Assembly (NCBI GenBank): GCA_965221595.1
Contig: OZ244900.1
Span: forward strand, 3,576,982-3,640,981
Direction: 5' to 3'
Origin: Vicinamibacterales bacterium
GTDB lineage: Bacteria > Acidobacteriota > Vicinamibacteria > Vicinamibacterales > UBA8438
DNA length: 64,000 bases
Part shown: piece by piece, positions 1 through 64,000 of the stretch
Position numbering within the stretch: the first letter of the stretch is position 1
Layout: each line of letters opens with the position of its first letter
Translations under genes and position numbers: made by a program
The notes under the pieces: generated by a model
The model's database searches: none
What the model was told of the DNA's origin: nothing
Seen by the model: the letters and a program-made list of their open reading frames with translations, nothing else

Positions 1-782
1 ACCGTCGCCACGACGAAGGCGGCCCAGGTCCAGGGGACCAGCGTGCGGATCACCTGGCTCACCGGGTAGCGCATCGCCGTCAAGCCGAGCAGCCGTAGAT
101 CCACCGTCATGATCGAGCCGACCACCAGGCCGATGGCTATCACGTGGATCGATTCCAGCAGCGGGAACCACCACGTGAACCCGATGTGCTGCGAGATGGG
201 GTGGTCCTGCACCCACATCCAGAACGTCGGGTAGGCCTCCAGGGCCGCCCAGTCGAACGGCAGCGTGAAGGGGTCGGTGATGTACTCGGAGTAGGCGATC
301 CAGCGCCCGCCGAGCATGACGCCGACCCAGGCCAGCAGCGACGCCGCCGAGATGGTCCGCGCCGCGAACAGCCGGTCGTCGGACGCCTCCCAGTAGCCGT
401 GCTCCGTGCGGTCTCTCCAGTACAGGCCGAACGCGAGCGCCACACCCAGCAGCAACATCGAGAACTTGAACGTCGCCACCGGGTTGTAGAAGTAGCGGTC
501 CGGCCGCGCCAGGACGAAAAGCAGACCCGTGACGAAATTGACCGCCAGGGCGTACCACGTCCACGGCAGCAGCCGCCGGATCATCTCGCTGACGTTCTGG
601 TTCGGCACCGCGAGCCCCAGGAACCGCAGGTTGATCATGCCGGCCGAGCCGACCACCGCGCCGATCCCCAGGATGTGGAGCGACTGCGCGAGCGGCGGCA
701 GGCCCGGCACGTTGCCCAGCAGGTACCGTGCCCACTCGCGGGTGGGACTGTCGATGAGCGCCTGCGCCAGAAAGTCGCGCAT
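1..782 (-). CDS. integral membrane protein with two internally repeated halves; N-terminus present, C-terminus beyond the window edge
   Basis: Absent from the ORF track because it runs off the window. A reverse-strand ATG at 782-780 opens an uninterrupted frame to base 3: MRDFLAQALIDSPTREWARYLLGNVPGLPPLAQSLHILGIGAVVGSAGMINLRFLGL... The second half repeats the motif (ESIHVIAIGLVVGSIMTVDLRLLGL). It starts 4 nt after the esterase stop, so the two are probably co-transcribed. Confidence 0.6.
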   Translation of the reverse strand, partial: MRDFLAQALIDSPTREWARYLLGNVPGLPPLAQSLHILGIGAVVGSAGMINLRFLGLAVPNQNVSEMIRRLLPWTWYALAVNFVTGLLFVLARPDRYFYNPVATFKFSMLLLGVALAFGLYWRDRTEHGYWEASDDRLFAARTISAASLLAWVGVMLGGRWIAYSEYITDPFTLPFDWAALEAYPTFWMWVQDHPISQHIGFTWWFPLLESIHVIAIGLVVGSIMTVDLRLLGLTAMRYPVSQVIRTLVPWTWAAFVVAT

Positions 783-785
783 GCG

Positions 786-2453
786 CTACGACTCCGAGAA
801 CCCGAAGTAGCCGTCGAAGACGTCGAGCTTGTCCTTGCGGACTTGGGAGACCGCCCGTATCTCGGATCCGAACTCGAGCGACTGGTCGCTGGCGCGCTCG
901 TAGCGCGGCCAGACGGGCAGCCCCTCGCCGTTCGGGTCGCCCGTGCGGGCGAAGTTGGCCCAGTACTGCGAGACGGCGTCCGCCAGCTCGTAGTCCCAGT
1001 CGGTCCAGTCGAGGCCGACCAGCCCGACGTTGCCGAAGACGTACGCCAGCTCGCCCGAGTGGTAGGCGCCGTATGCGCGTCGGCCGCCCTCGACCGGCAG
1101 ATCCGGCTGGTCGGGCACGTACAGACGGAACACCGGCGGCGCGTGGCTGAAGAAGTAGTGGTAGGCGACGTTCCCCGCGGCCTCGACGGCGCGCGCCCAG
1201 GTCCGCATCTCCCAGACGAACGTGCGGTCGCCCGAGATCTGCTTGTCGGCCGTTGCGACCGAGTCGCCCAGGTCGGTTGCGTAAGCCGCCAGCAGCGCGT
1301 CGGCCCGCGGCCCGTACTGGCTCCGGACCGTGGCCTCCAGCTCGGCGCGCGAAGGCTCGGCCGCCGTGTCGTAGAGCGCGGCCCGCTCGTTCGCCATGGC
1401 GCCGACGATGACCGGGACATTGCTGTGCTCGCCGGCCGCGAAGATCGCGCGCGGCGCGCGCGGCAGGACCCAGCCGTCGATGATCGCCCCCGAGCCGAGC
1501 GTGGCCGCCAGCACCGTCTCGGGCGCGACGGCCCGCAACGCGGCCGCCGCCTCGGGACCGTCGCCCTCGACCCCCAGCTCGGCGGCGGCGGCCAGGCCGG
1601 CCGCGTGCGCCGACTGCTCGGCGCCCCGCTCGTCCGTCGCCTGGTCCAGATACGGGCGCTCGCCCTTGAAGCAGCCTCCCGACTGGCCGATCGCCTTGTG
1701 GAACAGCCCCCGGGCGAGCGGCGACGCCATGAGGTAGCACACCGTCCACGAGCCGGCCGACTGGCCGAAGATGGTGACGTTGTCCGGGTTGCCGCCGAAC
1801 GCCGGGATGTTGTCCCGTACCCATTCGAGCGCAGCGACCTGATCGAGCAGGCCGTAGTTGCCGGACGAGCCGTGCGGCGACTCGGCGGTGAGCGCGGGGT
1901 GGGCCAGGAAGCCGAACGGCCCGAGCCGGTAGTTGACGGTGACGAGCACCACGCCCTTCCGCGCCAGCGCCGTGCCGTCGAAGATGCGCGGGCTGCCCGC
2001 GCCGCTGTTGTGGCCTCCGCCGTGGAACCAGACCATGACCGGGAGCGCCGCGGCCGGGCCGTCGGCCGGCGTCCAGACATTCAGGTAGAGGCAGTCCTCG
2101 CTGGTGTCGAGATCGCCCCGCGCGTACAGCGACGACATGTCGCGCGACCGCTGCCAGCAGACGGACCCGAACTCCTTCGCCGGGCGCACGCCGTCCCAGG
2201 CTGCGACCGGTGCGGGCGGCTGCCAGCGGGCATCGCCGACGGGCGGCGCGGCGTAGGGCACGCCGCGGAACGCCAGCACGTCCCGCGCCGCGTCGACGTG
2301 CTCGCCCTCGAGTGCGCCCGCGGGTGCGACCACCACCGGTCCGAAATCGGCCGCGGCAGCGGCCTGTGCGTCGTCGCCGGACGATCCGCAGGCGGACAGT
2401 GTCAGGCCCAGGGCCGGAGCGAGCAAAACCGGTAGATTCGCAGACAGGCGCAT
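786..2453 (-). CDS. carboxylesterase type B (para-nitrobenzyl-esterase-like) lipoprotein
   Basis: Part of ORF 786..2510. Motifs FHGGGH (oxyanion) and GQSAGS (nucleophile elbow) are present. I chose the start at ATG 2453: it has a GGAGGAG SD 5 nt upstream and gives the lipobox signal MRLSANLPVLLAPALGLTLSAC. Confidence 0.9.
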   Translation of the reverse strand: MRLSANLPVLLAPALGLTLSACGSSGDDAQAAAAADFGPVVVAPAGALEGEHVDAARDVLAFRGVPYAAPPVGDARWQPPAPVAAWDGVRPAKEFGSVCWQRSRDMSSLYARGDLDTSEDCLYLNVWTPADGPAAALPVMVWFHGGGHNSGAGSPRIFDGTALARKGVVLVTVNYRLGPFGFLAHPALTAESPHGSSGNYGLLDQVAALEWVRDNIPAFGGNPDNVTIFGQSAGSWTVCYLMASPLARGLFHKAIGQSGGCFKGERPYLDQATDERGAEQSAHAAGLAAAAELGVEGDGPEAAAALRAVAPETVLAATLGSGAIIDGWVLPRAPRAIFAAGEHSNVPVIVGAMANERAALYDTAAEPSRAELEATVRSQYGPRADALLAAYATDLGDSVATADKQISGDRTFVWEMRTWARAVEAAGNVAYHYFFSHAPPVFRLYVPDQPDLPVEGGRRAYGAYHSGELAYVFGNVGLVGLDWTDWDYELADAVSQYWANFARTGDPNGEGLPVWPRYERASDQSLEFGSEIRAVSQVRKDKLDVFDGYFGFSES

Positions 2454-2619
2454 CGCAACTCCTCCAGTTTCGACAGGTTGCTTCGGCGATCGTGGTGTCC
2501 GCCGCTTCAATCAGACGGGGCTGCGCCCCGCACATCCGGGGTCATCATACCAGCCTGCGGCAAGAGGCCCCGCTGCAGTAAACGAGTGATACATCCGGCA
2601 AGGGAAGGCGCTGGATTAT

Positions 2620-2689
2620 TCCTCGTCACGCCTTGCCAGCCCGGCGCCGCGCCCGTCTCGGTGCGACGCAGGATTATCGCCGTGGGCTG
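2620..2689 (+). repeat. partial (3'-half) copy C of the dispersed ~165-bp intergenic repeat family
   Basis: cctcgtcacgccttgccagcccggcgccgcgcccgtctcggtgcgacgcagg...cgtgggctg aligns with the 3' halves of copies at 31557..31719 and 32468..32633. Confidence 0.6.
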
Positions 2690-2721
2690 ACCCGCCCGCC
2701 GGCCGCGGAAGGGTATGCGAC

Positions 2722-2727
2722 TATAAT
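2722..2727 (+). promoter_or_regulatory. candidate -10 box (perfect TATAAT) 11 nt upstream of the ATG at 2739, with no SD in between
   Basis: gcgacTATAATcgcggggtcgaATG. This predicts a leaderless or very short-leader mRNA. Confidence 0.4.
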
Positions 2728-2738
2728 CGCGGGGTCGA

Positions 2739-4151
2739 ATGGCGATCTTCCGTCGCAGGCTGCTCCCCGGCCTGACGCTCGCGCTCGCCGCGGCCCTGCT
2801 GCTGTGCTTCGGCGCCGGGTCGGCCGCGGCGCAGCCGGACGATCACCCCCCCATCGAGCTGTTCCTCGCCGCGGCCGGCGGCAACCCGGGGCAGGTGCAG
2901 CGCGCCCTTGACCAGATCGACGCCGGATGGCGCCCCGGCTATGCCGGCATGGTCTGGGATCTGGCGCGGCTGCTGCGTCCCCCCAGCGCGCGGATGATGA
3001 GCTTCATCACCCTCGTGCGGTTCCTCGAAGAGCAGACCGGCGTACGGTTCGGCCAGGACATCACGCGGTGGAACGACTGGGTCTGGTCCCAGCCTTATGA
3101 ACCCCATCCCGACTACGGCTACCTCAAGGGGCAGTGGTACAGCCGGATCGACCCGCGCTTCGCCGCTTTCTTCCCGCGCGGCGTGGCGGCGGCGATACGG
3201 CTGGACGAGATCGAGTGGGGCGGCGTGGCCGTCAACGGGATCCCGCCGCTGGAGTATCCTGCCCGGCTTGACGCGAGCGCAGCGGACTACCTGGAGGACG
3301 ACCACGTCGTCTTCGGCATCGCGCTGAACGGTGAGGCACGGGCCTATCCGAAGCGGATCCTGGCGTGGCACGAGATGGCGCTCGACCGGCTCGCGGGCGT
3401 CGAGCTGACCATCGTCTACTGCACCCTGTGCGGCACGGTGATTCCGTTCGAGAGCGTGGCGGGGCGGCGGCGGCACACGTTCGGCACGAGCGGCCTGCTC
3501 TACCGGTCGAACAAGCTGATGTTTGACCACGAAACCCGCAGCCTCTGGAATACGTTCGAAGGCGTGCCGGTAATCGGCCCCCTGCTCGGTAGCGGCCTGC
3601 GCCTCACGCCCCACGCCGTCGTGACCACCACGTGGGGAGAGTGGCGGGCCCGGCACCCGGCTACGACCGTCCTGTCGCTCGAGACCGGGCACCGCCGCAA
3701 CTACGCCGAGGGCGCGGCCTACCGTACGTACTTCGGCACCGACGCGCTGATGTTCCAGGTCGCGCGGACCGACCGCCGCCTGCGGAACAAGGACGAGGTG
3801 CTGGTGCTGCGGCTCGCGGACCCCGCGTCCGGGCAACCCGCGCCACTGGCGATAGCCGCGGACTTTCTCGCCGAACGCCGGGTGTTCCGGCACCGCCACG
3901 CCGGCCGCGACCTGGTCGTGGTGACGAGCGAGGCGGGCGCCAACCGTGTCTACGACGCGCACGACGTCCGTTTCGTGCGGCACGGCGCGGCGGGCGCTGT
4001 GCTCGACGCGGCCGGCCGGGCCTGGCGCGTCACGGAGGCAGCGCTCGAGCTGGCTGCGGACCCGGAGGTGCGGCGGCTGCGGCTGCCGGCCCAGCGTGCG
4101 TTCTGGTTCGGCTGGTATGCACAGTTCCCCGAGACCGTGTTGATTCGATAG
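2739..4151 (+). CDS. secreted DUF3179-family protein
   Basis: 470-aa ORF with signal peptide MAIFRRRLLPGLTLALAAALLLCFGAGSAAAQ. It carries the family-typical YCTLCGT motif. The family name is from memory. Confidence 0.75.
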   Translation: MAIFRRRLLPGLTLALAAALLLCFGAGSAAAQPDDHPPIELFLAAAGGNPGQVQRALDQIDAGWRPGYAGMVWDLARLLRPPSARMMSFITLVRFLEEQTGVRFGQDITRWNDWVWSQPYEPHPDYGYLKGQWYSRIDPRFAAFFPRGVAAAIRLDEIEWGGVAVNGIPPLEYPARLDASAADYLEDDHVVFGIALNGEARAYPKRILAWHEMALDRLAGVELTIVYCTLCGTVIPFESVAGRRRHTFGTSGLLYRSNKLMFDHETRSLWNTFEGVPVIGPLLGSGLRLTPHAVVTTTWGEWRARHPATTVLSLETGHRRNYAEGAAYRTYFGTDALMFQVARTDRRLRNKDEVLVLRLADPASGQPAPLAIAADFLAERRVFRHRHAGRDLVVVTSEAGANRVYDAHDVRFVRHGAAGAVLDAAGRAWRVTEAALELAADPEVRRLRLPAQRAFWFGWYAQFPETVLIR

Positions 4152-4186
4152 CCTCTTGTCCAAACAACAACCAAGGAGCCGACGAT

Positions 4187-4648
4187 ATGAATGTCGCGGA
4201 CCGCTACTTCACACGGAGGACCTTCATGACCGCGGCCGGTGCCGGCACGCTGGCGGCCGCGCTGCCGCGCAGACTGGGCGCGGCGGAGCCCACGGCCGCC
4301 GAGCGCGCGAACATCGAGCTGGTCAACGGGTTCTGTGCGGGCTGGAAGGTGCCGCTCGACTGGGACCGGCTCGGCGCCGCACTGGCGGCCGACTGCAGGT
4401 TCCGCCCCACGCAGACCATGCCGGTCGTGGCAGGGCGCGACGCGATCATTGCCATGCTGCAAGACTTCGCGCGGGAAGCGACCGCGGCCGAGTTCGAGGT
4501 GGTGGATTCGTGGGCGCGCGGACCGATCGTCGTCAACGACCGCATAGACCGCTTCGCCCTGCCCGGCAACAACATGGAGATCCCCGTCGTCGGCGTGTTT
4601 CACATGGTCGACGGCAAGATCGCCGAGTGGAGCGACTTCACGTTCTGA
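4187..4648 (+). CDS. SnoaL/limonene-1,2-epoxide-hydrolase-like (NTF2 fold) protein with a Tat-type signal
   Basis: C-terminal 153 aa of ORF 3632..4648. ATG 4187 is preceded by AAGGAG (4173-4178). The N-terminus is FTRRTFMTAAGAGTLAAALP, and the small alpha+beta domain ends in ...VDGKIAEWSDFTF. Confidence 0.7.
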   Translation: MNVADRYFTRRTFMTAAGAGTLAAALPRRLGAAEPTAAERANIELVNGFCAGWKVPLDWDRLGAALAADCRFRPTQTMPVVAGRDAIIAMLQDFAREATAAEFEVVDSWARGPIVVNDRIDRFALPGNNMEIPVVGVFHMVDGKIAEWSDFTF

Positions 4649-4667
4649 GGATATGAGGAGGCATGCG

Positions 4668-5600
4668 ATGACTCGACATCTGCCGGCCGCAGCGTTCTTG
4701 TCGGCGGCGCTCGCCACGGCGGCGTCGGCCGACGCCCAGACGCCGCGCACGCCGTGGGGCGATCCGGATCTCCAGGGCACCTGGACGAACACCACCACCA
4801 CGCCGCTGGAGCGGCCGGCATCGCTCACGGGCCAAGCGACGCTCAGTGCCGAGGAGCGTGCCGCGATCGACGAGGAGAACGCACCCGGGATCGACGCCGC
4901 ACCCGGCGTCGGCGCCTACAACAACTTCTGGATGGAGCGCGGCTACGTGTACGAGCAGACGTCGCTGGTCGTGGATCCGCCGGACGGGCGGCTCCCGGGC
5001 GTGACCCGGTCCGCGCGGCAGCGACAGGAGGCGCTCCGCGCCGCACGGCGGTCGCCGTCGTACCCGGCCTCGTACGAGGAGCCGAGCCTGATGGAGCGCT
5101 GCATCACGCGCGGCGTGCCGGGCATCATGCTGCCCGGCAACTACAACCACAACTACAACATCCTGCAGACACCCGACTACGTCGTGATCTTCGCCGAGAT
5201 GATTCACGACACGCGCATCATCCCGATTGACGGGCGTCCGCACGTCGGCCAGGGGATTCGTCAGTGGCTCGGGGATTCGCGGGGCTACTGGGACGGCGAC
5301 ACGCTCGTCGTCGAGACGACCAACTTCACCGACAAGCTGTACGAGCGGCGCGGCTCGCTGATGGTCTGGGGCACCGGGCGGCACATGACCGTGACGGAGC
5401 GCTTCACTCGTGTCGGCGACACGCTCGACTATCGCTTCACACTGACCGACCCGACTACCTTCGAGCGCCCGTTCACGGCATCGATCCCGATGGTGCCCCT
5501 GGCCGAACCCATGTTCGAGTACGCCTGCCACGAGGGGAACTACGCGATGGCGAACATGCTGCGCGGCGCCCGCCAGGACGACCGGGCCGCGGCGAAGTGA
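4668..5600 (+). CDS. secreted conserved hypothetical protein, paralog 1 (TPRTPWGDPDLQG ... FEYACHEGNY family)
   Basis: ORF 4653..5600. The in-frame ATG at 4668 has a GAGGAGG SD 6 nt upstream and is followed by a signal peptide. It is clearly homologous to 8602..9654 (shared TPRTPWGDPDLQG, RCITRG.P, IIP.DGR, GDSRG.W.GDTLVVE.TNF, FEYACHEGNY). Confidence 0.8.
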   Translation: MTRHLPAAAFLSAALATAASADAQTPRTPWGDPDLQGTWTNTTTTPLERPASLTGQATLSAEERAAIDEENAPGIDAAPGVGAYNNFWMERGYVYEQTSLVVDPPDGRLPGVTRSARQRQEALRAARRSPSYPASYEEPSLMERCITRGVPGIMLPGNYNHNYNILQTPDYVVIFAEMIHDTRIIPIDGRPHVGQGIRQWLGDSRGYWDGDTLVVETTNFTDKLYERRGSLMVWGTGRHMTVTERFTRVGDTLDYRFTLTDPTTFERPFTASIPMVPLAEPMFEYACHEGNYAMANMLRGARQDDRAAAK

Positions 5601-5712
5601 CCACGCCGCGCACGCGGCGCCGGCCGACGCGCCCGCAGCCTCGCTCGGACGCGAGACAGCGGGCAGTCAACAGGTCCGCCTTGCGCAGGTTCCCGGCCGC
5701 GACGCCGCCGCG

Positions 5713-8448
5713 ATGATGCGCGCCCCAGGCCGGTCCACCGCCTGGGTGCTTGCCCTGTTGGCCGGCCAGGCCCTGGCCGGCGCGGCGCAGGAACCCGCGG
5801 GGCCGCAGCCGGGCGCCGAGTCCGTCGTCGTCGACGACTTCGAGAACCTGAGCGGCGACCCGGCGCTGGACTGGATCGGCACGGGCACGGCCGCCTCCAT
5901 TCGGGCCGACCTCGGGCGGGCCGGTTTCGACGTCCTCGATGCGGACCGGGCCGCCGACGTGGCCGACGCGGCCCGCTGGACCGTCTGGGGCAGCTACCAG
6001 CGCCTGGACCGCCGACTGCGCCTGACCGCGCACCTGCGCGCCCCGGCGGATGGCGCTGCGCGGACGCCGCGCACGCTGCGGGTCGCAGGGCCACGCCGCG
6101 ACCTCTTCGACCTGCAGGACCGCATCGCCGACGAGCTGCGCGCGCTCATGCGGCCGGCAGGCGGCGCCGCGCATCGGCGCCCGACGGTGGCCAGCGGGCC
6201 GCCGGCCGCCGAGGCACCGCCGGGCTTGGCGCCCGCCGGGCCGGGCGGTGCCTCCAGCATCACCTACGGACCGCCGGCGCCGGTCTCGCCAGCGGTCATC
6301 AACCGCGACGCCGAGGGGCGCGCCACGCTGCGCGCCGTCCGCGTAGCGGATCTCGACGTCGACGGCCGCCTCGACGACCCCGTGTACCGCGAGGTGCCGG
6401 CGGCGTCGGGTTTCATCACGCAGGAGCCGGCGGAGGGTCTGCCGGCCACTGAGAAGACCGAAGTCTGGCTGCTCTTCGACGACGACAACTTCTATCTGAG
6501 CGTCCGCTGCTGGGACTCGGCGCCCGAGTCTTCCTGGATCATCCGCGACATCCGCCGCGACAGCCAGAACGTGATCTCCGGTGAGTACATCGGCGTGCTG
6601 CTCGACACGTTCTACGACCGCCGCAGCGGCTACAACTTCGGCATCAACCCCGATGCCGGGCGGCTCGACGGCCAGATGACCGACGAGCGCGGCTTCAACC
6701 GGGACTGGAACCCGGTCTGGGAGCTGCGCACCGGCCGCTTCGCGGGCGGCTGGACGATCGAGGCGGCCTTCCCGTTCAAGTCGCTGCGCTACCGACCCGG
6801 CCGGGAACAGGTCTGGGGCTTCAACCTGATGCGGAACGTGCAGTGGAAGAACGAGCGCTCGTTTCTGATCCCGGTGTCGGCGGCGCGCGGTTCCGGCGCC
6901 ATCATGCAGGCATCGCTCGCCGCCACGGTCGTGGGGCTCGAGGCGCCAGAGGAGGGCCTCAGCTTCGAGATCAAGCCGTATGCCATCGCCGACCTGACGA
7001 GCGACCGGAGGGCCCGCCCGCCGGTCGCCAACGCGCTGCACGGCGACGGCGGCCTCGATGTCAAGTACGGCGTCACGCGCAACCTCGTGGCCGACGTCAC
7101 GGTGAACACGGACTTCGCCCAGGTGGAAGCCGACGAGCAGCAGGTGAACCTGACGCGCTTCAGCCTGTTCTTTCCCGAGAAGCGCGAGTTCTTCCTCGAG
7201 AACCAGGGCGTGTTCACGTTCGGCGGCGCCGCGGCCGGACCGTTCGGCACACAGGGCGAGACGCCGGTGCTGTTCTACAGCCGCCGGATCGGGCTGGCGG
7301 ACGGCGGCCGGGAAGTACCGATCGACGCCGGCGCGCGGCTCAGCGGGCGCATGGGCGCGTTCAGCGTGGGAATGCTGAACATCCGGACCGACGACGAGGC
7401 GGTGTCCGGCACGCCCGCCACGAACTTCTCCGTCATCCGGCTCAAGCGCGACATCCTGCGCCGCAGCAGTGTCGGCGCGCTGTACACGCGGCGCTCCGTG
7501 TCACGGCGCAGCCTCGGGTCGAGTGAGACGTACGGCCTCGACGCCCAACTCGGGTTCCACGACAACCTGACCATCAACACCTACTGGGCGCAGACCGACA
7601 CGCTGGGGCTGGAGGACGACGTCAGCTACCGCGGCCAGCTCGACTACGAGGGCGACCGCTATGGCGTGCAGATCGAGCGGCTGGTAGTCGGCGACGACTT
7701 CAACCCGGAGGTGGGCTTCCTGCGCCGCGACGATTTCGAGCAGAGCCGTGGCTACTTCCGCTTCAGCCCGCGGCTGCACGGCAGCCCCGTCATCCGGCGG
7801 CTGTTCTGGGAGGGCCGCTTCGATTACTTCACGACCCGTGCCGGCATCCTCGAAACGCGCCAGGCCCAGGGCCGTTTCGCCGTCGAGTTCGAGAACAGCG
7901 ACGCGATCGACGTGACTTACACGCGCAACTACGAGTTCCTCGACGAGCCGTTCCACATCGCCCGCAACCTGGGCGTCGCGGTCCCGGTCGGGGGGTACAA
8001 CTTCGACGACGTCCGGGTGTCGCTGACGCTCGGGCCGCAGCACCCCCTGGCCGGACAGATCGCGGTCCAGCGGGGTGGCTTCTTCGGCGGCGAACGGACC
8101 AGCCTGGACCTGCTGCGGGGCAGCTTCCAGATATCGCGCCGACTCCTGCTGGAGCCGGGCGTGTCGTTCAACTGGATCGACCTGCCCCAGGACCGCTTCA
8201 GAACCGATCTGGTGACCACGCGGACGACCTTGACGTTCACGCCGCTGATGTTCGTCAGCGCGCTGGTGCAGTACAATTCGAGCAACAATTCGCTGGGCGC
8301 CAACGTCCGGATGCGTTGGGAGTACCAGCCCGGGAGCGAGCTGTTCGTCGTCTACAACGAGCAGCGCGACACACTGCTTCCGCAGCGGTTCCCGGAGCTG
8401 GAGAATCGCACGTTCGTCGTCAAGCTCAACCGGCTGTTCCGATTCTGA
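5713..8448 (+). CDS. outer-membrane protein: N-terminal TolB-N-like domain, then a CBM9/DOMON-like domain, then a DUF5916-type beta-barrel
   Basis: 911 aa with signal MMRAPGRSTAWVLALLAGQALAGAAQE. The segment EVWLLFDDDNFYLSVRCWD is typical of CBM9-like modules. Alternating beta-strand sequence runs to the C-terminus and ends ...KLNRLFRF (terminal Phe). Family names are from memory. Confidence 0.75.
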   Translation: MMRAPGRSTAWVLALLAGQALAGAAQEPAGPQPGAESVVVDDFENLSGDPALDWIGTGTAASIRADLGRAGFDVLDADRAADVADAARWTVWGSYQRLDRRLRLTAHLRAPADGAARTPRTLRVAGPRRDLFDLQDRIADELRALMRPAGGAAHRRPTVASGPPAAEAPPGLAPAGPGGASSITYGPPAPVSPAVINRDAEGRATLRAVRVADLDVDGRLDDPVYREVPAASGFITQEPAEGLPATEKTEVWLLFDDDNFYLSVRCWDSAPESSWIIRDIRRDSQNVISGEYIGVLLDTFYDRRSGYNFGINPDAGRLDGQMTDERGFNRDWNPVWELRTGRFAGGWTIEAAFPFKSLRYRPGREQVWGFNLMRNVQWKNERSFLIPVSAARGSGAIMQASLAATVVGLEAPEEGLSFEIKPYAIADLTSDRRARPPVANALHGDGGLDVKYGVTRNLVADVTVNTDFAQVEADEQQVNLTRFSLFFPEKREFFLENQGVFTFGGAAAGPFGTQGETPVLFYSRRIGLADGGREVPIDAGARLSGRMGAFSVGMLNIRTDDEAVSGTPATNFSVIRLKRDILRRSSVGALYTRRSVSRRSLGSSETYGLDAQLGFHDNLTINTYWAQTDTLGLEDDVSYRGQLDYEGDRYGVQIERLVVGDDFNPEVGFLRRDDFEQSRGYFRFSPRLHGSPVIRRLFWEGRFDYFTTRAGILETRQAQGRFAVEFENSDAIDVTYTRNYEFLDEPFHIARNLGVAVPVGGYNFDDVRVSLTLGPQHPLAGQIAVQRGGFFGGERTSLDLLRGSFQISRRLLLEPGVSFNWIDLPQDRFRTDLVTTRTTLTFTPLMFVSALVQYNSSNNSLGANVRMRWEYQPGSELFVVYNEQRDTLLPQRFPELENRTFVVKLNRLFRF

Positions 8449-8601
8449 CTCGTGCCGGCAGGTGGGAGATGAGACGCGGAGTCGTTCCGGGCGTGCTACG
8501 GCTCCTGGAGCCGTAGCACCGACCAGGGCTGCCTGGCAGCAATCGGTCCCGCTGCGCGCCTACATCCAGTTAATCGGCGACGAACTGGACTGACCGCTGG
8601 A

Positions 8602-9654
8602 ATGAAGAGGTCGACGATGAGAATGCACCAACACCTCGGCGTGCCCGGCGCTGCGCTCGTACTGGCGGCGCTCGTGCTGCTGTCCCCGGCCGGCGCCGCC
8701 GGACAGGAAGGCAACAGCGACACCTGGACGACGCCGCGCACACCCTGGGGCGATCCGGACCTGCAGGGCATCTGGACCACGGACTGGGAGCGCAGTGTGC
8801 CGTTCGAGCGCCCCGCCGAGTTCGGCGAGCGCGCCGAGCTGCGCGCCGAGGAAATCGCCGCGCGCACCGAGCGCGAGTCCGTCCTCCTGACCGACGACAA
8901 GGAGGATCGCACCCCCCGGCCGGGCGACCCGGAGGCCGGTCCGGAACACTGGTACGAATTCGGCGACCGGACCTCGCCGCGCACGTCGCTCATCGTCGAC
9001 CCGCCCGATGGACGCATCCCCCCGCTGACCCTCGGCGCGCAGACCCGCACCATCGACCCGAGCTCGCGGCTCGGTTTCGTCGGCGGCAGCATGGGCGACG
9101 GGCCGTTCGACGGGCCGGAGGACCTGCACCTCGCAGATCGCTGCATCACGCGCGGCCTGCCGCAGACCTGGTATCCGAGCGCCTACAACAACGGGTTCCA
9201 GATCGTCCAGAGTCCCGGCTACGTGGCACTGCTCTACGAGCGTCTCCACGAGCACCGGATCATTCCACTGGACGGCCGCGCGCCGCTCACGGCCGAGATC
9301 GGGCAGTGGTTCGGTGATTCGCGCGGCCGCTGGGAGGGCGACACGCTGGTCGTCGAGGTCACGAACTTCAGCGACCGGACGAACTTCCGTGGTGCGGGCG
9401 CGACGCGGCGCCTGATCGAGCGCTATACGCGCGTGGACGCCGAGACCGTACGCGTGGAGATTACGATCGACGATCCGACGACCTGGACACAGCCCTGGAC
9501 GACGGTCGTCAACGGCATCCACGATCCCGACTACTGGCAGGTGTTCGAGTACGCCTGCCATGAGGGCAACTACGGGATGCGGAACATCCTGAGCGCGGCC
9601 CGCAATCTCGAGCGGGCGGCTGCGGAGCGGGCCGCGGCGGAGGCGGGCAGGTAG
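8602..9654 (+). CDS. secreted conserved hypothetical protein, paralog 2 of 4668..5600
   Basis: 350-aa ORF. Alternative in-frame starts exist at 8617 and 8623 (GAAGAGG SD at 8604-8610). It has a signal peptide and the same motif set as paralog 1. Confidence 0.8.
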   Translation: MKRSTMRMHQHLGVPGAALVLAALVLLSPAGAAGQEGNSDTWTTPRTPWGDPDLQGIWTTDWERSVPFERPAEFGERAELRAEEIAARTERESVLLTDDKEDRTPRPGDPEAGPEHWYEFGDRTSPRTSLIVDPPDGRIPPLTLGAQTRTIDPSSRLGFVGGSMGDGPFDGPEDLHLADRCITRGLPQTWYPSAYNNGFQIVQSPGYVALLYERLHEHRIIPLDGRAPLTAEIGQWFGDSRGRWEGDTLVVEVTNFSDRTNFRGAGATRRLIERYTRVDAETVRVEITIDDPTTWTQPWTTVVNGIHDPDYWQVFEYACHEGNYGMRNILSAARNLERAAAERAAAEAGR

Positions 9655-9682
9655 CGCGCGGCCCGGCCCGCCGAGTCTGCCG

Positions 9683-10804
9683 GTGCGCTTCGCGTCATCG
9701 CGTGCGGTTCGCGGCCAGGTGCTGCTCCTGGCGGTGGCCCTCCTCACAGGCCCGGTGACGACTGTACACGCCCAGCGGCTGGACGCGGCGACCGCCGGCC
9801 GCTTCGTGCGCCTGGCGCTCGACTGCGTCCACCGCGAGTACCCGAACAAGATCGCGCATGTCCTGACGAGCGACCGCGACGTCGCGGCGCCCCGCCAGCT
9901 CACGCCGGCCTTCTACGGTTGTTACGACTGGCATTCCGCCGTGCACGGACACTGGCTGCTGGCCCGTCTCGTGCGGCTTGCGGGCCACGACGCATTCGAG
10001 CCGGCGGCGCGCGCGGCGCTGACGCGCAGCCTGACGCCCGGCAACATCGAGGGCGAGCTGCGCTATCTGAACGGCCACGGCCGCATCGGGTTCGAGCGAC
10101 CCTACGGCCTGGCGTGGTTGCTGCAGCTCGCGGCCGAGCTGCGCGAGTGGCAGGACGCGGATGCTGCGCGCTGGCGCGCGGTGCTCGAGCCGCTGGAGCG
10201 CGAGGCGGCCCGCCGCATCGCGGACTGGCTCCCGAAGCTGACCCACCCCATCCGCGTGGGCGAGCACGCACAGACGGCGTTCGCCCTGGGGCTGGTGCTC
10301 GACTGGACGCGTGCGGCCGGCGAGCACGGGTTGGCGCGCCTCGTGCGCGCGCGGACCGGGGACTACTACGGGCAGGACCGCGACTGTCCGCTGGCCTACG
10401 AGCCGTCGGGACAGGATTTCCTCTCGCCCTGCCTGGCGGAGGCCGATCTGCTGCGGCGGGTCCGGCCGCCGCACGCCTTCGCGGCGTGGCTCGACCGGTT
10501 CCTGCCCGGCATCCCGCGGCGCGGCGACCCCGGCGGCGAGGGGTGGCTGCAGCCGGCCGTGGTCAGCGATCCGCGCGACGGCAAGCTGGCGCACCTCGAC
10601 GGCCTGAACCTCAGCCGGGCCTGGATGCTGGAAGGAATCGCGGCGGGCCTGCCGGCCGGCGACGCCCGCCGGCCGGTGCTGCGGGAAACGGCGCGCCGCC
10701 ACGAAGAGGCCGGCCTGGGCGCGGTAACCGGGGAGCACTACGCCGGCGGCCACTGGCTCGCCAGCTTCGCCACCTATCTGGTCACGGCGCGGGGCCTGGG
10801 CTGA
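9683..10804 (+). CDS. DUF2891-family protein (secreted)
   Basis: 373 aa with a GTG start and a signal peptide. The segment REYPNKIAHVL...PAFYGCYDWHSAVHGHWLL matches my recollection of DUF2891. Confidence 0.7.
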   Translation: MRFASSRAVRGQVLLLAVALLTGPVTTVHAQRLDAATAGRFVRLALDCVHREYPNKIAHVLTSDRDVAAPRQLTPAFYGCYDWHSAVHGHWLLARLVRLAGHDAFEPAARAALTRSLTPGNIEGELRYLNGHGRIGFERPYGLAWLLQLAAELREWQDADAARWRAVLEPLEREAARRIADWLPKLTHPIRVGEHAQTAFALGLVLDWTRAAGEHGLARLVRARTGDYYGQDRDCPLAYEPSGQDFLSPCLAEADLLRRVRPPHAFAAWLDRFLPGIPRRGDPGGEGWLQPAVVSDPRDGKLAHLDGLNLSRAWMLEGIAAGLPAGDARRPVLRETARRHEEAGLGAVTGEHYAGGHWLASFATYLVTARGLG

Positions 10805-10835
10805 CCTCACACGGGTCTGCGCCCCGAACCCCGGG

Positions 10836-12662
10836 CTACGGCAACGCGAACGCCAGCACTTCGTTGGTCGAGACCACCGCGATGTACTGCTTCCCGTTGA
10901 CCTGATACGTCAGCGGGCTGGCGCGAATCGGGCGGTTGTGCTGGTAGCGGAACAACTGCTCGCCCGTGCGGGCATCGAAGGCATAGAACTCGCCCACGTC
11001 GGTACCCTGCAACACCAGGTCGCCCGCCGTAGCCATGCTGCCGCTGCTGCCGATGGCCGAGTTGGTGGGCATCACCTGCTGCCAGACGAGCTCTCCGCTC
11101 ACCGGTTCATAGGCCGAAACCGTGAACATCGGGACCATGTCGTCGCGGAAGGGTCCGTCCGCGATGGAATCCAAGTGGCCGTCGCTCTGGCCGACCACCA
11201 GCGAGTCACCGACCGGGTTCACCGTAATGGTAATCCCGCCGTCCTTGCCGGTGACGTACAGCAGGCCGGTGCGCGGACTGAAGGAAGGCGGCCCCCAGCT
11301 CGAGCCGCCGTGCGCCACGATATAGCGCTCGGTGAGCGAGTACGGCGTGTAGAGCTGCCGCGCCCGGCGCTGCGCCTCGGGGTCGCTCAGGATCGGGAAG
11401 GTCGCACAGAATGGCGTCATGGGGACGCCGCGGGCATTGTACGGAATGGGCTGGGTCGGCCACACTTCCTCGCCCGGCACATCCGTCTCGGTCGGCACCG
11501 CGGTCTCCACCATCGGATTGAGCGGCTCGCCCGTCTCCCGGTCCCAGAGGTACAGCAGGCAGTTCTTGCCGGCCGCTGCAATCCCCTTCACTGTCCGCCC
11601 GTCGTGCTCCGCGTCGAACAGCAGCGGCCCGGTGACGTGGTCCCAGTCCCACAGATCGTGGTGGATGGCCTGGTAGTACCACGCCAGCCGCCCGGTCTCG
11701 AGCTCCAGCGCGATGGTCGCGTTCGTGAAGAGGTTCATCCCCGGTCGCGCCGATCCGTCGTAATCGGGCGAAGGATTGCCTGAGTTGACGTAGACCAGCC
11801 CCAGCTCGGGATCGATCGCCGGCGGCGTCCACACGCCGCCACCGACCTTCTGCCCGGCGCCCCAGGAGTCCTTCGCGATCTCCCAGCCGTCGTCGCGCGG
11901 CCCCTGCGGCACGGTGTTGAACACCCACTTGATGATCCCGGTAGCCGCGTCGGCGGCAATCACGAGCCCGCCGGGAATGTGGTTCTCCGACAGCGCCACA
12001 CCGGCGTACAGTGTGCCCTCGTGGTAGACCGGCGGCGTCGTCAGGCGGTAGCCGAGGCCGTAGGCGTCGACGCCCGGTGGGTAGTCATCGGGGTACTTGA
12101 ACTCCAGCGCCTCGCTGATGATCTCCAGTCGCCCCCCGTCGCCGAATGACTCCGCCAACTCGCCCGACTGCACGTCGACGGCGTACATCGACGCGCCGCC
12201 GAAGGCGTAGAGCCGCCCGTCGCCGTACGTCGGACCCCGGCCGCGCGCCTCGAGCGTGTCGTTCATCCGCATCGTCCAGACGGTCTCGCCCGTCACGGCG
12301 TTCACCGCGAAGACGGTGGCCCCCGAGTTCACGTACATCACACCGTCGACCACCAGCGGCGTCACCTGCGTGATGCTGTTGGCCGCCCCGGCCTCGAAGG
12401 CCCAGGCCTGCTCGAGATTGCCCACGTTTCCGGTGTTGATCTCGTCGAGCTCGGCGTAGCGGCTGCCCTGGACGTCGAGGTTGTGCAGCGCCCAGTTCGA
12501 CTGCCCGTCGCCCGCAATCACCGGCGGCTGCGCCTGATGCGTGATCGTGGCCGGATCCTGGGCGCCCGCCGGCGCGGCCAGCAGCGCCGCGATGCTCGCG
12601 GCGATCACGCGCGCCACCGCGTGTGTTCCTGCGTGTCTGATGGATCTCCGATTCGATCGCAT
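10836..12662 (-). CDS. PQQ-dependent dehydrogenase (quinoprotein beta-propeller), secreted
   Basis: Part of ORF 10836..12890. The start is ATG 12662, with a GGGAGAA SD 5 nt upstream. The signal is MRSNRRSIRHAGTHAVARVIAASIAALLAAPAGAQD. It has W-rich propeller repeats and HHDLWDWD around the catalytic Asp, but no vicinal Cys-Cys. Confidence 0.85.
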   Translation of the reverse strand: MRSNRRSIRHAGTHAVARVIAASIAALLAAPAGAQDPATITHQAQPPVIAGDGQSNWALHNLDVQGSRYAELDEINTGNVGNLEQAWAFEAGAANSITQVTPLVVDGVMYVNSGATVFAVNAVTGETVWTMRMNDTLEARGRGPTYGDGRLYAFGGASMYAVDVQSGELAESFGDGGRLEIISEALEFKYPDDYPPGVDAYGLGYRLTTPPVYHEGTLYAGVALSENHIPGGLVIAADAATGIIKWVFNTVPQGPRDDGWEIAKDSWGAGQKVGGGVWTPPAIDPELGLVYVNSGNPSPDYDGSARPGMNLFTNATIALELETGRLAWYYQAIHHDLWDWDHVTGPLLFDAEHDGRTVKGIAAAGKNCLLYLWDRETGEPLNPMVETAVPTETDVPGEEVWPTQPIPYNARGVPMTPFCATFPILSDPEAQRRARQLYTPYSLTERYIVAHGGSSWGPPSFSPRTGLLYVTGKDGGITITVNPVGDSLVVGQSDGHLDSIADGPFRDDMVPMFTVSAYEPVSGELVWQQVMPTNSAIGSSGSMATAGDLVLQGTDVGEFYAFDARTGEQLFRYQHNRPIRASPLTYQVNGKQYIAVVSTNEVLAFALP

Positions 12663-12720
12663 GGATGTTCTCCCAGTGTCTGACTCTATCCGGTTCGGAC
12701 CTCGACGCGCCAGCGGTTGG

Positions 12721-13854
12721 TCAGAAGAGCAGGAGAAACGACCCGTCGGGCCGCACGACCGCAGCCGGGGCGCTGCCGCTCGGCACCGTCGTGCCGTCGC
12801 CGCCGTGCCGGGTCGGCCGGCCCGCCGCGTCGAAGATGCGCCAGTGCAGCGTGCCCCCGGCGCGCAGTCCCGGACCGTCGCCCCACGCAAGCAGGGTGTT
12901 GCCGCGGCCGTTGACCGCGATCACCGGGTTCTTGCGGCGGAAGCGAGCCTCGCCCGCGGGCGACGTCGGCTGGTCCAGGCGATCCACAGGCGCGAAATAC
13001 ACCTGGCCCGCGGTTTCCCACGCCACCCGGACGGCGTCCGGCGCGGCGCTCAACGTCGTCGTGGTGACCGGGCAGGCCCCGATCTCCCATGGATGAATCG
13101 GCCGGTCCTCGAACGTTCGACCGGCGTCGCCGGAGATCAGCAGGCGCTGGTCGCGCTGCACGTTCCCGCGCGCGCTGCGGTACGACACGTGGATGCCGCG
13201 GCTGGGCGCGGCCAGCGCGGCCAAATTGCAGCAGCCGCACGCCCCCTCGCCCGTCTTGCTGACGCGGCGGACCGGGTCGAACGTGGCCCCGCCGTCGCGC
13301 GACGCCACAGCGTGCACTGCACGTTCGGCGTCCTCGGCGCCCCCGGCGTGCCAGAAGACGAATACGTTGCCGGACTCGTCCGCCGCAACGGTCGGGGCCG
13401 CCTCGAAGCTGCCGTCCGCCTCCTGCCACAGGGTCCGTTGCGGCTCGAAGCCGTCCCCGGGCGGCAGGCTGCGCGCGTAGAAGACGCGGCTGGGATTGGT
13501 CTGGAACCAGACCACGTGCAGACGCCCGCGCGGGTCCAGCGCCACGTGCCCGCCGTCCATCGGTCCCATACCGACAGCCGAGCGCGGCACGCTGTTGACC
13601 CGCCGCGGCGGGGTCCAGTCCGGGGCGCCCGGCGCACGCGTCACGTGCAGCAGATCCCCGCCGCTCATGACCCCCTCGAAGTAGACGACGTGCACCACGC
13701 CGGCCGCATCGATGGCCGCCCGCGGCATCCGGCCGCCCTCCGGAATGCGCACGACATCGACCGTGACGCCGCCCCACAGCGCGCTCGCCGACCAGGCTGC
13801 CGCCGCCGCGGCCGCAATCGCCAGCAACCCCACGCCTGCCCGTCTCATTGCCAT
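12721..13854 (-). CDS. BNR/Asp-box repeat (sialidase-like beta-propeller) secreted protein
   Basis: ORF 12721..13884, with ATG at 13854 or 13848. Signal is MAMRRAGVGLLAIAAAAAAAWSASA. Asp-box motifs are SRDGGATF and SGDAGRTF. Confidence 0.7.
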   Translation of the reverse strand: MAMRRAGVGLLAIAAAAAAAWSASALWGGVTVDVVRIPEGGRMPRAAIDAAGVVHVVYFEGVMSGGDLLHVTRAPGAPDWTPPRRVNSVPRSAVGMGPMDGGHVALDPRGRLHVVWFQTNPSRVFYARSLPPGDGFEPQRTLWQEADGSFEAAPTVAADESGNVFVFWHAGGAEDAERAVHAVASRDGGATFDPVRRVSKTGEGACGCCNLAALAAPSRGIHVSYRSARGNVQRDQRLLISGDAGRTFEDRPIHPWEIGACPVTTTTLSAAPDAVRVAWETAGQVYFAPVDRLDQPTSPAGEARFRRKNPVIAVNGRGNTLLAWGDGPGLRAGGTLHWRIFDAAGRPTRHGGDGTTVPSGSAPAAVVRPDGSFLLLF

Positions 13855-13912
13855 TACGCTAGCCGGATTCAAGCGGCGGCGCAACCGGGGATCGGCCTAT
13901 ACTCGCCGGTCG

Positions 13913-15472
13913 ATGCCGCGCGCAGCAAGCCTCGGCCAGGCGCTCGTACCCATCGCGCTGCTGATGGGCCTGCTGGCCCTCTCCGTAATCCTGTTCGGGG
14001 ACGAGTCCTCGTCGGGGCCGAACCAGATCGCCCTCATTCTGGCTGCCGCGGTCGCCGGCATGGTCGGACTGCGCAACGGTCACCGCTGGTCCGATCTCGA
14101 CGCCGCGATCAGCCGCGGCATCGCGACGGCGATGGGCGCCATCCTCATCCTGCTGGTGGTCGGTTCGGTGATCGGCACGTGGATACTCGCCGGCGTCGTG
14201 CCCTCGATGATCTATTACGGGCTGCAGATTCTTGCCCCGTCCGTCTTCTACCCGGCGGCCTGCCTCATCTGCGCCATCGTCGCGCTGGCCACCGGCAGCT
14301 CGTGGACGACCGCCGGCACCATCGGCATCGCACTGATCGGCATCGCGGCGGCGCAGGACCTGCACCTGGGCCTCGCGGCGGGCGCCATCATCTCGGGGGC
14401 CTACTTCGGCGACAAGATGTCGCCGCTGTCCGATACCACGAATCTCGCGCCGGCCGTCGCCGGCACCGATCTCTTCACCCACATCCGCCACATGGTGTGG
14501 ACCACGGCCCCGAGCTTCGCGACCGCGGTGCTGCTGTTCGCTCTGGCGGGCCTGTTCATGCCGGCCGCGACCGGGGTGGGCGAGCTCGAAGCGCTCCTGG
14601 CGGCGCTCGACGCGCAGTTCGCCATCGGCCCGCACCTGCTCGTGCCCGTTGCCGTGGTCCTGGTTCTGGTCGCCAGGCAGGTGCCCGCGTTTCCGGCGTT
14701 GCTGATCGGCGCCTTGACCGGCGGGCTGTTCGCCGCGGCGTTCCAGCAGGCCACGCTGCTGGCCTACGTCGGCGAGCACGGGCTGCCGCCCGCCGCGGCA
14801 GTCGTCAAGGGCGTCTGGATGGCACTCTACGGCGGGTTCACGCTGGCTTCGGGCAACCCGGCACTCGACGAGCTCCTCTCCCGTGGGGGCATGGGCAGCA
14901 TGCTCCCGACGGTGTGGCTCATCATCTCGGCGCTGACGTTCGGCGCGGTCATGGAGGCCACAGGCATGCTGCGGGTTGTTGCGACGCGCATCCTGCGGAC
15001 AGTGCACGGACCGGGCAGCCTCATCTCGGCCACGCTGGGCACCGCCGCCGGGATGAATGTCATCGCCTCGGACCAGTACATCTCAATCGTGCTGCCGGGG
15101 CGCATGTTTCGCGACGCCTACCGGCGGCAGGGGCTCGACCCCCGGAACCTGTCCCGTTCGCTCGAGGACGCCGGCACGCTGACGTCCGTCCTCGTGCCGT
15201 GGAACACGTGCGGCGCGTTCATGGCCCAGACGCTCGGCGTCGCGACGCTGACCTATGCACCGTTCGTCTTCTTCAACCTGATCAACCCCTTCGTGGCCGC
15301 GGCCTGCGGCTACGCGAACGTCGCCATCGCCCGGGTGCCGCCCGCCGGGGACGGGATCGGCCGACCCGCGCCGCTGCCCGCGGCTGGCCCCCGTACAGCC
15401 GCGGCCAAGGCCAAGGCCGTCAGCGGGTGGCCGACTCGCCCCAGCGCTCGACGCACTCCGCCAGAGTCGTGA
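13913..15472 (+). CDS. nhaC: Na+/H+ antiporter NhaC family
   Basis: Part of ORF 13712..15472, with ATG at 13913. It is polytopic; MPRAASLGQALVPIALLMGLLALSVILFGDESSSGPNQIALILAAAVAGMVG... is typical of NhaC. A TATACT -10-like box lies at 13898-13903. Confidence 0.85.
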   Translation: MPRAASLGQALVPIALLMGLLALSVILFGDESSSGPNQIALILAAAVAGMVGLRNGHRWSDLDAAISRGIATAMGAILILLVVGSVIGTWILAGVVPSMIYYGLQILAPSVFYPAACLICAIVALATGSSWTTAGTIGIALIGIAAAQDLHLGLAAGAIISGAYFGDKMSPLSDTTNLAPAVAGTDLFTHIRHMVWTTAPSFATAVLLFALAGLFMPAATGVGELEALLAALDAQFAIGPHLLVPVAVVLVLVARQVPAFPALLIGALTGGLFAAAFQQATLLAYVGEHGLPPAAAVVKGVWMALYGGFTLASGNPALDELLSRGGMGSMLPTVWLIISALTFGAVMEATGMLRVVATRILRTVHGPGSLISATLGTAAGMNVIASDQYISIVLPGRMFRDAYRRQGLDPRNLSRSLEDAGTLTSVLVPWNTCGAFMAQTLGVATLTYAPFVFFNLINPFVAAACGYANVAIARVPPAGDGIGRPAPLPAAGPRTAAAKAKAVSGWPTRPSARRTPPES

Positions 15473-16916
15473 GCCAGTGGCGCACCTGGGCGAAGACGAG
15501 GAACTCGTCTCGGACACGCCGCTGCGCACTCTGGCCCAACTCGATTCGCTGCCCGGGATCCGCGAGCAGCGCGTCCAGGTGCGCGGCAATCTCCTCCGCG
15601 TCCTCCGGATCGTGGATCAGACGCCCGTCGACGCCGTCGCGGATCTGTTGCCGGATGCCGCAGGCGCGGCTGCCCAGCAGCGCGGCACGCTTCCACATGG
15701 CCTCGGTAACCGTCAGGCCGAACCCCTCCCGGAGCGAGTTCTGAACAACGATCGACGAGCAGCGCTGCAGGGCGTTGACGATCAGCTCGTTGTTCTTGCG
15801 CACCGACATCGGCAACGACACCAGCGCGATGTCTTCCTGCAGGTCGGGAGCCAGCTGCCGGTAGGTCGTGACCAGCTCCTGCAACACCTCCTGGGCTTCC
15901 GGATCGTCCGCCACCGCCGCGGGATCAGGTCCAGCGAGCACCAGCCGCACCAGGCGCAAGCGCCGGCGATGCCGGTCGCCCGCTTCCGTGCCGGGGACGC
16001 CGTTCGCGCGCTGCTTGAGCCGCACGAAGCCGTCCAGGAGCGGCTTGAACCCCTTCAACCGGTCCCAGCGCGAGATCTGCGTCACGACCGGCCGGAACAG
16101 CAGTCCGATGCCGCCCGCGTGATCGGCCGGCAGGAACCGCCCGTCCGGCGCGAGCCGCGTCGCAATCTCCGGATACTTCGTGCGCACCACCGGGTGCTGC
16201 TCGACGACGAGCCTGGCGCTGCAGAGGGTGCCGGTCAGGCGCGGCACGAGCAGGTCCCGGTTCTTGTGCCCGAGCGGATCGATGGCCGGCCGAATGATGC
16301 CGGTCCGGCCCGCGAGGAAGTCCGGGATGTACTCCGGCGCCGTGAAGACGGCGTGGTCGTAGCTGCTCGCGTACGGCTTGAGGAACCCCCACGCCGCGCG
16401 GGTCGCCGGCAACGACTCGTCGAGGCCGATGTGGCACCGAAACACCGTGCGCACGTCCAGCTCGGGGCGCAGCAGGGCTCCGGAACCCAGCGGCTGCGGG
16501 TCGTGCATCACCAGCAGGTCGCCCGACCGCACGCGGGTACGAAGCGCTTCGGCGTTTTCGCGGCTGACCGCGTCGTAGACCGCCCGGTCGTCTGCGGTCA
16601 GGTGCGGATCGCCGCGGCCGTGAATCAGGTTGTGAAGGCGCTTCGTGAGGGTGAAGAAGTCCGGGTTGTCGCTGCCGATGACCACCCACTCCACGCGGAC
16701 GCCGAGCTCGCGCAGGATCGTGATCATGCGCGGCATCATCTCGGCCACGCCGCCGCCGCGGGCGGTCGAGTTGACCATCCAGACCGTGCGGCCCTGCAGC
16801 GGCGGCACGAGCGAAAGCGCCTCCGTGCGCAGGCTGCGCACGGCTTCGGTCAAGTGTACGACCGCCTCGTAGTCGTCCAGCGTCAACTTTTCTTCTACGG
16901 CCACCGTCTCGATCAA
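15420..16916 (-). CDS. GT4-family glycosyltransferase, trehalose-synthase (TreT)-like
   Basis: 498 aa. The N-terminus ...LDDYEAVV...LRTEA..L....GRTVWMVNSTARGGGVAEMM resembles TreT-like enzymes. The C-terminal GT-B motif is REGFGLTVTEAMWK. The start (TTG 16916 or a nearby GTG) is uncertain. The 3' end overlaps nhaC by 53 nt in convergent orientation. Confidence 0.8.
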   Translation of the reverse strand: MIETVAVEEKLTLDDYEAVVHLTEAVRSLRTEALSLVPPLQGRTVWMVNSTARGGGVAEMMPRMITILRELGVRVEWVVIGSDNPDFFTLTKRLHNLIHGRGDPHLTADDRAVYDAVSRENAEALRTRVRSGDLLVMHDPQPLGSGALLRPELDVRTVFRCHIGLDESLPATRAAWGFLKPYASSYDHAVFTAPEYIPDFLAGRTGIIRPAIDPLGHKNRDLLVPRLTGTLCSARLVVEQHPVVRTKYPEIATRLAPDGRFLPADHAGGIGLLFRPVVTQISRWDRLKGFKPLLDGFVRLKQRANGVPGTEAGDRHRRRLRLVRLVLAGPDPAAVADDPEAQEVLQELVTTYRQLAPDLQEDIALVSLPMSVRKNNELIVNALQRCSSIVVQNSLREGFGLTVTEAMWKRAALLGSRACGIRQQIRDGVDGRLIHDPEDAEEIAAHLDALLADPGQRIELGQSAQRRVRDEFLVFAQVRHWLTTLAECVERWGESATR

Positions 16917-17077
16917 CGTCGCCTCCGGCGCATGAAAAAGGATGCTCGGTCAGGACGCACACCCGGCCGCGACCGTCCTGCCCGGAGGACGGACGGCCGC
17001 GCAACCGGCGTGCTCGGACGTGCAGGGATACCCGTCGAGCGACGGGCCCGGAATGACTCGCTTGTTGGATGAAACCG

Positions 17078-17860
17078 TCAGCTCATGACTTCGACGAGCT
17101 CGATGCGAACACCCTCGGCGCTGACGACGAACGCAATCTTCAACTGCTGGCCGACCCGGTTGACGATCTCCCGCGGCCCGGACTCCAGCTCAACGCCCTT
17201 GGCCTGCATGTCGGCGATGGCCGCGTCCAGGTCGTCGAAACTCCAACCCAGGTGGTCGAGGGCGCGCCCCTGCGTCGGCTGCAGCTCCCCCTCGGCCCGC
17301 CCTACGAGCAGCCACAGGCCATCGTAGCGCAGGCCGGCGATACGCCCCCTCAGCTTGTCGGGCACGCCGCTGAACAGGCTCTCGTACCAGGTGAGCGTCG
17401 CCTCGGGATCGGCCGAGCGCAGGTGGATGTGGTGAAAGCCGAGCCACTGGTGATCCTCGACCACCTCGATCTTGTTGCCCCAGGGATCCTCGACGAAGGC
17501 CAGCTTGAAGAGTCCCTGGACCTCCCGGATGTCCTCGACGATCTTGACCCCGGCCGCCTTCCAGCCGGCCATCTTGGCCTCGAGATCGGTGAACGAGAAG
17601 CCGATGTGGTCGACGCCGCTGCCCACGCTGCCGCCGGTCGGCTCGCGGTCGTTGTAGAAGATGATCTGGATGCCGTCGACCTGACACGCCCCCTCGCGGC
17701 CGTAGTCCTGACAGTCCATGTGATCCCTGTACCACTTGGCGGCGGCCAGCTCGTCCGTGGCCGTCAGGTGCACGTGGTGGTAGTCCGCGGCCTGCGCGGC
17801 CGCCGGGGCGGTCAACAGCGCGGTGGTGAGCAGAGCGAACAGCAACGCCTTCCCTCTCAT
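17078..17860 (-). CDS. VOC (glyoxalase/bleomycin-resistance/dioxygenase) family protein, two tandem VOC domains, secreted
   Basis: C-terminal 260 aa of ORF 17078..18346. ATG 17860 has a GGAGGA SD. Signal is MRGKALLFALLTTALLTAPAAAQA. Repeated HHVHL / HHIHL ... DPWGN motifs are present. Confidence 0.85.
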   Translation of the reverse strand: MRGKALLFALLTTALLTAPAAAQAADYHHVHLTATDELAAAKWYRDHMDCQDYGREGACQVDGIQIIFYNDREPTGGSVGSGVDHIGFSFTDLEAKMAGWKAAGVKIVEDIREVQGLFKLAFVEDPWGNKIEVVEDHQWLGFHHIHLRSADPEATLTWYESLFSGVPDKLRGRIAGLRYDGLWLLVGRAEGELQPTQGRALDHLGWSFDDLDAAIADMQAKGVELESGPREIVNRVGQQLKIAFVVSAEGVRIELVEVMS

Positions 17861-18015
17861 GTCGTCCTTCCTCCAGGTGGCCGGGCCACGCCGCAGCAAC
17901 GCTGCATTATATCGCCCGCCGACCCTCCCCTGGTGGCTCCGCCCGGCGTCCGACCAACCCCGCGAAGTCCCCCCCGTGCCACGGCAGCAGCCCGGGCCCG
18001 CCACGCGGCGGCAGG

Positions 18016-18846
18016 TCACGCACCGAGCGCGTGAAAGGCGATCCACCAGCCGAGAGCGCCGACGAGCACGCCCGATAGACTGTCGATCGCATAGTGGTAC
18101 CGGCCGAGCACCGTCCCGACGGCGATGCCGGCCGCAATGCCGAGCAGTGCCGCGCCGGCCGCCGGCGAGACGGATCCGACCGCCAGCCCCACCGCCGTGG
18201 ACGCCGCGGCGTGGCCGCTCGGCAGCGTGTTCACCTGCACGCTCAGGCGGCGCAGGACGGCCGCGTTGAGCCGGCGCAGCAGCGGGTAGGGCGAGCAGAG
18301 CGGTCCACGCATCGTCAGCGCCCTCGGCGGCCGGGTTTGAATCCACGGCAGCATGCCGTAGCAGGCGAACGACGCAACCAGCGCCGCCGTCCAGAAATCG
18401 TCAGCGCGGGACCGCTGTCCAAACGCCACGAGCAGGCCGAACCCGGCCGGGACCAGCGGGTAGGCCAGCAGGTAGGCCAGCTCGAAGCCGGAGCAGACGA
18501 TGCGCGGGGTGCGTGCCACGAGACGGCCCAGCCGGCCGCCTCCGAACAGCCACGTGTCGACGGCCAGCAGGCGCCGCTCGACCGCCGGCATCGGCCGGCG
18601 GTAGAAGAGGCCGCAGAGCCAATAGCCCTGCAGCAGGTAGACGGCGGGCAACCACTCGCGCAGGAGCTCCAGGCTCGGCGACGGCCGCAGTTGCGCGAGC
18701 ATGAGCACGAGCGCGATGCAGACCAGACCAACCAGCACCACCCGCCGCCTGGCGGCGACGGCCAGCGGCTGGACGCGCGAGAGCACGACCAGGTAGGCGA
18801 AAAAGCCGCAGACCACCCACTCGCTCGTCCAGAGTTCGAGCTGCAT
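18016..18846 (-). CDS. PAP2-family membrane phosphatase
   Basis: 276 aa and polytopic. PAP2 motifs PSGH and GRYHYAIDSLSG (SR-x5-H-x3-D-like) are present. Confidence 0.8.
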   Translation of the reverse strand: MQLELWTSEWVVCGFFAYLVVLSRVQPLAVAARRRVVLVGLVCIALVLMLAQLRPSPSLELLREWLPAVYLLQGYWLCGLFYRRPMPAVERRLLAVDTWLFGGGRLGRLVARTPRIVCSGFELAYLLAYPLVPAGFGLLVAFGQRSRADDFWTAALVASFACYGMLPWIQTRPPRALTMRGPLCSPYPLLRRLNAAVLRRLSVQVNTLPSGHAAASTAVGLAVGSVSPAAGAALLGIAAGIAVGTVLGRYHYAIDSLSGVLVGALGWWIAFHALGA

Positions 18847-19028
18847 TCGCGTGCGCCTCGTCGGATGCGCAACGGTATTCAGCGCCGGCTCGCGGTGTCA
18901 ACCGGCGACGAGGCGACTGCTGCCATGCCCGTCCCGGGCCGCACAGCACCGGCGCGCAGGAAGGCACCAGCCGCGCGCAGATGCGACGACAGGTCAGTCG
19001 CCCGGCGGGCACATCGGCAGGGAGAAAC

Positions 19029-19043
19029 TGAGATTCGATCTCA
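19029..19043. promoter_or_regulatory. palindromic operator candidate O1: TGAGAT-tcga-TCTCA
   Basis: Perfect inverted repeat TGAGA-N5-TCTCA, centred about 52 bp upstream of the predicted TSS of the porin operon. Confidence 0.45.
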
Positions 19044-19051
19044 ATCCGTTC

Positions 19052-19081
19052 TTGACCGACCGATCCGGTCGGACATATAGT
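19052..19081 (+). promoter_or_regulatory. sigma70-like promoter candidate for the porin/FMN/ApbE operon
   Basis: TTGACC (19052-57), an 18-nt spacer, then TATAGT (19076-81). The spacer itself is a hairpin (gaccgaccg-atc-cggtcggac). Confidence 0.45.
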
Positions 19082-19094
19082 TCCCCGTTGGAGT

Positions 19095-19109
19095 TGAGAT
19101 CAAGTCTCA
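19095..19109. promoter_or_regulatory. palindromic operator candidate O2: TGAGAT-caag-TCTCA
   Basis: Same motif as O1, with centres 66 bp apart. It lies just downstream of the predicted TSS. A further TCTCA occurs at 19117-21. Confidence 0.45.
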
Positions 19110-19123
19110 ATACTGGTCTCACC

Positions 19124-19162
19124 AAAGAAAAGGCCCGCCGGTGGTGACGCACCGGACGGGCC
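19124..19162 (-). terminator. rho-independent terminator (minus strand)
   Basis: Minus-strand sequence GGCCCGTCCGGTG-cgtcac-CACCGGCGGGCC forms 12 bp with one bulge, followed by TTTTCTTTGG. Confidence 0.6.
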
Positions 19163-19222
19163 GGCTGAACGCCCGGCCGCCGCACGCTGACTGCCTGCGC
19201 CAGGCGCCAGACGCGTTCAACG
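19124..19222 (-). ncRNA. candidate ~100-nt sRNA, antisense to the predicted 5' leader of the porin operon
   Basis: Minus-strand promoter: TTGCGC (19257-19252), 17 nt, TACAAT (19234-19229). Minus-strand intrinsic terminator at 19162-19124. No ORF lies between them. Confidence 0.35.
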
Positions 19223-19283
19223 CTCCTCATTGTAGGAGTCGACGTCATGGCGCGCAACACCGGGCCATCACCCGGGAGGGGTC

Positions 19284-20654
19284 ATGCCGTCGATGTCCCG
19301 TTACGCGCTGTTCGTCTTCATGGTGCCCGTTCTCGCCAGCGCCGCGCCTGTCGGAGCCGTGCCGCAGGACGGTGGTTCGGGTCCCGCCGAGTCGGGGCCG
19401 GCCGCCGGGCTGGCACCGGTCGCCGAGGGCAGCGGGGAATCGGAATCGGCCCTGGCACCGCCGCCGACGGGCGGTGAGCAGGCGACTGACATCGAGGAAC
19501 TCGAGCGGCGCATCGAGCTGCTCGCCGAGGAGGTCGAGCGGCTGCGCAGCGGCGAGCCCGAAATCGACCTGACCGACGACCGGACCCGCGCGCTCGGCCT
19601 CGCCCCGTCGGCGGCCGCCGCCTACCGCTCCGGCACCGGCGTGTCGATCGCCGGCTACGGTGAGATGCTCTATGAGAACTTTGCGTCGGGCACGACCTCC
19701 CGATTCGACTACCTGAGAGCCATCCTCTACGCAGGCTATCGCTTCAACGACAAGTTCCTCTTCAACTCCGAGATCGAGGTCGAGCATGCCAAAGAGATCT
19801 TCATGGAGTTCGCCTACGTCGACTACCTCGCCACCGACAACTTCGGCCTCCGCGCCGGCCTGCTCATGATGCCCATGGGACTGGTCAACGAGTTCCACGA
19901 GCCGACCGTCTTCATGGGCGCCGAGCGACCGGTCACCGAGCAGGTCATCATCCCGACGACCTGGCGCGAGAACGGCGGCGGCGTCTATTACGCCGGCGAC
20001 ACCGTGGCCGTCCGTGCCTACGTCGTCAACGGACTCGACGGCGCCAGGTTCTCCGCGAGCGGCGTGCGCGGCGGGCGCCAGAAGGGCGGCCAAGCCAAGG
20101 CTACCGACATGGCCTTCACCGGCCGCGTCGACATCACCCCCACCCCGGGCGTCTTCGTCGGCGCCAGCTTCTACACGGGCGGCTCCGGCCAGGGCGAGAT
20201 TGTCGTCGACGAGATCCCGTACGGCATCCGCACCTCCATCTTCGACGTCCACGCCCAGGCCCAGGTCCGTGGCTTCGACATCCGCGGCCTTTTCGCGCAG
20301 GCCCACCTGGCCGACACCGCGCGCCTCAATCAGTTCCTCGGCCTGACCGGCTCGAGCGGCGTCGGCGAGACGCTGCGCGGCGGTTACGTGCAGTTCGGCT
20401 ACGACGTTCTCTCGCAGGTCGATGCCGCCGGCGTCGGTCTCTCCCCCTACATCCGCTACGAGCGGGTCGACACACAGGCCGCCGTCGTTGCCGGCTTCAC
20501 CCGCAGCCCGTCGCAGAACAACGCCTACACGACCTTCGGCGTCGAACTCAAGCCGATCCCGAACATCGCCGTCAAGATCGACTACATGTGGGTCGACAAC
20601 GCCGTCGAGAGCGGCGTCGACCAGTTCAACGTCAACGTCGGCTACGCATTCTAG
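19284..20654 (+). CDS. outer-membrane porin-like beta-barrel with an N-terminal coiled-coil segment
   Basis: 456 aa with a GGGAGGGG SD and a signal peptide. It has the coiled segment TDIEELERRIELLAEEVERLRS and alternating beta-strand sequence ending ...FNVNVGYAF. Confidence 0.7.
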   Translation: MPSMSRYALFVFMVPVLASAAPVGAVPQDGGSGPAESGPAAGLAPVAEGSGESESALAPPPTGGEQATDIEELERRIELLAEEVERLRSGEPEIDLTDDRTRALGLAPSAAAAYRSGTGVSIAGYGEMLYENFASGTTSRFDYLRAILYAGYRFNDKFLFNSEIEVEHAKEIFMEFAYVDYLATDNFGLRAGLLMMPMGLVNEFHEPTVFMGAERPVTEQVIIPTTWRENGGGVYYAGDTVAVRAYVVNGLDGARFSASGVRGGRQKGGQAKATDMAFTGRVDITPTPGVFVGASFYTGGSGQGEIVVDEIPYGIRTSIFDVHAQAQVRGFDIRGLFAQAHLADTARLNQFLGLTGSSGVGETLRGGYVQFGYDVLSQVDAAGVGLSPYIRYERVDTQAAVVAGFTRSPSQNNAYTTFGVELKPIPNIAVKIDYMWVDNAVESGVDQFNVNVGYAF

Positions 20655-20671
20655 GGGGCATCGCAGCGGTC

Positions 20672-21247
20672 ATGAGGCACGGGATGCGCGGGACGATGGC
20701 GCGGCAGGCCGCGGCGGGCTTGCTGGCCGCGGGCGTGCTGGCTGTCGAGACGGCGTCGGCGCAGTCCGGCCTCGTGCGGCGCGAGGAAGCGCTCGCGGCT
20801 GTCTTCCCCGGCGCCACGATCGCCGCCGACCGCGTCTATCTGACGGCAACCCAGGCGCGGCGCATTGCCGAGCTGTCCGGCGACGATCTGCACACGCAGA
20901 TCTACGCCCGCTACGTGGCCCGGCGCGACGGCGTCGTCGTCGGCCGGGCGTACGTCGACACCCACGTCGTCCGAACCAAGCGCGAGAGCCTGCTCATCTC
21001 GCTGGACGCGCACGGCCGCGTGCGGCGCATCGACGTGACCGCGTTCCTCGAGCCCGCCGAGTACCTGCCGCCGGTGCGGTGGATCGAGCAGTACCACGAG
21101 CGGTCGCTGAGCGACGATCTCGCGATCATGCGGGCCATCCGCCCCATCGCCGGAGCCACGTTGACGACCCGGGCCGTCAACGCCGCAGTGCGCCGGGTGC
21201 TGGCGCTCGACCAGGTGCTGAAGGGCGACGGCTGGCCTGCCCTATGA
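20672..21247 (+). CDS. periplasmic FMN-binding (FMN_bind) domain protein
   Basis: Part of ORF 20588..21247 with a signal peptide. The segment IAGATLTTRAV matches the GAT(S/T) flavinylation motif used by ApbE on NqrC/RnfG-type domains. Confidence 0.7.
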   Translation: MRHGMRGTMARQAAAGLLAAGVLAVETASAQSGLVRREEALAAVFPGATIAADRVYLTATQARRIAELSGDDLHTQIYARYVARRDGVVVGRAYVDTHVVRTKRESLLISLDAHGRVRRIDVTAFLEPAEYLPPVRWIEQYHERSLSDDLAIMRAIRPIAGATLTTRAVNAAVRRVLALDQVLKGDGWPAL

Positions 21248-21732
21248 CCTGGTGGGAGCGCCGCGGTTTCAACGCGTCCTGCGTCGTGGTCGGCGCGACC
21301 GGCTTCGCGTACTGGTACATGAAGTACGTCCTCGTCACGGACGACCCGTTCGCGATCATCAACCACCCCTGGCAGCCGGCGATGCTGTCGATCCACCTGG
21401 TGGCGGCGACGCCGTTCGTCGCGTTCTTCGGCATGCTGTTCCGGTCGCATTCGTTCGGGAAGATCCGCTCGGCGCAACCGGCTAACCGGCGGAGCGGATG
21501 GACATCGCTGCTCGGCTTCGCCGCAATGGCCCTCAGCGGCTACTTCATCCAGGTGACGTCGTCGCCCGCGCTCATCACCGCCTGGATCTGGATCCACGTA
21601 GCCACCGGCACCCTGTTCGTCATCGGCTACGGCGTCCATCTCGTCAACCGCTGGCGGATCGGGAAGCGCCCTGCCCGGCGGGTTGCCCCGACACCGGCCG
21701 CGTTGCCCGGAGCGGCGCGCCTCGCGCCATGA
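21244..21732 (+). CDS. small 4-TM membrane protein with conserved-looking TM histidines (DUF4405-like, possible b-heme carrier)
   Basis: MTWWERRGFNASCVVVGATGFAYWYM... has four hydrophobic helices. Histidines occur in or near helices (INHPW, SIHLV, WIHVA, GVHLV). An ATGA start/stop overlap with the upstream gene indicates translational coupling. Confidence 0.65.
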   Translation: MTWWERRGFNASCVVVGATGFAYWYMKYVLVTDDPFAIINHPWQPAMLSIHLVAATPFVAFFGMLFRSHSFGKIRSAQPANRRSGWTSLLGFAAMALSGYFIQVTSSPALITAWIWIHVATGTLFVIGYGVHLVNRWRIGKRPARRVAPTPAALPGAARLAP

Positions 21733-22742
21733 AGGCGGTCGCCGCGGTCGCCAGCGTGTTCTGCCTTGCCGCGTTCGCGCAGCCGGCCGCTCCCGTGCGC
21801 GTCGAGCGCACGGTCTTCCTTATGGGCACCGCGGCCACCCTGGTCGCCGAGGCTTTCGACCGCGCAACCGGACTCGAGTACCTGGAGCGGATGGTGCGCA
21901 TCATGGAAGCCACCGAGGCGGAGCTCAGCACCTGGCGGGACGACACCGGCCTGAGCCGGCTGAACCGCCAGCCGCTCGGCGTGCCCCGTGCGGTGTCGCC
22001 GTCCGTGTGCGGCCTGCTCGACCGCCTCGCGGCGTGGCAGCAGGCTACCGCCGGCGCCTTCGATCCGGCCGTGGGGCGCCTCGTAGAAGCGTGGGGACTG
22101 CGCGCGATCGGCCGCCGCCCCGGCACCGCGGCACTCGCGAGCGCTAGGGCGCGCACCGGCCTGCAGCACCTGACGATCGATGCCGCCGCGTGCACGGTTG
22201 TCCGGCGCGCCGACGTCACGCTCGACGCCGGCGCATTCGGCAAGGGCGAGGCGCTCGACCGCGTGCGCGACGGCCTGGGCGGCCGGCGCGGCGCCTGGCT
22301 CATCGATTTCGGCGGACAGGTAGCGGTCGCGGGCGAACGGTCCGCCGGCGCCTGGCCGGTGGCCATTGCACACCCGGAGCGGCGCGCGGTGCCCGTCGCC
22401 GAGCTGCGGCTCGCCGCGGGCTCGCTGGCCACCAGCGGCGGCTCGGAGCGGAACCTCACGCTCGACGGCGGTGAGGGCATCGGCCACGTCCTCGATCCGC
22501 GCACCGGCGCGCCGGTCGGTCGACGCGGCTCGGTCGTGGTCTGGCATCGGGACGCCTTCGCGGCCGACGTCCTGTCCACGGCGCTCCACGTGATGGGACC
22601 CGACGGCGGGCTGCCCTGGGCCGCAGAGCGCGGCATCGCGGCCTGCTTCGTGCTGCCGGGCGCTGCGCCCGACGAGGTTGCGTTCCGGGCGACGCCGGCC
22701 TTCGAGAGACGCTTCGCGTTGCCGGCACCGGCGGGGCGATAG
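21729..22742 (+). CDS. apbE: FAD:protein FMN transferase (ApbE family)
   Basis: MKAVAAVASVFCLAAFAQ... then RTVFLMGT...STWRDDTGLSRLN...FDPAVG...LDAGAFGKGEALD...TSGGSER are typical of ApbE. The start overlaps the upstream stop as ATGA. Confidence 0.9.
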   Translation: MKAVAAVASVFCLAAFAQPAAPVRVERTVFLMGTAATLVAEAFDRATGLEYLERMVRIMEATEAELSTWRDDTGLSRLNRQPLGVPRAVSPSVCGLLDRLAAWQQATAGAFDPAVGRLVEAWGLRAIGRRPGTAALASARARTGLQHLTIDAAACTVVRRADVTLDAGAFGKGEALDRVRDGLGGRRGAWLIDFGGQVAVAGERSAGAWPVAIAHPERRAVPVAELRLAAGSLATSGGSERNLTLDGGEGIGHVLDPRTGAPVGRRGSVVVWHRDAFAADVLSTALHVMGPDGGLPWAAERGIAACFVLPGAAPDEVAFRATPAFERRFALPAPAGR

Positions 22743-22772
22743 CCGCGTCGCACGGCGCCTGCGCCGCGCGGC

Positions 22773-23642
22773 TCAGGCGCCAGGACCAGGCTGCGGGGCC
22801 GCCAGTTTCGCACTCAGCCGGCCCAGCTCGACGCTGCGCCGGTACGCGGCCAGGACGGCCTTCGAGATGACCGTGCGGAACGCACCCTTTTCGAGCTGGT
22901 ACAACGCGTCGGCACTGGTCCCACCGGGCGACGTGACGAGGTTGCGCATCTCAGCGGGATGCACCGTCGACCGCTCGGCGAAGTGCGCCGATCCGCGGAT
23001 GGTCTGCACGACGAGCCCACGCGCATCGGCGCGCGAAAACCCCAGGTGCACGGCGGCGTCGATGAGCGCCTCCATCAGCAGGAAAACGTAGGCCGGCCCG
23101 GTGCCGCTGATGGCGGTGGCCATGTCGAGGAAGTGCTCGTCGTCGACATGGAGCTCATGCCCGAGCGCCGCGACCACCGCCCGCGCCTGCTCGCGCTGCG
23201 CTGACGACACCTCCGCGGTGGCTGTCCACACCGTCATCCCTTCGCCGACCTGCGCCGGCGTGTTCGGCATGGTCCGCACGATGGCGCGATGTTGCGTCCC
23301 GGCCTCGATCGACGCGATGGTGGTGCCCGCCACGATGGACAGCACCAGCGCGTCCGGCCGGACCTGGCCGCCGATGTCGGCAAACACGGCCGGCAGCACC
23401 TGGGGCTTGACGGCCAGAACGACCACCGCGCCCTGCCGCGCAGCGGCACCGTTGTCGCGGGTGGTCCGTATCCCCAACCGGCCGCGCAGCTCGTCGAGCC
23501 GCTCGCCGTGCTTGTCGCTGGCCGTGATGTGTTGGGGGCTGAGCTGATGACGCGAGAGCAGGCCGCCGATCATCGCCTCGGCCATCGCCCCCGCGCCGAT
23601 GAATGCCAGCTCCAGGTTCTCGAGTGCGTGCGTATTCGTCAC
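22773..23642 (-). CDS. proC: pyrroline-5-carboxylate reductase
   Basis: 289 aa with Rossmann motif AFIGAGAMAEAMIGGLL and C-terminal motif VTSPGGTSADAL. Confidence 0.9.
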   Translation of the reverse strand: MTNTHALENLELAFIGAGAMAEAMIGGLLSRHQLSPQHITASDKHGERLDELRGRLGIRTTRDNGAAARQGAVVVLAVKPQVLPAVFADIGGQVRPDALVLSIVAGTTIASIEAGTQHRAIVRTMPNTPAQVGEGMTVWTATAEVSSAQREQARAVVAALGHELHVDDEHFLDMATAISGTGPAYVFLLMEALIDAAVHLGFSRADARGLVVQTIRGSAHFAERSTVHPAEMRNLVTSPGGTSADALYQLEKGAFRTVISKAVLAAYRRSVELGRLSAKLAAPQPGPGA

Positions 23643-23695
23643 GGTGTCCCTTGTCTGGCCGCCGCGGAACGGCCGGCCGTGGGTATTCTAGTGCG

Positions 23696-24802
23696 GTGGA
23701 CCCGATTGCCCATACGCTCGTGGGGGCCAGCCTCGCCCGGACGCCGCTCGGGCGGCTCACGGCACTGGCCACGCCGACGCTCATCCTGGGAGCCAACGCG
23801 CCCGACATCGACGCGGTCACCATGTTCATCGACCGCGATCTGTCCCTGGGTTTTCGCCGCGGCTGGACGCACGGCGCGCTGGCGCTCGTGGTGCTGCCGC
23901 TGCTGCTGACGGGGCTCATCTGCCTGCTCGACCGCGGCAGCGCGCGCATCCGCGGGCGGCCGCCCCGCGCGCGGCCGGGCCCGCTGTTGGCCCTGGCGTA
24001 CCTCGGAGTCGCCTCCCACCCCGCGCTCGACTGGCTGAACACCTACGGTGTCCGCTTCCTGATGCCGTTCGACGGGCGCTGGTTCTACGGCGATGCGCTG
24101 TTCATCGGCGACCCGTGGATCTGGCTGCTCGCGGGCGCGGGCGTGGTGGCCGGCGCGGCGCGGTCGCGGGCCGGCACCGCGGGCTGGCTGGCCCTCGGGG
24201 CGACCCTGACCACGCTCATCGTGGTCGTCGGGAACGCGCCGCTCCCGGTGATTCTGCTGTGGCTGGCGGGCCTCGTCGCGCTGGCCGCGCTGCAGGCGCG
24301 CGACCTCTCGCCGCGACAGACGGGCCGGCTGGCGACCGCCTGCCTCGCCGCCGCCGCCGTGTACATGTCCGCAATGGCGGGTGCGTCGCGGCTGGCCGTG
24401 CTGCAGGTGGCCGACTGGCTGGAGGCGCGCGGCGCCCCGTTCGTCGACATCATGGCCGGCCCGTTGCCGACCAACCCGTTCGTCCGTGACGTGGTCGTGG
24501 CCGATGCGGACCACTACCACTTCCTCGAACTCGACTGGCTCCGCGCCGATCCGATCCGCGTGGGTAGCCCGGCGCTGCGGCGCGGGCGGGGCGATCCGAT
24601 CGTGGCCGCCGCGCTGCGCGCGCCGCACGTGCAGGGGATTCGCACGTGGCTGCGCTATCCGGTGTACACGGTCGAGGAGCTGCGCGACGGCTACCGCGTC
24701 ACCATCCGCGACGTGCGCTATACACGCCGGAGGGGGCCCCGCTTCCCGGACATCGCGGTCGAGCTCGACCGCACGCTCCGGCCGCGGCCGCCCGCGTCGT
24801 GA
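23696..24802 (+). CDS. membrane-bound metal-dependent hydrolase (YdjM/DUF457-like)
   Basis: Part of ORF 23603..24802, probable GTG start at 23696. VDPIAHTLVGASLARTPL...GANAPDIDAV is family-typical. It is polytopic. Confidence 0.65.
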   Translation: MDPIAHTLVGASLARTPLGRLTALATPTLILGANAPDIDAVTMFIDRDLSLGFRRGWTHGALALVVLPLLLTGLICLLDRGSARIRGRPPRARPGPLLALAYLGVASHPALDWLNTYGVRFLMPFDGRWFYGDALFIGDPWIWLLAGAGVVAGAARSRAGTAGWLALGATLTTLIVVVGNAPLPVILLWLAGLVALAALQARDLSPRQTGRLATACLAAAAVYMSAMAGASRLAVLQVADWLEARGAPFVDIMAGPLPTNPFVRDVVVADADHYHFLELDWLRADPIRVGSPALRRGRGDPIVAAALRAPHVQGIRTWLRYPVYTVEELRDGYRVTIRDVRYTRRRGPRFPDIAVELDRTLRPRPPAS

Positions 24803-24857
24803 GCGCTCGGCCCCTCCAGGTGCGACGCCGGGAGTTCGGGGCGCAGCCCGTCCTGAA

Positions 24858-25349
24858 TTAGTCCAGCTCCCTGGGTCGCCACAGGCCGACGAGCCGGCCG
24901 GGGGTGACCGCGCGCAGCTCGGCCCACTCGGCGAGGGGCAGCTCGATCTGCGCCAGCGCTGCCGTCGGCAGCGCCTCCGCACGCCCGCCGAGGCGGACCA
25001 CGAGCTCCTCGAGCCCCGGGTTGTGGCCCACTACGAGCACCCGCGACGCCTCGCCGCCCCGACTCCGGACGACATCGACAATCGCCTCGGGTTCGGCCAG
25101 GTAGAGCTGGCGATCCAGCTCCACCCGGCCGCGGTATCCGGACCTGTCCGCCACCTGGACGGCCGTGCTGCGCGCGCGCGCGGCCGTCGAGCTGATCATC
25201 AGCTCCGGCGTCAGCCCGCGCCGGCGCAGGAACAGCCCGACGCGGGGCGCGTCCCGGTTGCCGCGCTTGTTGAGCGGCCGATCGTGGTCGGCAAGGCCCG
25301 GATACTGCCAGCTCGACTTGGCATGGCGCAGAATCAGCAGCGTCTTCAT
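24858..25349 (-). CDS. sixA: histidine phosphatase family protein (SixA-like phosphohistidine phosphatase)
   Basis: 163 aa, MKTLLILRHAKSSW... contains the RHA catalytic motif. Confidence 0.8.
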   Translation of the reverse strand: MKTLLILRHAKSSWQYPGLADHDRPLNKRGNRDAPRVGLFLRRRGLTPELMISSTAARARSTAVQVADRSGYRGRVELDRQLYLAEPEAIVDVVRSRGGEASRVLVVGHNPGLEELVVRLGGRAEALPTAALAQIELPLAEWAELRAVTPGRLVGLWRPRELD

Positions 25350-25360
25350 GGTACGTTCGC

Positions 25361-25414
25361 GGGCACTAGTTGCCGACGGCAGGAATCGGGCACTAGTTGC
25401 CGACGGCAGGAATT
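25361..25414. repeat. 27-bp tandem duplication (2 units, 26/27 identical) in a divergent promoter region
   Basis: gggcactagttgccgacggcaggaatc followed by gggcactagttgccgacggcaggaatt. It lies between sixA (minus) and yggT (plus). Confidence 0.95.
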
Positions 25415-25454
25415 ATGTCGCGCGGCGGCCGAGAGGAACCTTTAGAATGAACGC

Positions 25455-25712
25455 GTGCCGCTCATCGCGCTGCTCATCCAGTTGCTCGATCTCTACTCGC
25501 TCGTCGTGCTTGGCGCCGTCGTGATCTCCTGGCTGCAACTGCCGCCGTCGAATCCCGTGGCGACATTCCTGCATGCGTCGACGGAACCGCTGCTGGCGCC
25601 CATCCGCAGGGTGCTGCCGGACATGGGTGGACTCGACCTCTCGCCGCTGGTTCTCCTGTTCGGTCTCCGCATGTTGCGCGGCCTGCTGCTCGCGGGCGCT
25701 CTGAGTGCTTGA
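25455..25712 (+). CDS. yggT: YggT family membrane protein
   Basis: 85 aa with a GTG start. A TAGAAT box at 25443-48 ends 6 nt upstream of the start codon, which is a leaderless geometry. Confidence 0.8.
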   Translation: MPLIALLIQLLDLYSLVVLGAVVISWLQLPPSNPVATFLHASTEPLLAPIRRVLPDMGGLDLSPLVLLFGLRMLRGLLLAGALSA

Positions 25713-25829
25713 ATGTCGGTATGATGCGCACGAGACTACGCAGTGCAACCGCGCGGACTCCTGCAGGGTTCGCCGGGCGTCAGGCGGAGCCGCGCGGCGA
25801 AGATTGGCGGTTCTGGCTGTGAGGTGGCC

Positions 25830-26615
25830 ATGTTCAGGCTCTTGGCGGTGACTGTGCTCGTCGCGGCGACGGTGGCAGCCGCCGGCGCGCAGGAAGCCGA
25901 GAATCCGTTCACCGCCGGCCCCGACCGGCGTATGGGCGAAACCAGCTTCCGAGTGCACTGCACGTTGTGCCATGGCTACGACGCAAGGGGCGGCGGGGAA
26001 ACCAACGGCCCCGACCTCACGACCGGGCGGTTCCGGCGTACCAGCACCCTGGCGGGACTCTTCGACGTGATCCGCAACGGCGTCCCGGGCACCGCCATGC
26101 TCGGAATCAACCCTGACGTGGCGGATCGCGTAGTCTGGCAGATCATCACCTACCTCGACTCGCTGACCCCGAACCCCACGGATGCGGAGCTGCCGGGCGA
26201 CGTGGGCGCCGGACGCGCCCTGTTCGCCGGCAAGGGCAACTGCGCGACCTGTCACATGGTGGACGGCACCGGCGGGCGGCTGGGCCCGGATCTTTCCCGG
26301 ATCGGGGAGCGGCGTGATCCCGACGAGCTGCGGGCCGACCTGCTGGATCCGGGCGCGGAGGTAGCGCCGCGCTGGTGGACGATGACCGTCACGCGCCCTG
26401 ACGGCTCGGTCGTCGAAGGGCTCAGAATGAGCGAGGACACCTTCACGCTGCGCCTGATCGACGCCGACGAGCAGTTGTGGTCGTTCTCCAAAGGTGCGCT
26501 GCAGTCGTTCGAACGCGTCCGCACGTCCTCGATGCCGGGCGCCGGCGGCACGCTCACGGACGCCGAGGTGGACGACCTGATCGCGTACCTGTTCTCGCTG
26601 CGGAAGGAGAGCTGA
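25830..26615 (+). CDS. di-heme c-type cytochrome
   Basis: Part of ORF 25743..26615. ATG 25830 has a GAGGTGG SD and is followed by a signal peptide. Two CxxCH motifs are present (CTLCHG and CATCHM). Confidence 0.85.
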   Translation: MFRLLAVTVLVAATVAAAGAQEAENPFTAGPDRRMGETSFRVHCTLCHGYDARGGGETNGPDLTTGRFRRTSTLAGLFDVIRNGVPGTAMLGINPDVADRVVWQIITYLDSLTPNPTDAELPGDVGAGRALFAGKGNCATCHMVDGTGGRLGPDLSRIGERRDPDELRADLLDPGAEVAPRWWTMTVTRPDGSVVEGLRMSEDTFTLRLIDADEQLWSFSKGALQSFERVRTSSMPGAGGTLTDAEVDDLIAYLFSLRKES

Positions 26616-26618
26616 CTC

Positions 26619-28244
26619 ATGAAGCGTTTGGCGATGGTCGCGGTGCTGGCCGGCTGCGCGCAGGCGGCCAGCGGCCAGGAGCCTGCGTCCGGCGCGGCAC
26701 CGTCGTTCTCGCCCGTGACCTGGGAGCGGCTGCTCGACGCGGCGGACGAACCCCACAACTGGCTGATGTACTCCGGCACGTTCAGCAGCCAGCGCTTCAG
26801 CCGACTCGACCAGATAAACGCAGGCAACGCAGGCAATCTCAAGTTGAAGTGGGCCTATCAGATTCCCGTGATCGACCGGGCGGAGACCACCCCGCTCGTC
26901 GTCGACGGCATCATGTTCGTCACGGAGGCGCCCAGCAATCTCGCGGCGATCGATGCGGCCACGGGTGGCGTGTACTGGCGCTACGAGCACGAGCTCCCCG
27001 ACGATCTCCGCATCTGCTGCGGCCGCAACAACCGCGGCGTGGCCGTGCTCGGCAATACGCTGTTCATGAGCACGCTGGACGCACACCTGGTGGCGATTGA
27101 CGCGCGCAGCGGCAACCTCGTCTGGAACACCGAAGTGGCGGAGCATTCGCGGGGCTACAGCAAGACGGCGGCGCCGCTCATCGTGAAGGACAGGGTGGTG
27201 ACCGGCATCGCGGGCGGCGAGTTCGGCATCCGCGGATTCCTCGACTCGTACGACGCCGAGTCCGGTGCACGCGAGTGGCGCACCTACACGATTCCCGGCC
27301 CGGACCATCCGGATAACCGGAGCTGGTCCGGCGATTCCTGGCGTACCGGCGGGTCGCCGACCTGGATCACCGGCTCGTACGATCCGGAGCTCGACCTCGT
27401 CTATTGGGGCACCGGCAACCCCGGACCCGACTACAACGGCGAGATGCGGCTGGGCGACAACCTGTACTCCGACTCAGTGCTCGCCCTCGACGGCGACACC
27501 GGCGAGATGTCCTGGTATTTCCAGTTCACGCCCCACGACGTCCACGACTGGGACGCGATCCAGATCCCGATCCTCGCCGACATCGAGTTCGACGGCCGGC
27601 CGCGCAAGGCCATGCTGTGGGCCAACCGCAACGCCTTCTTCTACGTGCTCGACCGCACGACGGGCGAGTTCCTGCTCGGCGAGCCGTTCGCCCGGCAGAC
27701 CTGGGCCGAGCGGATCGACGACCAGGGCCGGCCGGTGCGGCTGCCCGACACGTTTCCGACGGAGGACGGCACGGTGGTCTCGCCTTCCGTCCTGGGCGGC
27801 ACCAACTGGTGGTCCCCCGCGTACAGCCCCCGCACCGGGCTCTTCTACGTGAACGCCTTCGACGGCGAGGCGGAGTACTTCGTTCGCGAGGACGACTACC
27901 GGGCGGGCGTCCGCTTCATCGGGGGCGGGCAGCAGCAGGTATCGGCGATCGACAACTACGTCAACGCGATTCGGGCCATCGACCCGGCCACCGGCGAGCG
28001 GCGCTGGGAGTTCCGCATCACGCCGCAGTCGCGGGCCGGCGTCCTCGCCACGGCGGGCGATGTAGTCTTCAGCGGCGGCGTCGACGGCTACTTCTTCGCC
28101 CTCGACGCCGAGACCGGCGAGGAGCTGTGGCACATCCAGTTGGGCGCGCTCGTGCAGGCCGCGCCCATCACCTACGCCGTGAACGGGCGGCAGCAGGTCA
28201 CTATTGCCGCGGGCAACGTGGTGTACACGTTCGGTCTGGACTGA
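26619..28244 (+). CDS. PQQ-dependent alcohol dehydrogenase (methanol/ethanol family)
   Basis: 541 aa with a signal peptide. It has the vicinal disulfide CCG (DLRICCGRNN), the motif GGT.W, and HDVHDWD around the catalytic Asp. It starts 4 nt after the cytochrome c stop. Confidence 0.9.
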   Translation: MKRLAMVAVLAGCAQAASGQEPASGAAPSFSPVTWERLLDAADEPHNWLMYSGTFSSQRFSRLDQINAGNAGNLKLKWAYQIPVIDRAETTPLVVDGIMFVTEAPSNLAAIDAATGGVYWRYEHELPDDLRICCGRNNRGVAVLGNTLFMSTLDAHLVAIDARSGNLVWNTEVAEHSRGYSKTAAPLIVKDRVVTGIAGGEFGIRGFLDSYDAESGAREWRTYTIPGPDHPDNRSWSGDSWRTGGSPTWITGSYDPELDLVYWGTGNPGPDYNGEMRLGDNLYSDSVLALDGDTGEMSWYFQFTPHDVHDWDAIQIPILADIEFDGRPRKAMLWANRNAFFYVLDRTTGEFLLGEPFARQTWAERIDDQGRPVRLPDTFPTEDGTVVSPSVLGGTNWWSPAYSPRTGLFYVNAFDGEAEYFVREDDYRAGVRFIGGGQQQVSAIDNYVNAIRAIDPATGERRWEFRITPQSRAGVLATAGDVVFSGGVDGYFFALDAETGEELWHIQLGALVQAAPITYAVNGRQQVTIAAGNVVYTFGLD

Positions 28245-28351
28245 GGTCTTTGCATGAAGCTCGACCGCCGGAACGCACGCCGGTCGCTGGTGGGCTCCCA
28301 CGGCCTGTTCGTCGACGTGTTCCACCCCGTCCGGGAGGACTGCCGGGCGTG

Positions 28352-30418
28352 ATGGGGGCCGGCTCGCGCGCGATCCGTTACCGGCTCTGCCGCACCGCCG
28401 TCGTCGCCGGCGCCTGGGCCGTGCTCGGGGCGGGCGGGCCGGGCGCGCCACAGGCTGCCGCGCAGCCGCCGGGGCAGCCCGCAACCGCGGCTCCCGTGCC
28501 GTCGCCCCGCAACGCCAACTACTCCATCGACGTCCAGCTCGACACGGAGACGCGACAGCTCCACGGCCGCCAGGTGTTGACGTGGCGCAACACGTCGGTC
28601 ATCGCCACTGCCGAGCTGCGGCTCCATCTCTACTACAACGCGTGGAAGAACACGAAGTCGACGTGGATGCGCGAACGTCGGCTGCGGGCCGGTGGCCGCG
28701 GGCTGCGCGACCGCCCGGCATCCGACTGGGGCTGGATCGACGTGGCGGCGGTTCGCCTGCCCGGCGCGGGCGACGCGCCGGCGACCGATCTGACGAGCCG
28801 CATTTCGCATATCGCTCCGGACGACGGGAACCCCGACGACGAGACCGTGCTCGTCGTGCCCCTGCCGGAACGGGTTTTTCCCGGCGAGTCGATCGAGATC
28901 GAGATCGAGTGGACGTCGCAGGTCCCGCGTCCCTTCGCGCGCACGGGCGTCGTCGGCGACTACTACTTCATCGCCCAGTGGTTCCCGAAGGTCGGGGTGC
29001 TCGAGGACAGCGGATGGAACTGCCACCAGTTCCACGCAGCCACCGAGTTTTTCGCGGACTACGGCGTCTATGACGTCCGAATTACGGTCCCGGCGGGCTG
29101 GGTCGTCGGCGCCACCGGCGTCGAACAGAGCGTCGTCGACAACGGCGACGGCACGAGCACCCACCGCTACTACCAGGAAGACGTCCACGACTTCGCCTGG
29201 ACCACGAGCCCCGACTTCCTCGAGCGGCGCGAGCGGTTCGAGCACCCGACGCTGCCCGCCGTCGACATGCGCCTGCTGCTCCAGCCCGAACATGTCGGCC
29301 AGGAGGCGCGCCACTTCGAAGCGACCCGGCAGGCGCTGCGGTACTTCGGCGAGTGGTTCGGTGCGTACCCGTACCCGCAGATCACGCTGGTCGACCCCGT
29401 GTGGCGCAGCCGCACGGGCGGCATGGAGTATCCCACCCTGTTCACCGCGGGCACGCGCTGGCTGGCGCCGGCCGCCGTGGGGACGCCCGAGGAGGTGACC
29501 GTCCACGAGGCGGGGCACCAGTTCTGGTACGGGATCGTCGGCAACAACGAGTTCGAGCACGCGTGGATCGACGAAGGACTTACCACGTTCGCCACCGCGC
29601 GGGTGATGGACGCGTTCTTCACGGAGCACCACCGCTCGACACGACTGTTCGGCGGGTTCGTGCCGTGGGTCTTCCGCCACGTCCCGTGGTCGCGCGCGGT
29701 CGACGGCAACCGCATGACCGGGTACCGCCGCAACGCGAGCATGGACGTCCCGGCCCGGCCCACGTACCGCTACTGGCCTGCCACCGCGAGCAGCATCTCC
29801 TACAACAAGACCGCGCTCTGGCTGCATACGCTGGAGCGCTATCTCGGCTGGCCCGTGCTGCGGCAGGGCATGGCCGCCTTCCACGAACGGTGGCGGTTCG
29901 GTCATCCCACACCGGACGACTTCTTCGACAGCATCAGCCAGGCGAGCAACGGCGACCTCGACTGGTTTTTCGACCAGGTCCACGGAACCGCCAGGGTCTT
30001 CGACTACGGCGTGCAGGCGCTGACGAGCCGGCGCGCCGACGGCCGGGGCTTCTTCGGCGCAGCCGGCGAGGCGAGCTTCGCCGAGCACGCGGACGAGGAC
30101 GGATACGAGACGACCGTCGTCGTGCGCCGCTACGGTGAAGGCGTCTTTCCCGTCGAGGTGCTGACCGAGTTCGAGGACGGTCATGCGGAGCGGGAGCTGT
30201 GGGACGGCGCGGAACGGTGGACGTCGTACACCTACCGCCGCGACGCACGAGCGACGCAGGCCTTCGTCGATCCGGATCGCATCCTGTTGCTCGACGGCAA
30301 CTACACCAACAACAGCCGCACGCTCGCGCCGCAGGCGACGGCGGCGGCGACCCGCTGGAGCCTGCGCTGGCTGGTCTGGCTGCAGGACCTGCTGCTCACG
30401 TACGGGTTCTTCATTTGA
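28352..30418 (+). CDS. M1-family zinc metallopeptidase, secreted
   Basis: Part of ORF 27404..30418. ATG 28352 has a GGGAGGA SD. The motif HEAGHQFWYG-x-VGNNEFEHAWIDEG is the HExxH-x18-E zinc signature. Confidence 0.85.
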   Translation: MGAGSRAIRYRLCRTAVVAGAWAVLGAGGPGAPQAAAQPPGQPATAAPVPSPRNANYSIDVQLDTETRQLHGRQVLTWRNTSVIATAELRLHLYYNAWKNTKSTWMRERRLRAGGRGLRDRPASDWGWIDVAAVRLPGAGDAPATDLTSRISHIAPDDGNPDDETVLVVPLPERVFPGESIEIEIEWTSQVPRPFARTGVVGDYYFIAQWFPKVGVLEDSGWNCHQFHAATEFFADYGVYDVRITVPAGWVVGATGVEQSVVDNGDGTSTHRYYQEDVHDFAWTTSPDFLERRERFEHPTLPAVDMRLLLQPEHVGQEARHFEATRQALRYFGEWFGAYPYPQITLVDPVWRSRTGGMEYPTLFTAGTRWLAPAAVGTPEEVTVHEAGHQFWYGIVGNNEFEHAWIDEGLTTFATARVMDAFFTEHHRSTRLFGGFVPWVFRHVPWSRAVDGNRMTGYRRNASMDVPARPTYRYWPATASSISYNKTALWLHTLERYLGWPVLRQGMAAFHERWRFGHPTPDDFFDSISQASNGDLDWFFDQVHGTARVFDYGVQALTSRRADGRGFFGAAGEASFAEHADEDGYETTVVVRRYGEGVFPVEVLTEFEDGHAERELWDGAERWTSYTYRRDARATQAFVDPDRILLLDGNYTNNSRTLAPQATAAATRWSLRWLVWLQDLLLTYGFFI

Positions 30419-31440
30419 TCCGCGCACTCTTCGACGGCATCGGGCGTGTCCTGGGCGCACCTGTGCTCGTGGCCGGCGTCTACCTGGTGACCCTGCTTCT
30501 GGCGGCGCCGCTCGCCCTGGCCCTGCATGACGCCATCGCAGCGCACCTGGGGGCGAGTGTGGCGGCCGACCAGGTGGCCGGCGGCGTGCACTGGGAGTGG
30601 TGGGAGGAGTTCCAGGCGCAGGCGCGGGGGTTCGAGCGCACCTTCACGCCGTCGATCATCGGCTTCGGCGCGGTCCTGACCAACCTGAGCGCGTTCGTCG
30701 ACGGCGCCGTGCCCTCCGGCGGACTGGCGGTCGCCGTGGCCTTCTACCTGGCGGCCTGGACCTTCCTCGCCGGCGGCATCCTGGATCGCCTGGCGCGCCG
30801 CCGGCGGCTGGGGGCCGCCGCGTTCTTCGCCGCCTGCGGCACGTACTTCTTCCGCTTCCTGCGCCTGGCCGTCGTTGCGGGGCTGGTCTATTGGCTGCTG
30901 TTCGATCGGTTCCACACCTGGCTGTTCGAGGATCTCTACCGGGACGTGACGCGCGACGTCACCGTGGAGCGCACCGCATTCGTCATCCGGATCGCGGGCT
31001 ACGCCGTGTTCGGCGCACTCGTGCTGCCTGTCAACTTGCTGTTCGACTACGCAAAGATTCGGGCCGTGGTCGAAGACCGCCGCAGCATGCTCGGGGCCCT
31101 GCTGGCAGCCGGCCGCTTCGTGCGCCGGCGCCCATTTTCGACCGGCGGGCTGTACGTGCTCAACGCCGGGCTGTTCGGGCTTCTGCTGGCGGGGTACGCC
31201 GCCGTCGATCCCGGTGTCGGCGCGCCGGACGCGACGTCGCAGTGGACGGCGCTGCTCGTCGGTCAGGCGTACGTGCTGGCACGGGTGGCGACCAAGCTGG
31301 TCTTTCTCGCGTCGCAGACCGCGTACTTCCAGGGCCAGCTCGCCCGCCCCGGCTACGTGGCCGCGCCGGACCCCGCACCACCCGCCGCGGAGACCCCCGC
31401 CGCCACCGCGCACGACGTCGGCCAGCCCCCTGCTTCCTGA
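30415..31440 (+). CDS. polytopic membrane protein of unknown function
   Basis: Part of ORF 30199..31440. The probable TTG start at 30415 overlaps the peptidase stop. Multiple hydrophobic helices are present. The start codon is uncertain. Confidence 0.55.
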   Translation: MIRALFDGIGRVLGAPVLVAGVYLVTLLLAAPLALALHDAIAAHLGASVAADQVAGGVHWEWWEEFQAQARGFERTFTPSIIGFGAVLTNLSAFVDGAVPSGGLAVAVAFYLAAWTFLAGGILDRLARRRRLGAAAFFAACGTYFFRFLRLAVVAGLVYWLLFDRFHTWLFEDLYRDVTRDVTVERTAFVIRIAGYAVFGALVLPVNLLFDYAKIRAVVEDRRSMLGALLAAGRFVRRRPFSTGGLYVLNAGLFGLLLAGYAAVDPGVGAPDATSQWTALLVGQAYVLARVATKLVFLASQTAYFQGQLARPGYVAAPDPAPPAAETPAATAHDVGQPPAS

Positions 31441-31556
31441 GCTATTGCGCGGGCGGTTCGGCGCTTGGACCGGCGGCGGACCGTTGTGGTACAAGGGAAG
31501 CATGGTCGCGAATCGCGCGGGTCGTTCTTGTCCGGTGGAGGTCACCATGCATGTGC

Positions 31557-31719
31557 CTGGCAACCCGTGGCAACAGTCCCCGCTAAATTCGATGGGCGCT
31601 GCATCCCGCCTGACTGCGTTGCTCCTCGGTCGAAAAGACCCAATAGGCTCCGTCGTCGCGCCTGGGCAGGCGGGCGCCTCGCCCGTCTCGGTGCAACGCA
31701 GGGTTTCACCACGGGCTGC
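31557..31719 (+). repeat. full-length copy A of the dispersed ~165-bp intergenic repeat
   Basis: ctggcaacccgtggcaacagtccccgc...gggcgctgcatcccgcctgactgcgttgctc...cgcccgtctcggtgcaacgcagggtttcaccacgggctgc. By eye it is about 80% identical to copy B. Confidence 0.85.
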
Positions 31720-32452
31720 CAGCGTTCGAGCTGCGTTGGTTGCGTGCGTGCTGTCGAGTCTGTCGGCCGTGGTGCCGCCGGCGGCGGCGGGCCAGACCGC
31801 TCAGGAACTGGAACGCGACGTGCGGGAAGCCTTCCGCGGCGAGCGCGACCTGCGCCGCATCAAGGTGACGGTCGCAGGCAGCGAGGCCACGCTGACGGGT
31901 CTGGTCGAGTCCTTCTGGGTCAAGCACCAGGCGATCGAGCGGGCCCTCGACGTCGACGGCATCGAGACCGTCGCCAGCGAGCTGGAACTGCCCGAGCCCG
32001 AGGACGACAACGACCTGGCGCAGGAAGTCGCCAGGGTCGTCCAGCGCTATCCGCACTACACCATCTGGGACTTCATCAACGGCCGGGTACAGAACGGCAA
32101 CGTCCGGCTCGCCGGGTGGGTGACGCCCGACCGCGACAAGAGCGGCGACCTGTTCGAGCGTGTGGCGAAGATCGAGGGCGTGCAGGACGTCCAGAGCACC
32201 ATCGAGACCCTGTCGACGTCGCAGGGCGACCGTCGGCTGCGCAATTCCATTCTGCGCCAGCTTGCCCGCAACGTGCACTTCGAGCGGCTCGCGCGGATGC
32301 CGAACCCGCCGTTCCACATCGTCATCAACAACGGCATCGTGCTGCTCGTGGGCTACGTGCAGGGCCAGGCCGAGCTGATCGAGATGCAGCGCATCGTGGG
32401 CCAGACGCAGGGCGTGCTGCGCGTCGAGAACCAGCTCCAGACCATCCGCTGA
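31691..32452 (+). CDS. BON-domain protein (three BON repeats), secreted
   Basis: Part of ORF 31214..32452. Repeated units contain ...V.V.V.G..V.L.G.V....... The start is uncertain. GTG 31691 gives signal MQRRVSPRAASVRAALVACVLSSLSAVVPPAAAGQ but lies inside repeat copy A; TTG 31736 is an alternative. Confidence 0.7.
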   Translation: MQRRVSPRAASVRAALVACVLSSLSAVVPPAAAGQTAQELERDVREAFRGERDLRRIKVTVAGSEATLTGLVESFWVKHQAIERALDVDGIETVASELELPEPEDDNDLAQEVARVVQRYPHYTIWDFINGRVQNGNVRLAGWVTPDRDKSGDLFERVAKIEGVQDVQSTIETLSTSQGDRRLRNSILRQLARNVHFERLARMPNPPFHIVINNGIVLLVGYVQGQAELIEMQRIVGQTQGVLRVENQLQTIR

Positions 32453-32467
32453 CCGTCGCCCTCACCG

Positions 32468-32633
32468 TTCAGGGCCGGTGGCACAAGTCCCCGCTGCATG
32501 CGACGGGCGCTGCATCCCGCCTGACTGCGTTGCTCGCCGGTCGAATAGGCCCAATCGGCTCCCTCGTCGCGCCTTGCCAGGCCGGCGCCGCGCCCGTCTC
32601 GGTGCGACGCCGGCTTTCACCAGCAGCTGCTAG
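32468..32633 (+). repeat. full-length copy B of the dispersed ~165-bp intergenic repeat
   Basis: ggccggtggcacaagtccccgc...gggcgctgcatcccgcctgactgcgttgctc...cgcccgtctcggtgcgacgccggctttcaccagcagctgctag. Confidence 0.85.
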
Positions 32634-32667
32634 TGATATTGCGTCTCAGTTACAGAAACGCTAGGAT
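32634..32667 (+). promoter_or_regulatory. bfd promoter candidate with an overlapping TGATAT-tgcg-TCTCA box (Fur-box-like)
   Basis: The box spans 32634-32648. The promoter is TTGCGT (32639-44), 17 nt, TAGGAT (32662-67). ATG 32677 follows without an SD. Confidence 0.4.
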
Positions 32668-32676
32668 CTGTTTCCC

Positions 32677-32928
32677 ATGCAGTTGGCGGTCGAGCCCCGG
32701 GTCACTCAGCAGCCGGCGCCTCGCGAAGGCCGGTACGTCTGCGCCTGCCTGCGGATCACCGAGCGCGAGCTGCTGGGTACGCTGGCGAGCACGAACGTGC
32801 GCACCCTGCAGGACCTGCGGCGCACCATCGGCGCCGGCGACGGCTGCACGGCGTGCCACCCCGCGCTGCAGCGCTACCTGGACACGGCTGGTCAGCCGTC
32901 GTGTCCGCCCATCTGCTCCGCCAGGTAG
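32677..32928 (+). CDS. bfd: Bfd-like [2Fe-2S]-binding domain protein (bacterioferritin-associated ferredoxin)
   Basis: 83 aa with the Cys pattern C-x-C ... C-x2-C (YVCACLRITEREL...GDGCTACHP). Confidence 0.8.
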   Translation: MQLAVEPRVTQQPAPREGRYVCACLRITERELLGTLASTNVRTLQDLRRTIGAGDGCTACHPALQRYLDTAGQPSCPPICSAR

Positions 32929-33371
32929 TTCTGGATGCCGACCTTCTCGATGCGGAAGAGCTGCGTCTCCAGCCAGTCGACGTGCTCCTCCGACTCGACG
33001 AGAATCGGCGCCGCCAGCTCGCGCGTGGCGTTGTCGCCCAGCCTCACGCACAGCTCGACCAGCGCGTTGTAGTGCGTGACGCCCTGCATCTCGAGCTTCA
33101 GGTCGTTCTCGAACTGCTCCTTCACGTCGGTGCCCACGCGGATGACGTCGTAGCGTGCGATCTCGGGCACCCCTTCCAGGAACAGGATGCGCTCGATCAG
33201 CTTCTCCGCATGCTTCATCTCGCCGATCGACTCCTCGTGGTGCTTCTTCGCCAGGTGGTGGAAGCCCCAGTCGGCGCACATCTTCGACTGGCAGAAGTAC
33301 TGGTTGATGGCTGTGAGCTCGACCGTGAGCGCCCGGTTCAGTCCGTCGATGATCTCCGCTTGGCCTTTCAC
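32892..33371 (-). CDS. bfr: bacterioferritin
   Basis: 159 aa: MKGQAEIIDGLNRALTVELTAINQYFCQSKMCADWGF...EESIGEMKHAEKLIERILFLEG. It has a GGAGGAG SD. The 3' end overlaps bfd by 37 nt. Confidence 0.95.
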   Translation of the reverse strand: MKGQAEIIDGLNRALTVELTAINQYFCQSKMCADWGFHHLAKKHHEESIGEMKHAEKLIERILFLEGVPEIARYDVIRVGTDVKEQFENDLKLEMQGVTHYNALVELCVRLGDNATRELAAPILVESEEHVDWLETQLFRIEKVGIQNYLAEQMGGHDG

Positions 33372-33494
33372 TGACTCCTCCTTCGCTGTCCCGCGGAATA
33401 CCGCGTACTCTCGACGCTAGCACGCCGGCGGGGCCCGGAGGTGAGACTGAGACTCGGTCGCAGCCGAAAGTTCGGGCGCCGCACGTCGGACACC

Positions 33495-34526
33495 TCAAAA
33501 ACCGATGACCAGCGCGGTACGGACGATGGTGTCGAGCCGGCCCTTGCGGACCTGACCCGCTCCGACGCGGATGGCCGCGCCGCCCGCGGCCACTGTCTCG
33601 AACAGCTCGTCCCCGCTACCTGCGACGCCGTCCGGGTCGACCAGCCGCGCCCGCGCGATGACGGCCACATCCTCGGGCGCCGGGTCGTTCTCGTACAGCA
33701 ATTGCAGGCTGACCCGCAGGGCCAGGTGGCTGCCCAGGTCGACGCCCAGGGCGCCCACCGTGTTGAGCGAGTTGTCGGCGGCGTCGGTGAGGTTGACGTT
33801 GGCCGTCAGCTCGTGCTCGACAACCGTCGCAGCGCCCACCTGGTGGCGGTACTCCCAGCCTAGCCGGGCGCCGCCGAAGCGGGCGTCCTTGCGGGGATCG
33901 GGCGCCGCCTCGCGGCGGTCCGTGTAGCTGGCGGCATAGGTGGTGGCGAAACGCAGCGTCTCGCTATCGCGCCACACGTTGCCCACGCCCGCGAACGCGG
34001 TGTAGCGGCTGAGGATGCCGGCGTCCGTGTTACGGTCCCAGCTCCCCCCGGCATTCCAGAAGAAGCGGCTGCCGATCTCCACATCGTAGCGTCCGGAGAC
34101 GAGGTAGTTCTCGACGTCCGGCTCCCGCTCCGGCTCGACCAGGCGCGTGCTCGTCGCGTCCGGAGACCCGTCGACCGGAAACCTGACTCCCGGCTCAACG
34201 AGCAGGTAGCGGTCGTCGGCCGTGCCGGACCGGATGCCGTTCAGCCGCAGCTGGAAGCGCGAGGACTCGCTGCCGTGGCGCAGCGTGTTGCCGAAGCCGA
34301 GCGTCCGGGCCGCAGAGTTGCCCGCGGTGAGGGCCAGACTGAGTTCGGTCTCGTTGTTCCAGCCGCGCGCCGGCGGCGGTGGCTCCTGCGCGCGAGCGGG
34401 GCCGGCGTGCCAGACGCAGACCAGGCCGAGCACCGCGACGAGGCCCAGGGGACAGTCTGACCACGACGTCGAGACGGTCGAGCGACCGGGAGGGGCGCTC
34501 CCGGAAAACGCCGGGCGGCCGACCAC
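33495..34526 (-). CDS. DUF481-family outer-membrane beta-barrel protein
   Basis: C-terminal part of ORF 33495..35225. Signal-like ...[22 protein letters not shown] is followed by [15 protein letters not shown]... and a terminal ...TALVIGF. The start is uncertain; GTG 34526 is my best guess. Confidence 0.65.
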
Positions 34527-34564
34527 CGCTCGGGTCCCAGGCAGGCGTCGGGTAGCCCGCGGCT

Positions 34565-35227
<663 letters not shown>

Positions 35228-35297
35228 GGCCGCAGGTGATTGATGGTAACCTGGTACATCACCATCAGGATAGCAGGCTGAAGCCGGGGAGGCAGTC

Positions 35298-36326
35298 GTG
35301 GGCCGACGATTCACCGCGAACATCCCGTCACAACGGATCACGCCGCCCGAGGTCTTCTTCAATCGGCGCAAGTTCCTGTCGGCCCTGGGACTGGGCGTGC
35401 TGGCGACGCCCTTCGCCGCGTGCGCCGCGGGAGCTTCCCAGGCCCGCGCGCAGTCGTCACTTCTGGAGGTGCCGCTGAGCCGCCCGGACGTCTTCCCGAC
35501 GCAGCGCAACGCCGCCTTCGCCGCGCCGCCGGGGGCCATCGGCCGGCAGGCCATGACGCCGCGCGACGTGGCCGCGTCCCACAACAACTTCTACGAATTC
35601 CTCTCCGGCCGCGGCGGTCCGGTCTGGCAGTTCTGCGGCGACTTCGAAGTGGAGCCGTGGCAGATCGAGATCACCGGCGAGTGCAACAACCCGCTGACGC
35701 TCGATCTGGACGACCTGTTCGCCTTCGACCACGAGGAACGTGTCTACCACTTCCGTTGCGTGGAACGCTGGGCGATGAACGTGCCCTGGTCCGGCTTCCC
35801 GCTGCGCAAGCTGATCGAGCAGGCCGACCCGAACGCCAACGCCCGCTACGTCCGCTTCGAGACCGCCGTGAAGGAAGAGCAGATGCCCGGGGTGAGCGGT
35901 TCGCCCTGGTACCCGTGGCCGTATCACGAGGCGTTGCGCCTCGACGAGGCGATGAACGATCTGGCCCTGGTGGTCACCGGGGTGTACGGCGAGCCGCTGC
36001 TCCGCCAGCACGGCGCGCCGGTGCGCATCATCGTGCCCTGGAAGTACGGCTACAAGAGTCCGAAGTCCATCGCGCGGATCGAGTTCGTGCGAGACGAGCC
36101 GTCCATCTTCTGGCAGGTCCAGCCCCACGAGTACGGCTTCATCTCGAACGTCAACCCGAACATCCCGCACCCCCGCTGGCCGCAGAACATCTCCTACTGG
36201 CTCGACACGGAGGAGACGTTCGCCACGCCCATCTACAACGGGTACGACGAGTACGTCGCGGGTCTCTACCCGGACGAGCCGCGCACGCCGCAGCGACCCC
36301 TCCGACCAGGTCAGGCGGCACGCTGA
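35298..36326 (+). CDS. msrP: protein-methionine-sulfoxide reductase catalytic subunit MsrP (YedY-type molybdoenzyme), Tat signal
   Basis: 342 aa. GTG start with a GGGGAGG SD. Features are the Tat signal [21 protein letters not shown], then NNFYEF and the molybdopterin oxidoreductase fold. Confidence 0.9.
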
Positions 36327-36342
36327 CGGCGGAGCCGGGGCC

Positions 36343-37863
36343 GTGCTGCTGCGTCCCGACGACGAGTACAACCGGCAGCTCGTCGCCAACGTCCACCCGC
36401 CCGGGTGGCAGAACCCGCAGCCGGCGGACCGCTACAACCTGGTGGTGATCGGCGCCGGCACCGCCGGCCTGGTCACCGCGGCCGTGGCTGCCGGGCTGGG
36501 CGCCCGCGTGGCCCTGGTCGAACGCCACCTGATGGGGGGCGACTGCCTCAACGTCGGCTGCGTGCCGTCGAAGGGCCTCGTCGGCGCCGCTCGCGTCTGG
36601 GCGGCCGTCGCCCGCGGCCCCGAGTTCGGGTTGCACGGCCCGGGCCCGCTGCAGCGCGACTTCGGTGCGGTCATGGCCCGCATGCGGCGACTGCGCGCCG
36701 GGCTGAGCGGCATCGATTCGGCGCAGCGCTTCACCGGCCTCGGCGTGGACGTCTTCATCGGTGCCGGCCGCTTCACGGGCCCGGACACCGTCGAGGCCGA
36801 CGGCGTTCCGCTGCGCTTCAGTCGAGCCGCCGTCTGCACGGGCGCACGCGCGGCCGTGCCGCCCATCCCGGGCCTCGCCGAGGCAGGCTGCCTGACCAAC
36901 GAGACGCTGTTCTCGCTGACCGAGCGTCCGGCGCGGCTGGCCGTCATCGGCGCCGGACCCATAGGCTGCGAGATGGCCCAGTCGTTCGCACGCTTCGGCA
37001 CCGAGGTCACGCTGCTCGAGCAGTTCGCCCGCATCCTGCCGCGCGAGGACCCCGACGCCGCGGCCATCGTGCAGCGGCGCCTGGCGACGGACGGCGTGCG
37101 GCTGGCGCTCGACGCCCGCATCACGGAGGTCGCGCGCCGCGGGCAGGACAGGCTGGTGCGCTACGCCGCCGGGGGCACCGACCACGAGCTGGCGGTCGAC
37201 GAAGTACTCGTCGGCGCCGGCCGGGCGCCCAACGTCGAGGGCCTCGGGCTGGAGGCGGCCGGCGTGGCGTACGACGCGGCAGGAGTGAAAGTCGATGCCC
37301 ACCTCCGCACGAGCAATCCCCGGGTCTACGCCGCCGGCGACATCTGTTTCCCCTTCAAGTTCACGCACACCGCCGACGCGCTGGCGCAAATCCTGATCCG
37401 GAACGCCCTGTTCCCGCACCCCTTCGGTCTCGGCCGCGCCTCGACGGACTCGCTCATCATCCCCTGGTGCACCTACACGGAGCCTGAGATCGCCCACGTC
37501 GGCCTGTCCGAGGCCGACGCCAGGGCCAAGGGCGGCGCCGTGGAGACCTTCACGCAGCCCCTCAGCGAGGTCGACCGGGCGGTCCTCGACGGCGAGGGCG
37601 AGGGCTTCGTGCGGGTCCACCTGAAGCCGGGCAGCGACCGCATGCTGGGTGCCACGATCGTCGCGAGCCACGCCGGCGACCTGATCAGCGAGATCACCGT
37701 GGCGATGCAGGCCGGGGCCGGTCTCGGCGTCATCGGAAACACGATCCATCCGTACCCCACGCAGGCGGACGCACTCCGCAAGGTGGCGAACCGGTTGCGC
37801 CGGGCGCGGTTCTCGGCCGGTCAGAAGTCGCTGCTCAGCCGCTGGTTCGCCTGGACGCGCTGA
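36343..37863 (+). CDS. FAD-dependent pyridine nucleotide-disulfide oxidoreductase (MerA/dihydrolipoamide-dehydrogenase-like)
   Basis: 506 aa. Motifs are YNLVVIGAGTAG (FAD binding), redox disulfide GGDCLNVGCVPSK, and an HPYP dimerisation-domain motif. Confidence 0.85.
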   Translation: MLLRPDDEYNRQLVANVHPPGWQNPQPADRYNLVVIGAGTAGLVTAAVAAGLGARVALVERHLMGGDCLNVGCVPSKGLVGAARVWAAVARGPEFGLHGPGPLQRDFGAVMARMRRLRAGLSGIDSAQRFTGLGVDVFIGAGRFTGPDTVEADGVPLRFSRAAVCTGARAAVPPIPGLAEAGCLTNETLFSLTERPARLAVIGAGPIGCEMAQSFARFGTEVTLLEQFARILPREDPDAAAIVQRRLATDGVRLALDARITEVARRGQDRLVRYAAGGTDHELAVDEVLVGAGRAPNVEGLGLEAAGVAYDAAGVKVDAHLRTSNPRVYAAGDICFPFKFTHTADALAQILIRNALFPHPFGLGRASTDSLIIPWCTYTEPEIAHVGLSEADARAKGGAVETFTQPLSEVDRAVLDGEGEGFVRVHLKPGSDRMLGATIVASHAGDLISEITVAMQAGAGLGVIGNTIHPYPTQADALRKVANRLRRARFSAGQKSLLSRWFAWTR

Positions 37864-37918
37864 GGAGAGCGCGTCGGTGGTCGGCGCGACCGTCGGACGG
37901 CTCGCCGGCTCGAGGTCG

Positions 37919-38710
37919 TCACACGCCCAGCAGGCGCGGCAGGGCGGCCACCGAGTCGATCACCGCGCTGGGGCGCACGCCCGCGGCCGCGACATCCCCG
38001 GGCCGGAACTTGCCGGTGCGGACGAGAATGCCGCGGGCGCCGGCGGCCAAGGCACCCCCGACGTCCGAGACGACATCGTCGCCGACGAGCGCCACATCGG
38101 CGAGCGGCAGGCGCAGGCCGGCGGCCGCGGTCTCCAGGAACGCGGCGCTCGGCTTCCCGACGGTTACGGCGGGCCGGCCCGCGGCGTACTCTAGGGCCGC
38201 GACGAACGGTCCGGCGTCGAGCACGAGCCCGTCAGCGGCCCGCCAGTAGCGGTTCTTCTGAAGGGCGAGCAGCGTCGCCCGGTCGCCGAGCTGGTGGAAG
38301 GCACGGTTCAGCCGCTCGAAGGTCCAGGCCGGCCCGAGATCGCCGACGACGACCGCTTCCGGACTGGACTCGTCGATGGTGAAGCGGGCGAACTCGCCCG
38401 CGGACGCGGGGGCGACGTGCAGCGCCACGGTGCGCACGGCGTGCGCTGCGAGCCACGCTGCAGCGGCGAGGGGGGCGGTGAACAGCTCGTCGGCAGCGAC
38501 CGGCAGGCCCAGGCTCCCCAGGCGCTCGACCAGGGCCGCACGCGGCTGGCGGGTCGTGTTCGTGACGTAGCGCAGCGCGAGGCCCGCAGCACGCAGACGG
38601 GCGACGGCCTCCGCTGCGCCCGGGATGGGGCGGTCCGCCTCGTAGAGCGTGCCGTCGAGGTCGAGCAGCAGGCCGCGCACGCCGCGCAGCGCCGCGGACT
38701 GCGGGGTCAC
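37919..38710 (-). CDS. HAD-IIA family hydrolase
   Basis: 263 aa with LLDLDGTLY (motif I) and [11 protein letters not shown] (motif IV). The GTG start overlaps the stop of the macro-domain gene. Confidence 0.85.
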
Positions 38711-39315
38711 TTGTGCCCCGCGAGGGCGGCTTCGTAGGCCGCGCGGACGCGCGGCTCGAAGCAGACGAACCAGACCTGCTCTAGGGTCGGGGCCGACTCG
38801 ACCGCCCGGCGCGTCTCGCCGACGGCGATGGCCGCGGCGCGCTCAGGGGGATAACCGTAGACCCCGCAACTGATGGCCGCGAACGCCAGCGTCCGCAGGC
38901 TGTGCTCGCGCGCCAAGCCGAGCGCGGAGCGATAGCAGGCAGCCAGCAGCCCGGCCTCGCCGTGCGTCCCGCCGCGCCATACCGGTCCGACGGCGTGGAT
39001 CACGAATCGCGCAGGCAGCCGGTAGCCACGGGTCAGCCGCGCCTCACCGGTCGGGCAGCCCCCGAGCGTGCGGCAGGCCGCCAGCAGCCCGGGACCGGCC
39101 GCCCGGTGTATCGCGCCGTCCACGCCGCCGCCCCCGAGCAGCGTCGTGTTCGCGGCGTTCACGATGGCATCGACGGCAAGCGTCGTGATGTCGGCCGTGG
39201 AGATCCGCAGCTGCGCGCCGCCACCGGCTGGTCCGTCGCTCCCGGATACCGCCGGTGAACCGCTCGCGGACGCGGCGGGAGCGGGACTTGGGATAGGATC
39301 GGGCTCGCCATGCAT
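38707..39315 (-). CDS. macro-domain protein (O-acetyl-ADP-ribose deacetylase, YmdB-like)
   Basis: C-terminal 202 aa of ORF 38707..40731 with ATG at 39315. The sequence [34 protein letters not shown] is typical. It has a low-complexity 35-aa N-terminal extension. Confidence 0.85.
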
Positions 39316-39552
39316 ATCGCAATCACCTACTGCACCCGCTGAAAGTACTTGCCCAGGGCTGCCAGTCTGGCAGCCGCGATCAAGGGCGCCGTCGACTGCG
39401 AGCCCGAGCTCATCGAGGGCACCAACGGCGTCTTCGACGTCGTCGCGGACGGCGGCCTGGTGTTCTCCAAGCACCAGGAGGGCCGCTTCCCCGAGACGGA
39501 CGAGATCCTGGATGCCCTGCGCGCGTTGGCAGGCGCCGGCACCGGCTCCTGA
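39310..39552 (+). CDS. SelW/Rdx-family selenoprotein (CxxU) with in-frame TGA at 39340-39342
   Basis: The ORF track shows only 39349..39552. The same frame upstream reads ATG(39310) [21 protein letters not shown]..., giving [25 protein letters not shown]...[25 protein letters not shown] hairpin lies 15 nt after the TGA. Confidence 0.75.
39357..39375 (+). other. bacterial SECIS-like hairpin
   Basis: GGCTGCCA-gtc-TGGCAGCC is a perfect 8-bp stem with G/U in the apical loop. It starts 15 nt downstream of the TGA. Confidence 0.6.
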
Positions 39553-39605
39553 CCTGCCTGCGGCGGCGTCTGCGGACTTGCGGCCGGTCGGCGCGCAGCC
39601 GCGGG

Positions 39606-41522
39606 TCAGGCCTGCGGCGCCGCCGGCCGCGAGCCGGCGTAGCGGCGGACGGCCGCGACGATGTGCGCCGCCGAGATGCCGTAGCGCTCCAGCAACTCGC
39701 GGGGCTTGCCGCTGCGGGGCACGTCGCGCACAGCCAAGCGGCATACCGCGATGTCCTGCGCCGCGACCGCCTCGCTGACGGCGTCGCCGAGACCGCCGGC
39801 CGCGTAGTGGTCCTCCACGGTGATGAGCCGCCGCCCGGTGCGCAGGCCGGCGCGGACCAGGGTGGCCGCGTCGATCGGCTGCACCGAGTATGCATCGATC
39901 ACGCCGATGCTGATCCCCGCCTGCCGCAACTGCCGGTAGGCCGCGCGCGCCTCGAACACGGTGACGCCCGCAGCGACGACAGTGGCCACGTCGTCCGCGC
40001 TCTCGTGCAGGATCTGCGAGCCGCCGATGTCGAAACGCTCCGCGTTCGTGTAGATGACCTCCGTCTTGGGACGGCTCGTGCGCAGGTACACCATGCCCTG
40101 GTGGGCGGCGGCGGCCGCCACCAGGCGCTCGCAGCTCACCGCGTCGCACGGGTACAGCACGGCGCAGCCCGGCACGCTGCGCATCATCGCCAGGTCCTCG
40201 AGCGCCATCTGCGACGGGCCGTCCTCGCCTATCGACACGCCCGCGTGCGAGCCCGCGAACTTGATGTTCGCCTTCTCGCCGCCTATGCCGGCCATGCGGA
40301 TGAAGTCCGACGCGCGCGTCAGGAAGCAGGCGAAGGTCGACGGGAACGGAATCGCGCCGCGGCTGGCCAGACCGGCCGCGGCACCGGTCATCACCTGTTC
40401 GGCGATGTGCGTCTCGTAGAAGCGGTCGCCGTGTGCCTGCTCGAACTTCCCGCTGAAGGTCGAGTTGGCCACATCGGCGTCGAGCGCCACCACCCGCGGG
40501 TCGGCGGCCCCCAGCGCCGCCAGCGCCGTGCCGTAGGCCTCGCGCGTGGCCACCAGTGCGCCCGGCTCGTAGCGCGGCTCCGGCAGCGCCGGCCCGGCTG
40601 GCGGCGGCGGCGTTCGACGCACCGGCGGCGGCGGGATGGGCGGGCGGTCCGCACCGGCAACCAGTTGCCCCTCCAGCTCGGCGAGCGCGCGATCCAGCTC
40701 GGCGCCGCCGGGGATGGCCTTGCCGTGCCACCCGTCGCGGCCCTCCATCAGCGTGACGCCCTTGCCCTTCAGCGTGCGGGCCAGGATGACCGTGGGGCGT
40801 CCGGCCGTGCGGCGAGCCTCCGCCAGGGCATCCAGCAGGGCGCCGTGATCGTGTCCGTCAACCACCAGGGCGTGCCACCCGAAGGCCCGCCAGCGCCGCG
40901 CGTAGGCCTCCATGTCGTGGCCCCACTGGGTCGGCCGGCTCTGGCCGAAGCAGTTGACGTCGGTAATCACGCACAGGTTGTCGAGCCCGAACTTCTCCCC
41001 CGCCTGCGCCGCCTCCCAGACCGATCCCTCGGCCGACTCGCCGTCGCCGATCAGCACGTAGGTGCGATAATCCGAACCGACGCGGCGGGCGTTGAGGGCA
41101 ATGCCGATCGCCGCGCAGATGCCCTGCCCGAGCGAGCCGGTCGCCACGTCGACGAACGGCAGCCGCGGCGTGGGATGCCCCTCCAGGTCGCAGTCGAGCT
41201 TGCGGAGCGAGCGCAGCGCCTCGTGCGTCAGGAAGCCGGCTTCCGCCCATGCGGCGTACAGCAGCGGCGCCGCGTGGCCCTTCGACAACACGAAGCGGTC
41301 GTTGTCGTCGTGCTGTGGATTCTGCGGGTCGAATCGCATCTCGGCGAAGAACAGGGTGGCGACGATGTCGGCGGCCGAACAGCAGCTCGATGGATGGCCG
41401 CTGCCGGCTTCGGATGTAGCCCGGACGGACTCGAGGCGGAGCCGGGCGGCGATGGTCTGCAGCGCGGGAACGAGTGACGACCTGTCGGGGGACACGACAC
41501 CTCCGGTAGCGGAGTCTAGCAC
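39606..41522 (-). CDS. tkt: transketolase
   Basis: 638 aa with SGHPSS, the TPP-binding motif [13 protein letters not shown], and the C-terminal pyrimidine-binding/transketolase-C domains. An alternative GTG start at 41495 has a GGAGGTG SD. Confidence 0.9.
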
Positions 41523-41541
41523 GCGGGCGCCTCGGCCCCGG

Positions 41542-43026
41542 CTACTCCTGAAGCTCCAGCGCCGCCAGCGCCCACGGGGCTGCGTCCACGCCCCGCCCGC
41601 GGGCCTCGGGCAGCAGCGACTCGAGCGTCGCCGCGGCGCGCGCCCGGAAATCGTCCGCGCCAGTCAGGCGACCCAGACGCGCCAGCACGCGCACCGCCGT
41701 GCAGTTGACGGCAAACGGCCGGAGCGGCTCCCGCAGCAGACCGACATCGTCGTCGGCAACCACCCGGTCGACGAAGCCGCCGCGCGGCGCATCCCACAGC
41801 TCGCGGAGGCAGAAGCGCATGAGCTCCTGCGCCAGGTCGAGGTACACGTCGCGCCCGGTGGCGCCGTACAAGTCGAGCAGCGCGTCGCTCACCGCCACCT
41901 GGTCGGCGAGCAGCCCACGCGCGATCTCACCATCGCCGACGGCGTGCGCGATGCCGCCGCCCCGCTCGTACGTCTCCCCGGCCACGCGCTCGAGCGAGTC
42001 GACCGCGAACTCGATCAGCGACGAATCGCCGAACACCTCGGCGGCGCGCAGCAACGCCGCGGCCGTGCGGGCGGTCCCGGCCGCGTACACGGAGCGGTCG
42101 ACCCGCGGACCCCGCAGCCGACCCCGCGCGGCGATCGAGGCTGCGTAGTAGTCGTCGTCGGCGTACTGGCTGGCGAAGAACCCCCCGGCAGCGCGGTCCG
42201 CCAGCGTCCGGACGACGTACCGGAGGAGGTGCGCAGCCCGCTCCCGGTAGCGCGGCTCGCCGAGCACCCGCCAGCCCTCGAGCAGGAGATCGAGCACGCC
42301 GGCATTGACATCCAGCAGCTTCTCCACGTGCGGAGCCGTCCAGTCGCGCGCTGCGCAGTAGCGGAAGACGCCGCCGTCCACGTCGTCGTACAGGCCGCTC
42401 CAGCCGATGGCATCGAGCGTTCGCGACGCGGCCTCGCGAAGCGGCCTGCCGGCAGCCCCCGACCGCCGCAGCGCGAACCGCACCGCCGACGCGTGCACCT
42501 GCTTCGGCGCGGTGCCGAAGCCCCCGTGCCGCGGATCGAACCGCTCCAGGAGATGCTGCTCGAGCCAGCGCTCGAAGTCCGCAGGGCTGTCGCGCGATTC
42601 TGGCGCGCAATCGGCCGGCGGCTTGCGCGGCGAGCCGACCTCGCCGTGCCGGCGTGCGAACGCCGCGGCCACGCGCTCGAGCAGCGTCGCCATCCGGGCG
42701 GCGTCGACGTAGGTCTCGCCACCCAGCACGCGGCCCGCCGGCGTGAGGAACACCGTCGTCGGCCAGCCGCCCAGGTGGTAGCGCTCGCTGATGTCGGGGC
42801 GCCGGTCGGCGTCGACCCGCACGGGCACGAATGCACGCTCGACCAGGCGGCACACACCGGGATCCTGGTACGTCGTGCGGCCCATCTCGGCACTCCACCG
42901 GCACCAGGCAGCGCCGATGTGCAGCAGAACGGGCGCCTGCTCGGCCCGGGCGCGGGCGAACGCGGCGGCGCTCCAGGGCAGCCAGGCCACCGGGCCGCAG
43001 GCGCCGGCAGCGGCGGTGGGCTCCAC
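41542..43026 (-). CDS. thioredoxin-fold DUF255 / YyaL-like protein with an (alpha/alpha)6 epimerase-like domain
   Basis: 494 aa. W.PW..AAF..A.....PVLL.IGAAWC.W...M....F.D..V..L....FV.V.VD...RPD...Y......GGWPTTVFLTP is typical of DUF255, although the usual CHWCH is replaced by CRWS. Confidence 0.75.
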   Translation of the reverse strand: MEPTAAAGACGPVAWLPWSAAAFARARAEQAPVLLHIGAAWCRWSAEMGRTTYQDPGVCRLVERAFVPVRVDADRRPDISERYHLGGWPTTVFLTPAGRVLGGETYVDAARMATLLERVAAAFARRHGEVGSPRKPPADCAPESRDSPADFERWLEQHLLERFDPRHGGFGTAPKQVHASAVRFALRRSGAAGRPLREAASRTLDAIGWSGLYDDVDGGVFRYCAARDWTAPHVEKLLDVNAGVLDLLLEGWRVLGEPRYRERAAHLLRYVVRTLADRAAGGFFASQYADDDYYAASIAARGRLRGPRVDRSVYAAGTARTAAALLRAAEVFGDSSLIEFAVDSLERVAGETYERGGGIAHAVGDGEIARGLLADQVAVSDALLDLYGATGRDVYLDLAQELMRFCLRELWDAPRGGFVDRVVADDDVGLLREPLRPFAVNCTAVRVLARLGRLTGADDFRARAAATLESLLPEARGRGVDAAPWALAALELQE

Positions 43027-43060
43027 GACGGCCGATTATAATCGGCGGCAAGCGCGGAGC

Positions 43061-44077
43061 ATGGCACACCGGATCACTCTCATTCCAGGCGACGGCATCG
43101 GGCCGGAAGTAACCGCTGCGGTCGTGCAGTTGCTGGGCCGGTCCGGGTTGGACATCGAGTGGGACCGCGAGCTGGCGGGCGCGGGCGCGGTCGACCGCCA
43201 CGGGGAACCGCTGCCCCGGCGCGTCCTGGACTCGATCCTTCGCAACCGGGTCGCGCTCAAGGGCCCGGTCGGCACCCCGATCGGCGCCGGCTTCCCGAGC
43301 GTCAACGTCGAGATCCGCCGCGCGCTCGAACTCTACGCGAACCTGCGGCCGGTGGCTTCGCTGCCGGGCCTGACCACCCGCTTCGACCACGTCGACCTGG
43401 TCGTCATCCGCGAGAACACCGAGGATCTGTACTCCGGCCTCGAGCACGAGGTCGTGCCCGGGGTCGTCGAGTCGCTGAAGGTCATCACCGCCCAGGCGTC
43501 CGAGCGCATCGCCCGCTTCGCGTTCTCGTACGCCCAGGGCCGGGGCCGCCGCCAGGTGACCGCCGTGCACAAGGCCAACATCATGAAGCTGGGCGACGGG
43601 CTGTTCCTCGATTCGGTCCGCAAGGTGGCGCAGGACCACCAGGACATCGAGTACGCCGAGCGCATCGTCGACGCCACCTGCATGCAGCTCGTGCTGGACC
43701 CGGGGCAGTTCGACGTCCTGCTGCTGCCGAACCTGTACGGCGACATCGTGTCCGACCTGTGCGCGGGACTGGTAGGGGGCCTCGGGCTCGTGCCGTCGGC
43801 CAACCTCGGCGAAGACCTCGCCGTCTTCGAGGCGGTGCACGGCACCGCGCCCGACCTCGCCGGGCAGGGCCTGGCGAACCCGACGGCGCTGCTGCAGTCG
43901 GCCCTGCTGATGCTGCGCTACCTGAACGAGGACGAGACGGCCGCCCGCCTCTTCACGGCGCTGGAGCGGGTGCTAGCCGATGGCCGGGTGCGGACCCCCG
44001 ACCTGGGCGGCACCGCCACCACGCGCGAGTTCACCGATGCCATCGCGCAGCAGATGGAAGTCAGTCTGCCTCTGTGA
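43061..44077 (+). CDS. NAD-dependent isocitrate/homoisocitrate dehydrogenase family protein
   Basis: Part of ORF 42791..44077. The sequence MAHRITLIPGDGIGPEV...LVVIRENTEDLYSG...NLYGDIVSDL...HGTAPD is typical. A perfect TATAAT lies at 43037-42. Confidence 0.9.
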   Translation: MAHRITLIPGDGIGPEVTAAVVQLLGRSGLDIEWDRELAGAGAVDRHGEPLPRRVLDSILRNRVALKGPVGTPIGAGFPSVNVEIRRALELYANLRPVASLPGLTTRFDHVDLVVIRENTEDLYSGLEHEVVPGVVESLKVITAQASERIARFAFSYAQGRGRRQVTAVHKANIMKLGDGLFLDSVRKVAQDHQDIEYAERIVDATCMQLVLDPGQFDVLLLPNLYGDIVSDLCAGLVGGLGLVPSANLGEDLAVFEAVHGTAPDLAGQGLANPTALLQSALLMLRYLNEDETAARLFTALERVLADGRVRTPDLGGTATTREFTDAIAQQMEVSLPL

Positions 44078-44528
44078 TGGCCGCCTGGATATCGACGTCG
44101 ATGCAGCCCCGCACGGTGTTGTAGGCCGGGCAGCCAGCCGGGTGCCGGGCCACGGCCCGCTCGGCCGCCGCGCGCTTGTCGGGCGGCACCGCCAGCTGGT
44201 AGCGCACGCGCATGCGCGTGACGCGCAGTACCTTGTCGATCGCCTCGACGTCGCCTTCGACCGTGGCGGAAATGCGGTCGGGCGTGGCCGGTATGTCGCG
44301 CACCTCCAGTGCGCGTGCAAGGGTGCCGAGCAGTCAGGCACCCACGGCCGCGACTAGGTGATCGAGCGTCGCGGGGACTTCCTCGTCCGGCTCCACGCCG
44401 TAGAACTTCTTGATGCCGCCATGGACACCGAAGCGGATTGGCGTGTCGAAATTCTCGAGAAACGCCTCCCGGATGGGGCCCTTGACGCGCTCGATGCGCA
44501 GGCGACTCGTGTGCACCAGATCTCCCAT
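44061..44528 (-). CDS. OsmC/Ohr-family peroxiredoxin-like selenoprotein, in-frame TGA at 44336-44334
   Basis: ORFs 44334..44528 and 44061..44303 are in the same frame, separated only by TGA plus 10 sense codons. The joined product reads ...PATLDHLVAAVGA-U-LLGTLARALEV...ARHPAGCPAYNTV. U aligns with the first conserved Cys of OsmC/Ohr, and the second Cys (GCP) is retained. A GGGAGG SD precedes ATG 44528. Confidence 0.7.
44297..44315 (-). other. bacterial SECIS-like hairpin
   Basis: Minus-strand CGCGCAC-uggag-GUGCGCG is a 7-bp stem with a GG-containing loop. It starts 18 nt downstream of the UGA. Confidence 0.55.
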
Positions 44529-44595
44529 GCTGCCTCCCTTCGACGCCCGGGACCTGCCCTCGACCTATCCTGCGGGGATGCTACAATCCCGGGTC

Positions 44596-45129
44596 ATGCC
44601 GAAGTCAAGCCACGCTGCCGTATTCGCATCCGCCGTCACCCTGTCGCTGCTGGTCTGCACCGGTGCCACCGCCCAGCCGGAAGAAGGCCCGGCCGGCGTC
44701 GTGAACTACACGCGCGTGGATGCAACCGTCGCCTGCGCCGGGGCGACCCCGCCCGAGGCGATGGCCGAGCTGAAGGACCGCGGCTTCGCGGCGGTGATCA
44801 ACTTCCGGACAGCCGGCGAGCAGGGCGCGACGGTCGACGCCGGGCAGGCGGCCGCCGAGGCGGCCGGGCTGAAGTACTACCACCTGCCGTTCCGGCAGGC
44901 CAGCGCCGAGGTGGCCGAGCAATTCCTCGAAACCGTGGCCGACCCGGCGAACCAGCCGGTCTTCATCCACTGCGGTTCGGCCAACCGCGTGGGGGCCATG
45001 TGGCTCATCAAGCGCGTCCGGCTGGACGGCTGGAGCCCCGACGAGGCGCTCGCCGAAGCCGAGCTGATCGGGCTGCGCAGCGCGGCCCTGCGGGAGTTCG
45101 CACTCGACTACGTCCGGGATGGCGGCTGA
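44596..45129 (+). CDS. secreted DUF442/beta-lactamase-hydrolase-like phosphatase-fold protein (CX5R motif)
   Basis: Part of ORF 44410..45129. A TACAAT box (44582-87) lies 8 nt upstream of ATG 44596. It has a signal peptide and the P-loop HCGSANRVG. Confidence 0.7.
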   Translation: MPKSSHAAVFASAVTLSLLVCTGATAQPEEGPAGVVNYTRVDATVACAGATPPEAMAELKDRGFAAVINFRTAGEQGATVDAGQAAAEAAGLKYYHLPFRQASAEVAEQFLETVADPANQPVFIHCGSANRVGAMWLIKRVRLDGWSPDEALAEAELIGLRSAALREFALDYVRDGG

Positions 45130-46597
45130 TCGCCCGGACACGCTCGGCGACATGGGGCCGGACGAGTTCCGGCGCCACGGGCACGCTCTCGTCGACTGGA
45201 TCGCCACCTACCTGAGCCGGACCGAGGCCTACCCGGTCCTGTCGCGCGCCGCGCCCGGTGACATCCGCGAGCGGTTGCCGGCCGCCCCCCCGCAGGCCGG
45301 CGCGCCGTTCGAGGCAATCTTCGCAGACTTCGAACGGCATCTGTTGCCCGGCATCACCCACTGGAACCATCCCGGCTTCTTCGCCTACTTCGCCATCTCC
45401 GGCAGCGGGCCGGGCGTGCTCGCGGAGCTGCTGTCGGCGGCTCTCAACGTGCAGGCCATGCTGTGGCGCACTTCACCCGCCGCCACCGAGCTGGAGGAAG
45501 TCGCTCTGGGCTGGCTGCGGCAGCTCCTCGGCCTGCCGGCCGCGTTCGAGGGGGTCATCTACGACACCGCCTCGGTGGCGACCCTGCACGCGCTGGCCGC
45601 GGCCCGCGAGGCGGCCCTCCCGGACGTCCGCGCCCGCGGGCTGGCCGGACGCCCCGGGCTAGGCCCGTGCCGGGTCTACGTGTCCGAGCACGCGCACTCG
45701 TCGATCGACAAGGCGGTGATGACGCTGGGCCTCGGACAGCAGGCGCTGCAGCGCATCGCGGTCGACACCGAGTTCCGCCTGCGGCCCGACGCTCTGCGCG
45801 CGGCCATCGCCGCCGATCGTGCAGCCGGTTGGACGCCGCTGGCGGTCGTGGCCACGGTAGGCACGACCTCGATGACCAGCGTCGACCCCGTGCCTGCGAT
45901 TGCCGACGTGTGCGCGGCCGAGGGACTCTGGCTGCACGTGGACGCCGCCTACGCCGGCGCCGCCGCGCTCGTCCCGGACACGGCCTGCATCCTGGACGGC
46001 TGCGGGCGCGCGGACTCGTTCGTCGTCAACCCGCACAAGTGGCTCTTCACACCGTTCGACCTGAGCGCGTTCTACTCGCGGCGCATGGACACGATTCGTG
46101 CCGCGTTCGCGCTGACGCCCGACTACCTGGCGACGCCGGAGGCCGGGCGCGTCCGGAACCTGATGGACACGGGCGTGCAGCTCGGCCGGCGCTTCCGGGC
46201 GCTCAAGCTGTGGGCCGTACTGCGCTACTTCGGGGCCGAAGGCATCCGCGCGCGGCTGGCCGAGCACCTGCGCCTGGCGCGCCTGTTCGCCGCGTGGGTG
46301 GACGCCAGTCCCGACTTCGAGCGCCTCGCACCGGCGCCGCTCAGCGTGGTCTGCTTCCGGGTAAGGCCGCCGGGCTGGCGGGAGTCGGGGAACGAAGCCG
46401 AGGGCGGCCGCATCGAGCAGCTCAACGCCCGGGTCCTCGAGACGGTCAACGCGTCGGGCGAGGTCTTCCTGTCGCACACCCGCATCGAAGGACGCTTCGC
46501 GCTGCGCCTGGCGATTGGCCACATCCGCACCGAGCAGCGCCACGTCGAGCGCGCCTGGAGTCTGCTCCAGGCGGCGGCGTCCGACCACGGGGCGTAG
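45119..46597 (+). CDS. PLP-dependent group II decarboxylase (aromatic-L-amino-acid/tyrosine decarboxylase-like)
   Basis: 492 aa with THWNHPGFFAYF and NPHKWLFTPFD (PLP-binding lysine). Confidence 0.9.
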   Translation: MAADRPDTLGDMGPDEFRRHGHALVDWIATYLSRTEAYPVLSRAAPGDIRERLPAAPPQAGAPFEAIFADFERHLLPGITHWNHPGFFAYFAISGSGPGVLAELLSAALNVQAMLWRTSPAATELEEVALGWLRQLLGLPAAFEGVIYDTASVATLHALAAAREAALPDVRARGLAGRPGLGPCRVYVSEHAHSSIDKAVMTLGLGQQALQRIAVDTEFRLRPDALRAAIAADRAAGWTPLAVVATVGTTSMTSVDPVPAIADVCAAEGLWLHVDAAYAGAAALVPDTACILDGCGRADSFVVNPHKWLFTPFDLSAFYSRRMDTIRAAFALTPDYLATPEAGRVRNLMDTGVQLGRRFRALKLWAVLRYFGAEGIRARLAEHLRLARLFAAWVDASPDFERLAPAPLSVVCFRVRPPGWRESGNEAEGGRIEQLNARVLETVNASGEVFLSHTRIEGRFALRLAIGHIRTEQRHVERAWSLLQAAASDHGA

Positions 46598-46633
46598 CTT
46601 CCAGCAGACGGGGCTGCGCTATACTCGCCGGCC

Positions 46634-47926
46634 ATGGACGTCGCGGTGGTCTCGCTCGGGGCGCTGGCGGTCGCCATCATCGTCAGTTGCACCATCCGGC
46701 TGCACGTCGGCTTCCTCGCGATTGCCCTGGCCTGGATCGTCGGCGTCTACGTGGCCGGAATGAGCCCGCGCGAGGTCATGGGCGGGTTCCCCACGCGGCT
46801 CTTCCTGACGCTGACCGGCGTCACCCTGCTGTTCTCGCAGGCGCAGGCCAACGGGACGCTCGACCGCATCGCGCGCAAGGCGGTGGAGTACTGCCGGGGC
46901 AACGTCGGCGTGATGCCGATGATGTTCTTCGTGCTCTCGTTCCTGATTGCCTCGATCGGTCCGGGCAACATCGCGACGGTGGCCCTCATTGCGCCGATGG
47001 GCATGGCGGTGGCCGGCCAGGTCGGCGTGCCCGCCTTCCTGATGGCCATCATGGTAGCCAACGGTGCGAACGCCGGATCGCTGTCGCCCATTGCCCCGAC
47101 GGGCGTCATCGTCAACGGCGTGATGGCCGACATCGGCCTCGGCGGCTACGAGTTGCTGAGCTACTTCAACAACATGATGGCGCACGTCGTGATTGCCTTC
47201 ACCGCCTACTTCCTCTTCGGCGGGTGGCGCCTGCTGGGCCGCTACCACACCGGCAGCGTGAGCATGCCGGGCGGTGCGGAAGGGGCGGCGGGCGATGCGC
47301 CGGCGGGCCGCGAGTTCACGCGGGCGCAGTTGCTTACGCTGGCCGTCATCGGCACGCTCGTGACAGGGGTCGTCTTTTTCGACGTCGACGTCGGCCTGGG
47401 CGCCTTCACGGCGGCCGTGGTGCTTGCCCTGCTGAAAGCCGGGGACGAGCTCGAGGCCGTCAAGATCATGCCCTGGCGCGTCATCATGCTCGTGTGCGGC
47501 GTGACCGTCCTCATCTCCGTCCTCGAAGCCACCGGCGGCCTCGACCTGTTCACGCGGGTGCTGGCCGGCATGTCCACGCCCAACACGGTGACCGCCGTCA
47601 TCGCCTTCTCGACGGGGTTCGTCTCCATCTACAGCAGTACGTCGGGGGTGGTGCTGCCGGCGTTCCTGCCGACGGTCCCGGGCCTTGCCGAACAGCTCGG
47701 CGGCGTCGCGCCGCTGGCGATCGCCTCGTCGATGAACGTCGGCGCCCACCTCGTCGACGTGGCGCCGCTGTCAACGCTGGGTGCCCTGTGCATGGCCGCC
47801 GCCCCCGCCAGCGAAGACAGCCGCGCGCTGTTCAACAAGCTGCTGGCCTGGGGCTTCTCGATGACCGTCGTCGGCGGCTTCACCTGCTGGCTGCTGTTTA
47901 CCGTGCTGCGCGTCGGCCTCGGCTGA
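46634..47926 (+). CDS. anion/dicarboxylate permease (ArsB/NhaD superfamily, MatC-like)
   Basis: 430 aa, polytopic, with a duplicated-half architecture. A TATACT box lies at 46620-25. The subfamily call is tentative. Confidence 0.7.
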   Translation: MDVAVVSLGALAVAIIVSCTIRLHVGFLAIALAWIVGVYVAGMSPREVMGGFPTRLFLTLTGVTLLFSQAQANGTLDRIARKAVEYCRGNVGVMPMMFFVLSFLIASIGPGNIATVALIAPMGMAVAGQVGVPAFLMAIMVANGANAGSLSPIAPTGVIVNGVMADIGLGGYELLSYFNNMMAHVVIAFTAYFLFGGWRLLGRYHTGSVSMPGGAEGAAGDAPAGREFTRAQLLTLAVIGTLVTGVVFFDVDVGLGAFTAAVVLALLKAGDELEAVKIMPWRVIMLVCGVTVLISVLEATGGLDLFTRVLAGMSTPNTVTAVIAFSTGFVSIYSSTSGVVLPAFLPTVPGLAEQLGGVAPLAIASSMNVGAHLVDVAPLSTLGALCMAAAPASEDSRALFNKLLAWGFSMTVVGGFTCWLLFTVLRVGLG

Positions 47927-47976
47927 ACGGCGGTCCCTCCGGGTTATCCGGGTTGCGGTCCATCAAGGAGAGAGTC

Positions 47977-49284
47977 ATGACGAGACTGAAGACGCCGAGT
48001 TGCGTGCTGCCGGTGATGCTGGGCCTGGCCGTGTGTGTGGGGCTGGCCAACGCGCCGGCCGACCTGCCGCAGATGGACGGCGTGCCCACCGCGGAGCCGG
48101 AGGCGGTCGGGATGTCCTCGGCGCGGCTCGAGCGTCTCGACCGGGTGATGCAGGGCTATATCGACCGCAACGAGGTCGCGGGCGTCGTGACGCTGGTTGC
48201 GCGGCGGGGCAAGGTCGTGCACTTCTCGGCCCTGGGACAACGGGACGTCGAGGCCGGCGCGCCGATGACCCACGACGCCATCTTCCGCATCGCGTCGATG
48301 ACCAAGCCCATCGCGTCGGTCGCGCTGATGATGCTCTACGAGGAAGGTCGCTTCCAGCTGCGCGACCCGATCGCCCGCTGGCTGCCGGAGTTCGCCGACA
48401 TGCAGGTGGCGCTGCCCGCGCCGCCGCAGGAGCGGCTGACCGGCCGCTACAAGACGGTGCCTGCCGCGCGACCGATCACCGTGCAGCAGATTCTGACCCA
48501 CACCGCGGGTCTCGCGAACAGCTACCGCGGCCTCACCCAGCCGGAGTTCCTGGAGCTGGTGGCGCCGCGGAAACCGGGCGACACGGTGGATGGCATGCTG
48601 AAGCGGCTCGCGACGCTGCCCCTCAACTTCCATCCCGGGGACCACTGGGAATACGGCCGGGCCACCGACGTGGTCGGACGGCTCGTGGAAGTGATGTCGG
48701 GCCAGACCCTCGACGCGTACCTGCAGGAACGCATCTTCGAGCCGCTCGACATGGTCGACACGCACTTCTATCTGCCGCAGTCGAAGCTGGACCGGTTCGC
48801 CGCGCTCTACCGTCCGAACGCGCAGGGCACTATCGAGCTGTCGGAGGCGCCGACCGCGGAGAGCCGCTTCGTGGCCGAGCCGCACACCTACTTCAGCGGC
48901 GCCGGCGGACTCGTATCGACCGCCCGCGACTACTTCCGCTTCCACCAGATGATGCTGAACGGCGGCGAGCTCGACGGCGCGCGCATCCTCAGCCGCAAGA
49001 CGGTCGAGCTGATGACCGCCAACCACACGGGCGACAAGGGCATCTGGCTGGCTGGGCCGGGCTACGGATTCGGCCTCGGCTACGCGGTGGTCACCGACCT
49101 CGGACCGTCCGGCACACCGCGCTCGGAAGGGTCCTACTACTGGGGTGGCGCCTACGGGACGATCTTCTGGGTGGACCCGTCCGAGGAGCTGATCGGCATC
49201 CTGATGGAGCAGATCCGGCCGTATACCCATCTCAACGTCCGGCCGGACCTGGCCACGATGACGTATCAGGCGATAATCGACTGA
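47977..49284 (+). CDS. serine hydrolase, class C beta-lactamase/penicillin-binding family
   Basis: Part of ORF 45463..49284. ATG 47977 has an AAGGAGAG SD and is followed by a signal peptide. The SxxK motif is ASMTK, and a YxN-type region follows. Confidence 0.85.
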   Translation: MTRLKTPSCVLPVMLGLAVCVGLANAPADLPQMDGVPTAEPEAVGMSSARLERLDRVMQGYIDRNEVAGVVTLVARRGKVVHFSALGQRDVEAGAPMTHDAIFRIASMTKPIASVALMMLYEEGRFQLRDPIARWLPEFADMQVALPAPPQERLTGRYKTVPAARPITVQQILTHTAGLANSYRGLTQPEFLELVAPRKPGDTVDGMLKRLATLPLNFHPGDHWEYGRATDVVGRLVEVMSGQTLDAYLQERIFEPLDMVDTHFYLPQSKLDRFAALYRPNAQGTIELSEAPTAESRFVAEPHTYFSGAGGLVSTARDYFRFHQMMLNGGELDGARILSRKTVELMTANHTGDKGIWLAGPGYGFGLGYAVVTDLGPSGTPRSEGSYYWGGAYGTIFWVDPSEELIGILMEQIRPYTHLNVRPDLATMTYQAIID

Positions 49285-49377
49285 GCCGCAAACGGCGCAG
49301 CGGGCTGCAGCGGACGGTTCCGCCCTGTCGGCAGCGGTCGCAGGGTCCGGCGCCTCCTCCGTCGGAGGGCGGGCCGC

Positions 49378-50171
49378 ATGAGGCTGCTCCACCTGTGTCT
49401 CCTCATCCGGCAGGAGAATCCGCAGCACTGGGCGCGGGTTGCCAAGTGGATGCGACACCTGTTCGACATCGACCCGCAAAAAAAAACCGGTCCAGAACGG
49501 AGCGCCTCCAGCTCAGCGACTTCACGGAGGAGTGCTTTCGCCGGCTTGCCGCACGGCTCGATCACGCGATGCTGTTTCGCAAGAGAGAACTCTACCGCCT
49601 CGTCGACTACTTGTCGGATGACGAGATTCCAGAGGAGGTAGGCACCAAACTCGACCTGCTCGATGACTTGTCCACGAAGGCGCAGCACGAAGGGGAAGAA
49701 CACGAGATGACGGGCGAGGCACCTAACGGCGGCGGAACGAAACGCCGATGGTTGGAAGACGAACTCGAAGTGCTACTCGACGAAGAGGGCGGACAGAGCG
49801 TCGACGAGCAGGCGTTCGAGAATGCCAGGAAAGCGGCCCAGGACGTCGGGGCCGCGGTGAGGACACTCGAGGACGCCAACAGACGATCCGACCAGAAGAT
49901 CGCCGACCTCTGCGGGGCTGTTTTCGTATACGGAGCCCTGTTTGCGGGAGTGCAGCTAAACCACGACATGAGGAGGGAGCTGCTAAAGAGGCGAGGCCGA
50001 CCGGGCGATGACGAATGCGCACAGCGACTAGAAGCATTCCACGTCCGCCACGTGGAAATGCTGGCGGACGAGATCGAGGATCAGACGAAGGTCGACCGCA
50101 TGAGGAAGCTTGTTCGGGGTACCCTCGACAAAGCCAGGGCGGTGAAACTTCTCGGACAAGTGTGGAAGTAA
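49378..50171 (+). CDS. acidic hypothetical protein whose frame changes by -1 at an A9 tract (49478-49486)
   Basis: ATG 49378 has a GGAGGG SD 8 nt upstream and encodes MRLLHLCLLIRQENPQHWARVAKWMRHLFDIDPQKK. Protein-like sequence then continues only in the -1 frame (NRSRTERLQLSDFTEECFRRLAARLDHAMLFRKRELYRLVDYLSDDEIPEE... to stop 50171). No domain is recognised. Confidence 0.45.
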
Positions 50172-50254
50172 CAGTCCGACGGGCGCACCGCTATACATCA
50201 AGGGCAAGCGTACAGGTCGGAATCCTCCCGATCCGGCAGCCACCTGGACTGTCT

Positions 50255-50400
50255 GGGCGCCGCGGTGCCCCTTGCTGCGCCGGTGTTGTCCGTCAGGCGT
50301 CGCCGGTGCTGACGTTCGCGCGGCGGCGCGGTCACGGCGCCCGACGAGGAACCTATCTACCGAGCCTTCGAGCTTTGCCATGCGATCGCGGTTCTCGGTG
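50255..50400 (-). pseudogene. decayed 3' fragment of a paralog of the coiled-coil gene 51631..52113
   Basis: It translates to ENRDRMAKLEGSVDRFLVGRRDRAAA, compared with ENRERMANLEGALEGFLAGRRDRDAA at the 3' end of 51631..52113. The downstream non-coding flank is also about 70% similar. The stop codon is lost and there is no 5' part. Confidence 0.55.
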
Positions 50401-50659
50401 AGTCCACCACGCGGCAACGGCCACCGTGCGCGCATTTTGCCGAGATTTCGGCCTTGGCGAGCCCCTTAACTTTGGGCGATGGCGTCTTGGTTCAGGTTAC
50501 GATACGCGCGGTTTGGTCGCCTCTCACAGTTGTCCCATGTCCGCTCATGGAGCTTCGTCGTCTTCGGCGATGCGTCTTCAGCGACTTGCTGAGCATGCTT
50601 GGTAGCGGCAACACGAAAGGGTGTGTCGAAGGCGACCTGCTTCCAGGTCGAACGAAGCA

Positions 50660-51508
50660 CTAGTCGCGCCCACGGACGAACGCGGCGATCTCCGCGGCAA
50701 CGCGTGCAGGCGCATCCAGGGGCAGGAAGACACTCGCTCCAGCCACCTCGACCAAGCGTGCGTCCGGGAACTCGCGGGTGAGATCCTGCGCGAGCTGGAG
50801 CGGAAACAACTTGTCTTCATTTCCCCAGACCAACAGCACCGGCGCCCGGAAGCCGGCGAACTTGCGGGTGGCCGCGAGCATCATCTCGGGCTTGCAGCCG
50901 GCCAGGAAGTCGAGGGACGCCCGCCGCACGGCCGCATTCCGTGCGAATGGCCCCACAATCCGTTCCTTCAGGTCGCCTGGCACCGGATTCGAGCAGGTCG
51001 GGCCGAAGAAAGCCGCATAGTCGTTGCGCGACATGAGACGCCCGAGCAGAGGACTGGCAAGCCAGGGCGCCAGGCGCGCGAAGTTCTGCATGGGCTGAAA
51101 GGCCTTGGGCGGAAACTGGTCGAACACGTCCGAGTTGGTCAGCACGAGTCGGCCTACCCGCGCCACGGCGGGATGCTCCGAGGTGATAAGGAGCTGGCAG
51201 ATGCCGCCGCCGGAATCGTTTCCCACGAGCGTGACGTCCTGGAGGTCCAGGACTTCCATGAACTCGCAGACCATGTCGACGACACCCCGCGGCGAGAGAT
51301 CAGCATCGCGCGGGAACGCCTCCGGCTGCGAGCCCAGGGGCCAGTCGGGCGCGATGCCGCGGAAGCCGCCGGGCAGCGCATCGATGACCCCTTTCCACAG
51401 GTGGTGATTGGCCCAGATGCCGTGAACGAACAGCAGGACGTCACCTGAACCCGTGTCCAGATAGTGGAGCCGCCCGCCCGATTTCAGAGTATGAACCTTC
51501 TGTTCCAT
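50660..51508 (-). CDS. alpha/beta-hydrolase fold protein
   Basis: Part of ORF 50660..51532. ATG 51508 has an AGGGGGA SD. Features are LLFVHGIWANHHLW (HG oxyanion region) and the nucleophile elbow VGNDSGG. Confidence 0.85.
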   Translation of the reverse strand: MEQKVHTLKSGGRLHYLDTGSGDVLLFVHGIWANHHLWKGVIDALPGGFRGIAPDWPLGSQPEAFPRDADLSPRGVVDMVCEFMEVLDLQDVTLVGNDSGGGICQLLITSEHPAVARVGRLVLTNSDVFDQFPPKAFQPMQNFARLAPWLASPLLGRLMSRNDYAAFFGPTCSNPVPGDLKERIVGPFARNAAVRRASLDFLAGCKPEMMLAATRKFAGFRAPVLLVWGNEDKLFPLQLAQDLTREFPDARLVEVAGASVFLPLDAPARVAAEIAAFVRGRD

Positions 51509-51630
51509 GCGTCCCCCTGCCCGCGTCCCCAACGCCGCAGCCCGTGGGCCAAGGTCGGCGGAAGGGTCCCGGCGTGGCGGCGCCCCTTGCGGTGCCCGTC
51601 CTTGATGTCCGGGTCAGCCGGTACCGGCGT

Positions 51631-52113
51631 TCAAGCGGCGTCGCGGTCGCGGCGCCCGGCCAGGAACCCTTCGAGCGCGCCCTCGAGGTTCGCCATGCGC
51701 TCGCGGTTCTCCGCGAGCTCCTGGTGCACGCGGTCGAAGCGTTGGTGCATTTCGCTCGTCAAGTGCTCGAACCGGTTGTCGAATCGGCGGTTCGTTTCGT
51801 CGATCTGCCTATTGGTCTCATCGATCCGCCTGTTGGTCTCGTCGATCCGGGCTCCCAAGTCGGCCTTCAGCTCCTTCATCTGCGCGCCGTTGGCCTCGAA
51901 CGGCTTGCCGATGTTCATCGTCAGGATGCGCAGCATCAGGCCCATCACCCCGACGATGCCGATTCCGGTTCCGACGAGGGATATGACGATCGCCGCTGTC
52001 TCGGTCACGGTGGCCCCACGATACCACCTCCCCGTCAGGAGCGTCCGACTGATCCGTGGTCTGACGGCGTGGGTCTCGGTTGTCGGGATCAGGCCGGTCC
52101 GGCTTCCGGTCAT
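51631..52113 (-). CDS. single-TM protein with a heptad-repeat coiled coil (IDETNRR x3)
   Basis: 160-aa ORF. The TM segment is AAIVISLVGTGIGIVGVMGLMLRIL. Three 21-bp tandem repeats at 51791-51853 encode IDETNRR/IDETNRQ/IDETNRR. The C-terminal motif is MANLEGALEGFLAGRR. The true start may be GTG 52008, because the first 35 codons overlap a duplicated non-coding segment. Confidence 0.55.
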   Translation of the reverse strand: MTGSRTGLIPTTETHAVRPRISRTLLTGRWYRGATVTETAAIVISLVGTGIGIVGVMGLMLRILTMNIGKPFEANGAQMKELKADLGARIDETNRRIDETNRQIDETNRRFDNRFEHLTSEMHQRFDRVHQELAENRERMANLEGALEGFLAGRRDRDAA

Positions 52114-52117
52114 AGCC

Positions 52118-52147
52118 TTGACGCGGCATCCCTCGCGGCGACATTAT
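52118..52147 (+). promoter_or_regulatory. promoter P1 (duplicated cassette copy 1)
   Basis: TTGACG (52118-23), 18 nt, CATTAT (52142-47). It is nearly identical to P2 at 53502-53531. Confidence 0.5.
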
Positions 52148-52175
52148 CGACTCGCAGGGAGGTGCGGCGACCGGC

Positions 52176-52272
52176 ATGACCGGAGACGACGCGCTGAACC
52201 GTCCCGTCACGCAGGCGCAGCTTCGCCGTCGTCGGCGGCATCGTCGCGCTGAACGCCGTCGATCTGCTCTGA
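52176..52272 (+). pseudogene. internally deleted, frameshifted copy of the small TM-protein gene 53559..53753
   Basis: MTGDDALNRPVTQAQ matches MAGDDVMNSPVTQAQ. The 3' end gtcgtcggcggcatcgtcgcgctgaacgccgtcgatctgctctga matches the 3' end of 53559..53753 (VVGGIVALNAVDLL*) but in another frame. About 100 nt of the middle are missing. Confidence 0.55.
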
Positions 52273-52281
52273 GGGTTGTAT

Positions 52282-53439
52282 ATGGATATTCTCGGACTCA
52301 AGCCGGAGGTTCCGAAGGACCCGATCGGCCAGGTGCTCACCCGGGATGGACACCCGACGCTCGCGGTGATCGATCTCGGCAGGGAGGTGAGCGAGGCACT
52401 ACGCGACTCGTGGCCGGCAACGCGCCCGTTCGAGTCGGGCGGCGCGATCGACAGCAAGTGGCTGCTGCCGATTCTCGGTGTCGGCGGCACGGCAGTTTCG
52501 TCCCTGTCTGCGGGGAACGTCTTCCTGGCGACAGCGAATCCCGCGACGCTGATGACCATCGGCGCCGGGGTGGGGTCGGCGGTCATGGGACCGAAGGGGA
52601 TCATCGCGGCCGCTCCGTTCGTTGCGGCCAGCCAAGCGCTCCTGCCGGTCGTGGCGCCGATCATGCTCTTCATGACCGTGTCGTCGTTGACGACCGGCGC
52701 GCGGCTCGAACGCATGCACCGAGCGATCGGGGCGCTCTCCGAAGACTTGCAGCGCGTGCGCCATCTGATGGAAGTCGAGGACTACGCTCGGCTCGTGAGT
52801 GCGGCCGAGCATCTCGACGAGGTCGGCTCGGCGTTCGAGCACGCTCAGCGGTTCACGGACGCCATGAAGAATGAACTCGCCCTGGCCAGGAGCGAAGTCA
52901 AGCGACTGCGGCGCAAGTTCGGACACCTTGCCGTGAGGGAGCTCCGGTCCGAGCAGGATGCCAGGTTGGCCGTGTCCGACATCAATCTGTTCGTGCTGTC
53001 GAGCCTCATGGATCTCCGGGCGGATGCACTCCGTCTCCAGTTGACGCTCCAGGACAATCCGGACTTCGTGGAGCACCGCGGGGCCGCCCTGCTCACGAAA
53101 GTCGAAGAGTGCGCCGACACCTTCAGAAAGATGCTCGAGCGCAATCCGGTGGCGGCATTCCGGGACGAGCAGCAGCGGAAGCTGGATGAGCTCGGCCGGT
53201 TCCGGCGAGGGCTTGGAAGCGGTCGGCCCCTTCGGAAGACCATCGGGGCGGTCAACACCGTCCTGAACAAGGACTTCGCCCCTGTACGGTCGCGCCTGGA
53301 GCGGTGGATCAGCGAGTTCGAGGCGTCCGGCCCGGCGGCGCAGGAAGAGTCCATCGTGATCTACCAGGAGCGGGACGACGGGCGCGCCTTGAGGGCCCAC
53401 CACACCCGCGACCTGCGCCTGGTGCAGGTCGCGGCCTGA
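52282..53439 (+). CDS. orphan 386-aa protein: Gly/Ala-rich hydrophobic N-terminal half plus a long alpha-helical C-terminal half
   Basis: ORF 52276..53439. ATG 52282 has a GAGGG SD 6 nt upstream. Codon usage is protein-like. No motif is recognised. Confidence 0.6.
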   Translation: MDILGLKPEVPKDPIGQVLTRDGHPTLAVIDLGREVSEALRDSWPATRPFESGGAIDSKWLLPILGVGGTAVSSLSAGNVFLATANPATLMTIGAGVGSAVMGPKGIIAAAPFVAASQALLPVVAPIMLFMTVSSLTTGARLERMHRAIGALSEDLQRVRHLMEVEDYARLVSAAEHLDEVGSAFEHAQRFTDAMKNELALARSEVKRLRRKFGHLAVRELRSEQDARLAVSDINLFVLSSLMDLRADALRLQLTLQDNPDFVEHRGAALLTKVEECADTFRKMLERNPVAAFRDEQQRKLDELGRFRRGLGSGRPLRKTIGAVNTVLNKDFAPVRSRLERWISEFEASGPAAQEESIVIYQERDDGRALRAHHTRDLRLVQVAA

Positions 53440-53501
53440 GTACTGGCTGCGGTTCGCGGTGCTGCAGATCGGCCCCGGTCGGCCCGCTGCCGGTCTCTGC
53501 C

Positions 53502-53531
53502 TTGACGCGGCATCCTCCGCGGCGACATGAT
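53502..53531 (+). promoter_or_regulatory. promoter P2 (duplicated cassette copy 2)
   Basis: TTGACG (53502-07), 18 nt, CATGAT (53526-31). Confidence 0.5.
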
Positions 53532-53558
53532 CGATTCGGAGCAGGCACGGTGACCGGC

Positions 53559-53753
53559 ATGGCTGGAGACGACGTCATGAACAGTCCCGTCACGCAGGCG
53601 CAGTTCGAGGCCTTCCTCGCCGAGTTCCGCCAGCTCAGGGAGAACTCGGTCACGAAGCACGACGTGTTTCAGGTCGTGCTTCTCGTGCAGACCGCCTACT
53701 TCGCGGTCGTCGTCGGCACCATCGTCGTGCTGAATGTCGTCGACCTGCTCTGA
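53559..53753 (+). CDS. 64-aa protein with a C-terminal TM helix (holin/XhlA-like topology)
   Basis: MAGDDVMNSPVTQAQFEAFLAEFRQLRENSVTKHDVFQVVLLVQTAYFAVVVGTIVVLNVVDLL. It is the last part of ORF 53304..53753 and lies 28 nt downstream of P2. Confidence 0.5.
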   Translation: MAGDDVMNSPVTQAQFEAFLAEFRQLRENSVTKHDVFQVVLLVQTAYFAVVVGTIVVLNVVDLL

Positions 53754-53874
53754 GCGTCCCCCGGGGTCGGCGCACCCGCACCAGCGTCATTCACAGGAAT
53801 CGAAATCCTGATGGCTGCGAATCAACTCGCGCAGGCCCGGGAAGGCTGGCCACTGATCGCTGCGACGCAGACTC

Positions 53875-54345
53875 CTACGGCGCCCGGAACGTGTCCGGCA
53901 GGATCGACTGGAACTGCAGGCCCCATCTGCCGTCCTGCTGCGTGATGATGAACAGCGACGGAACGGTGCGGTAGGGCGTGCCGTCCGGGCGGCGGCGGCT
54001 GAACACCACCTCGAAGTGCACCTTGTCGGCGGCCACCTGCAGGGGCTCGGCGCGATCGATGGTGCTGTGGTCCCAACCTTCCGTCTGCCGGAGACGCGCG
54101 AAGTCGGTCACGACGTCGGCGGGACCTTCCCGCACGGTGACCTGCCCGTTGCGACCCAGGCTGAGCCGCGGGTAGTTGCAGGCTGCGGCGATGGCCTCGT
54201 TGTCCTCGGCGTTCCAGGCGCGGAAGTACTCGTCGAGCGCCGCCCGTGCGTCTTCCAGCGGGTCCTGTGCCGCTGCCGACACCGGCACCGCCATGGCGAC
54301 GGCGACGGCGACGGCGAGCCCCGCGACCAACCTGAGCTTGCCCAT
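53875..54345 (-). CDS. secreted SnoaL-like/DUF4440 (NTF2-fold) protein
   Basis: 156 aa with a signal peptide. LDEYFRAWNAEDNEAI is typical of the SnoaL-like N-terminal helix. Confidence 0.7.
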   Translation of the reverse strand: MGKLRLVAGLAVAVAVAMAVPVSAAAQDPLEDARAALDEYFRAWNAEDNEAIAAACNYPRLSLGRNGQVTVREGPADVVTDFARLRQTEGWDHSTIDRAEPLQVAADKVHFEVVFSRRRPDGTPYRTVPSLFIITQQDGRWGLQFQSILPDTFRAP

Positions 54346-54363
54346 GGGATGGGTCCTCTCCTG

Positions 54364-55326
54364 TCAGAAGATGGCGACTGGTACCACGGTCGATCCGGTG
54401 GCGCCCTGGAGCTTGAGCGGCTGCACGACGAAGGCGAACTCGTGCACCCCGGCCGCAGCCAGCTCGTCCAGGCGCATGCGCTCGACGAGGTGGATGCCGT
54501 GGACGACGAGCATCATCTGGTGAATCGGCAGCGAGACATCCGGGTCGGGGTTGGGCGAGACCTCGATCGGCTGGTTGTCCGCGCCGAGCAGCATGGGATC
54601 GTGTTCCACGAGCCACTCGGCCGCCGCGACGCCGATACCCGGGTTCGTCGCCATGAAGCGCTCGGCGTCCGTATCCCAGAGCACGCCCCAGCCAGTGTGG
54701 ATCAGCACGGCGTCGCCGGGCTCGAGGGCCACGCCCTGCCGGTCGAGCGCCTGCTGCAGGTCGTCGACCGTGATCTCGTAGCGGTCGGGCAGCATGTCGA
54801 CGCCCTTGAGCGCCGCCACGTCGATCAGCACGCCGCGGGTCATGAGCGTGCCGACGTTCTCGACGCCCAGTCGCGTGAAGCCGTCGCGAGTCATGACCTC
54901 GTTCTGGTCGAAGCAGTTGTAGAGGCTGTCGCCGATGGTCTGGTGGGCGAAGCCGTCGAACTGCGTGCCCACCTGGCCCATCTCGGCGACGACGAGCTCC
55001 TCGTTCGAGGCGCGGCGGTTCGTGCCGGCGGGCGGGCCGGTCGGCTTCATGTAGAGGTCGAAGTGGCGGTTGCCGAGGGGTATCGCCCCGTGCAGCACCT
55101 GCCCGAGCTCGACCACCCGTCCGGTGCGGATCAGGCCCGCCGCTCGCAGCACGGTTTCGGGCCCCATGTGGTTGGCGGCACCCCGCTCGTCGCCCGCCCC
55201 CCACTTGCTGGGGCAGCGCTCGTCGGGCGGCGGCGGCGACCACGACTGCGCCGCGGCGGGTGCGCCGACCGCGAAGGTGAGCGCGGCCGAGGCGAGGGTG
55301 ACGGCGGCCGAGGTAGTGAATCGCAT
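54364..55326 (-). CDS. cyclase-family protein (kynurenine formamidase-like)
   Basis: Part of ORF 54364..55386. ATG 55326 has a GGGAGGA SD and is followed by a signal peptide. Cyclase-family features include GTQFDGFAH and LIHTGWG. Confidence 0.8.
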   Translation of the reverse strand: MRFTTSAAVTLASAALTFAVGAPAAAQSWSPPPPDERCPSKWGAGDERGAANHMGPETVLRAAGLIRTGRVVELGQVLHGAIPLGNRHFDLYMKPTGPPAGTNRRASNEELVVAEMGQVGTQFDGFAHQTIGDSLYNCFDQNEVMTRDGFTRLGVENVGTLMTRGVLIDVAALKGVDMLPDRYEITVDDLQQALDRQGVALEPGDAVLIHTGWGVLWDTDAERFMATNPGIGVAAAEWLVEHDPMLLGADNQPIEVSPNPDPDVSLPIHQMMLVVHGIHLVERMRLDELAAAGVHEFAFVVQPLKLQGATGSTVVPVAIF

Positions 55327-55355
55327 GCCTTCCTCCCTGAATGGTCGGGCCCTGG

Positions 55356-55422
55356 CTGGCAGCCCGTGGCAATAGTCCCCGCCCATCGCGGTGCGACGCG
55401 GGGTTTCACCAAGGGCTGCTAG
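55356..55422 (+). repeat. short copy D of the dispersed repeat (both ends retained, about 95-nt centre missing)
   Basis: ctggcagcccgtggcaatagtccccgc-ccat-cgcggtgcgacgcggggtttcaccaagggctgctag. Confidence 0.7.
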
Positions 55423-55461
55423 AGTCTAAACTACCCGGCCATTCGCAGGGGCGGGCGGCGT

Positions 55462-55491
55462 TTGACAGTCTCGCGGCGGCTGCACTAAGGT
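55462..55491 (+). promoter_or_regulatory. promoter candidate of the his leader/operon
   Basis: TTGACA (55462-67), 18 nt, TAAGGT (55486-91). Confidence 0.5.
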
Positions 55492-55501
55492 ACGCGGCAG
55501 C

Positions 55502-55570
55502 ATGCGGTGCCCAGACCACCATTCGGATCATCATCGGCCGCGACATGGCGGGCACAGGTGGTGCGCGTGA
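55502..55570 (+). CDS. hisL: candidate his-operon leader peptide (22 codons, 6 His)
   Basis: MRCPDHHSDHHRPRHGGHRWCA*. It starts 10 nt after the -10 box and ends 40 nt before an intrinsic terminator that precedes hisI. Confidence 0.45.
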   Translation: MRCPDHHSDHHRPRHGGHRWCA

Positions 55571-55609
55571 GCTGAGGCGAGAGAATCGGGATTGTTGGCG
55601 CACCACACG

Positions 55610-55640
55610 GCCTCGCCGAACATCCGGCGAGGCTTTTTTT
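55610..55640 (+). terminator. rho-independent terminator/attenuator upstream of hisI
   Basis: GCCTCGCC-gaacatcc-GGCGAGGC (8 bp) is followed by TTTTTTT. It lies 21 nt before ATG 55662. Confidence 0.75.
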
Positions 55641-55661
55641 GTTGCGCGCGGAGACCACGCG

Positions 55662-55994
55662 ATGAACTTTTCGAAACTCGACGGGCTGATTCCAGCGGTC
55701 ATCCAGGACGACGAGACCAACGAGGTGTTGATGGTGGGCTTCATGAACCAGCAGGCACTAGACCGTACCACCGCCTCGGGGTTCGCCACGTTCTTCAGCC
55801 GCACCCGCAACACGCTCTGGACGAAGGGCGAGACCTCGGGCAACCGACTGCAGGTGATACGCATCCTGACCGACTGCGACGACGACACGGTGCTGGTGCG
55901 CGTCAAGCGCCTCGGGGAGGGCAACGTCTGCCACACGGGGACGCGCTCCTGCTTCGTCCGCGATCTCGATGCCGCCGCGGTGAGCGTGTCATGA
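55662..55994 (+). CDS. hisI: phosphoribosyl-AMP cyclohydrolase
   Basis: 110 aa: [25 protein letters not shown]...TKGETSGN...DCDDDTVLV...CHTGTRSCF. There is no fused HisE domain. Confidence 0.9.
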
Positions 55995-56872
55995 AGCTGC
56001 GGCTTGGACTCCCCAAGGGGTCGCTGCAGGACTCCACCGTGCAGCTCTTCGCACGGGCGGGCTTCAACATCTACATCAGCCCGCGCTCGTACTTCCCCAC
56101 CATCGACGATCCGGAGATCGAGTGCACGCTGATCCGCGCCCAGGAGATGGCGCGCTACGTGGCCGTCGACGCGGTCGACGCCGGGCTGACCGGACAGGAC
56201 TGGATTGCCGAGCATCAGGCGGCTACCGGCGACCGGGTCGTCACCATCGCGGACCTGATCTACTCGAAGCAGAGCTTCCGCAAGGTCCGCTGGGTGCTGG
56301 CAGTGCCCGAGGATGCCCGCTTCCGCACGCCGGAGGACCTGGAGGGGGCCACCATCGCAACCGAACTGGTGCGCGCCACCGAGTCGTACTTCGCTGCCCG
56401 GAACGTGCGGGTCAACGTCGAGTTTTCCTGGGGGGCGACCGAGGTGAAGCCGCCGGAGTTGGCCGACGCCATCGTGGAAGCGACCGAGACGGGCTCGACG
56501 CTGCGCGCCAACCACTTGCGCATCATCGACACGATCCTGGAATCGAACCCGCAGCTCATCGCCAGCGAGGCCGCCGCCGCCGATCCGTGGAAGCGGCAGA
56601 AGCTCGACAACATCGCGCTGCTGCTCAGGGCCGGCATCGAGGCGCAGGAGCGCGTGGGGCTGATGCTCAACGTGCAACGGGCCGACCTGAGCGGCATCCT
56701 GACCCTGCTGCCGGCGCTGCAGCGTCCGACCGTGGCGCCGCTGAGCGACGACGATTGGGTGTCCATCAACACGGTGCTCGACGAGCGCACCGTGCGCGAG
56801 CTGATCCCCAAGCTGAAGGCCGCGGGCGGCCACGGCATCGTGGAGTATCCTCTGAGCAAGATCGTGCTCTAG
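55991..56872 (+). CDS. hisG: ATP phosphoribosyltransferase (long form)
   Basis: [25 protein letters not shown]... plus the C-terminal regulatory domain. The start overlaps the hisI stop as ATGA. Confidence 0.9.
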
Positions 56873-56913
56873 TCCGCCCGCGCAACGGCGCGGACTCGGC
56901 CCTGCGAACCGGT

Positions 56914-58149
56914 ATGCAGGTCACCTCCTCTTCCAACGCACGCACCCGGCGGCGGCTGCTCGACCGGCAGCAGGCGTCCGACCCGGACGTGGCCCGGCGC
57001 GTCGCCCGCATCGTCGCGGGCGTCAGGCGTCGCGGCGACGCCGCGCTCGGCGATTACGTCCGGCGGCTCGACGGCTGGAGCGGGCCGCTCGAGGTCCCGC
57101 CCGACGAGATGCGCCAGGTCGCAGCGGATGTGCCGCCGGCCGTTCGGCGCGCCCTCAAGGCCGCCGCCCGGCACCTGCGGCGCATCGCCAAGCGGCAGGT
57201 GCCGCAGGGCTGGAGGGTGTCCACGGCGCCCGGCGTCGTCGTCGAGCAGCGCGTCACGCCGCTCGGGCGCGTCGGCTGCTACGTGCCGGGCGGACGCTAC
57301 CCGCTGCCATCGTCGCTGCTGATGACGGCGATCCCGGCCCGCGTCGCCGGCGTGGCCGAGGTGATCGCCGCCAGCCCGAGCCTCGATCCGACCGTCTGCG
57401 CGGCCGCGTTGGAGGCGGGCGTGTCGCGGCTGTTCCGGATGGGCGGCGCGCACGCGGTCGCCGCGCTGGCGTACGGGACGGCGACGGTGCCGCGAGTCGA
57501 GAAGATTGTCGGCCCCGGCAACGTCTGGGTCGCCGCCGCGAAGGCGCTCGTCGCGACCGACTGCCCCATCGACTTTCTGGCCGGGCCGACCGAGATCGTC
57601 ATCGTGGCGAGCGAGGGCAACGCGGCGTGGCTCGCGGCCGACCTGGTGGCGCAGGCCGAGCACGATCCGGACGCACGCGCCGTGCTGCTGACGCCCGCTG
57701 CGGACCTGGCGCGCGCTGTGGCGCGCGAGGTCGATCGCCAGCTCGCCGAGCATCCCGCGGCACGGCCGTCCATCGAGAGCCACGGCCTGGCGGTGGTCAC
57801 CGCCAGCCTGGACGAGGCCGTCGAGCTGGCCAACGAGATCGCCCCGGAGCACGCGGTCTGCGACCTGGAGACGGTCGCGCAACGCCTCACGCGGGCCGGC
57901 ACCGTCTTCGTCGGCGCCTACGGTGCGCAGGCGGCGGGCGACTACGCCACGGGTTCGAACCACGTCCTGCCCACCGGTGGCGCGGCCCGGTTCCGCGGCG
58001 GCCTCGGCGCGGCCGACTTCGTGCGCGTCGGCAGCGTCCAGCGCCTGACGGGCCCGGGACTCCGCCGGCTGGCGCCCACCATCATCTCGCTGGCCAACGC
58101 GGAGGGCCTGACGGCCCACGCGGCATCGGTCGCCGTCAGGCTGCGATGA
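56914..58149 (+). CDS. hisD: histidinol dehydrogenase
   Basis: Part of ORF 56122..58149. Motifs are [23 protein letters not shown] and [13 protein letters not shown]. Confidence 0.9.
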
Positions 58150-58745
58150 GCGCGCCGGCCCGCCGCGCCCGGATCGACCGCCGCACCCGCGAGACACGCA
58201 TCGCCCTGCAGCTCGACCTCGACGGCCGGGGAGAATTCGAGGTGCGCACCGGCATCCGCTTCCTGGATCACATGCTGGAGCTGGTGGCGCGGCACGGCGT
58301 CATGGACTTGACGCTGGACGCGCAGGGCGACCTCGACGTCGATCAGCACCACACCGTCGAGGACGTCGGCATTGCGCTCGGCGAGGCGGTGAGCCGGGCG
58401 CTGGGGTCGCGGCGCGGGATCAACCGCGCGGGCTACTTCGTCATGCCGATGGACGAGACGCTCGGCGTGGCCGCCCTCGATCTCGGCGGGCGCGTGCACA
58501 CGGTCGTGGACTTGCGCGTGCGCGCGCGGCTCGTGGGCGACCTGCAGACCGAGCTGGTGACCGACTTCTTCGAGGGGTTCGCCCAGGGCGCGCGGGCCAA
58601 CGTGCACCTCAAGGTGCTCTACGGCCGCTCCAGCCACCATAAGGTGGAGGCGGTCTTCAAGGCGTTCGCGCGCGCACTGCGCGTGGCCTGCTCGCGCGAC
58701 CGCCAGCTCGGCGAGAGCCTGCCCAGCACGAAGGGACTGCTGTGA
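58146..58745 (+). CDS. hisB: imidazoleglycerol-phosphate dehydratase
   Basis: [15 protein letters not shown]...GIRFLDHML...[12 protein letters not shown]...SSHHKVEA. The start overlaps the hisD stop as ATGA. Confidence 0.9.
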
Positions 58746-58755
58746 GATCGGCACG

Positions 58756-59373
58756 ATGATTGCCTTGATCGACTACGGCGCCGGGAACCTGACGTCGGTC
58801 AGGAAGGCCCTGCGGCATCTCGGCGCGCCGTTCGCGACGCCTGGCTCGCCGGCCGAGCTGGCCGGCCTGTCGGCGGTCATCGTGCCAGGCGTCGGGAACT
58901 TCGAAGCCACGGCGGCCCTCGCACCGGACTGGCGCGCGGCCATCGCCGATGCCGTAGGACACGGCACCCCGTTGCTGGGCATCTGCCTGGGCCTGCAGTG
59001 GCTCTTCGAAGGCAGCGAGGAGGCCCCGCGCGTGGGCGGACTGGCGACGATGCCCGGCACCTGCGCGCTGCTTCGCGGCGACGACTACGACGGCTTCGGC
59101 CGGTTCAAGGTGCCGCACGTAGGCTGGAACAGCCTGCACCGCACGCGTGACTCGTGGCTGCTCGCGGGCGTGCGCGAGGGCGATCAGGTCTACTTCACGC
59201 ACTCGTACGCCGCGCCGGTCACCGCCGATTGCGTGGCCTCGACGCGCTACGGCGTCGATTTCGCCAGCGCCGTCCAGCGGGACCACGTCGCGGGCGTTCA
59301 GTTCCACCCCGAGAAGTCGGGCGCGGTCGGCCTGCGCATCCTCGGCAATTTCCTCGCGCGGGTGCCGGCGTGA
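58756..59373 (+). CDS. hisH: imidazole glycerol phosphate synthase, glutamine amidotransferase subunit
   Basis: 205 aa: MIALIDYGAGNLTSVRKAL...GICLGLQ...HVGWN...FHPEKS. Confidence 0.9.
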   Translation: MIALIDYGAGNLTSVRKALRHLGAPFATPGSPAELAGLSAVIVPGVGNFEATAALAPDWRAAIADAVGHGTPLLGICLGLQWLFEGSEEAPRVGGLATMPGTCALLRGDDYDGFGRFKVPHVGWNSLHRTRDSWLLAGVREGDQVYFTHSYAAPVTADCVASTRYGVDFASAVQRDHVAGVQFHPEKSGAVGLRILGNFLARVPA

Positions 59374-59404
59374 AGGCCGATCTTCCCGCGCGCCTGTGAT
59401 TGCG

Positions 59405-60160
59405 ATGCTCTCCAAACGCATCATCGCGTGCCTCGATGTCCGCGACGGCCAGGTCGTCAAGGGCATCAATTTCGAGGGGCTGCGCTCGGCCGGCGACCCG
59501 GCCGCGCTGGCGCGGCGCTACAACCGCGAGGGCATCGACGAGGTGGTCATCCTCGATGTCACCGCGACCATCGAGAAGCGCAAGGCCATGGCCCGCACCA
59601 TCCGGGCGGTGGCCCAGGAGATCTTCTTGCCGCTCTGCGTCGGGGGCGGCATCAACGACGAGGCGCACGCGGACGCGGCCATCGAAGCCGGCGCCGACAA
59701 GGTGAGCCTGAACACCGCCGCCATCGCCCGCCCCGAGCTGCTGACGGCCCTGGCCCGGCGCTACGGCAGTCAGGCCGTCATCGTGGCCATCGACGCGAAG
59801 CGCGAGGGCGGCGACTTCCGCATTTACGTCCGCAGCGGCCGGCAGGCCACGGAGCGCGACGCCGTCGAGTGGGCCCGCGAGGCGGCCGACCGCGGCGCGG
59901 GCGAGGTCCTGCTGACCTCGATCGATCGCGACGGGACGAAGAGCGGGTTCGACTGCGAGCTGACGGCGGCGGTCTCCGAGGCCGTCTCCATTCCGGTCAT
60001 CGCCTCCGGCGGGGCCGGTACGTTCGATCACTTCGTGGACGTGTTCAAGGCAGGCCGGGCCGACGCCGCGCTGGCCGCGTCCATCTTCCACTATGCCGAG
60101 CGCGCGGTCGTCGACCTCAAGCAACACCTGGCAGCGCGGGGCATACCGGTCAGGCACTGA
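59405..60160 (+). CDS. hisF: imidazole glycerol phosphate synthase, cyclase subunit
   Basis: [22 protein letters not shown]...GADKVS.NTAA...[10 protein letters not shown]...ASGGAG. Confidence 0.9.
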
Positions 60161-60168
60161 CGCCTGCG

Positions 60169-60861
60169 ATGCTCATACCTTCCATCGACCTCAAGGGCGG
60201 CCAGGTCGTGCAGCTCATCCAGGGCGAGCGGCCCGCCCTTGCGACGGACGACATCGCGGCCTGGGTGCGCAGGTTCCAGGGCTTCCCCCGCGTGCAACTC
60301 ATCGACCTCGACGCCGCCCTGGGCTCCGGCACCAACGACCCGCTCGTGCGGCACATCGCGCCGCAGCTCCCCTGCCGCGTCGGCGGCGGGATCCGCAGCG
60401 TCGAACGTGCCCGCGCCGTGCTCGACTACGGCGCCACGGCGGTCATCGTCGGCTCGTCCCTGTTTCGCGCCGGCCGGCCCGATCCGGCCTTCGCCGCAGC
60501 GCTCGCCGCGGCGGTCGGACGCGAGCGGATCATCGCCGCGGTCGACAGCAAGGGCGGCCAGGTGGTCGTCAAGGGCTGGACGCAACGGGCGGGGCTGACC
60601 GCGGTGGACGCGGTCAGGCAGCTCGAGCCGTACTGCGACGAGTTCCTCTACACGCACGTCGACAAGGAGGGGCTGATGCAGGGCACGGACCTGGACGCGA
60701 TCATGGCGGTGCGGCGCGCGACGAGCCGGCGGCTCACGGCGGCCGGCGGCATCACGACGCAGGCCGAGATCGACGCGCTCGATGCGGAGGGGATCGACGC
60801 CGTCGTCGGCATGGCCATCTACACGGGCCGGCTGCCGATCCCGGACATGTCCGTAGACTGA
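60169..60861 (+). CDS. hisA: ProFAR isomerase (HisA family)
   Basis: MLIPSIDLKGGQVVQL.QG...GGGIRS...VDKEGLMQG.D...GGI....I..L...G.D.VVGMA. Confidence 0.85.
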   Translation: MLIPSIDLKGGQVVQLIQGERPALATDDIAAWVRRFQGFPRVQLIDLDAALGSGTNDPLVRHIAPQLPCRVGGGIRSVERARAVLDYGATAVIVGSSLFRAGRPDPAFAAALAAAVGRERIIAAVDSKGGQVVVKGWTQRAGLTAVDAVRQLEPYCDEFLYTHVDKEGLMQGTDLDAIMAVRRATSRRLTAAGGITTQAEIDALDAEGIDAVVGMAIYTGRLPIPDMSVD

Positions 60862-60864
60862 ACG

Positions 60865-62310
60865 ATGCGCGGCACGACGGGGATCCGGCGCCCGCGGCCC
60901 GGCGGCTGGGTGTGGCTGCTGGCCCGGCTCGGGGTGCGCACGTTCTATCGGATCGAGCGCATCGGGGAGCCGCTGCCCGCGGGCGCGCTGCTGCTCGTCG
61001 CGAACCATCCCAATACGCTCCTGGATCCCGCGCTCATCCAGGCGACTGCCGGACGCCCGGTCCGCTTCCTGGCCAAGTCCACGCTCTTCGCCGGCCATCT
61101 GCTGAGCCCGCTCATCCGCCGCTCCGGCGCCATCCCCGTCTATCGGAAGATCGATCCCGGGGCGGACACCGCCCGCAACGTGGAGATGTTCGCAGCCGTC
61201 GCGGCGGCCCTGCGGGGCGGCGAGGTCGTCTGCCTGTTTCCCGAGGGCATCAGTCACTCCGGCGGGCGGCTCGAGCCGCTCCGGACCGGCGCCGCCCGGA
61301 TGGTACTGACCAGCACCGCCGCCGGCCACCCAGTAACCATCGTGCCGATCGGCCTCAACTTCGACCACATCGCGAGGTTCCGCTCACGGGTCACCGCGGT
61401 CTTCGGCCGGCCGTTCGATGCCGGTGAGTACCTCGCGCTGCATGCCGCCGACGATGCCGCCGCCGTGCACCAGTTGACCGCGCGGATCGCGCAGCGCCTG
61501 CGGCGCCTGATGGTCGAGGCGGAGCCGCATCACGACCTGCCGATCGTCGTGCGCATCGACCGCCTCTACGCCGCGGCGCGCGGCGTCTCCCGCGACCCGC
61601 GCGAGCAGCTCGCGCGGCGCCGGCTGATTGCCGACGGCATGTTCCGGCTCCGGGAACGGGATCCGGAACGCCTGGCCACCATCACGACGCGCGTCAACGA
61701 CTATGACGCCAGCCTCACCCGCTTCGGGTTGCGCGAGGGCGACGTAGGGCGCCGCATCCCGTTTGCGACCGCAGCTCGCTTCGTGGCCCGCGAGGGGCTG
61801 CTGGCACTGGTCCTCGCACCCCTCGCGCTGGCGGGCCTCACGGTGTTCGCCGCGCCGTACTGGGTCACCGGGCGGATCAACCGATGGACGTCCGATCTGG
61901 AGAGTCGTGCCACCTGGCAAGTGATCGGCGGGGCCCTGATCTACGGTGCGTGGATTGGCGCGCTGGGCGGCGTGGCCGCGGCCCGGATCGGTGTGGCCGC
62001 CGGGGGCGCCACTACCGCCGGCCTGCTCGCCCTCGCTTTCGCCGGGGTTCACGCTGTCGAACGCGAGGCGGCCGTGATGCGCACGGTGCGCGCCTTCTTC
62101 GCACTCCGCCGGACGCCGCCGGCCGCCCGCGCCGCGCTGCGCCGCCAGCGCGCCGCCCTGGCGGCGGTCCTGGACCAGACCCACGAATGGCTGGAGTCCG
62201 GCGCGTCCGGAGCGCCAACGGCCGGGACTCCGTGCCGCGGCACGGCGCGGAGTCCTGAAGGACTGGCTGGACGCCCGACGGAGCCGCCAGGCGCCGCTGC
62301 GGCGGACTAG
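60865..62310 (+). CDS. lysophospholipid (1-acyl-sn-glycerol-3-phosphate) acyltransferase-family protein with a C-terminal membrane domain
   Basis: 481 aa. The acyltransferase H-x4-D motif is NHPNTLLD, with FPEG further on. Hydrophobic helices lie in the C-terminal third. Confidence 0.8.
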   Translation: MRGTTGIRRPRPGGWVWLLARLGVRTFYRIERIGEPLPAGALLLVANHPNTLLDPALIQATAGRPVRFLAKSTLFAGHLLSPLIRRSGAIPVYRKIDPGADTARNVEMFAAVAAALRGGEVVCLFPEGISHSGGRLEPLRTGAARMVLTSTAAGHPVTIVPIGLNFDHIARFRSRVTAVFGRPFDAGEYLALHAADDAAAVHQLTARIAQRLRRLMVEAEPHHDLPIVVRIDRLYAAARGVSRDPREQLARRRLIADGMFRLRERDPERLATITTRVNDYDASLTRFGLREGDVGRRIPFATAARFVAREGLLALVLAPLALAGLTVFAAPYWVTGRINRWTSDLESRATWQVIGGALIYGAWIGALGGVAAARIGVAAGGATTAGLLALAFAGVHAVEREAAVMRTVRAFFALRRTPPAARAALRRQRAALAAVLDQTHEWLESGASGAPTAGTPCRGTARSPEGLAGRPTEPPGAAAAD

Positions 62311-62318
62311 TACCAGTA

Positions 62319-64000
62319 CTAGTCGAGAGCGCCCAAGCTGAGAAGGTTGGCGAGGAGCTGATAGGCGCCCGCGGTGCCGGCCGGGAGCTGCCGCCAGAGT
62401 CCCAGACCGACGTAGAGCCAGCGCCCGCGGCCGTGCCGCGTCTCGACCAGCGCGCCGCGTTTGACGCCCGGATTCCACTCGAACGAGTCTTCGAGCTCGA
62501 CCAGATCCACGTACGCCGGATCCTTCTCGCCCAGGAAGTACAGTCCCCGCTCCTGGACCCAGCCGCTCCACGTCCGTGCGTCCACCGGGTTCGGCCACGC
62601 GAACACCGAGTGGTCGTGCGCGAGAATGCGGACGGGCGCCGCCTCGTCCGTCACCCGGTTGCGGCTGACCACCGCCGGATGGGGCCCGTACTGTGCCCGG
62701 TTGAAGTCGAACCGGTTGTACTGCACGATGGCCGTGCCGCCGTTCGCCACGTACTCGAGCAGCCGGTCGTTGTTCGCCCGCAGGTCCGGGCGGCTCTCGT
62801 ACGCCCGCACGCCGGTCACGATCACGTCGAAGCGGCCGAGATCGCCCCAGGCCAGGTCGTCGGCATCGATGAGCTCCAGCCGGGGGCCGAGCTGCTCGAT
62901 GGCCGGCGGCACGGCATCGCCGACCCCTTCCACGTAACCCACCAGCAGATCGGGTGCAATCGACACGTCGATGAGCTTGAACATGCCGGCGGCGGGGCGG
63001 CTCATGTGCCGGCGCTCGGTGTGCGGATACTCCACCACCTGATAGCCGCGGTCGTAGCGCCGGCCGGCGTGCTCGACAACCGCCGCCACCCGGTACTCCC
63101 CGGCGGGCGCACCGGCCGGGCGCACGCTGAAGCGGACCGTGCGCGACTCGTCCTCCCGCGAGAACGGCACCTGCGCCGAGGCGGGCGTCGCCTCCCAGCC
63201 CGCGGGCAGATCCAGCCTGACGGTGCCTGCGCCGGCAGCCGGCCAGCGGTTGCTCACCGTGACGCGCACCTCACGGGCTGCGGTGCCCGTCGGCACGACC
63301 GCAATCGCGGGTGTCATCGACACGGCGAGGCGCGGCACGACGTGCAGCGCCATGCGCTTCTCGCCGATGATGACGTCGTCGGCGTAGCGGTACTCGACAG
63401 GATGTTCGACGGACAGGCGTGCGCCCGCCAGCTCGAGGTCGAACGTCGCGCGGAACGGGGTCGGGCGGAACGGCAGGCCGAACGGCACGTCCGGATCCAG
63501 TGCGTAGCGATCGGCCCCCTCCACGCGCCGCCAGTGGATGTCGGTCGTCGCGGCGTCCGCCGGAATCCCGACCCCGCGCTCGCAGGCATAGACCCCGCCG
63601 GCGCCCAACGCCCCCGCATCGCACGCGACGGCGGCCCCATCGAACCCGGTCCACCGGACGCCGCGCAGCGTCACGGCGGCAGCGCCGCGGTTGGCAGCCA
63701 GCGCGGTGACGGTGACGCTCTGGCCCGGCGTCACGACGCCGTCGTCGGCCAGCACCTCGAAGCGCACGCCGTACGCCAGCACGGCGGCTCGCTCGAGTTG
63801 GCGCTCCTTCAGCGCCAGGCGGAAGTCGATCTCCCGGCGGGCGCCCTCCGCGAGCCGCATCTCCGCGAGATCCGCACGCAGCGCACGCACTGCCTGCAGG
63901 CCGGCCACGACCGGCTCCCGTGCACCGGCCATGCCATCCGCGTGGAAGCGCTCGAGTGCCTGGCGGGCGTGCCCGGCCAGCACGGACAGGCCGGCTGTCA
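62319..64000 (-). CDS. large conserved protein, N-terminus outside the window; C-terminal ThuA/class-I-GATase-like domain (homologs often annotated PIG-L family deacetylase)
   Basis: The frame is open from 62319 to the window end; the GTG at 63983 in the ORF track is internal. The C-terminal segment is FDVIVTGVRAYESRPDL...LLEYVANGGTAIVQYN. The family call is from memory and tentative. Confidence 0.5.
   Translation of the reverse strand, partial: TAGLSVLAGHARQALERFHADGMAGAREPVVAGLQAVRALRADLAEMRLAEGARREIDFRLALKERQLERAAVLAYGVRFEVLADDGVVTPGQSVTVTALAANRGAAAVTLRGVRWTGFDGAAVACDAGALGAGGVYACERGVGIPADAATTDIHWRRVEGADRYALDPDVPFGLPFRPTPFRATFDLELAGARLSVEHPVEYRYADDVIIGEKRMALHVVPRLAVSMTPAIAVVPTGTAAREVRVTVSNRWPAAGAGTVRLDLPAGWEATPASAQVPFSREDESRTVRFSVRPAGAPAGEYRVAAVVEHAGRRYDRGYQVVEYPHTERRHMSRPAAGMFKLIDVSIAPDLLVGYVEGVGDAVPPAIEQLGPRLELIDADDLAWGDLGRFDVIVTGVRAYESRPDLRANNDRLLEYVANGGTAIVQYNRFDFNRAQYGPHPAVVSRNRVTDEAAPVRILAHDHSVFAWPNPVDARTWSGWVQERGLYFLGEKDPAYVDLVELEDSFEWNPGVKRGALVETRHGRGRWLYVGLGLWRQLPAGTAGAYQLLANLLSLGALD

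Follow-up and report, generated by a model that had tools for sequence, protein, structure and literature searches.

Paired Fur-type boxes flank the predicted promoter of a conserved, putative iron-uptake gene cassette in Acidobacteriota

The classical Fur box (E. coli GATAATGATAATCATTATC; B. subtilis TGATAAT-N-ATTATCA) is a 7-1-7 inverted repeat with TGA...TCA ends, in which each inverted repeat serves a dimer. It is located over the promoters of iron uptake and storage genes and, through autoregulation, over that of fur itself. Fur-type boxes that occlude a promoter are a textbook mechanism and an ordinary regulatory switch. Several operators are combined at some promoters, such as those of the aerobactin gene iucA and of fur and pfr in Helicobacter pylori, where Fur sites extend from upstream of the -35 region to past +1 and confer graded or cooperative repression. 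A 'Fur-alpha box' was reportedly predicted for the Alphaproteobacteria by Rodionov and co-workers in 2006. In Caulobacter crescentus, which has a high-GC genome, this box is a 19-bp 9-1-9 inverted repeat with the core ATTG(A/C)GA-N5-TCTCAAT. Acidobacteriota, Vicinamibacterales especially, are abundant in soil, and to our knowledge no experimentally defined regulons have been described for the phylum or this order. The Fur sites listed for C. crescentus include ATTGAGAACCATTCTCAAA and TTTGAGAATGGTTCTCAAT, as well as AATGAGAACAGCTCTCAAC (acnA) and GATGAGAATGACACTCAAT (bfd) (PMC2724300). Gel-shift assays confirmed eleven of the Caulobacter sites, part of those listed (da Silva Neto et al., 2009, PMC2724300). 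Further, clusters of genes for FMN-binding proteins and ApbE with FTR1 have been tied to iron assimilation (Meheust et al., 2021, PMC8238504).

We analyzed 64 kb of DNA from a Vicinamibacterales acidobacterium (this whole stretch is called the window; GC content, 70.4%). An earlier note on this DNA had described two low-GC palindromes of the form TGAGAT-N4-TCTCA, O1 and O2, bracketing the promoter of a 'porin operon'. The pattern matched the 64 kb twice, at O1 and O2 only, whereas the mean number of chance matches was 0.00, with none in 100 dinucleotide-preserving shuffles. Both sites exist where the note had placed them; their symmetric form differs slightly from its description, O1 being a perfect 6-3-6 palindrome (TGAGAT-TCG-ATCTCA) and O2 a 5-5-5 palindrome (TGAGA-TCAAG-TCTCA). 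The conserved core is TGAGA-N5-TCTCA, which is embedded in a 19-bp motif with A at position -2 and T at position +2. The centers of the two sites are 66 bp apart. The local GC content falls to 54-57% in the promoter region, compared with 70% for the window, in agreement with the description of the palindromes as low in GC. TTGACC-18-TATAGT at 19052-19081 agrees with the sigma-70 consensus at 10 of 12 positions, is the sole sigma-70-like match in 18700-19400 and lies between both sites, which therefore do bracket the predicted promoter. The coordinates of all features are listed in Table 1. Our main reading, to which we assign a probability of about 0.8 on the basis of sequence comparisons, is that O1 and O2 would be the operators of an iron-sensing Fur repressor that controls the g1-g4 cassette, a candidate iron-uptake system.

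Table 1. Features of the g1-g4 promoter region, the cassette and the bfd/ferritin region, with positions in the window.
Feature	Position	Strand	Sequence, score or remark
O1 core	19029-19043		TGAGATTCGATCTCA
O1, upstream Fur-type box, 19 bp	19027..19045	.	ACTGAGATTCGATCTCAAT; 30.3 bits
-35 hexamer TTGACC	19052..19057	+	nearly invariant in Vicinamibacterales orthologous promoters
Second palindrome CCGACC-GATCC-GGTCGG, putative operator of a second regulator	19056..19072	.	overlaps the -35 hexamer and the spacer
-10 hexamer TATAGT	19076..19081	+	spacer 18 nt
O2 core	19095-19109		TGAGATCAAGTCTCA
O2, downstream Fur-type box, 19 bp	19093..19111	.	GTTGAGATCAAGTCTCAAT; 27.2 bits
GC-rich hairpin-like leader element	19132..19162	+	GGCCCGCCGGTG-GTGACG-CACCGGACGGGCC, then conserved GCTGAACGC
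g1, secreted 456-aa porin-like protein	19284..20654	+	signal peptide, N-terminal coiled coil, beta-barrel
g2, periplasmic FMN-binding-domain protein, presumed ApbE substrate	20672..21247	+	C-terminal ...IAGATLT... motif
g3, 162-aa membrane protein	21244..21732	+	weak cytochrome b561-like similarity
g4, ApbE flavin transferase	21729..22742	+	ApbE 1.5e-54
Fur-type box upstream of bfd	32632..32650	.	AGTGATATTGCGTCTCAGT; 21.6 bits; 27 nt upstream of bfd
bfd, BFD-like [2Fe-2S] protein	32677..32928	+	Fer2_BFD 2.2e-11
Ferritin/bacterioferritin-like gene, convergent with bfd	32892..33371	-	Ferritin 3.6e-35
Two overlapping weak Fur-type boxes	33440..33464	.	GGTGAGACTGAGACTCGGTCGCAGC; 13.7 and 16.7 bits; 70-90 nt upstream of the ferritin gene

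The comparison was based on 80 orthologous g1-cassette loci (L001-L080), the nearest of which are Vicinamibacterales MAGs with 82-86% identity, and the remoter of which belong to Terriglobia, Thermoanaerobaculia, Gemmatimonadota and other groups. A second metagenome scan with the ferritin protein as the query yielded 80 further loci, giving 160 loci in both sets. The earlier note had made the presence of the motif at orthologous promoters one test of its reading. Most of the 80 loci, which stem from Vicinamibacterales, Thermoanaerobaculia, Gemmatimonadota and other bins, had boxes 5' of their g1 orthologue, and TGAGA-N5-TCTCA was present at this position in most Vicinamibacterales loci, usually twice. 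The consensus of 81 orthologous sites, from which a 19-bp matrix was derived, is a 19-bp inverted repeat, A-n-TGAGA-YYNRR-TCTCA-n-T. When a softened matrix was applied to 81 promoters, two boxes of at least 19 bits situated 62-68 bp apart were detected in 34, a single box in 27 and none at this threshold in 20. CTTGACC...TATAGT is nearly invariant between the boxes; the linker bases between box and hexamer and the 5-nt centers of the boxes vary.

In the window, the center of O1 lies approximately 16 nt 5' of the -35 hexamer, roughly at position -51, and the center of O2 lies 21 nt 3' of the -10 hexamer, roughly at +12 to +16. Note that the box positions, about -51 and +14, assume that transcription starts 6-8 nt past the -10 hexamer and thus refer to a predicted start, expected near 19087-19091. 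Similar distances were found in the orthologous promoters, in which the O1 center is 13-16 nt ahead of TTGAC, the O2 center is 19-23 nt past the -10 hexamer, and the spacer measures 18 nt in 29 of 32 promoters. Given the predicted start, both boxes fall inside the stretch that RNA polymerase normally occupies, which suggests occlusion.

The earlier note had also considered DNA looping with a geometry of about six helical turns. If a loop were the main mode of action, O1 and O2, approximately six turns apart, would be held together by one tetramer of the repressor or by a pair of dimers in contact. Box pairs of similar strength are indeed conserved in the 34 two-box promoters, spacings of 63-66 bp are close to six turns, and Fur generally oligomerizes on DNA. 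However, the spacings of 62, 63, 64, 65, 66, 67 and 68 bp occurred in 3, 6, 5, 8, 7, 3 and 2 of these promoters, respectively, so that every value in the range was represented and no constraint to integral helical turns was evident. The values span more than half a helical turn without periodicity, so that the two boxes share one helical face in some species, whereas in other species they point to opposite sides. Each box instead holds its distance to its own hexamer, and the pair spacing varies because each box moves slightly, and independently of the other, with respect to that hexamer. Further, 27 orthologous loci have one box, and closing a 65-bp loop in the absence of bending proteins demands much energy. 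We therefore consider looping an unlikely main mode, and the loop proposed previously is not supported. The other part of that proposal, that the sites are operators of a dimeric repressor flanking the promoter, is favored by the conservation of the inverted repeats and by their fixed distances to the hexamers.

Under the preferred reading, repression by occlusion, a Fur-family dimer encoded outside the window would act on the strong, conserved sigma-70 promoter that is predicted to drive g1-g4. When iron is sufficient, Fe(II)-Fur would occupy both boxes and block polymerase binding or promoter escape, or would trap the polymerase, and Fur oligomers may extend between O1 and O2. When iron is limiting, Fur would leave and the operon would be transcribed. 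The same regulator would also act on bfd, 13 kb away, and probably on the ferritin gene there. The boxes are spread over the promoter in a manner similar to the Fur sites of iucA and of H. pylori fur and pfr. Unlike in those systems, two discrete boxes flank the hexamers without overlapping them, this arrangement is shared by many genera, and the spacer contains a third palindrome of an unrelated type. Such a switch would hold little conceptual surprise; what appears to distinguish it is that a Caulobacter-type Fur box occurs in another phylum and that a conserved pair of such boxes lies on either side of the predicted core promoter instead of over it.

The assignment of the motif to Fur is based first on its form. 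The boxes are inverted repeats of approximately 19 bp that can be read as 7-1-7 or 9-1-9, have TGA...TCA ends, resemble validated Fur sites, and abut or overlap the predicted promoter of the gene that they would regulate. With the matrix of the 81 orthologous sites, the highest score among the listed C. crescentus Fur sites was 22.5 bits, compared with 19.5 bits for the Fur 7-1-7 consensus of B. subtilis, 12.6 bits for PerR and 0.8 bits for Zur; the 99.99th percentile of window positions was 5.8 bits. The boxes share with those of Caulobacter the 19-bp 9-1-9 repeat in a high-GC genome, its core sequence, bfd as a target and the overlap of sites with promoters. They differ in that the Caulobacter sites belong to Alphaproteobacteria and often have TGCGA, whereas the putative sites described here belong to Acidobacteriota and nearly always have TGAGA with the center YYNRR. 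The classical box has in common with them the 7-1-7 architecture, the TGA...TCA ends, the logic of a dimer per inverted repeat, the position over a promoter, a regulon of iron uptake and storage and, in relatives, fur autoregulation. It differs at the fourth base, which is T in the classical box and G here (TGATA vs. TGAGA), and the center is less AT-rich here; O1 matches TGATAATNATTATCA at 9 of 14 specified positions.

In the lower-GC Terriglobia, the box at the orthologous promoter has the form TGAAAAT-N-ATTTTCA, and ATTGAAAATGATTTTCAAT frequently occurs there in arrays of overlapping hexamers. The occurrence of this form at the same promoter indicates that TGAGA is a G-for-A variant of the classical Fur-type box. 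Thus, the scores of the Caulobacter sites, the base shift seen against Terriglobia, the linkage to fur genes and the box at bfd (the latter two are described below) all favor the view of the earlier note that the palindromes are GC-shifted Fur boxes. The 19-bp motif, with TGAGA and TGAAA variants that track genome GC, provides a usable Fur-box model for Acidobacteriota.

The window contains further sites of this type. The earlier note had pointed to a third site at 32634-48 (TGATATTGCGTCTCA), and this site is present, with two mismatches and a score of 21.6 bits with the orthologue matrix. Five window positions reached at least 10 bits, and all were in three intergenic regions, namely, the g1 promoter and the regions upstream of bfd and of the ferritin gene. 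No other iron gene was found among the approximately 37 window ORFs screened with Pfam, of which several had no match (a few stretches were outside the screen). No consensus promoter was found by the promoter scan in the bfd and ferritin intergenic regions. Two observations count against a Fur model: the bfd box of the window is imperfect, with its two mismatches, and the ferritin boxes are weak.

Metagenomic loci that had a convergent bfd together with the sequence 5' of it numbered 49, and 44 of them carried a box scoring 19 bits or more in the 350 nt that precede bfd. Beyond the bfd boxes, the remaining 116 kb contained only five matches, and the shuffled sequences contained none. Several of the matches outside bfd were 5' of a ferritin gene (e.g., L083, L085, L088, L089 and L091), and the marine relatives (L081-L091) carry stronger overlapping boxes at the ferritin-upstream position. 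Several iron-homeostasis genes thus share the box in the window and in the metagenomic loci, and an FTR1 operon does so in relatives. These results anchor three regulon members and make iron regulation in Vicinamibacterales directly testable. Extra box matches in L015, L061 and L077 yielded no new regulon members: L061 contains an IS insertion, the box of L077 is inside the cassette, and the neighbors in L015 had no Pfam match.

No Fur, Rrf2 or DtxR gene was detected by tblastn in the 64-kb window, and a cognate fur gene with a box directly ahead of it was found in relatives only. In five Thermoanaerobaculia loci (L075, L076, L078, L079 and L080), a TGAGACTCAGTCTCA box lies 18 nt ahead of a Fur-family gene (Pfam FUR, 1.5e-32), and the order of the locus is the box, the Fur-family gene, the FTR1 iron permease gene, ApbE, g1, FMN_bind and a cytochrome-b-like gene. 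In L071 and L072, a fur gene is situated beside the cassette, again with a box directly 5'. Overall, fur genes were complete in seven cassette loci, and a box was directly upstream in all seven. The best NCBIfam matches of the linked Fur proteins were three Fur equivalogs, ahead of PerR, Zur and Irr, all with scores below the curated cut-offs, so that the distinction between Fur and another paralogue rests on regulon content.

This distinction matters because another Fur-family paralogue (PerR, Zur, Mur/Mn-Fur, Nur or an Irr-like protein) might bind the boxes, in which case the cassette would respond to peroxide or to another metal. The 7-1-7 architecture is common to the boxes of different Fur-family paralogues. 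Further, TGAAAATGATTTTCA, the actinobacterial Zur consensus, is present in Terriglobia; PerR models match the linked proteins, which are below the NCBIfam Fur cut-offs, at 1e-19 to 1e-22; and ferritin-like genes are under PerR in some bacteria. However, the linked and co-regulated genes are all iron-related (FTR1 permease, bfd and ferritin), the Fur equivalogs are the best matches, and the matrix ranks the Fur consensus above PerR and Zur. We therefore regard control by such a paralogue as quite unlikely and retain Fur as the candidate repressor.

A regulator from outside the Fur family, of the Rrf2/RirA type or the Crp/Fnr type, might also recognize repeats resembling TGA-N9-TCA. The boxes resemble the 5-N-5 sites of Crp/Fnr, and TGAGA-N5-TCTCA formally fits the RirA IRO motif, TGA-N9-TCA, a shared core that counts against the Fur model. 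However, tblastn with RirA, IscR and IdeR as queries revealed no Rrf2 gene in the window or the 80 cassette loci and one IdeR-like gene only (L059), as against the seven complete fur genes with a box directly 5'. The flanking A and T positions and the AT-rich center also fit the 19-bp Fur architecture, and we consider a non-Fur regulator very unlikely. Finally, the notion that the palindromes are chance low-GC sequence, or RNA hairpins with no role at the DNA level, could draw on the probable position of O2 in the transcribed leader, where a small hairpin might form, but it is effectively refuted by the conservation data, because zero chance matches are expected, the arms are invariant rather than covarying and the loops vary, O1 is upstream of the promoter, and the motif recurs at unrelated iron genes.

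The g1-g4 cassette is kept in 69-77 of the 80 loci, and the upstream neighbor gene is not conserved. The genes g2, g3 and g4 were delimited using codon-position GC and translation; successive stop and start codons overlap, as those of g2 and g3 do. No Pfam or NCBIfam family matched g1, and its orthologues are all labeled hypothetical protein. The AlphaFold model of g1, which is of low confidence (pLDDT 53), contains a barrel of about 18 predicted strands. The best PDB matches found using Foldseek were the general porins OmpT, OmpC, OmpU and OmpM1 (E approximately 1e-9; target-normalized TM-score approximately 0.6), although the general-porin fold has 16 strands and is trimeric, compared with the roughly 18 strands of the low-confidence model. 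The term 'porin operon' used in the earlier note is therefore moderately supported: the barrel model and the porin matches are in its favor, and the lack of a family match and the pLDDT of 53 are not. The FMN_bind match of g2 (E = 0.0019) is below the Pfam cut-off of 22 bits, whereas that of its orthologue in L075 (6.8e-5) is above the cut-off. The Ni_hydr_CYTB match of g3 is also below the Pfam cut-off.

Because the cassette is joined with FTR1 and fur in relatives, we suggest that g1-g4 is probably a reductive iron-uptake module, which also fits the published association of FMN-binding and ApbE proteins with FTR1 (PMC8238504). In this route, a channel in the outer membrane would act together with a flavinylated electron carrier in the periplasm, a cytochrome in the membrane and ApbE as the flavinylating enzyme. 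As in the flavinylation iron clusters with P19/FTR1 (PMC8238504), FMN_bind and ApbE occur together. FTR1 adjoins the cassette in the Thermoanaerobaculia relatives but not in the window genome, and the cassette differs from those clusters in having no P19 gene and in the addition of a porin-like protein and a small cytochrome-b-like membrane protein. A conserved four-gene cassette that had been unannotated is thereby flagged as a candidate for Fur-controlled iron uptake, and annotation is improved for porin-like proteins labeled 'hypothetical', of which there are thousands.

A second type of palindrome, CCGACC-N5-GGTCGG, perfect and GC-rich, lies in the promoter spacer; it is new, unrelated to the Fur boxes, as well conserved as they are, and absent from the account given in the earlier note. 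Exact CCGACC/GGTCGG arms were found in 21 loci, and the looser form CCGAC-N7-GTCGG was found at the g1 promoter in approximately 33 loci. This looser form is almost absent elsewhere in the 160 loci and occurs once in the window. The center of the palindrome varies (GATCC, GGATC, AAAAA, TAAAT and others), whereas the arms are conserved. The conserved arms, the variable center and the restriction to the g1 promoter together mark the palindrome as a putative site for a second DNA-binding protein, one that is dimeric and dedicated to this promoter. Fur would then not be the sole input, and regulation could exceed simple repression. A MerR-type promoter was considered for this palindrome and rejected, because the spacer is typically 18 bp, not 19-20 bp, and the palindrome is off-center (19064) and overlaps the -35 hexamer.

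Anything new at this locus is most likely to come from the spacer palindrome. Tentatively, the promoter may be a three-operator switch with dual input, in which the two Fur boxes are combined with CCGACC-N5-GGTCGG bound by a second, g1-promoter-specific regulator, and which would control an undescribed route of reductive iron uptake that is widespread in Acidobacteriota. In this extended scheme, which we consider possible rather than probable, control at a third level may come from the hairpin in the leader.

No riboswitch or sRNA was found in the whole window at the Rfam gathering threshold, and a search of 18850-19320 using an E-value threshold returned only P37 at E = 0.67, which is at chance level. 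The leader hairpin showed 0 compensatory pairs. It was rejected as a terminator, because there is no T-run on the + strand, and the preceding A-run (a T-run on the - strand) is not kept in the second locus group. The leader is approximately 195 nt long, and the hairpin-like element is present in at least 20 loci.

A perfect palindrome, unrelated in sequence to the Fur-type boxes, overlapped the -35 hexamer of the predicted promoter of the porin-like gene g1 (see the table). Its arms were conserved, with a variable centre, in approximately 33 orthologous promoters of Vicinamibacterales. The palindrome was absent from the rest of the window and essentially absent from the rest of the 160 loci compared. 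It is probably an operator for a second regulator. Further, two orthologous cassette loci from bins labelled Woeseiaceae and uncultured Acidobacteria (L053 and L068) retained the pair of Fur-type boxes that flanks the promoter (O1 and O2, 66 bp apart), but here the palindrome was replaced by a different spacer sequence resembling CCTTCC...GGAA. The Fur-box pair and the spacer element thus evolve independently.

Features at the g1 promoter, at the bfd/ferritin locus and in cassette variants
Feature	Position	Strand	Remarks
Palindrome CCGACC-N5-GGTCGG	window 19056-19072		perfect; inside promoter spacer; extended arms 19053-19062 / 19066-19075
Half-site GGTCTCA	window 19114-19120		5 nt 3' of O2
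GC-rich hairpin-like element GGCCCGCCGGTG...CACCGGACGGGCC	window 19132-19162		g1 5' leader; conserved
Conserved sequence GCTGAACGC	window 19164-19172		after hairpin-like element
bfd (BFD-like [2Fe-2S] protein)	window 32677-32928	+	convergent with ferritin-like gene
Ferritin-like gene	window 32892-33371	-	convergent with bfd
Additional strong Fur-type box	L077 4997-5015		27 bits; within cassette, between FMN_bind and membrane-protein genes
DtxR/IdeR-family regulator gene	L059 187-564		just upstream of cassette; one Acidobacteriota MAG

Downstream of O2, the extra half-site was partly conserved among the closest relatives (L005, L007 and L009), and Fur binding may extend through it into the leader. 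The hairpin-like element of the leader was found in at least 20 loci; it had no Rfam match and exhibited no covariation across the loci compared. An A-run precedes this element in some loci, giving it the look of an intrinsic terminator on the minus strand. Upstream of the promoter, we compared window positions 18846-19029 with positions from about 1257 to 2742 of the closest relatives (L001-L009), in which the distance from the divergent PAP2 gene to the Fur-box promoter was longer by approximately 1.3 kb. This difference in length indicates an insertion or deletion adjoining the g1 promoter.

The strong Fur-type box within the L077 cassette suggests that this lineage possesses an internal regulated promoter. 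At L059, only a weak Fur-type box was present, and the DtxR/IdeR-family protein may be an alternative metal regulator of the cassette genes. In L061 (one Terriglobia MAG), an IS element at positions 1162-2878, comprising two DDE_5 transposase ORFs that are possibly frameshifted, separated the Fur box or promoter from the g1 orthologue.

At the second locus (window 32632-33464), the 3' ends of bfd and the ferritin-like gene overlapped by 37 nt, and Fur-type boxes lay upstream of both genes. The convergent order and the bfd box were retained in dozens of metagenomic loci with GC contents of 49-69%.

Follow-up and report, generated by a model that had tools for sequence, protein, structure and literature searches.

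A structured RNA of about 100 nt is predicted on the minus strand of the leader of a porin-like operon in Vicinamibacterales. On balance we favour the view that it is the product of a self-contained non-coding gene which exerts antisense control over that operon, and we regard it as quite likely that a structured minus-strand RNA is made at this position. An independent cis-antisense sRNA of about 100 nt was also the primary reading of the initial annotation of the 64,000-nucleotide stretch of DNA analysed here (the window), and after comparative analysis it is the best supported one, because its promoter is conserved, its two stem-loops covary, its fold is asymmetric in favour of the minus strand and it ends in the strongest candidate terminator in the window. 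The most fitting description of the element is a new family of cis-antisense sRNAs of Vicinamibacterales, real, conserved and outside Rfam; its transcription, both of its ends, the outcome of its pairing and its link to iron are what we infer. Acidobacteriota rank with the most abundant bacteria of soils and, to our knowledge, almost nothing is known of their RNA regulators; a search for publications naming both Vicinamibacter and sRNA found none.

Promoter and terminator of the candidate sRNA

The sRNA would be transcribed from a minus-strand element composed of the −35 hexamer TTGCGC (19257-19252), a spacer of 17 nt and the −10 hexamer TACAAT (19234-19229), which is present where the initial annotation had placed it (19257-19229). 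TTGC is invariant in 36 aligned relatives, as are T1, A2 and T6 of the −10 element (variants TACAAT, TAGAAT, TAACAT, TAAGAT and TATATT), while the spacer is 17-18 nt long and varies freely in sequence. Fixed hexamers around a variable spacer are the signature of a sigma-70-type promoter, as judged from the alignment, and the −35/−10 pair pattern occurs once in the window against 0.05 occurrences expected. The −35 element matches the consensus at only 3 of 6 positions; this, together with the bulge in the terminator stem and the use of fixed criteria, is why a consensus promoter and terminator scan missed the sRNA elements. Transcription is predicted to start at about 19222, at the 5′ foot of the first stem-loop. 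At the level of sequence the candidate appears to have the promoter of its own that is expected of a cis-antisense sRNA.

The first stem-loop, SL1 (19221-19164, minus strand), is long and irregular and was obtained both as the minimum free energy (MFE) fold (RNAfold) and in the covariance model (CM) alignment; its base helix is formed by GUUGAACGC and GCGUUCAGC, with the inner helices following. The second, SL2 (19162-19132, minus strand), is the predicted terminator stem, a 12-bp GC hairpin in which 11 of the 12 bp are G-C, with one bulged U, arms GGCCCGUCCGGUG (19162-19150) and CACCGGCGGGCC (19143-19132) and the 6-nt loop CGUCAC (19149-19144). A U-rich tail, UUUUCUUUGG (19131-19122, minus strand), starts directly after the stem; the T-tract UUUUCUUU runs from the first base after it (19131-19124), and the 3′ end of the sRNA is predicted within this tract at about 19124. 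The 12-bp GC hairpin with its T tail (19162-19124) thus lies where it had been reported. In the window the hairpin has what is required of a predicted intrinsic terminator, namely a GC stem of at least 5 bp, a loop of 3-8 nt and a U-tract 3′ of the stem. The window has a G+C content of 70%, and sites with at least 6 T in 8 nt number 10 over both strands of the 64 kb; the hairpin next to the site at 19131 is the strongest of all, at about −29 kcal/mol including a small flanking helix. The second-best terminator lies at 55601-55640 on the plus strand, and the earlier observation of only two intrinsic terminators in the window holds.

The porin-like operon and its operator-like boxes

The opposite strand carries an operon whose first gene (19284-20654, plus strand) encodes a 456-amino-acid putative outer-membrane beta-barrel, the 'porin', followed by genes for an FMN_bind protein, for a membrane protein resembling cytochrome b and for the flavin transferase ApbE, the operon ending at 22742. 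Pfam recognizes ApbE at 1.5e-54 and FMN_bind as a weak match. The 'porin' had no match in Pfam, NCBIfam or PDB, and a search of 5.8 billion proteins returned neither a name nor a domain for it; its AlphaFold2 model, at a low pLDDT of 48.8, has a signal helix, a coiled coil and 18 predicted beta strands (16 of at least 5 residues), and the protein ends in YAF. On this model an outer-membrane barrel is plausible.

The operon promoter, TTGACC-18-TATAGT (19052-19081, plus strand), matches the consensus at 10 of 12 positions; its hexamers do not vary among 31 aligned loci and recur widely in the 80 related loci described below, and its spacer holds a conserved palindrome, CCGACCG-N4-CGGTCGG. No plus-strand promoter nearer to the operon was seen. 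The predicted start at about 19088 gives a predicted 5′ UTR of about 196 nt that contains the complement of the whole sRNA, and it is on this start site, downstream of the invariant TTGACC-18-TATAGT, that the overlap between the sRNA and the operon transcript rests. The promoter is flanked by two operator-like boxes of the palindromic form TGAGA-N5-TCTCA: box 1, TGAGATTCGATCTCA (19029-19043), probably a Fur-family site, and box 2, TGAGATCAAGTCTCA (19095-19109), which falls at about +8 to +22 of the operon transcript. Apart from these, the window contains only two near-copies: one, with a single mismatch (32634-32648), overlaps the −35 element of a bfd gene (Fer2_BFD, 2.2e-11), and another (33448-33462) is upstream of the bacterioferritin gene adjoining bfd. 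Since bfd is a classic Fur-repressed gene, the two boxes are probably Fur operators, as the one bfd-associated near-match suggests, and the same single association makes it probable that the operon is iron-regulated. TGAGA-N5-TCTCA would then be a probable Fur-type operator for this lineage, tied to an uncharacterised barrel/FMN/cytochrome-b-like/ApbE operon that may serve reductive iron uptake.

Conservation and covariation

We collected 80 related Vicinamibacterales loci through homologues of the porin-like protein, so that linkage of the RNA to the porin holds by construction in this sample; the porin-like gene is preceded by the module in 37 of the 80 according to the covariance model and in 38 according to nhmmer. 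The model, R1, was built for the minus strand from a hand-annotated seed, realigned with the CM and calibrated. In the window the whole match spans 19124-19228 on the minus strand (83.8 bits, E 1.6e-16), and the 37 full-length minus-strand matches score 67-102 bits, as against 18-34 bits on the plus strand. Neither the window nor the rest of the 80 loci contains the RNA a second time, the highest-scoring match besides these reaching 18 bits (E 0.12). A metagenome pattern scan with CGTTCRGCNGGCCCGYCYGGTG for copies not linked to a porin gave 21 matches, all attributable to chance and located in coding DNA of other GC-rich organisms, and all without a CM match or a nearby porin. Rfam 15 gave no match at gathering level over the whole window, and at E values up to 10 over 18800-19400 it gave two chance-level matches, neither of which overlaps the RNA; the scan of this region that the initial annotation had proposed therefore assigns it to no known family.

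In an alignment of 31 intergenic regions neither the plus-strand promoter nor either box varies. Beyond them conservation is poor, with an insert of about 65 nt in several clades, and then the hairpin, the SL1 base helix and the motifs ATTsTA and GCGCAA are again conserved. Identity of the RNA to the window sequence drops to 52-60% in other clades, with the fold retained. The tail after SL2 is U-rich in about one-third of the relatives and CU-rich in the rest (for example CAUCUCUCUUU), where termination at SL2 is uncertain because the tail is not U-rich; several of the CU-tail clades have the extra, hairpin-containing insert of about 65 nt before box 2. The quality of the U-tract follows the clade and is unrelated to the presence of a downstream gene.

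Covariation, which the initial annotation had suggested looking for among relatives, was found: the structure is conserved and both stem-loops covary in 37 sequences. In the CM alignment, which was fitted to the R1 model and whose figures therefore lean toward the structure, standard pairs fill 88.6% of cells compared with 30-44% when the partners are slid by 1-3 columns, two-sided changes occur in 15 of 31 pairs (shuffles 9.7 ± 1.5, with 1 in 500 reaching 15) and the covariation score is 0.215 compared with 0.152 for shuffled alignments, none of 500 of which reached it. Most of this signal comes from the SL1 base helix and SL2. SL1 helix 1 is 91.6% paired, with 5 of 11 pairs changed on both sides, and SL2 is 96.8% paired over the 37 sequences, with 5 of 13 pairs changed on both sides; the inner helices of SL1 are weaker, at 68-71% paired. 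RNAalifold on plain MAFFT alignments recovered SL2 only, as register shifts and indels misalign SL1.

Relationship to the minus-strand genes

A minus-strand reading frame (18994-19260) is open across the region, but its start lies upstream of the predicted transcription start, and close relatives differ by 1-nt indels within SL2 and in the stretch that joins it to SL1. As these break the frame among close relatives, a small protein is ruled out, and the earlier statement that no ORF fits between promoter and terminator is supported. It was also correct that no minus-strand gene lies upstream of the element, where the plus-strand porin-like operon is found.

Downstream on the minus strand the picture in the window is altered by a deletion. 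A gene for a 465-amino-acid multi-pass membrane protein is divergent from the porin gene in 30 of the 80 loci, starting about 275 nt from the porin ATG in relatives, and in close relatives it abuts the PAP2 gene (in L006, stop 1329 and PAP2 start 1322). In the window about 1.3 kb has been deleted, leaving a remnant of the first ~17 codons (19012-18962, minus strand), and it is because of this deletion that PAP2 lies 280 nt downstream of the RNA. The membrane protein of the relatives has no Pfam or PDB match, which leaves a guess that it is 'MATE-like' unsupported. The minus-strand neighbours of the RNA module vary, being the membrane gene, PAP2 or a glyoxalase-like gene.

This arrangement raises the possibility, which we consider rather unlikely, that the RNA is the 5′ leader of a divergent minus-strand operon (465-amino-acid membrane protein, PAP2, glyoxalase-like protein) and SL2 the terminator of an attenuator or riboswitch; read-through would then express the minus-strand genes, and a repressor bound at the boxes might act as a roadblock. 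The membrane gene does lie downstream on the RNA strand in 28 of the 37 RNA-bearing loci, most of the others having a PAP2 or glyoxalase gene there, and no convincing separate promoter for the membrane gene was found in RNA-bearing loci, none of sigma-70-like form being detected on the minus strand between SL2 and the gene start. Against this, the RNA is retained at two loci (L015 and L050) whose upstream neighbour is a plus-strand gene, with no minus-strand gene downstream, and at a third (L025) where more than 1.1 kb separates it from the nearest minus-strand ORF. Conversely, three loci (L037, L040 and L041) have the membrane gene and lack both the RNA and its promoter motif, so the gene is independent of the RNA module and must be served by another promoter. 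A riboswitch or attenuator would be expected always to lie directly upstream of its gene and in the same orientation; the module does not, and in the window the gene is deleted.

The SL2 tail makes a weak terminator in many clades, but the window and its close clade have a strong, canonical one. A 7-bp alternative pairing, CCGGGCG/CGUCCGG, exists in the window sequence, but by inspection it is not kept across clades, and the G/A variation at this site covaries with the SL1 base helix (pair 16-72); on this inspection a conserved antiterminator is unsupported. Neither a conserved unpaired core nor an Rfam match was found. The initial annotation had named a terminator-controlled leader of PAP2 as its alternative, and this form of the explanation is weakened further: PAP2 has a promoter-like element of its own, TTGACA-18-TACCGT (18901-18872, minus strand), in a block conserved in close relatives; in relatives the 465-amino-acid gene stands between the RNA and PAP2; and, as noted, the RNA persists without a minus-strand gene and is missing from loci that have the membrane gene.

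The independent-gene reading is further consistent with the loci that lack the RNA. In the two with a readable porin start (L034 and L040), the porin ORF starts 12-20 nt after box 2, and by this comparison the block of promoter, SL1 and SL2 behaves like a self-contained unit inserted into a porin leader that was once short.

Strand of the structured RNA

The fold itself distinguishes the two strands. Over the interval from the transcription start to the end of SL2, the MFE, which is alignment-free, is lower on the minus strand in 36 of 36 sequences, by a mean of 8.1 kcal/mol, and against dinucleotide shuffles the mean z is −3.85 for the minus strand versus −1.96 for the plus strand, the minus strand being better in 36 of 37. 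Cells holding G-U, which pair on the minus strand only, number 116 versus 30 holding A-C, which would pair on the plus strand only, and within the ungapped SL2 the counts are 24 versus 4. Judged from these comparisons, the asymmetry points to a minus-strand RNA.

Another explanation for the structure is that it belongs to the plus-strand mRNA as a cis-regulatory leader (a riboswitch, a thermosensor or a protein-binding site), with the minus-strand signals coincidental. We regard this as very improbable. The complement of SL1 and SL2 is necessarily part of the plus-strand transcript, whose MFE z is negative as well, and a small hairpin around the −10 element, CYCC-AUUSUA-GGRG, in which CUCC/GGAG changes to CCCC/GGGG and U-G wobbles occur, fits the plus strand. 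Yet the minus strand folds better in every sequence and, after the composition control, in all but one; G-U cells outnumber A-C cells by about 4:1; the invariance of TTGC...TAnnnT around a variable spacer is the pattern of a promoter; the U or CU tail lies 3′ of the hairpin on the minus strand only; and Rfam has no match on either strand. Least credible of all is that no functional RNA exists and that the 13-bp inverted repeat is a protein operator or an insulator terminator keeping stray antisense transcription off the operon promoter, for although SL2 is unusually conserved for a mere terminator (GGTG/CACC and CCCG are invariant or nearly so) and adjoins a densely regulated promoter with two boxes and a palindromic spacer, a palindrome should deviate symmetrically whereas the G-U and A-C cells of SL2 do not, SL1 covaries without any palindromic DNA logic, and a dedicated conserved promoter feeds the hairpin.

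Proposed mechanism

We propose that the candidate sRNA gene and the operon are coupled through their convergent promoters. The antisense promoter occupies positions only 27-55 nt upstream of the porin start codon, and the two promoters face each other. Transcription would start near 19222, and the RNA would fold into SL1 and SL2 and end near 19124. While the operon promoter is held off by a repressor, the antisense promoter would fire freely, and the sRNA could pair over about 100 nt, with perfect complementarity to about nt +36 to +135 of the operon mRNA, with leaky operon transcript; the duplex may then be cleaved by a double-strand-specific RNase, or the transcript inactivated in some other way. 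Once the operon is de-repressed, polymerase would traverse the antisense promoter and this interference would stop sRNA synthesis, and the reverse interference, of the sRNA promoter with the operon, may hold too. SL2 would halt antisense polymerases short of the operon promoter and the boxes. The expected outcome is a sharper on/off response of the operon. It is unlikely that the sRNA blocks the ribosome-binding site directly, as its complementarity to the leader stops 54 nt short of the Shine-Dalgarno sequence.

A more elaborate possibility, which we hold to be quite doubtful, is that the face-to-face promoters form a toggle in which each excludes the other, so that an iron-acquisition or flavin redox operon becomes bistable. 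The sRNA might also act in trans, its conserved loops or CU-rich tail pairing with purine-rich Shine-Dalgarno sequences; on a further reading SL1 would sense a ligand and gate read-through into the divergent membrane-protein operon. Were the toggle or the trans activity true, Acidobacteriota would have their first described riboregulator of metal homeostasis. The antisense gene proposed above, if confirmed, would provide a natural convergent-promoter antisense module inserted in a pre-existing short leader, with its RNA-less relatives as controls.

Comparison with known regulators

A short sRNA beside a porin gene is known from Enterobacteria, in which MicF, an sRNA of about 90 nt with a Rho-independent terminator, is transcribed divergently from a regulatory region that it shares with the porin gene ompC. 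MicF does not overlap ompC and acts in trans on ompF by imperfect pairing. The candidate resembles it as a predicted short sRNA with a terminator next to a porin-like gene, and no Rfam family was matched here. The candidate does not resemble the Fur-repressed trans-acting sRNAs of the RyhB, PrrF and FsrA type, which have a Fur box over their own promoter: there is no box near 19229-19257, since both boxes come after the sRNA terminator, at a distance of 120-200 nt from the sRNA promoter.

Parallels in regulatory logic are found among cis-antisense RNAs. RnaG of Shigella flexneri, a cis-antisense RNA of about 450 nt, creates an intrinsic terminator on the nascent icsA mRNA (PMC2879508). As is predicted for the candidate, it has its own promoter convergent to that of its target and covers part of the 5′ leader of an outer-membrane protein gene, and its combination of convergent-promoter interference with RNA-RNA pairing in the leader (PMC2879508) is the logic that we propose here. 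The candidate differs in being only about 100 nt long, and it gives no evident sign of antisense-induced attenuation, since on the plus strand no U-tract follows the hairpin; the two belong to different phyla and have no sequence or Rfam relationship. MtlS of Vibrio cholerae, a short cis-antisense sRNA of mtlA, has its level set mainly by opposing transcription of the target (PMC6597380). It overlaps the 5′ region of its target, as is predicted for the candidate, and follows the logic of transcriptional interference that we propose here. MtlS, however, is transcribed from a promoter within the mtlA ORF and covers the ribosome-binding region, whereas the promoter of the candidate is in the UTR and its complementarity stops about 54 nt before the Shine-Dalgarno sequence; the two sequences are unrelated. 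A third case is IsrR of Synechocystis, which is antisense to the iron-stress-induced, Fur-controlled gene isiA and is thought to impose a threshold or delay through co-degradation (PMC2758717, PMC8635728). Here the likeness is that of an antisense RNA opposite an iron-linked gene, the iron link of our operon being suggested by the boxes and the bfd near-copy, and the difference is that IsrR lies within the isiA coding region. The candidate is a regulator of a familiar type, with a mechanism that is not itself new and with no homology to RnaG, MtlS or IsrR, and it offers a calibrated covariance model, 37 instances, a clear strand and a defined putative target operon.

Discussion

The porin operon (19284-22742) encodes a putative outer-membrane barrel, an FMN_bind-domain protein, a cytochrome-b-like membrane protein and an ApbE flavin transferase. 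Their combination in one operon suggests that they form a flavoprotein redox module acting outside the cytoplasm, perhaps a ferric reductase or an iron-uptake system. The first protein of the operon belongs to a large unannotated family with more than 2,000 relatives. Its promoter is flanked by palindromic boxes, TGAGA-N5-TCTCA (19029-19043 and 19095-19109), that are conserved across Vicinamibacterales. As one-mismatch copies overlap the -35 element of a bfd gene (Fer2_BFD; 32634-32648) and lie upstream of bacterioferritin (33448-33462), the sequences suggest that the box serves this lineage as its Fur (iron) operator. The porin-operon promoter also has a nearly invariant palindrome, CCGACCG-N4-CGGTCGG (19056-19072), in the spacer that separates its -35 and -10 elements. 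A conserved palindrome within a promoter spacer is unusual, and this one may be a second operator.

The operon mRNA may also have local structure of its own around the -10 and -35 elements of the predicted minus-strand sRNA promoter. A small plus-strand hairpin, CUCC-UCAUUGUA-GGAG (19223-19240), encloses the -10 element; in other clades CUCC...GGAG becomes CCCC...GGGG, with U-G wobbles that are consistent with the plus strand. In addition, GCAACC, the complement of the -35 element, is able to pair in some clades with a GGUUGC adjoining the porin Shine-Dalgarno sequence. On the other side of the candidate sRNA, many relatives (loci L010-L031, L018-L022, L042 and others) carry an insert of ~65 nt between SL2, the predicted terminator hairpin, and box 2 (19095-19109 in the window; e.g. 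L023 2603-2664 for the insert). Read on the minus strand downstream of SL2, the insert has a hairpin of its own, the third (CGACGCC...GGCGUC), together with a CCCGCAGCAG motif that is conserved. The SL2 tail in these clades is CU-rich and not U-rich, and the RNA may therefore be longer there (~170 nt).

Compared with L006 (1329-2726), a related locus, ~1.3 kb is missing from the window at 18901-19012, leaving only the first ~17 codons of a gene for a 465-amino-acid multi-pass membrane protein. This gene is intact in 30 of the 80 related loci, where it is transcribed divergently from the porin gene and immediately precedes PAP2; no match to the family was found in Pfam or PDB. PAP2 itself is preceded, ~45 nt before its start codon, by a promoter-like sequence, TTGACA-18-TACCGT (minus strand, 18872-18901). 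This sequence is conserved in close relatives, and there the 3' end of the membrane-protein gene overlaps it.

The sole other strong intrinsic terminator within the window is GCCUCGCCG-AACAUC-CGGCGAGGC-UUUUUUUGUU (plus strand, 55601-55640). It is preceded by a 22-codon ORF, MRCPDHHSDHHRPRHGGHRWCA (ATG at 55503), with six histidines, and the ORF downstream appears by eye to be hisI-like; a Pfam scan of the first 33 residues of the latter gave no match. Judged from its sequence, the arrangement at 55463-55700 resembles a histidine leader-peptide attenuator.

Follow-up and report, generated by a model that had tools for sequence, protein, structure and literature searches.

What might be the function of an operon that combines genes for an outer-membrane channel, a periplasmic flavoprotein, a histidine-bearing membrane protein and a flavin transferase? 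Such an operon occupies the + strand at 19284-22742 of the window, a 64,000-nucleotide stretch of contig OZ244900.1 from a Vicinamibacterales bacterium, and consists of four ORFs, here G1 to G4. A preliminary description of this DNA had pointed to their tight packing, and both of the ATGA start/stop overlaps on which it relied were found, at 21244 (ccctATGAcc, G2/G3) and at 21729 (cgccATGAag, G3/G4); G1 and G2 lie 17 nt apart, and a GGGAGG Shine-Dalgarno sequence stands 5' of the G1 ATG. The four-gene operon (porin, flavoprotein, four-His membrane protein, flavin transferase) is thereby confirmed as a genuine observation. Its features are:

19029 to 19043, no strand: operator 1, a perfect 15-bp dyad TGAGATTCGATCTCA with 0 mismatches, just 5' of the -35 hexamer
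19052 to 19081, + strand: sigma-70-like promoter TTGACC-18-TATAGT, 10/12 consensus matches
19056 to 19072, no strand: dyad CCGACC-N5-GGTCGG within the promoter spacer, core invariant in 13 loci
19095 to 19109, no strand: operator 2, TGAGATCAAGTCTCA, ~14 bp 3' of the -10 hexamer
19132 to 19162, + strand: conserved GC-rich hairpin GGCCCGCCGGTG...CACCGGACGGGCC, with compensatory changes
19284 to 20654, + strand: G1, predicted porin-like outer-membrane beta-barrel, 456 aa (AF2 model, Foldseek)
20672 to 21247, + strand: G2, predicted periplasmic RnfG/NqrC-like FMN-binding protein (family profile, predicted site T163)
21244 to 21732, + strand: G3, putative di-haem b cytochrome of the inner membrane (invariant His, AF2 model)
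21729 to 22742, + strand: G4, predicted periplasmic ApbE FAD:protein FMN transferase, 337 aa (Pfam PF02424)

The four-gene operon is widely conserved. All four genes occur together in 73/73 Vicinamibacterales-type genome loci and in 23 of the 26 loci of a distant subgroup (~40% identity), in which ApbE has been relocated to the 5' end of the module to give a second gene order; G1 itself was found in 73/73 close and 24/26 distant loci. Since these loci are independent and come in two gene orders, the co-occurrence is more than chance. Conservation of the neighbourhood had been proposed earlier as a check, and the gene set is indeed kept, despite the rearrangement, across MAGs of Acidobacteriota, Gemmatimonadota and Latescibacterota, a phylum-level spread that depends on MAG binning. 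Apart from the four module genes, no neighbours are common to both groups of loci.

By sequence, the identity of G4 is clear. As first proposed, it is an ApbE, matching Pfam PF02424 over its full length (E=8.2e-55) and the NCBIfam ApbE model (E=3.7e-28), and it has an N-terminal hydrophobic signal segment that can be read directly from the sequence. The candidate substrate of this enzyme, G2, has 191 aa counted from its ATG, within an ORF that is open already from a GTG at 20588, and carries a signal peptide and a predicted flavinylation site, T163 in RPIAGATLT. The IAGATLTT stretch singled out in the preliminary description is thus present, and AGA[T/S] is kept in 19/20 homologs. FMN-binding identity holds as well: although the Pfam FMN_bind score of G2 (19.2 bits) falls below the gathering score of 22, its family profile matches RnfG (PDB 9eri_G) over the full length (E=4.5e-4) and aligns at the covalent-FMN threonine, and distant orthologs have precomputed PF04205 matches. 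This profile places G2 in the RnfG-like fold family. Covalent FMN on T163 is predicted; counting against it, the site R-P-I-A-G-A-T deviates twice from the canonical D-x-x-[S/T]-G-A-[S/T], with the Asp and the Ser/Thr missing, and G2 has AGAT where RnfG/NqrC have [S/T]GA[S/T]. G2 further differs from RnfG/NqrC, which are membrane-anchored complex subunits, in being soluble and exported by way of a cleavable signal peptide, and the module, in contrast to Rnf and Na+-NQR, has no RnfABCDE or NqrABDEF genes. An accessory set of a Nos or Rnf system, raised as an alternative in the preliminary description, can be rejected together with Nqr, as no such genes occur in the window flanks or in the annotated contexts of related loci.

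Turning to the membrane protein, G3 has 162 aa and four TM helices, and its loop charge, read directly from the sequence, would put both termini in the cytoplasm. The conserved histidines expected of this protein were found: five are invariant among close homologs, and exactly four (H51, H69, H118 and H132) among 41 representatives at 25-55% identity, where they lie on TM2 and TM4, paired near each membrane face, and where G20 and G99, one glycine each on TM1 and TM3, are also invariant. This arrangement suggests putative ligand pairs, H51/H118 on the periplasmic side and H69/H132 on the cytoplasmic side, for two putative b-type haems; the 18-residue spacing of the histidines on TM2, where di-haem b proteins typically have 13-14, counts against such an assignment. 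No Pfam model exists for the G3 family, which comprises 659 clusters at 50% identity, with in-frame G3-ApbE fusions in 8/10 long representatives. Ni_hydr_CYTB and DUF4405 match G3 weakly and below threshold, and among the 41 members the weak Pfam matches are most often to prokaryotic cytochrome b561 (7/41, best E=6.7e-7) and next to DUF4405. The AF2 model shows four long helices (pLDDT 73); no significant match was returned by a structure search with it, and no solved relatives by sequence searches with two family profiles.

G1 consists of a signal peptide, a low-complexity region, a coiled coil (~residues 65-90) and a barrel that ends in a C-terminal Phe, and has no match in Pfam or NCBIfam. 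Its low-confidence AF2 model (pLDDT 55) places ~16-18 strands after the coiled coil, and a Foldseek search of the PDB with this model retrieved trimeric porins, OmpM1 (E=1.8e-11) followed by OmpT, OmpC and OprP, down to 5e-9. In keeping with the coiled-coil porin originally suggested, G1 is predicted to be a porin-fold outer-membrane barrel. Veillonella OmpM1 (PDB 8bym), a coiled-coil-stalked trimeric porin, likewise has its coiled coil N-terminal to the barrel. Unlike OmpM1, OmpC and OprP, the general and phosphate porins that head its structural matches and to which it bears no sequence similarity (~12-15% identity), G1 has two almost invariant internal loops (197-233 and 257-271 among relatives), unusual in general porins; it lacks the SLH domain of OmpM1-type porins, and its gene, in contrast to theirs, sits within a redox operon. 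As a protein of outer-membrane type in an apbE cluster, G1 also resembles the ~420-aa flavinylated outer-membrane protein DUF3570 (Meheust et al. 2021), but it has no DUF3570 Pfam match, and its family has no conserved [S/T]GA[S/T] motif.

Upstream of G1, the promoter TTGACC-18-TATAGT, of which 0.2 matches would be expected by chance, has -35 and -10 columns that are invariant or nearly so in an alignment of 13 loci. Also invariant in this alignment are the columns of operator 1 and the core CGAC-N7-GTCG of the spacer dyad, to which a second regulator may bind. The 5' leader of ~195 nt contains the hairpin, which is kept in the 13 loci, with compensatory changes in several of them, and has no match in Rfam. 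The promoter is bracketed by 15-bp TGAGA-N5-TCTCA dyads, the palindromes at 19029 and 19095 that correspond to the iron-type operators noted before. Their consensus, TGAGAAT-N-ATTCTCA, differs at one symmetric position from the classical Fur 7-1-7 box, TGATAAT-N-ATTATCA, and we consider it most likely, from sequence, to be a Fur-type metal operator. A pair of dyads ~65 bp apart precedes G1 in ~70/80 related genome loci; in 24 distant loci the dyad lies 5' of the leading gene, and dyad and module are kept together in different phyla. The 161 dyad matches in 983 kb of related loci are concentrated just upstream of the module; being almost entirely confined to it, and absent upstream of the TonB-dependent receptors that these loci encode nearby, the dyad suggests control by a dedicated Fur paralog rather than by a global iron regulator.

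A Fur-family gene stands at the head of the operon in six loci (L101, L115, L151, L165, L169 and L170). The best NCBIfam match was Fur for three of the four regulators tested and PerR for the other, all with scores below cutoff, which counts against a firm Fur call; a different dyad, TGCGA-N5-TCGCA, accompanies another Fur paralog. In L170, where fur is preceded by a perfect operator, the genes form a single run, Fur-FTR1/FtrD-like-FtsX-FtsX-ABC-ApbE-G1-G2-G3, and the FtsX-FtsX-ABC set is found directly 5' of ApbE in 7 loci. Together, the Fur-family genes, the Fur-box-like operator and the attachment of the module to an FTR1/FtrD-like and FtsX/ABC cluster favour the iron role suggested at the outset.

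Is this a new kind of system? The general concept, in which ApbE and a flavinylated protein of the periplasm work with a di-haem membrane cytochrome in iron reduction, is already published: flavinylated proteins were linked to P19/FTR1, PepSY and MsrQ iron reductase clusters in 2021 (Meheust et al. 2021, eLife, PMC8238504), and DUF4405 proteins, which bind haem b and co-localise with apbE, were described in 2024 (Huang et al. 2024, mSystems, PMC11334425). The earlier claim that the arrangement is uncharacterised therefore stands for the exact four-gene set and fails for the general kind of system. Like DUF4405 cytochromes (PMC11334425), G3 is encoded beside apbE and an extracytosolic protein (flavinylated there, predicted to be so here), is a proposed transmembrane electron conduit, and has as its most conserved residues four central histidines that are haem b ligands there and proposed ones here. 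It differs in having four TM helices and ~160 aa instead of six TM helices, an RnfG-like FMN_bind partner instead of Flavodoxin_4, a home in Acidobacteriota and Gemmatimonadota instead of Proteobacteria and Firmicutes, and the addition of a porin of its own and of a Fur-type operator. With the PepSY-like and MsrQ-like clusters, proposed to be assimilatory iron reductases (PMC8238504), the module shares an ApbE and, as putative features here, flavinylation of a periplasmic protein and a membrane protein with two haems, and with these and the P19/FTR1 clusters it shares Fur regulation (probable here) and adjoining iron transporters (VIT1, TonB receptors, FTR1); L170 likewise places the module in an FTR1 operon, as in P19/FTR1 clusters with FMN-binding genes. 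By contrast with PepSY-like and MsrQ-like clusters, G3 lacks PF03929, PF16357 and PF01794, and the outer-membrane partner is a porin rather than a TonB-dependent receptor. Because G2 is missed at the Pfam threshold, the ApbE genes of such modules would count as 'orphans' in the 2021 survey.

We propose that, when metal is scarce, a Fur-family repressor would leave the two operators bracketing the promoter. G4 would couple FMN covalently to Thr163 of exported G2, and G3, with its two putative b haems, would pass electrons from the quinol pool or a cytoplasmic donor through the membrane to this FMN. Fe(III), free or in a small chelate, would enter by diffusion through G1 and be reduced by G2 in its reduced form, and Fe(II) would be taken up by a separate permease, which in some lineages may be the FTR1/FtrD-like protein with the FtsX/ABC transporter of the same operon. 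Putative in this scheme are the haems of G3, the flavinylation of G2, the path of the electrons towards the periplasm and the choice of iron as the metal.

The same chain might instead serve another redox-active metal, for example by reducing Mn(III/IV) or Cu(II) so that the metal can be taken up or built into cuproenzymes; or it might act against oxidative stress, for example with a PerR- or Mur-type Fur paralog controlling repair or detoxification in the periplasm. We think this rather unlikely: an operator tied to the module instead of a general iron regulon, the one PerR-like regulator among sub-cutoff subtype calls, and the HMA P-type ATPase and PQQ dehydrogenases near the module in some loci all speak for it, as does a reported link between related di-haem PepSY_TM proteins and copper supply for haem-copper oxidases (PMC13038864). 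Set against these are the best score for Fur in three of four regulators, the position of the module inside the L170 operon and, in 7 loci, beside the ABC set that this operon contains, and a conserved gene set without a catalytic repair enzyme. Improbable in our view is that G3 is no cytochrome but a small His-lined metal permease or channel for Fe(II) made by G2, which would draw its electrons from elsewhere. No haem protein matches G3 significantly by sequence or by structure, 3/41 members show weak CopD matches, and the operon in the window has no other inner-membrane permease; yet its four invariant histidines, one pair towards each face of the membrane on every second helix, with the remaining two helices each bearing an invariant Gly, form a bis-His di-haem pattern unlike a mid-membrane metal site, cytochrome b561 and then DUF4405 are its commonest weak matches, L170 already encodes an FTR1 permease, and if G3 were not the conduit, nothing in the module would donate electrons to G2.

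Least probable, by a little, is an oxidising or respiratory module, in which either periplasmic Fe(II) would be oxidised, with electrons passing via G2 and G3 to quinone and Fe(III) to the FTR1 permease, or G1 and G2 would together carry electrons through the outer membrane to minerals outside the cell, in the manner of porin-cytochrome complexes. FTR1-type systems (Fet3/Ftr1, FtrABCD) classically couple transport with Fe(II) oxidation, L170 has no P19 or cupredoxin partner, and a dedicated barrel beside a periplasmic redox protein resembles MtrAB-type conduits. Flavins, however, are poor Fe(II) oxidants and good reductants of Fe(III) chelates, a Fur-type repressor speaks for assimilation rather than respiration, G1 matches 16-strand general porins whose lumen is too small for a 17-kDa domain, and G2 has a single flavin site.

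Against the assimilatory reading itself count the absence of an inner-membrane metal permease from the operon in the window and the choice of a passive porin, an unusual entry route for scarce Fe(III). The conserved neighbourhood, the conserved histidines of G3 and the lack of Nos, Rnf and Nqr genes support the envelope electron-transfer module envisaged in the preliminary description. Taken together, these data lead us to favour, with modest confidence, the view that the operon is a self-contained, metal-repressed and envelope-spanning module that would supply periplasmic reducing power for the assimilation of a redox-active metal, most likely iron.

The four genes form a compact operon in a window of ~70% G+C, limited by a divergent PAP2-family gene upstream and a convergent proC downstream. 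A GGGAGG ribosome-binding site stands ahead of the ATG of the first gene (G1), a gap of 17 nt separates G1 from G2, and the ATGA stop/start overlaps that the preliminary description had placed at the two following junctions were found at 21244 and 21729. The palindromes upstream, which it had mentioned as iron-type operators, were likewise present, TGAGATTCGATCTCA at 19029 and TGAGATCAAGTCTCA at 19095, where they bracket a sigma-70-like promoter. The elements of the module are listed here.

19052-19081: sigma-70-like promoter, TTGACC-18-TATAGT, bracketed by both dyads
19056-19072: second type of dyad, CCGACC-N5-GGTCGG, inside the 18-bp spacer between -35 and -10
19284-20654, + strand: G1, porin-like gene, 456 aa
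20672-21247, + strand: G2, FMN-binding protein, 191 aa, counted from ATG
21244-21732, + strand: G3, 4-TM protein, 162 aa
21729-22742, + strand: G4, ApbE, 337 aa

When an alignment of G3 was used to scan one genome per GTDB species, 80 loci were recovered, nearly all from Vicinamibacterales with a few from Gemmatimonadota and Latescibacterota MAGs, and the order G1-G2-G3-ApbE was kept in every one of the 73 with enough flank. A metagenome scan for a distant G3 subgroup (~40% identical to the window G3) gave 80 further loci; among the 26 with enough flank, G2 was present in 26, G1 in 24, ApbE in 25 and all four genes in 23, with ApbE moved to the 5' end (ApbE-G1-G2-G3) in 22. This subgroup's named members belong to Longimicrobiales, Polarisedimenticolia, Acidobacteriota and one Gammaproteobacteria MAG, each of them annotated as hypothetical. 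These counts are the reverse of the non-conserved neighbourhood that had been named as grounds for abandoning the module. In two marine metagenome loci, L084 (3960-5252) and L091, the porin gives way to a lipoprotein of 430 aa, one domain of which resembles periplasmic solute-binding proteins, and G2-G3-ApbE are kept, with an NfuA-like Fe-S carrier gene just upstream; the invariant core is thus G2-G3-ApbE, with the porin as its usual partner. One genome locus (L016, 4200-5400) carries ~1.3 kb of extra sequence between G1 and G2 with no clear + strand gene, perhaps a mobile element or a gene in antisense orientation.

Beyond the module, all-against-all clustering of flanking ORFs, noisy at 70% GC where every frame is open, found no neighbour family common to the Vicinamibacterales-type loci and the distant subgroup, which argues that the module is self-contained. 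Lineage-specific synteny (PAP2, a 12-TM protein, NhaC, PQQ dehydrogenase, TonB receptor) was judged uninformative. In the window, the flanking genes encode PAP2, a glyoxalase, TreT (trehalose synthase), NhaC, ProC, YdjM, a cytochrome c and a PQQ dehydrogenase. A match to a Nos or Rnf accessory set, which the preliminary description had raised against itself, can be ruled out, as can an Nqr set: nosZ/nosR/nosDFY, rnfABCDE and nqrABDEF are absent from the window flanks and from 10 annotated contexts. At 25743-28244 the window carries a di-haem c-type cytochrome gene with a PQQ-dependent dehydrogenase gene immediately after it, and in 25 related genome loci a PQQ dehydrogenase again lies no more than ~4 kb from the module; this proximity probably reflects lineage synteny, not a functional link.

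By profile comparison, the identity of G4 as an ApbE FAD:protein FMN transferase is unambiguous, with 186.6 bits against Pfam ApbE PF02424 (cutoff 25.6; profile positions 1-266 of 266) and E=3.7e-28 against NCBIfam ApbE. Its N-terminus, MKAVAAVASVFCLAAFAQP, reads as a hydrophobic export signal, consistent with an extracytosolic location. G2 also carries a signal peptide, and scores 19.2 bits against Pfam FMN_bind PF04205, below the gathering score of 22 and over the last 24 profile positions only. A G2 family profile built from 20 orthologs, however, aligns end to end with RnfG of the solved Rnf complex (9eri_G, E=4.5e-4), placing the covalent-FMN threonine of RnfG on G2 T163, and precomputed PF04205 hits exist for distant G2 orthologs. 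The site RPIAGA(T/S)LT is kept, with T or S at the G-A-T position in 19/20 homologs. Compared with the published flavinylation motif, D-x-x-[S/T]-G-A-[S/T] (PMC12052999), it has an invariant Arg at the first (Asp) position and an invariant Ala at the fourth ([S/T]) position, and is on this alignment non-canonical; an Asp-to-Ala change in the motif has minor effects only (reviewed in PMC12052999). G2 is a predicted, RnfG/NqrC-like substrate of ApbE. A few Vicinamibacterales loci (L061 7537-8106, L058, L048 2839-3414) encode a divergent second G2 paralog after ApbE, in which the site is AGASFT, with Ser in place of Thr; in L061 the next gene encodes a multi-TM membrane protein.

G3 is the least familiar component. 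An exact look-up of the window's own G3 found no record, and sequence-profile searches of Pfam, NCBIfam and the PDB gave no significant relative, the PDB hits being noise (LHC, rhomboid, rhodopsin). Its scores were 17.5 bits against Ni_hydr_CYTB PF01292 (gathering score 30.1) and 15.2 bits against DUF4405 PF14358 (gathering score 26.7). Across the G3 family, which comprises 659 clusters at 50% identity, weak Pfam matches were most often to prokaryotic cytochrome b561 (PF01292; 7/41, best E=6.7e-7), with DUF4405 second (4/41). An AlphaFold 2 model consists of four long helices (pLDDT 73), for which Foldseek returned nothing significant in the PDB, the top hits being unrelated helical bundles. 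Arg/Lys residues are plentiful at both ends of G3 and in the TM2-TM3 loop but absent from the other two loops, so the N- and C-termini are predicted to be cytoplasmic.

Over 41 representatives of 25-55% identity, the sole invariant residues of G3 are H51 and H69 in TM2, H118 and H132 in TM4, G20 in TM1 and G99 in TM3; conservation of H41, a residue of the first periplasmic loop, exceeds 90%. The worry voiced at the outset, that homologs of the 4-TM protein might lack conserved histidines, is thereby dispelled. From the helix limits of the model and the positive-inside rule, one histidine of each pair lies by each membrane face. In bis-His di-haem b proteins, ligand histidines sit on alternate helices near the membrane faces and glycines on the intervening helices; the layout of G3 follows this pattern, making it a putative cytochrome.

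In several independent 50%-identity clusters (representatives P0122, P0134, P0135, P0137, P0138, P0169, P0185 and P0260), G3 and ApbE are fused in frame, with an N-terminal G3 domain and a C-terminal ApbE domain in one polypeptide. In such fusions the ApbE export signal would follow the cytoplasmic C-terminus of G3 as a fifth TM helix, in keeping with the predicted topology. One further representative, P0202, has a Phenol_MetA_deg outer-membrane-channel domain after G3 instead of ApbE.

G1 consists of a signal peptide, a low-complexity stretch, a coiled coil and a barrel that ends in a terminal Phe (...GYAF). Although its model is poor (mean pLDDT 55), DSSP assigned 17-18 strands, and Foldseek matched the barrel with probability 1.0 to OmpM1 (E=1.8e-11), OmpT, OmpC and OprP; a coiled-coil stalk is common to OmpM1 and G1. 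With its strands, signal peptide and C-terminal aromatic residue, the modelled protein is consistent with a trimeric porin fold. A sequence-profile search of the PDB with G1 gave coiled-coil noise only, and Pfam no match at E<=0.1. Two loops (197-233 and 257-271), with the motifs NEFHEP...ERP...WRENGGG and RGGRQKGG, are almost invariant over 34 homologs, which is unusual in a general porin. We also considered whether G1 might be a flavinylated barrel like DUF3570, a reading that requires two [S/T]GA[S/T] motifs, and rejected it: there was no profile match, and the only motif of this type, TGSS, is non-conserved and present in 9/34 homologs.

The dyads upstream of the module are copies of a 15-bp inverted repeat, TGAGA-N5-TCTCA. 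Across an alignment of 13 loci, the two outer dyads are invariant, as are the -35, the -10 and the spacer dyad, and the sequence in between drifts. The repeat occurs in ~70 of the 80 genome loci, mostly paired ~65 bp apart, and the great majority of its 161 matches in 983 kb lie immediately 5' of G1. In the distant subgroup it was found in 24 loci with the consensus TGAGAAT-N-ATTCTCA, almost always just before the module's first gene; the classical 7-1-7 Fur box is TGATAAT-N-ATTATCA, from which this consensus differs at one symmetric position. In six loci (L101, L115, L151, L165, L169 and L170) the first gene of the operon is of the Fur family, with the TGAGA-N5-TCTCA dyad upstream in L101, L151, L165 and L170. 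The other two carry a different Fur paralog and a variant dyad, TGCGA-N5-TCGCA (L115 at 121; L169 at 4552 and 5062), sited in this subgroup upstream of fur and also between fur and G1, so that regulator and operator appear to have co-varied. Four of the regulators were compared with NCBIfam, three being closest to Fur and one to PerR, all below equivalog cutoffs. Genes for TonB receptors that lie nearby in these loci showed no such dyad upstream, which suggests a dedicated Fur paralog.

Being 15 bp long, promoter-flanking and associated with Fur genes, the dyad is a predicted Fur-family operator. We set a RirA-type TGA-N9-TCA reading below this, because it is Fur genes, not Rrf2 genes, that head the operon in those six loci. 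Dyad-like matches with one mismatch each also occur at 32634 and 33448 of the window, inside coding ORFs or at their margins. In L001 (3646-5505) a divergent CbiX-type chelatase gene and a small DUF6787 gene, the latter just before G1, have extra operators between them, as they do in L049, L052, L057, L060, L063, L064 and L077, all of one Vicinamibacterales subgroup; both genes would then share the regulon of the module. The spacer dyad, whose core CGAC-N7-GTCG is invariant in the 13 aligned loci, recalls MerR-type control and could serve a second regulator. The 5' leader that follows (~19088-19283) is ~195 nt long, a conserved length, and contains a GC-rich hairpin (19132-19162), for which several relatives show compensatory base changes, and a further conserved block, CTCCTCATTGTAGGAG...GTCATGGCGCGCAA. 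An Rfam scan of the leader matched no family and the hairpin has no U-tract, leaving no obvious terminator.

The most direct link to iron comes from locus L170, where an unbroken run encodes Fur, FTR1 fused to an FtrD-like domain, FtsX, FtsX, an ABC ATPase, ApbE, G1, G2 and G3, with a perfect operator upstream of fur. In 7 loci the FtsX-FtsX-ABC set immediately precedes ApbE. The L170 run resembles the P19/FTR1 iron-uptake clusters with FMN-binding genes described by Meheust et al. (PMC8238504). Neighbours of the module in single lineages, namely a TonB-dependent receptor, the CbiX chelatase with its extra operators and a chlorite-dismutase/HemQ-family gene, are weaker hints in the same direction.

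In the best-supported reading, drawn at every step from family membership, conservation and context, metal scarcity would release a Fur-family repressor from both operators, and ApbE would flavinylate the exported G2. Electrons would be drawn either from quinol or from a cytoplasmic source and cross the membrane via two G3 haems, Fe(III) species entering by G1 would be reduced by G2, and the resulting Fe(II) would be imported through a separate permease, FTR1/ABC where these are co-encoded. The original interpretation, an envelope electron-transfer module with a plausible iron or metal reductase role, is supported as far as sequence evidence reaches. It is improbable, given L170, that the chain serves another metal or an oxidative-stress role, even with one of the four regulators closest to PerR. 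That G3, a protein without a significant relative in the databases searched, is a permease seems less likely again, the four invariant histidines pointing to a cytochrome; and a reversed or respiratory electron flow is the least probable of these alternatives.

Reductive iron acquisition through a flavinylated conduit has close parallels. A 2021 survey defined five flavinylation-linked classes of transmembrane electron transfer, NapH-, MsrQ-, PepSY-, DsbD- and NQR/RNF-like, tied several of them to iron assimilation, and noted residual genomes with 'orphan' apbE (PMC8238504). A 2024 follow-up added DUF4405, a six-TM, four-His protein shown to bind haem b, whose gene accompanies apbE and Flavodoxin_4 in Proteobacteria and Firmicutes (PMC11334425). 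The module would work like these systems, but differs in four respects: its cytochrome-like family is a distinct one with four TM helices, its FMN_bind protein falls short of the detection threshold, and it has both a dedicated porin and a conserved Fur-type operator; neither the survey (PMC8238504) nor the follow-up (PMC11334425) mentions a porin. Our literature searches found no description of this four-gene set, and the earlier statement that it is not a characterised system stands.

We raise, as a tentative proposal that we hold with less than even confidence, that the module represents a sixth flavinylation-linked conduit class. Here a minimal 4-TM di-haem b family without a Pfam model, a cryptic FMN_bind protein and their own specialised porin would provide TonB-independent, Fur-paralog-controlled reductive acquisition of iron (or manganese), characteristic of abundant but poorly cultured Acidobacteriota and Gemmatimonadota of soils and the sea, with the near-invariant porin loops forming a selective metal-substrate site or a flavoprotein dock.

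The module would explain some of the 'orphan' ApbE genes of the 2021 survey, because the substrate, G2, scores too low for Pfam FMN_bind and no model exists for G3. Among flavinylation-associated cytochromes G3 would be a minimal form with four helices, and with G1 a flavin reductase of the periplasm would for the first time be paired with a dedicated porin instead of a TonB-dependent receptor. The module is clean and can be tested at once, and it is widespread in phyla that have received little study, even if it is unlikely to astonish a specialist. Vicinamibacteria and Longimicrobiales are common in soil and known mostly from MAGs, and for their iron supply it offers a testable hypothesis; its well-defined, deeply conserved operator, with a Fur-family gene alongside in some genomes, would provide an entry to metal regulation in these phyla.

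Follow-up and report, generated by a model that had tools for sequence, protein, structure and literature searches.

The repeat that occurs four times in the window (the whole stretch of DNA that was analysed, 64,000 nucleotides of a Vicinamibacterales genome) is best explained as a non-autonomous DNA transposon, or MITE, of a family specific to Vicinamibacterales and probably moved in trans by a DDE transposase that selects its targets as IS5 does; we put the probability of this reading at about 0.82. The CTAG-targeting MITEs of Vicinamibacterales are a new family of a known kind of element. They are small and non-coding, carry terminal inverted repeats, are bordered by a target duplication of fixed length and show insertion polymorphism. 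A MITE had been one of several options offered by the sequence-only reading of this DNA, and the inverted termini, 4-bp duplication, empty sites, deletion derivatives and many dispersed copies described below bear it out. In the proposed mechanism, a DDE transposase whose target choice resembles that of IS5 would act in trans. The element inserts at CTAG with duplication of 4 bp of the target, and it is predicted to fold end to end into one hairpin that compensatory substitutions preserve. A step of this life cycle probably needs one strand folded as single-stranded DNA or RNA, since G·U and tandem G·A pairs are stable on one strand only.

A covariance model was built from 60 family members and run on the window with filters off. 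Exactly four copies were found, so the repeat and its count, first noticed in the letters of the 64-kb sequence, are real. The copies (A to D) and the features next to them are as follows.

2551–2689, plus strand: copy C, old, degenerate and near full-length (139 nt; 65 bits over the whole model), between divergent genes and upstream of one for a DUF3179 protein
31537–31541, plus strand: ribosome-binding site (RBS) GGAGG of the BON gene, conserved in relatives; the ATG is at 31547–31549
31547–32452, plus strand: BON-domain gene (301 aa in the source-genome annotation), into which copy A is inserted in frame
31557–31560 and 31719–31722, plus strand: flanks of copy A, CTGG and CCAG
31561–31718, plus strand: copy A, full-length (158 nt; covariance-model score 142.6 bits)
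32472–32629, plus strand: copy B, full-length with decayed outer termini (116 bits), located after the BON stop codon and before the bfd promoter
32630–32633: CTAG, the 3' flank of copy B, whose 5' flank is unrecognisable
32639–32667, plus strand: promoter-like hexamers of bfd (TTGCGT-17 nt-TAGGAT), starting 5 nt after the CTAG of copy B
55356–55359 and 55419–55422: flanks of copy D, CTGG and CTAG
55360–55418, plus strand: copy D, short form (59 nt; 35 bits)

In the same search the next unrelated site in the window came at E = 0.07, and weak echoes of copies D and A on the opposite strand at E = 0.06–0.07. A repeat search of the window paired 31564–31722 with 32475–32633 at 85% identity over 159 nt, slightly above the ~80% over ~165 nt first estimated for copies A and B, and located a 3' block common to all four copies (2647, 31677, 32588 and 55377). 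BLAST with a canonical family member covered copy A at 31557–31722 (85%), copy B at 32474–32633 (84%), the two ends of copy C at 2548–2596 and 2621–2689, and copy D at 55377–55423. Copy C had been taken for a 3' half; by BLAST and by the covariance model it is 139 nt long and keeps both termini; ~19 nt are deleted internally, and no target duplication can be recognised. Copy D, correctly described as two termini with the centre missing, is a short form that retains the basal stem only, which is equivalent to the terminal inverted repeats. The four window copies are independent insertions of different ages. Copies A and B have the same orientation and a spacing of 911 nt, and the earlier description of the pair as direct repeats flanking the BON gene is misleading: because the closest relatives have neither copy and A falls inside the coding sequence of BON, they are independent insertions and form no composite unit.

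The family was scanned for in a collection of species-representative genomes using a 22-nt pattern (20 specified bases) from the conserved 3' block. This check for copies elsewhere, suggested when the repeat was first noticed, gave at least 117 matches, in about 39 MAGs among the matches listed; for a 20-base pattern, a family of this size is far above chance. Among the matches listed, hosts are almost all Vicinamibacterales/Vicinamibacteria or unclassified Acidobacteria MAGs, and up to 14 loci come from a single chromosome. In 8-kb loci around the listed matches, BLAST identified 166 copies or fragments, of which 99 retain the two ends. The canonical (modal) unit is 158 nt, with 59 unique copies of 155–160 nt. 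Length variants range from 59 to 239 nt and include short forms (59–89 nt) and long forms (170–239 nt), the latter having additional small hairpin modules apically. Copies from different species-level genomes are on average 84% identical, and some pairs at non-orthologous sites in such genomes reach 96–99%. The family is order-wide, and its sequence conservation exceeds what would be expected for a neutrally decaying MITE. No match to the element was found in PLSDB plasmids or GenBank phages by BLAST, or in IMG/VR viral contigs by pattern scan. The literature searched yielded no description of this Vicinamibacterales repeat family, and a term search of the MITE survey PMC11602168 gave none.

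In the orientation of the window, the unit starts with [C/G]AGCCCGTGG and ends with CCACGGGCT[G/C]; the longer terminal consensus is [C/G]AGCCCGTGG(T/C)(G/A)AAA... and ...TTTCACCACGGGCT[G/C]. The termini pair over ~20 positions (helix 1, 98% of cells paired), and the first and last bases of the unit co-vary, being CG in 40 copies and GC in 18. Target-site duplications, which had been proposed as a check, were found and are 4 bp long with the consensus CTAG. Identical 4-mers border 38 of 96 copies on both sides. In 25 of the 96 both flanks are CTAG, and 13 copies have identical flanks other than CTAG (TGGA, TGAA, CTGA, CTAT, TTAG twice, ATAG, CTGG three times, CCAG twice and CGCG). When 3' flanks were permuted 5000 times, identical non-CTAG flanks numbered 2.0 on average and 8 at most, versus the 13 observed. 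Target variants are mostly CTGG, CCAG, TTAG, ATAG and CTAA. Adjacent elements can share one CTAG (locus L071).

Other sources of such flanks were considered. An IS630-type duplication of TA within CTAG is less parsimonious than 4 bp for TGGA, TGAA, CTGA, CTAT, TTAG and ATAG, and a 2-bp TA model would need ad hoc terminal base changes in most of the non-CTAG cases. An IS200/IS605-type element was rejected, as the flanks co-vary in the manner of true duplications. Integron attC sites were also rejected, since the copies form no arrays and combine random orientation with a conserved sequence.

Mobility was assessed by comparing element-masked loci with each other, which yielded syntenic pairs, several of them involving the window. 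A copy common to both genomes was found at 0 of 9 testable orthologous sites, and four empty sites could be read at the nucleotide level. At copy D, the window has GGCCCTGG-CTGG[D]CTAG-AGTCTAAAC and the locus L036, with flanks ~90% identical to the window, has GGCC-CTAG-TCTAAACC, with a single CTAG and no element. L036 in turn has a copy of its own (158 nt) between two his genes, reading CTCTAG[element]CTAGGGACC; this intergenic site is empty both in the window (58745–58756) and in L043 (CTGTAGGGATT), where CTAC stands in place of the CTAG[element]CTAG of L036. The insertion that reads ATAG[element]ATAG in L026 corresponds to a single ACAG in L039, and L119 has a single CCAG at the site of copy A, where the window has CTGG[A]CCAG. 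Judged from these alignments, the insertions are younger than the divergence of genomes whose flanking DNA is 72–90% identical.

IS5 duplicates 4 bp at C-T/A-A-G/A (PMC11677980), and the CTAG-centred 4-bp duplication fits this target pattern. Like the IS5-derived MITEs of bacteria, the Vicinamibacterales element is small and non-coding, has inverted termini and a CTAG-centred 4-bp duplication, and exists as dispersed copies with deletion derivatives and presence/absence polymorphism. Unlike them, it co-varies as a hairpin throughout, beyond its ends; its termini are also dissimilar to those of E. coli IS5 (GGAAGGTGCGAA), and neither an IS5-family nor any other transposase gene with matching ends was found in ~1 Mb of loci. 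Within this ~1 Mb of 8-kb loci, no pair of termini 0.8–2.5 kb apart encloses a transposase gene, and the pairs at that spacing are chance partners enclosing ordinary genes. A tblastn search of the same ~1 Mb with E. coli IS5 InsH returned nothing below E = 1.5. Two further leads were discarded: solo ends in L067 adjoin a secreted-repeat protein and no transposase, and an apparent array of termini in L049 proved to be a tandem repeat of 129 nt that encodes protein and has no relation to the element.

Copy A had been placed upstream of the BON gene. It lies inside the frame, just after the conserved RBS and ATG. The insertion is in frame because 158 + 4 = 162 nt, or 54 codons, and it follows BON codon 3–4; in the window the ATG is followed by 7 nt, CTGG, the element (158 nt) and CCAG, after which the signal-peptide sequence continues. 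The gene product, which contains a Pfam BON domain (E = 2.4e-21), is 301 aa long (P0001) versus 246–247 aa in five relatives, and in the protein alignment the 54-residue insert directly follows Met1. BON proteins of the closest relatives (L119, L120 and L122) are 86–90% identical, and in these three the leader ...GGTGGAGGTCACC-ATG-AAAGCG... runs uninterrupted into BON. The empty site in L119 at the position of copy A reads 'ATGAAAGCGC CCAG GGTTCGAG'. A conserved peptide in the open reading frame track had been called spurious; reading frames through the element are incidental and it has no coding capacity of its own, but in the source genome the peptide is annotated as protein (P0001). Among ~100 copies, no other convincing in-frame insertion into a coding sequence was found.

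Gene context was determined with our own GC3-based gene caller, which recovers the genes expected in the window; the numbers of intergenic copies and of stop-codon overlaps are approximate. By these calls, 153 of 166 copies (about 92%) lie outside genes. CTAG occurs at 0.37 per kb in the loci versus 2.87 expected from base composition (~8-fold depletion in these GC-rich genomes), and 226 of 369 CTAGs are outside called genes, a count in which the CTAGs bordering the elements themselves are included. For 28 of 96 copies (29%), an adjacent gene ends with a TAG stop codon supplied by one of the duplicated CTAGs. Copies often abut the 3' end of a gene. Intergenic placement probably results from CTAG targeting together with selection against gene disruption: a rare target tetranucleotide that often overlaps a stop codon, combined with such selection, would be sufficient to produce the intergenic habit.

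Orientation with respect to neighbouring genes is close to even: the two co-directional senses account for 25 and 26 copies, divergent gene pairs enclose 19 and convergent pairs 24. It is 14:14 relative to the abutting upstream gene when the duplicated CTAG supplies the stop codon, 23:23 when the 3' end of the upstream gene is within 30 nt of the copy, and 17:10 (p = 0.25) for gene starts within 60 nt downstream. All four window copies had been described as plus-oriented and immediately upstream of plus-strand genes. Their plus orientation stands, but copy A is inside BON and the pattern does not extend to the family; because there is no family-wide orientation bias towards neighbouring genes, the four-of-four arrangement is a coincidence.

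The promoters downstream of the copies were also compared between relatives. The bfd hexamers are not part of the element, and the same sequence precedes bfd in L120, where the site of copy B reads CAATAG|TGATATTGCG with no element. L120 has a Kelch-repeat gene between BON and bfd. Copy D lies ~50 nt upstream of the his-leader promoter, and the same promoter is present in L036 without the element. Since they occur in relatives that lack the element, these putative promoters are host sequences, and none of the four window copies carries the promoter of its downstream gene.

The whole unit is one long imperfect palindrome, or hairpin. Internal complementary segments had been pointed out in copy A; the pairing is real but not merely local, for the palindrome spans the entire unit. 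RNAalifold was run on 60 copies in the orientation opposite to that of the window and gave a structure of 52 pairs at -73.8 kcal/mol, with changes on both sides in 23 of the 52, so the fold analysis that had been recommended does detect covariation. Paired cells amount to 97.4%, versus 90.6% in shuffled alignments and 31–41% when partners were slid, and doubly changed cells number 173 versus 47 in shuffles; 0 of 500 shuffles reach any of the pairing measures, although relatedness among copies inflates this shuffle test. Covariation is found in the apical helices as well as at the termini, for example at pairs 35-132 (CG 23, GC 22, AU 8), 63-102 (CG 40, UA 14) and 67-99 (CG 42, GC 15).

The two strands are not equivalent. 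On the better-folding strand, 266 cells within predicted pairs are G·U and 17 are A·C; note that these represent ~9 G·U columns and 2–3 A·C columns, so that independent events are few. Symmetric internal loops contain invariant tandem G·A/A·G columns, which are C·T/T·C on the other strand. The minus strand, opposite to the window orientation, is the more stable in 89 of 96 copies using RNA parameters and in 87 of 96 using DNA parameters, and it is favoured also in variants with different apical modules. For copy A, the two strands fold at -91.6 kcal/mol (z = -5.5) and -79.7 kcal/mol (z = -4.1). Given covariation from end to end and strand-specific non-canonical pairs, neither of which cut-and-paste DDE transposition requires, there is therefore a constraint beyond transposase binding at the ends.

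How far this constraint should change the reading of the family was weighed against the other explanations. The repeat could be a mobile structured nucleic acid, in which a rod-like hairpin of ~160 nt, an RNA or a single-stranded DNA intermediate made from the opposite strand, has its fold under selection. Covariation beyond the termini, the 266 G·U versus 17 A·C cells with invariant tandem sheared G·A columns on one strand, the better folding of the opposite strand in 89 of 96 copies, different apical modules included, and the unusually high order-wide sequence conservation all speak for it. Against it, a promoter and terminator scan of 31400–32750 found nothing inside copies A or B, Rfam 15 gave nothing at gathering score over the window and no match on the element at E <= 10 (31450–32750), copies show no orientation preference relative to host transcripts, the strand asymmetry comes from few independent events (~9 G·U versus 2–3 A·C columns), and palindromic arms can be homogenised at the DNA level. 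A scan for tRNA and tmRNA likewise found none. On balance we regard this explanation as improbable; it would add to MITE-type transposition and is compatible with it. The suggestion of a structured RNA made from the letters thus holds in part: the conserved, covarying hairpin is there, but the favoured strand is the opposite one, no promoter or terminator was seen inside copies A or B, and copies have no preferred orientation to host transcripts. A role as a host-level RNA is unlikely given the random orientation of copies relative to host transcription, and the hairpin constraint more probably lies in the propagation of the element itself. Its source could be a single-stranded fold recognised in transposition, an element-level transcript or DNA-level homogenisation of the arms. 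A related proposal, that the element is more than a passive MITE and that its propagation or retention depends on the ~160-nt rod of one strand, with its conserved tandem G·A and G·U pairs, is speculative and improbable.

A long hairpin of two arms would also suit a REP/REPIN-type element whose mobility depends on a RAYT (Y1/HUH) transposase. REPs and REPINs form hairpins from two inverted arms, show compensatory changes and are intergenic, often just after genes, and the Vicinamibacterales element resembles them in its two-arm hairpin maintained by compensatory changes, its strand-specific fold, its nearly always intergenic location and its frequent position directly 3' of genes. It differs in having clear 4-bp direct target duplications with matching empty sites, which HUH transposition does not produce, in ending with CAGCCC/GAGCCC and no GTAG/CGTC tag, and in a unit of 158 nt that is far longer than a doublet of 20–40-nt REPs, so we consider this origin very unlikely. 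Still less credible is a cis-regulatory 5'-UTR RNA or mobile promoter cassette for BON, bfd, the his operon and DUF3179. The shared direction of the four window copies, each preceding a plus-strand gene, had suggested such a cassette, but family-wide orientation is random (25/26/19/24, and 17:10 near gene starts), 24 of 94 copies lie between convergent genes, relatives keep the bfd and his-leader promoters and the BON RBS and ATG at orthologous loci without the element, no copy is common to both genomes at any of the 9 orthologous sites compared, and the neighbouring genes are functionally unrelated; for the family, the cis-regulatory reading is already refuted. The least plausible account is that A and B arose only by local segmental duplication around BON. 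Their 911-nt spacing in direct orientation fits it, and it was rejected because there are hundreds of copies, in about 39 genomes among the matches listed, and because identity between A and B is only 85% and the closest relatives lack each of them at its own site.

The MITE interpretation can further be set beside two groups of palindromic repeats. ERIC/IRU elements of enterobacteria are imperfect palindromes of about 127 bp, intergenic and conserved between species, with short and long variants. The Vicinamibacterales family is alike in its similar size, full-length imperfect palindrome, intergenic location, cross-species conservation and short and long variants, and differs in host phylum and sequence and in its clear 4-bp duplications and recent insertions. 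Rickettsia palindromic elements (RPEs) are inserted in frame in protein genes. Copy A is likewise palindromic and in frame (54 codons) and leaves the reading frame open, but it is a single such case among ~100 copies of a family that is otherwise intergenic.

The Vicinamibacterales are abundant soil Acidobacteria, for the most part uncultured, and nearly all that is known of them comes from MAGs. In such genomes, a palindromic repeat of 158 nt present in many copies breaks short-read assemblies, leads to spurious or extended gene calls (here, 54 residues of the annotated BON protein are encoded by the element) and can be mistaken for a regulatory motif. Once recognised, the family can be masked, used for strain typing and as an insertion-polymorphism marker, and followed in a search for the active transposase. 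The in-frame insertion ahead of the BON signal peptide is a natural experiment on BON export. If the element did depend on the rod of one strand, there would be either a single-stranded intermediate that still makes 4-bp duplications or a mobile gene for a hairpin RNA, and either would explain the order-wide sequence conservation. The end-to-end covariation and strand-specific fold raise a modest question, namely what constrains palindromic MITEs.

The bfd gene (plus strand) and the bacterioferritin gene (minus strand) are convergent, their 3' ends overlapping by 37 nt at window positions 32892–32928, and the same overlapping arrangement is found in L118, L120 and L121, three of the 8-kb loci drawn from related genomes. 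In relatives, a Kelch-repeat gene of 342 amino acids lies between BON and bfd (positions 3408–4436 of L120/L121, versus window 32453–32676). The window carries no Kelch-repeat gene there, and the junction is filled by copy B of the 158-nt element, the 5' end of which is decayed. The absence of the Kelch-repeat gene from the window could be due to a deletion adjoining copy B.

An island of atypical composition was observed at window 49300–53800, with lower-G+C stretches visible in the raw sequence. Codon-position GC bias is weaker in this island, and three of its genes have GC3 values of 0.82–0.85. Two internal repeat pairs were found in it:

50251–50402 and 51566–51717: first pair, 74% identity
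52099–52220 and 53483–53603: second pair, 83–85% identity

Just after each member of the second pair comes a small ORF that begins MTGDD/MAGDD...NRPVTQAQ. Four ORFs of the island were tested for a transposase domain, and none had one. The block is lineage-specific, because the syntenic locus L043 passes from the equivalent of window 47930 to that of 55516 with only ∼1.4 kb between them.

Window 55502–55632 is a histidine-operon leader. It comprises an ORF of 22 codons (MRCPDHHSDHHRPRHGGHRWCA) with six His, preceded by a promoter-like TTGACA-18-TAAGGT and followed, directly before hisI, by a GC-rich hairpin and T-run (ggcctcgccgaacatccggcgaggcttttttt). This leader is ordinary attenuation, unconnected with copy D, the short form of the element nearby.

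Paralogous coding segments, 80–90% identical and ∼4 kb apart, lie at window 4739–5597 and 8730–9627 (families D9, D10 and D15 of the repeat search); a tandem gene-pair duplication is therefore indicated. Between loci, L049 (1–3108) and L107 (4294–7122) share ∼2.8 kb at 96–97% identity, far above the 65–90% of other syntenic pairs. L049 and L107 belong to separate species-level genomes, OZ244838 and OZ253664 respectively. The shared block could reflect recent horizontal transfer.

Over the whole set of loci, ∼1 Mb in total, CTAG is ∼8-fold under-represented, at 0.37 per kb versus 2.87 expected. Where the CTAG flanks of the element vary, CTGG and CCAG are the most frequent forms; very-short-patch-type repair or CTAG avoidance would be expected to yield these two.

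In long variants of the element (196–239 nt), the apical region holds further small perfect hairpins, for example GCGGATCGGCAGGTTTCCATGCCGATCCGC and GGGGCAACCCTTGTGGTTGCCCC. They occur as follows:

L003, L012 and L020 (apical part): long copies with nested apical hairpins
L012, L016 and more of the loci from OZ253576 and OZ244838: nested small hairpins

These hairpins may represent a second, smaller palindromic repeat family that inserts into the 158-nt element family.
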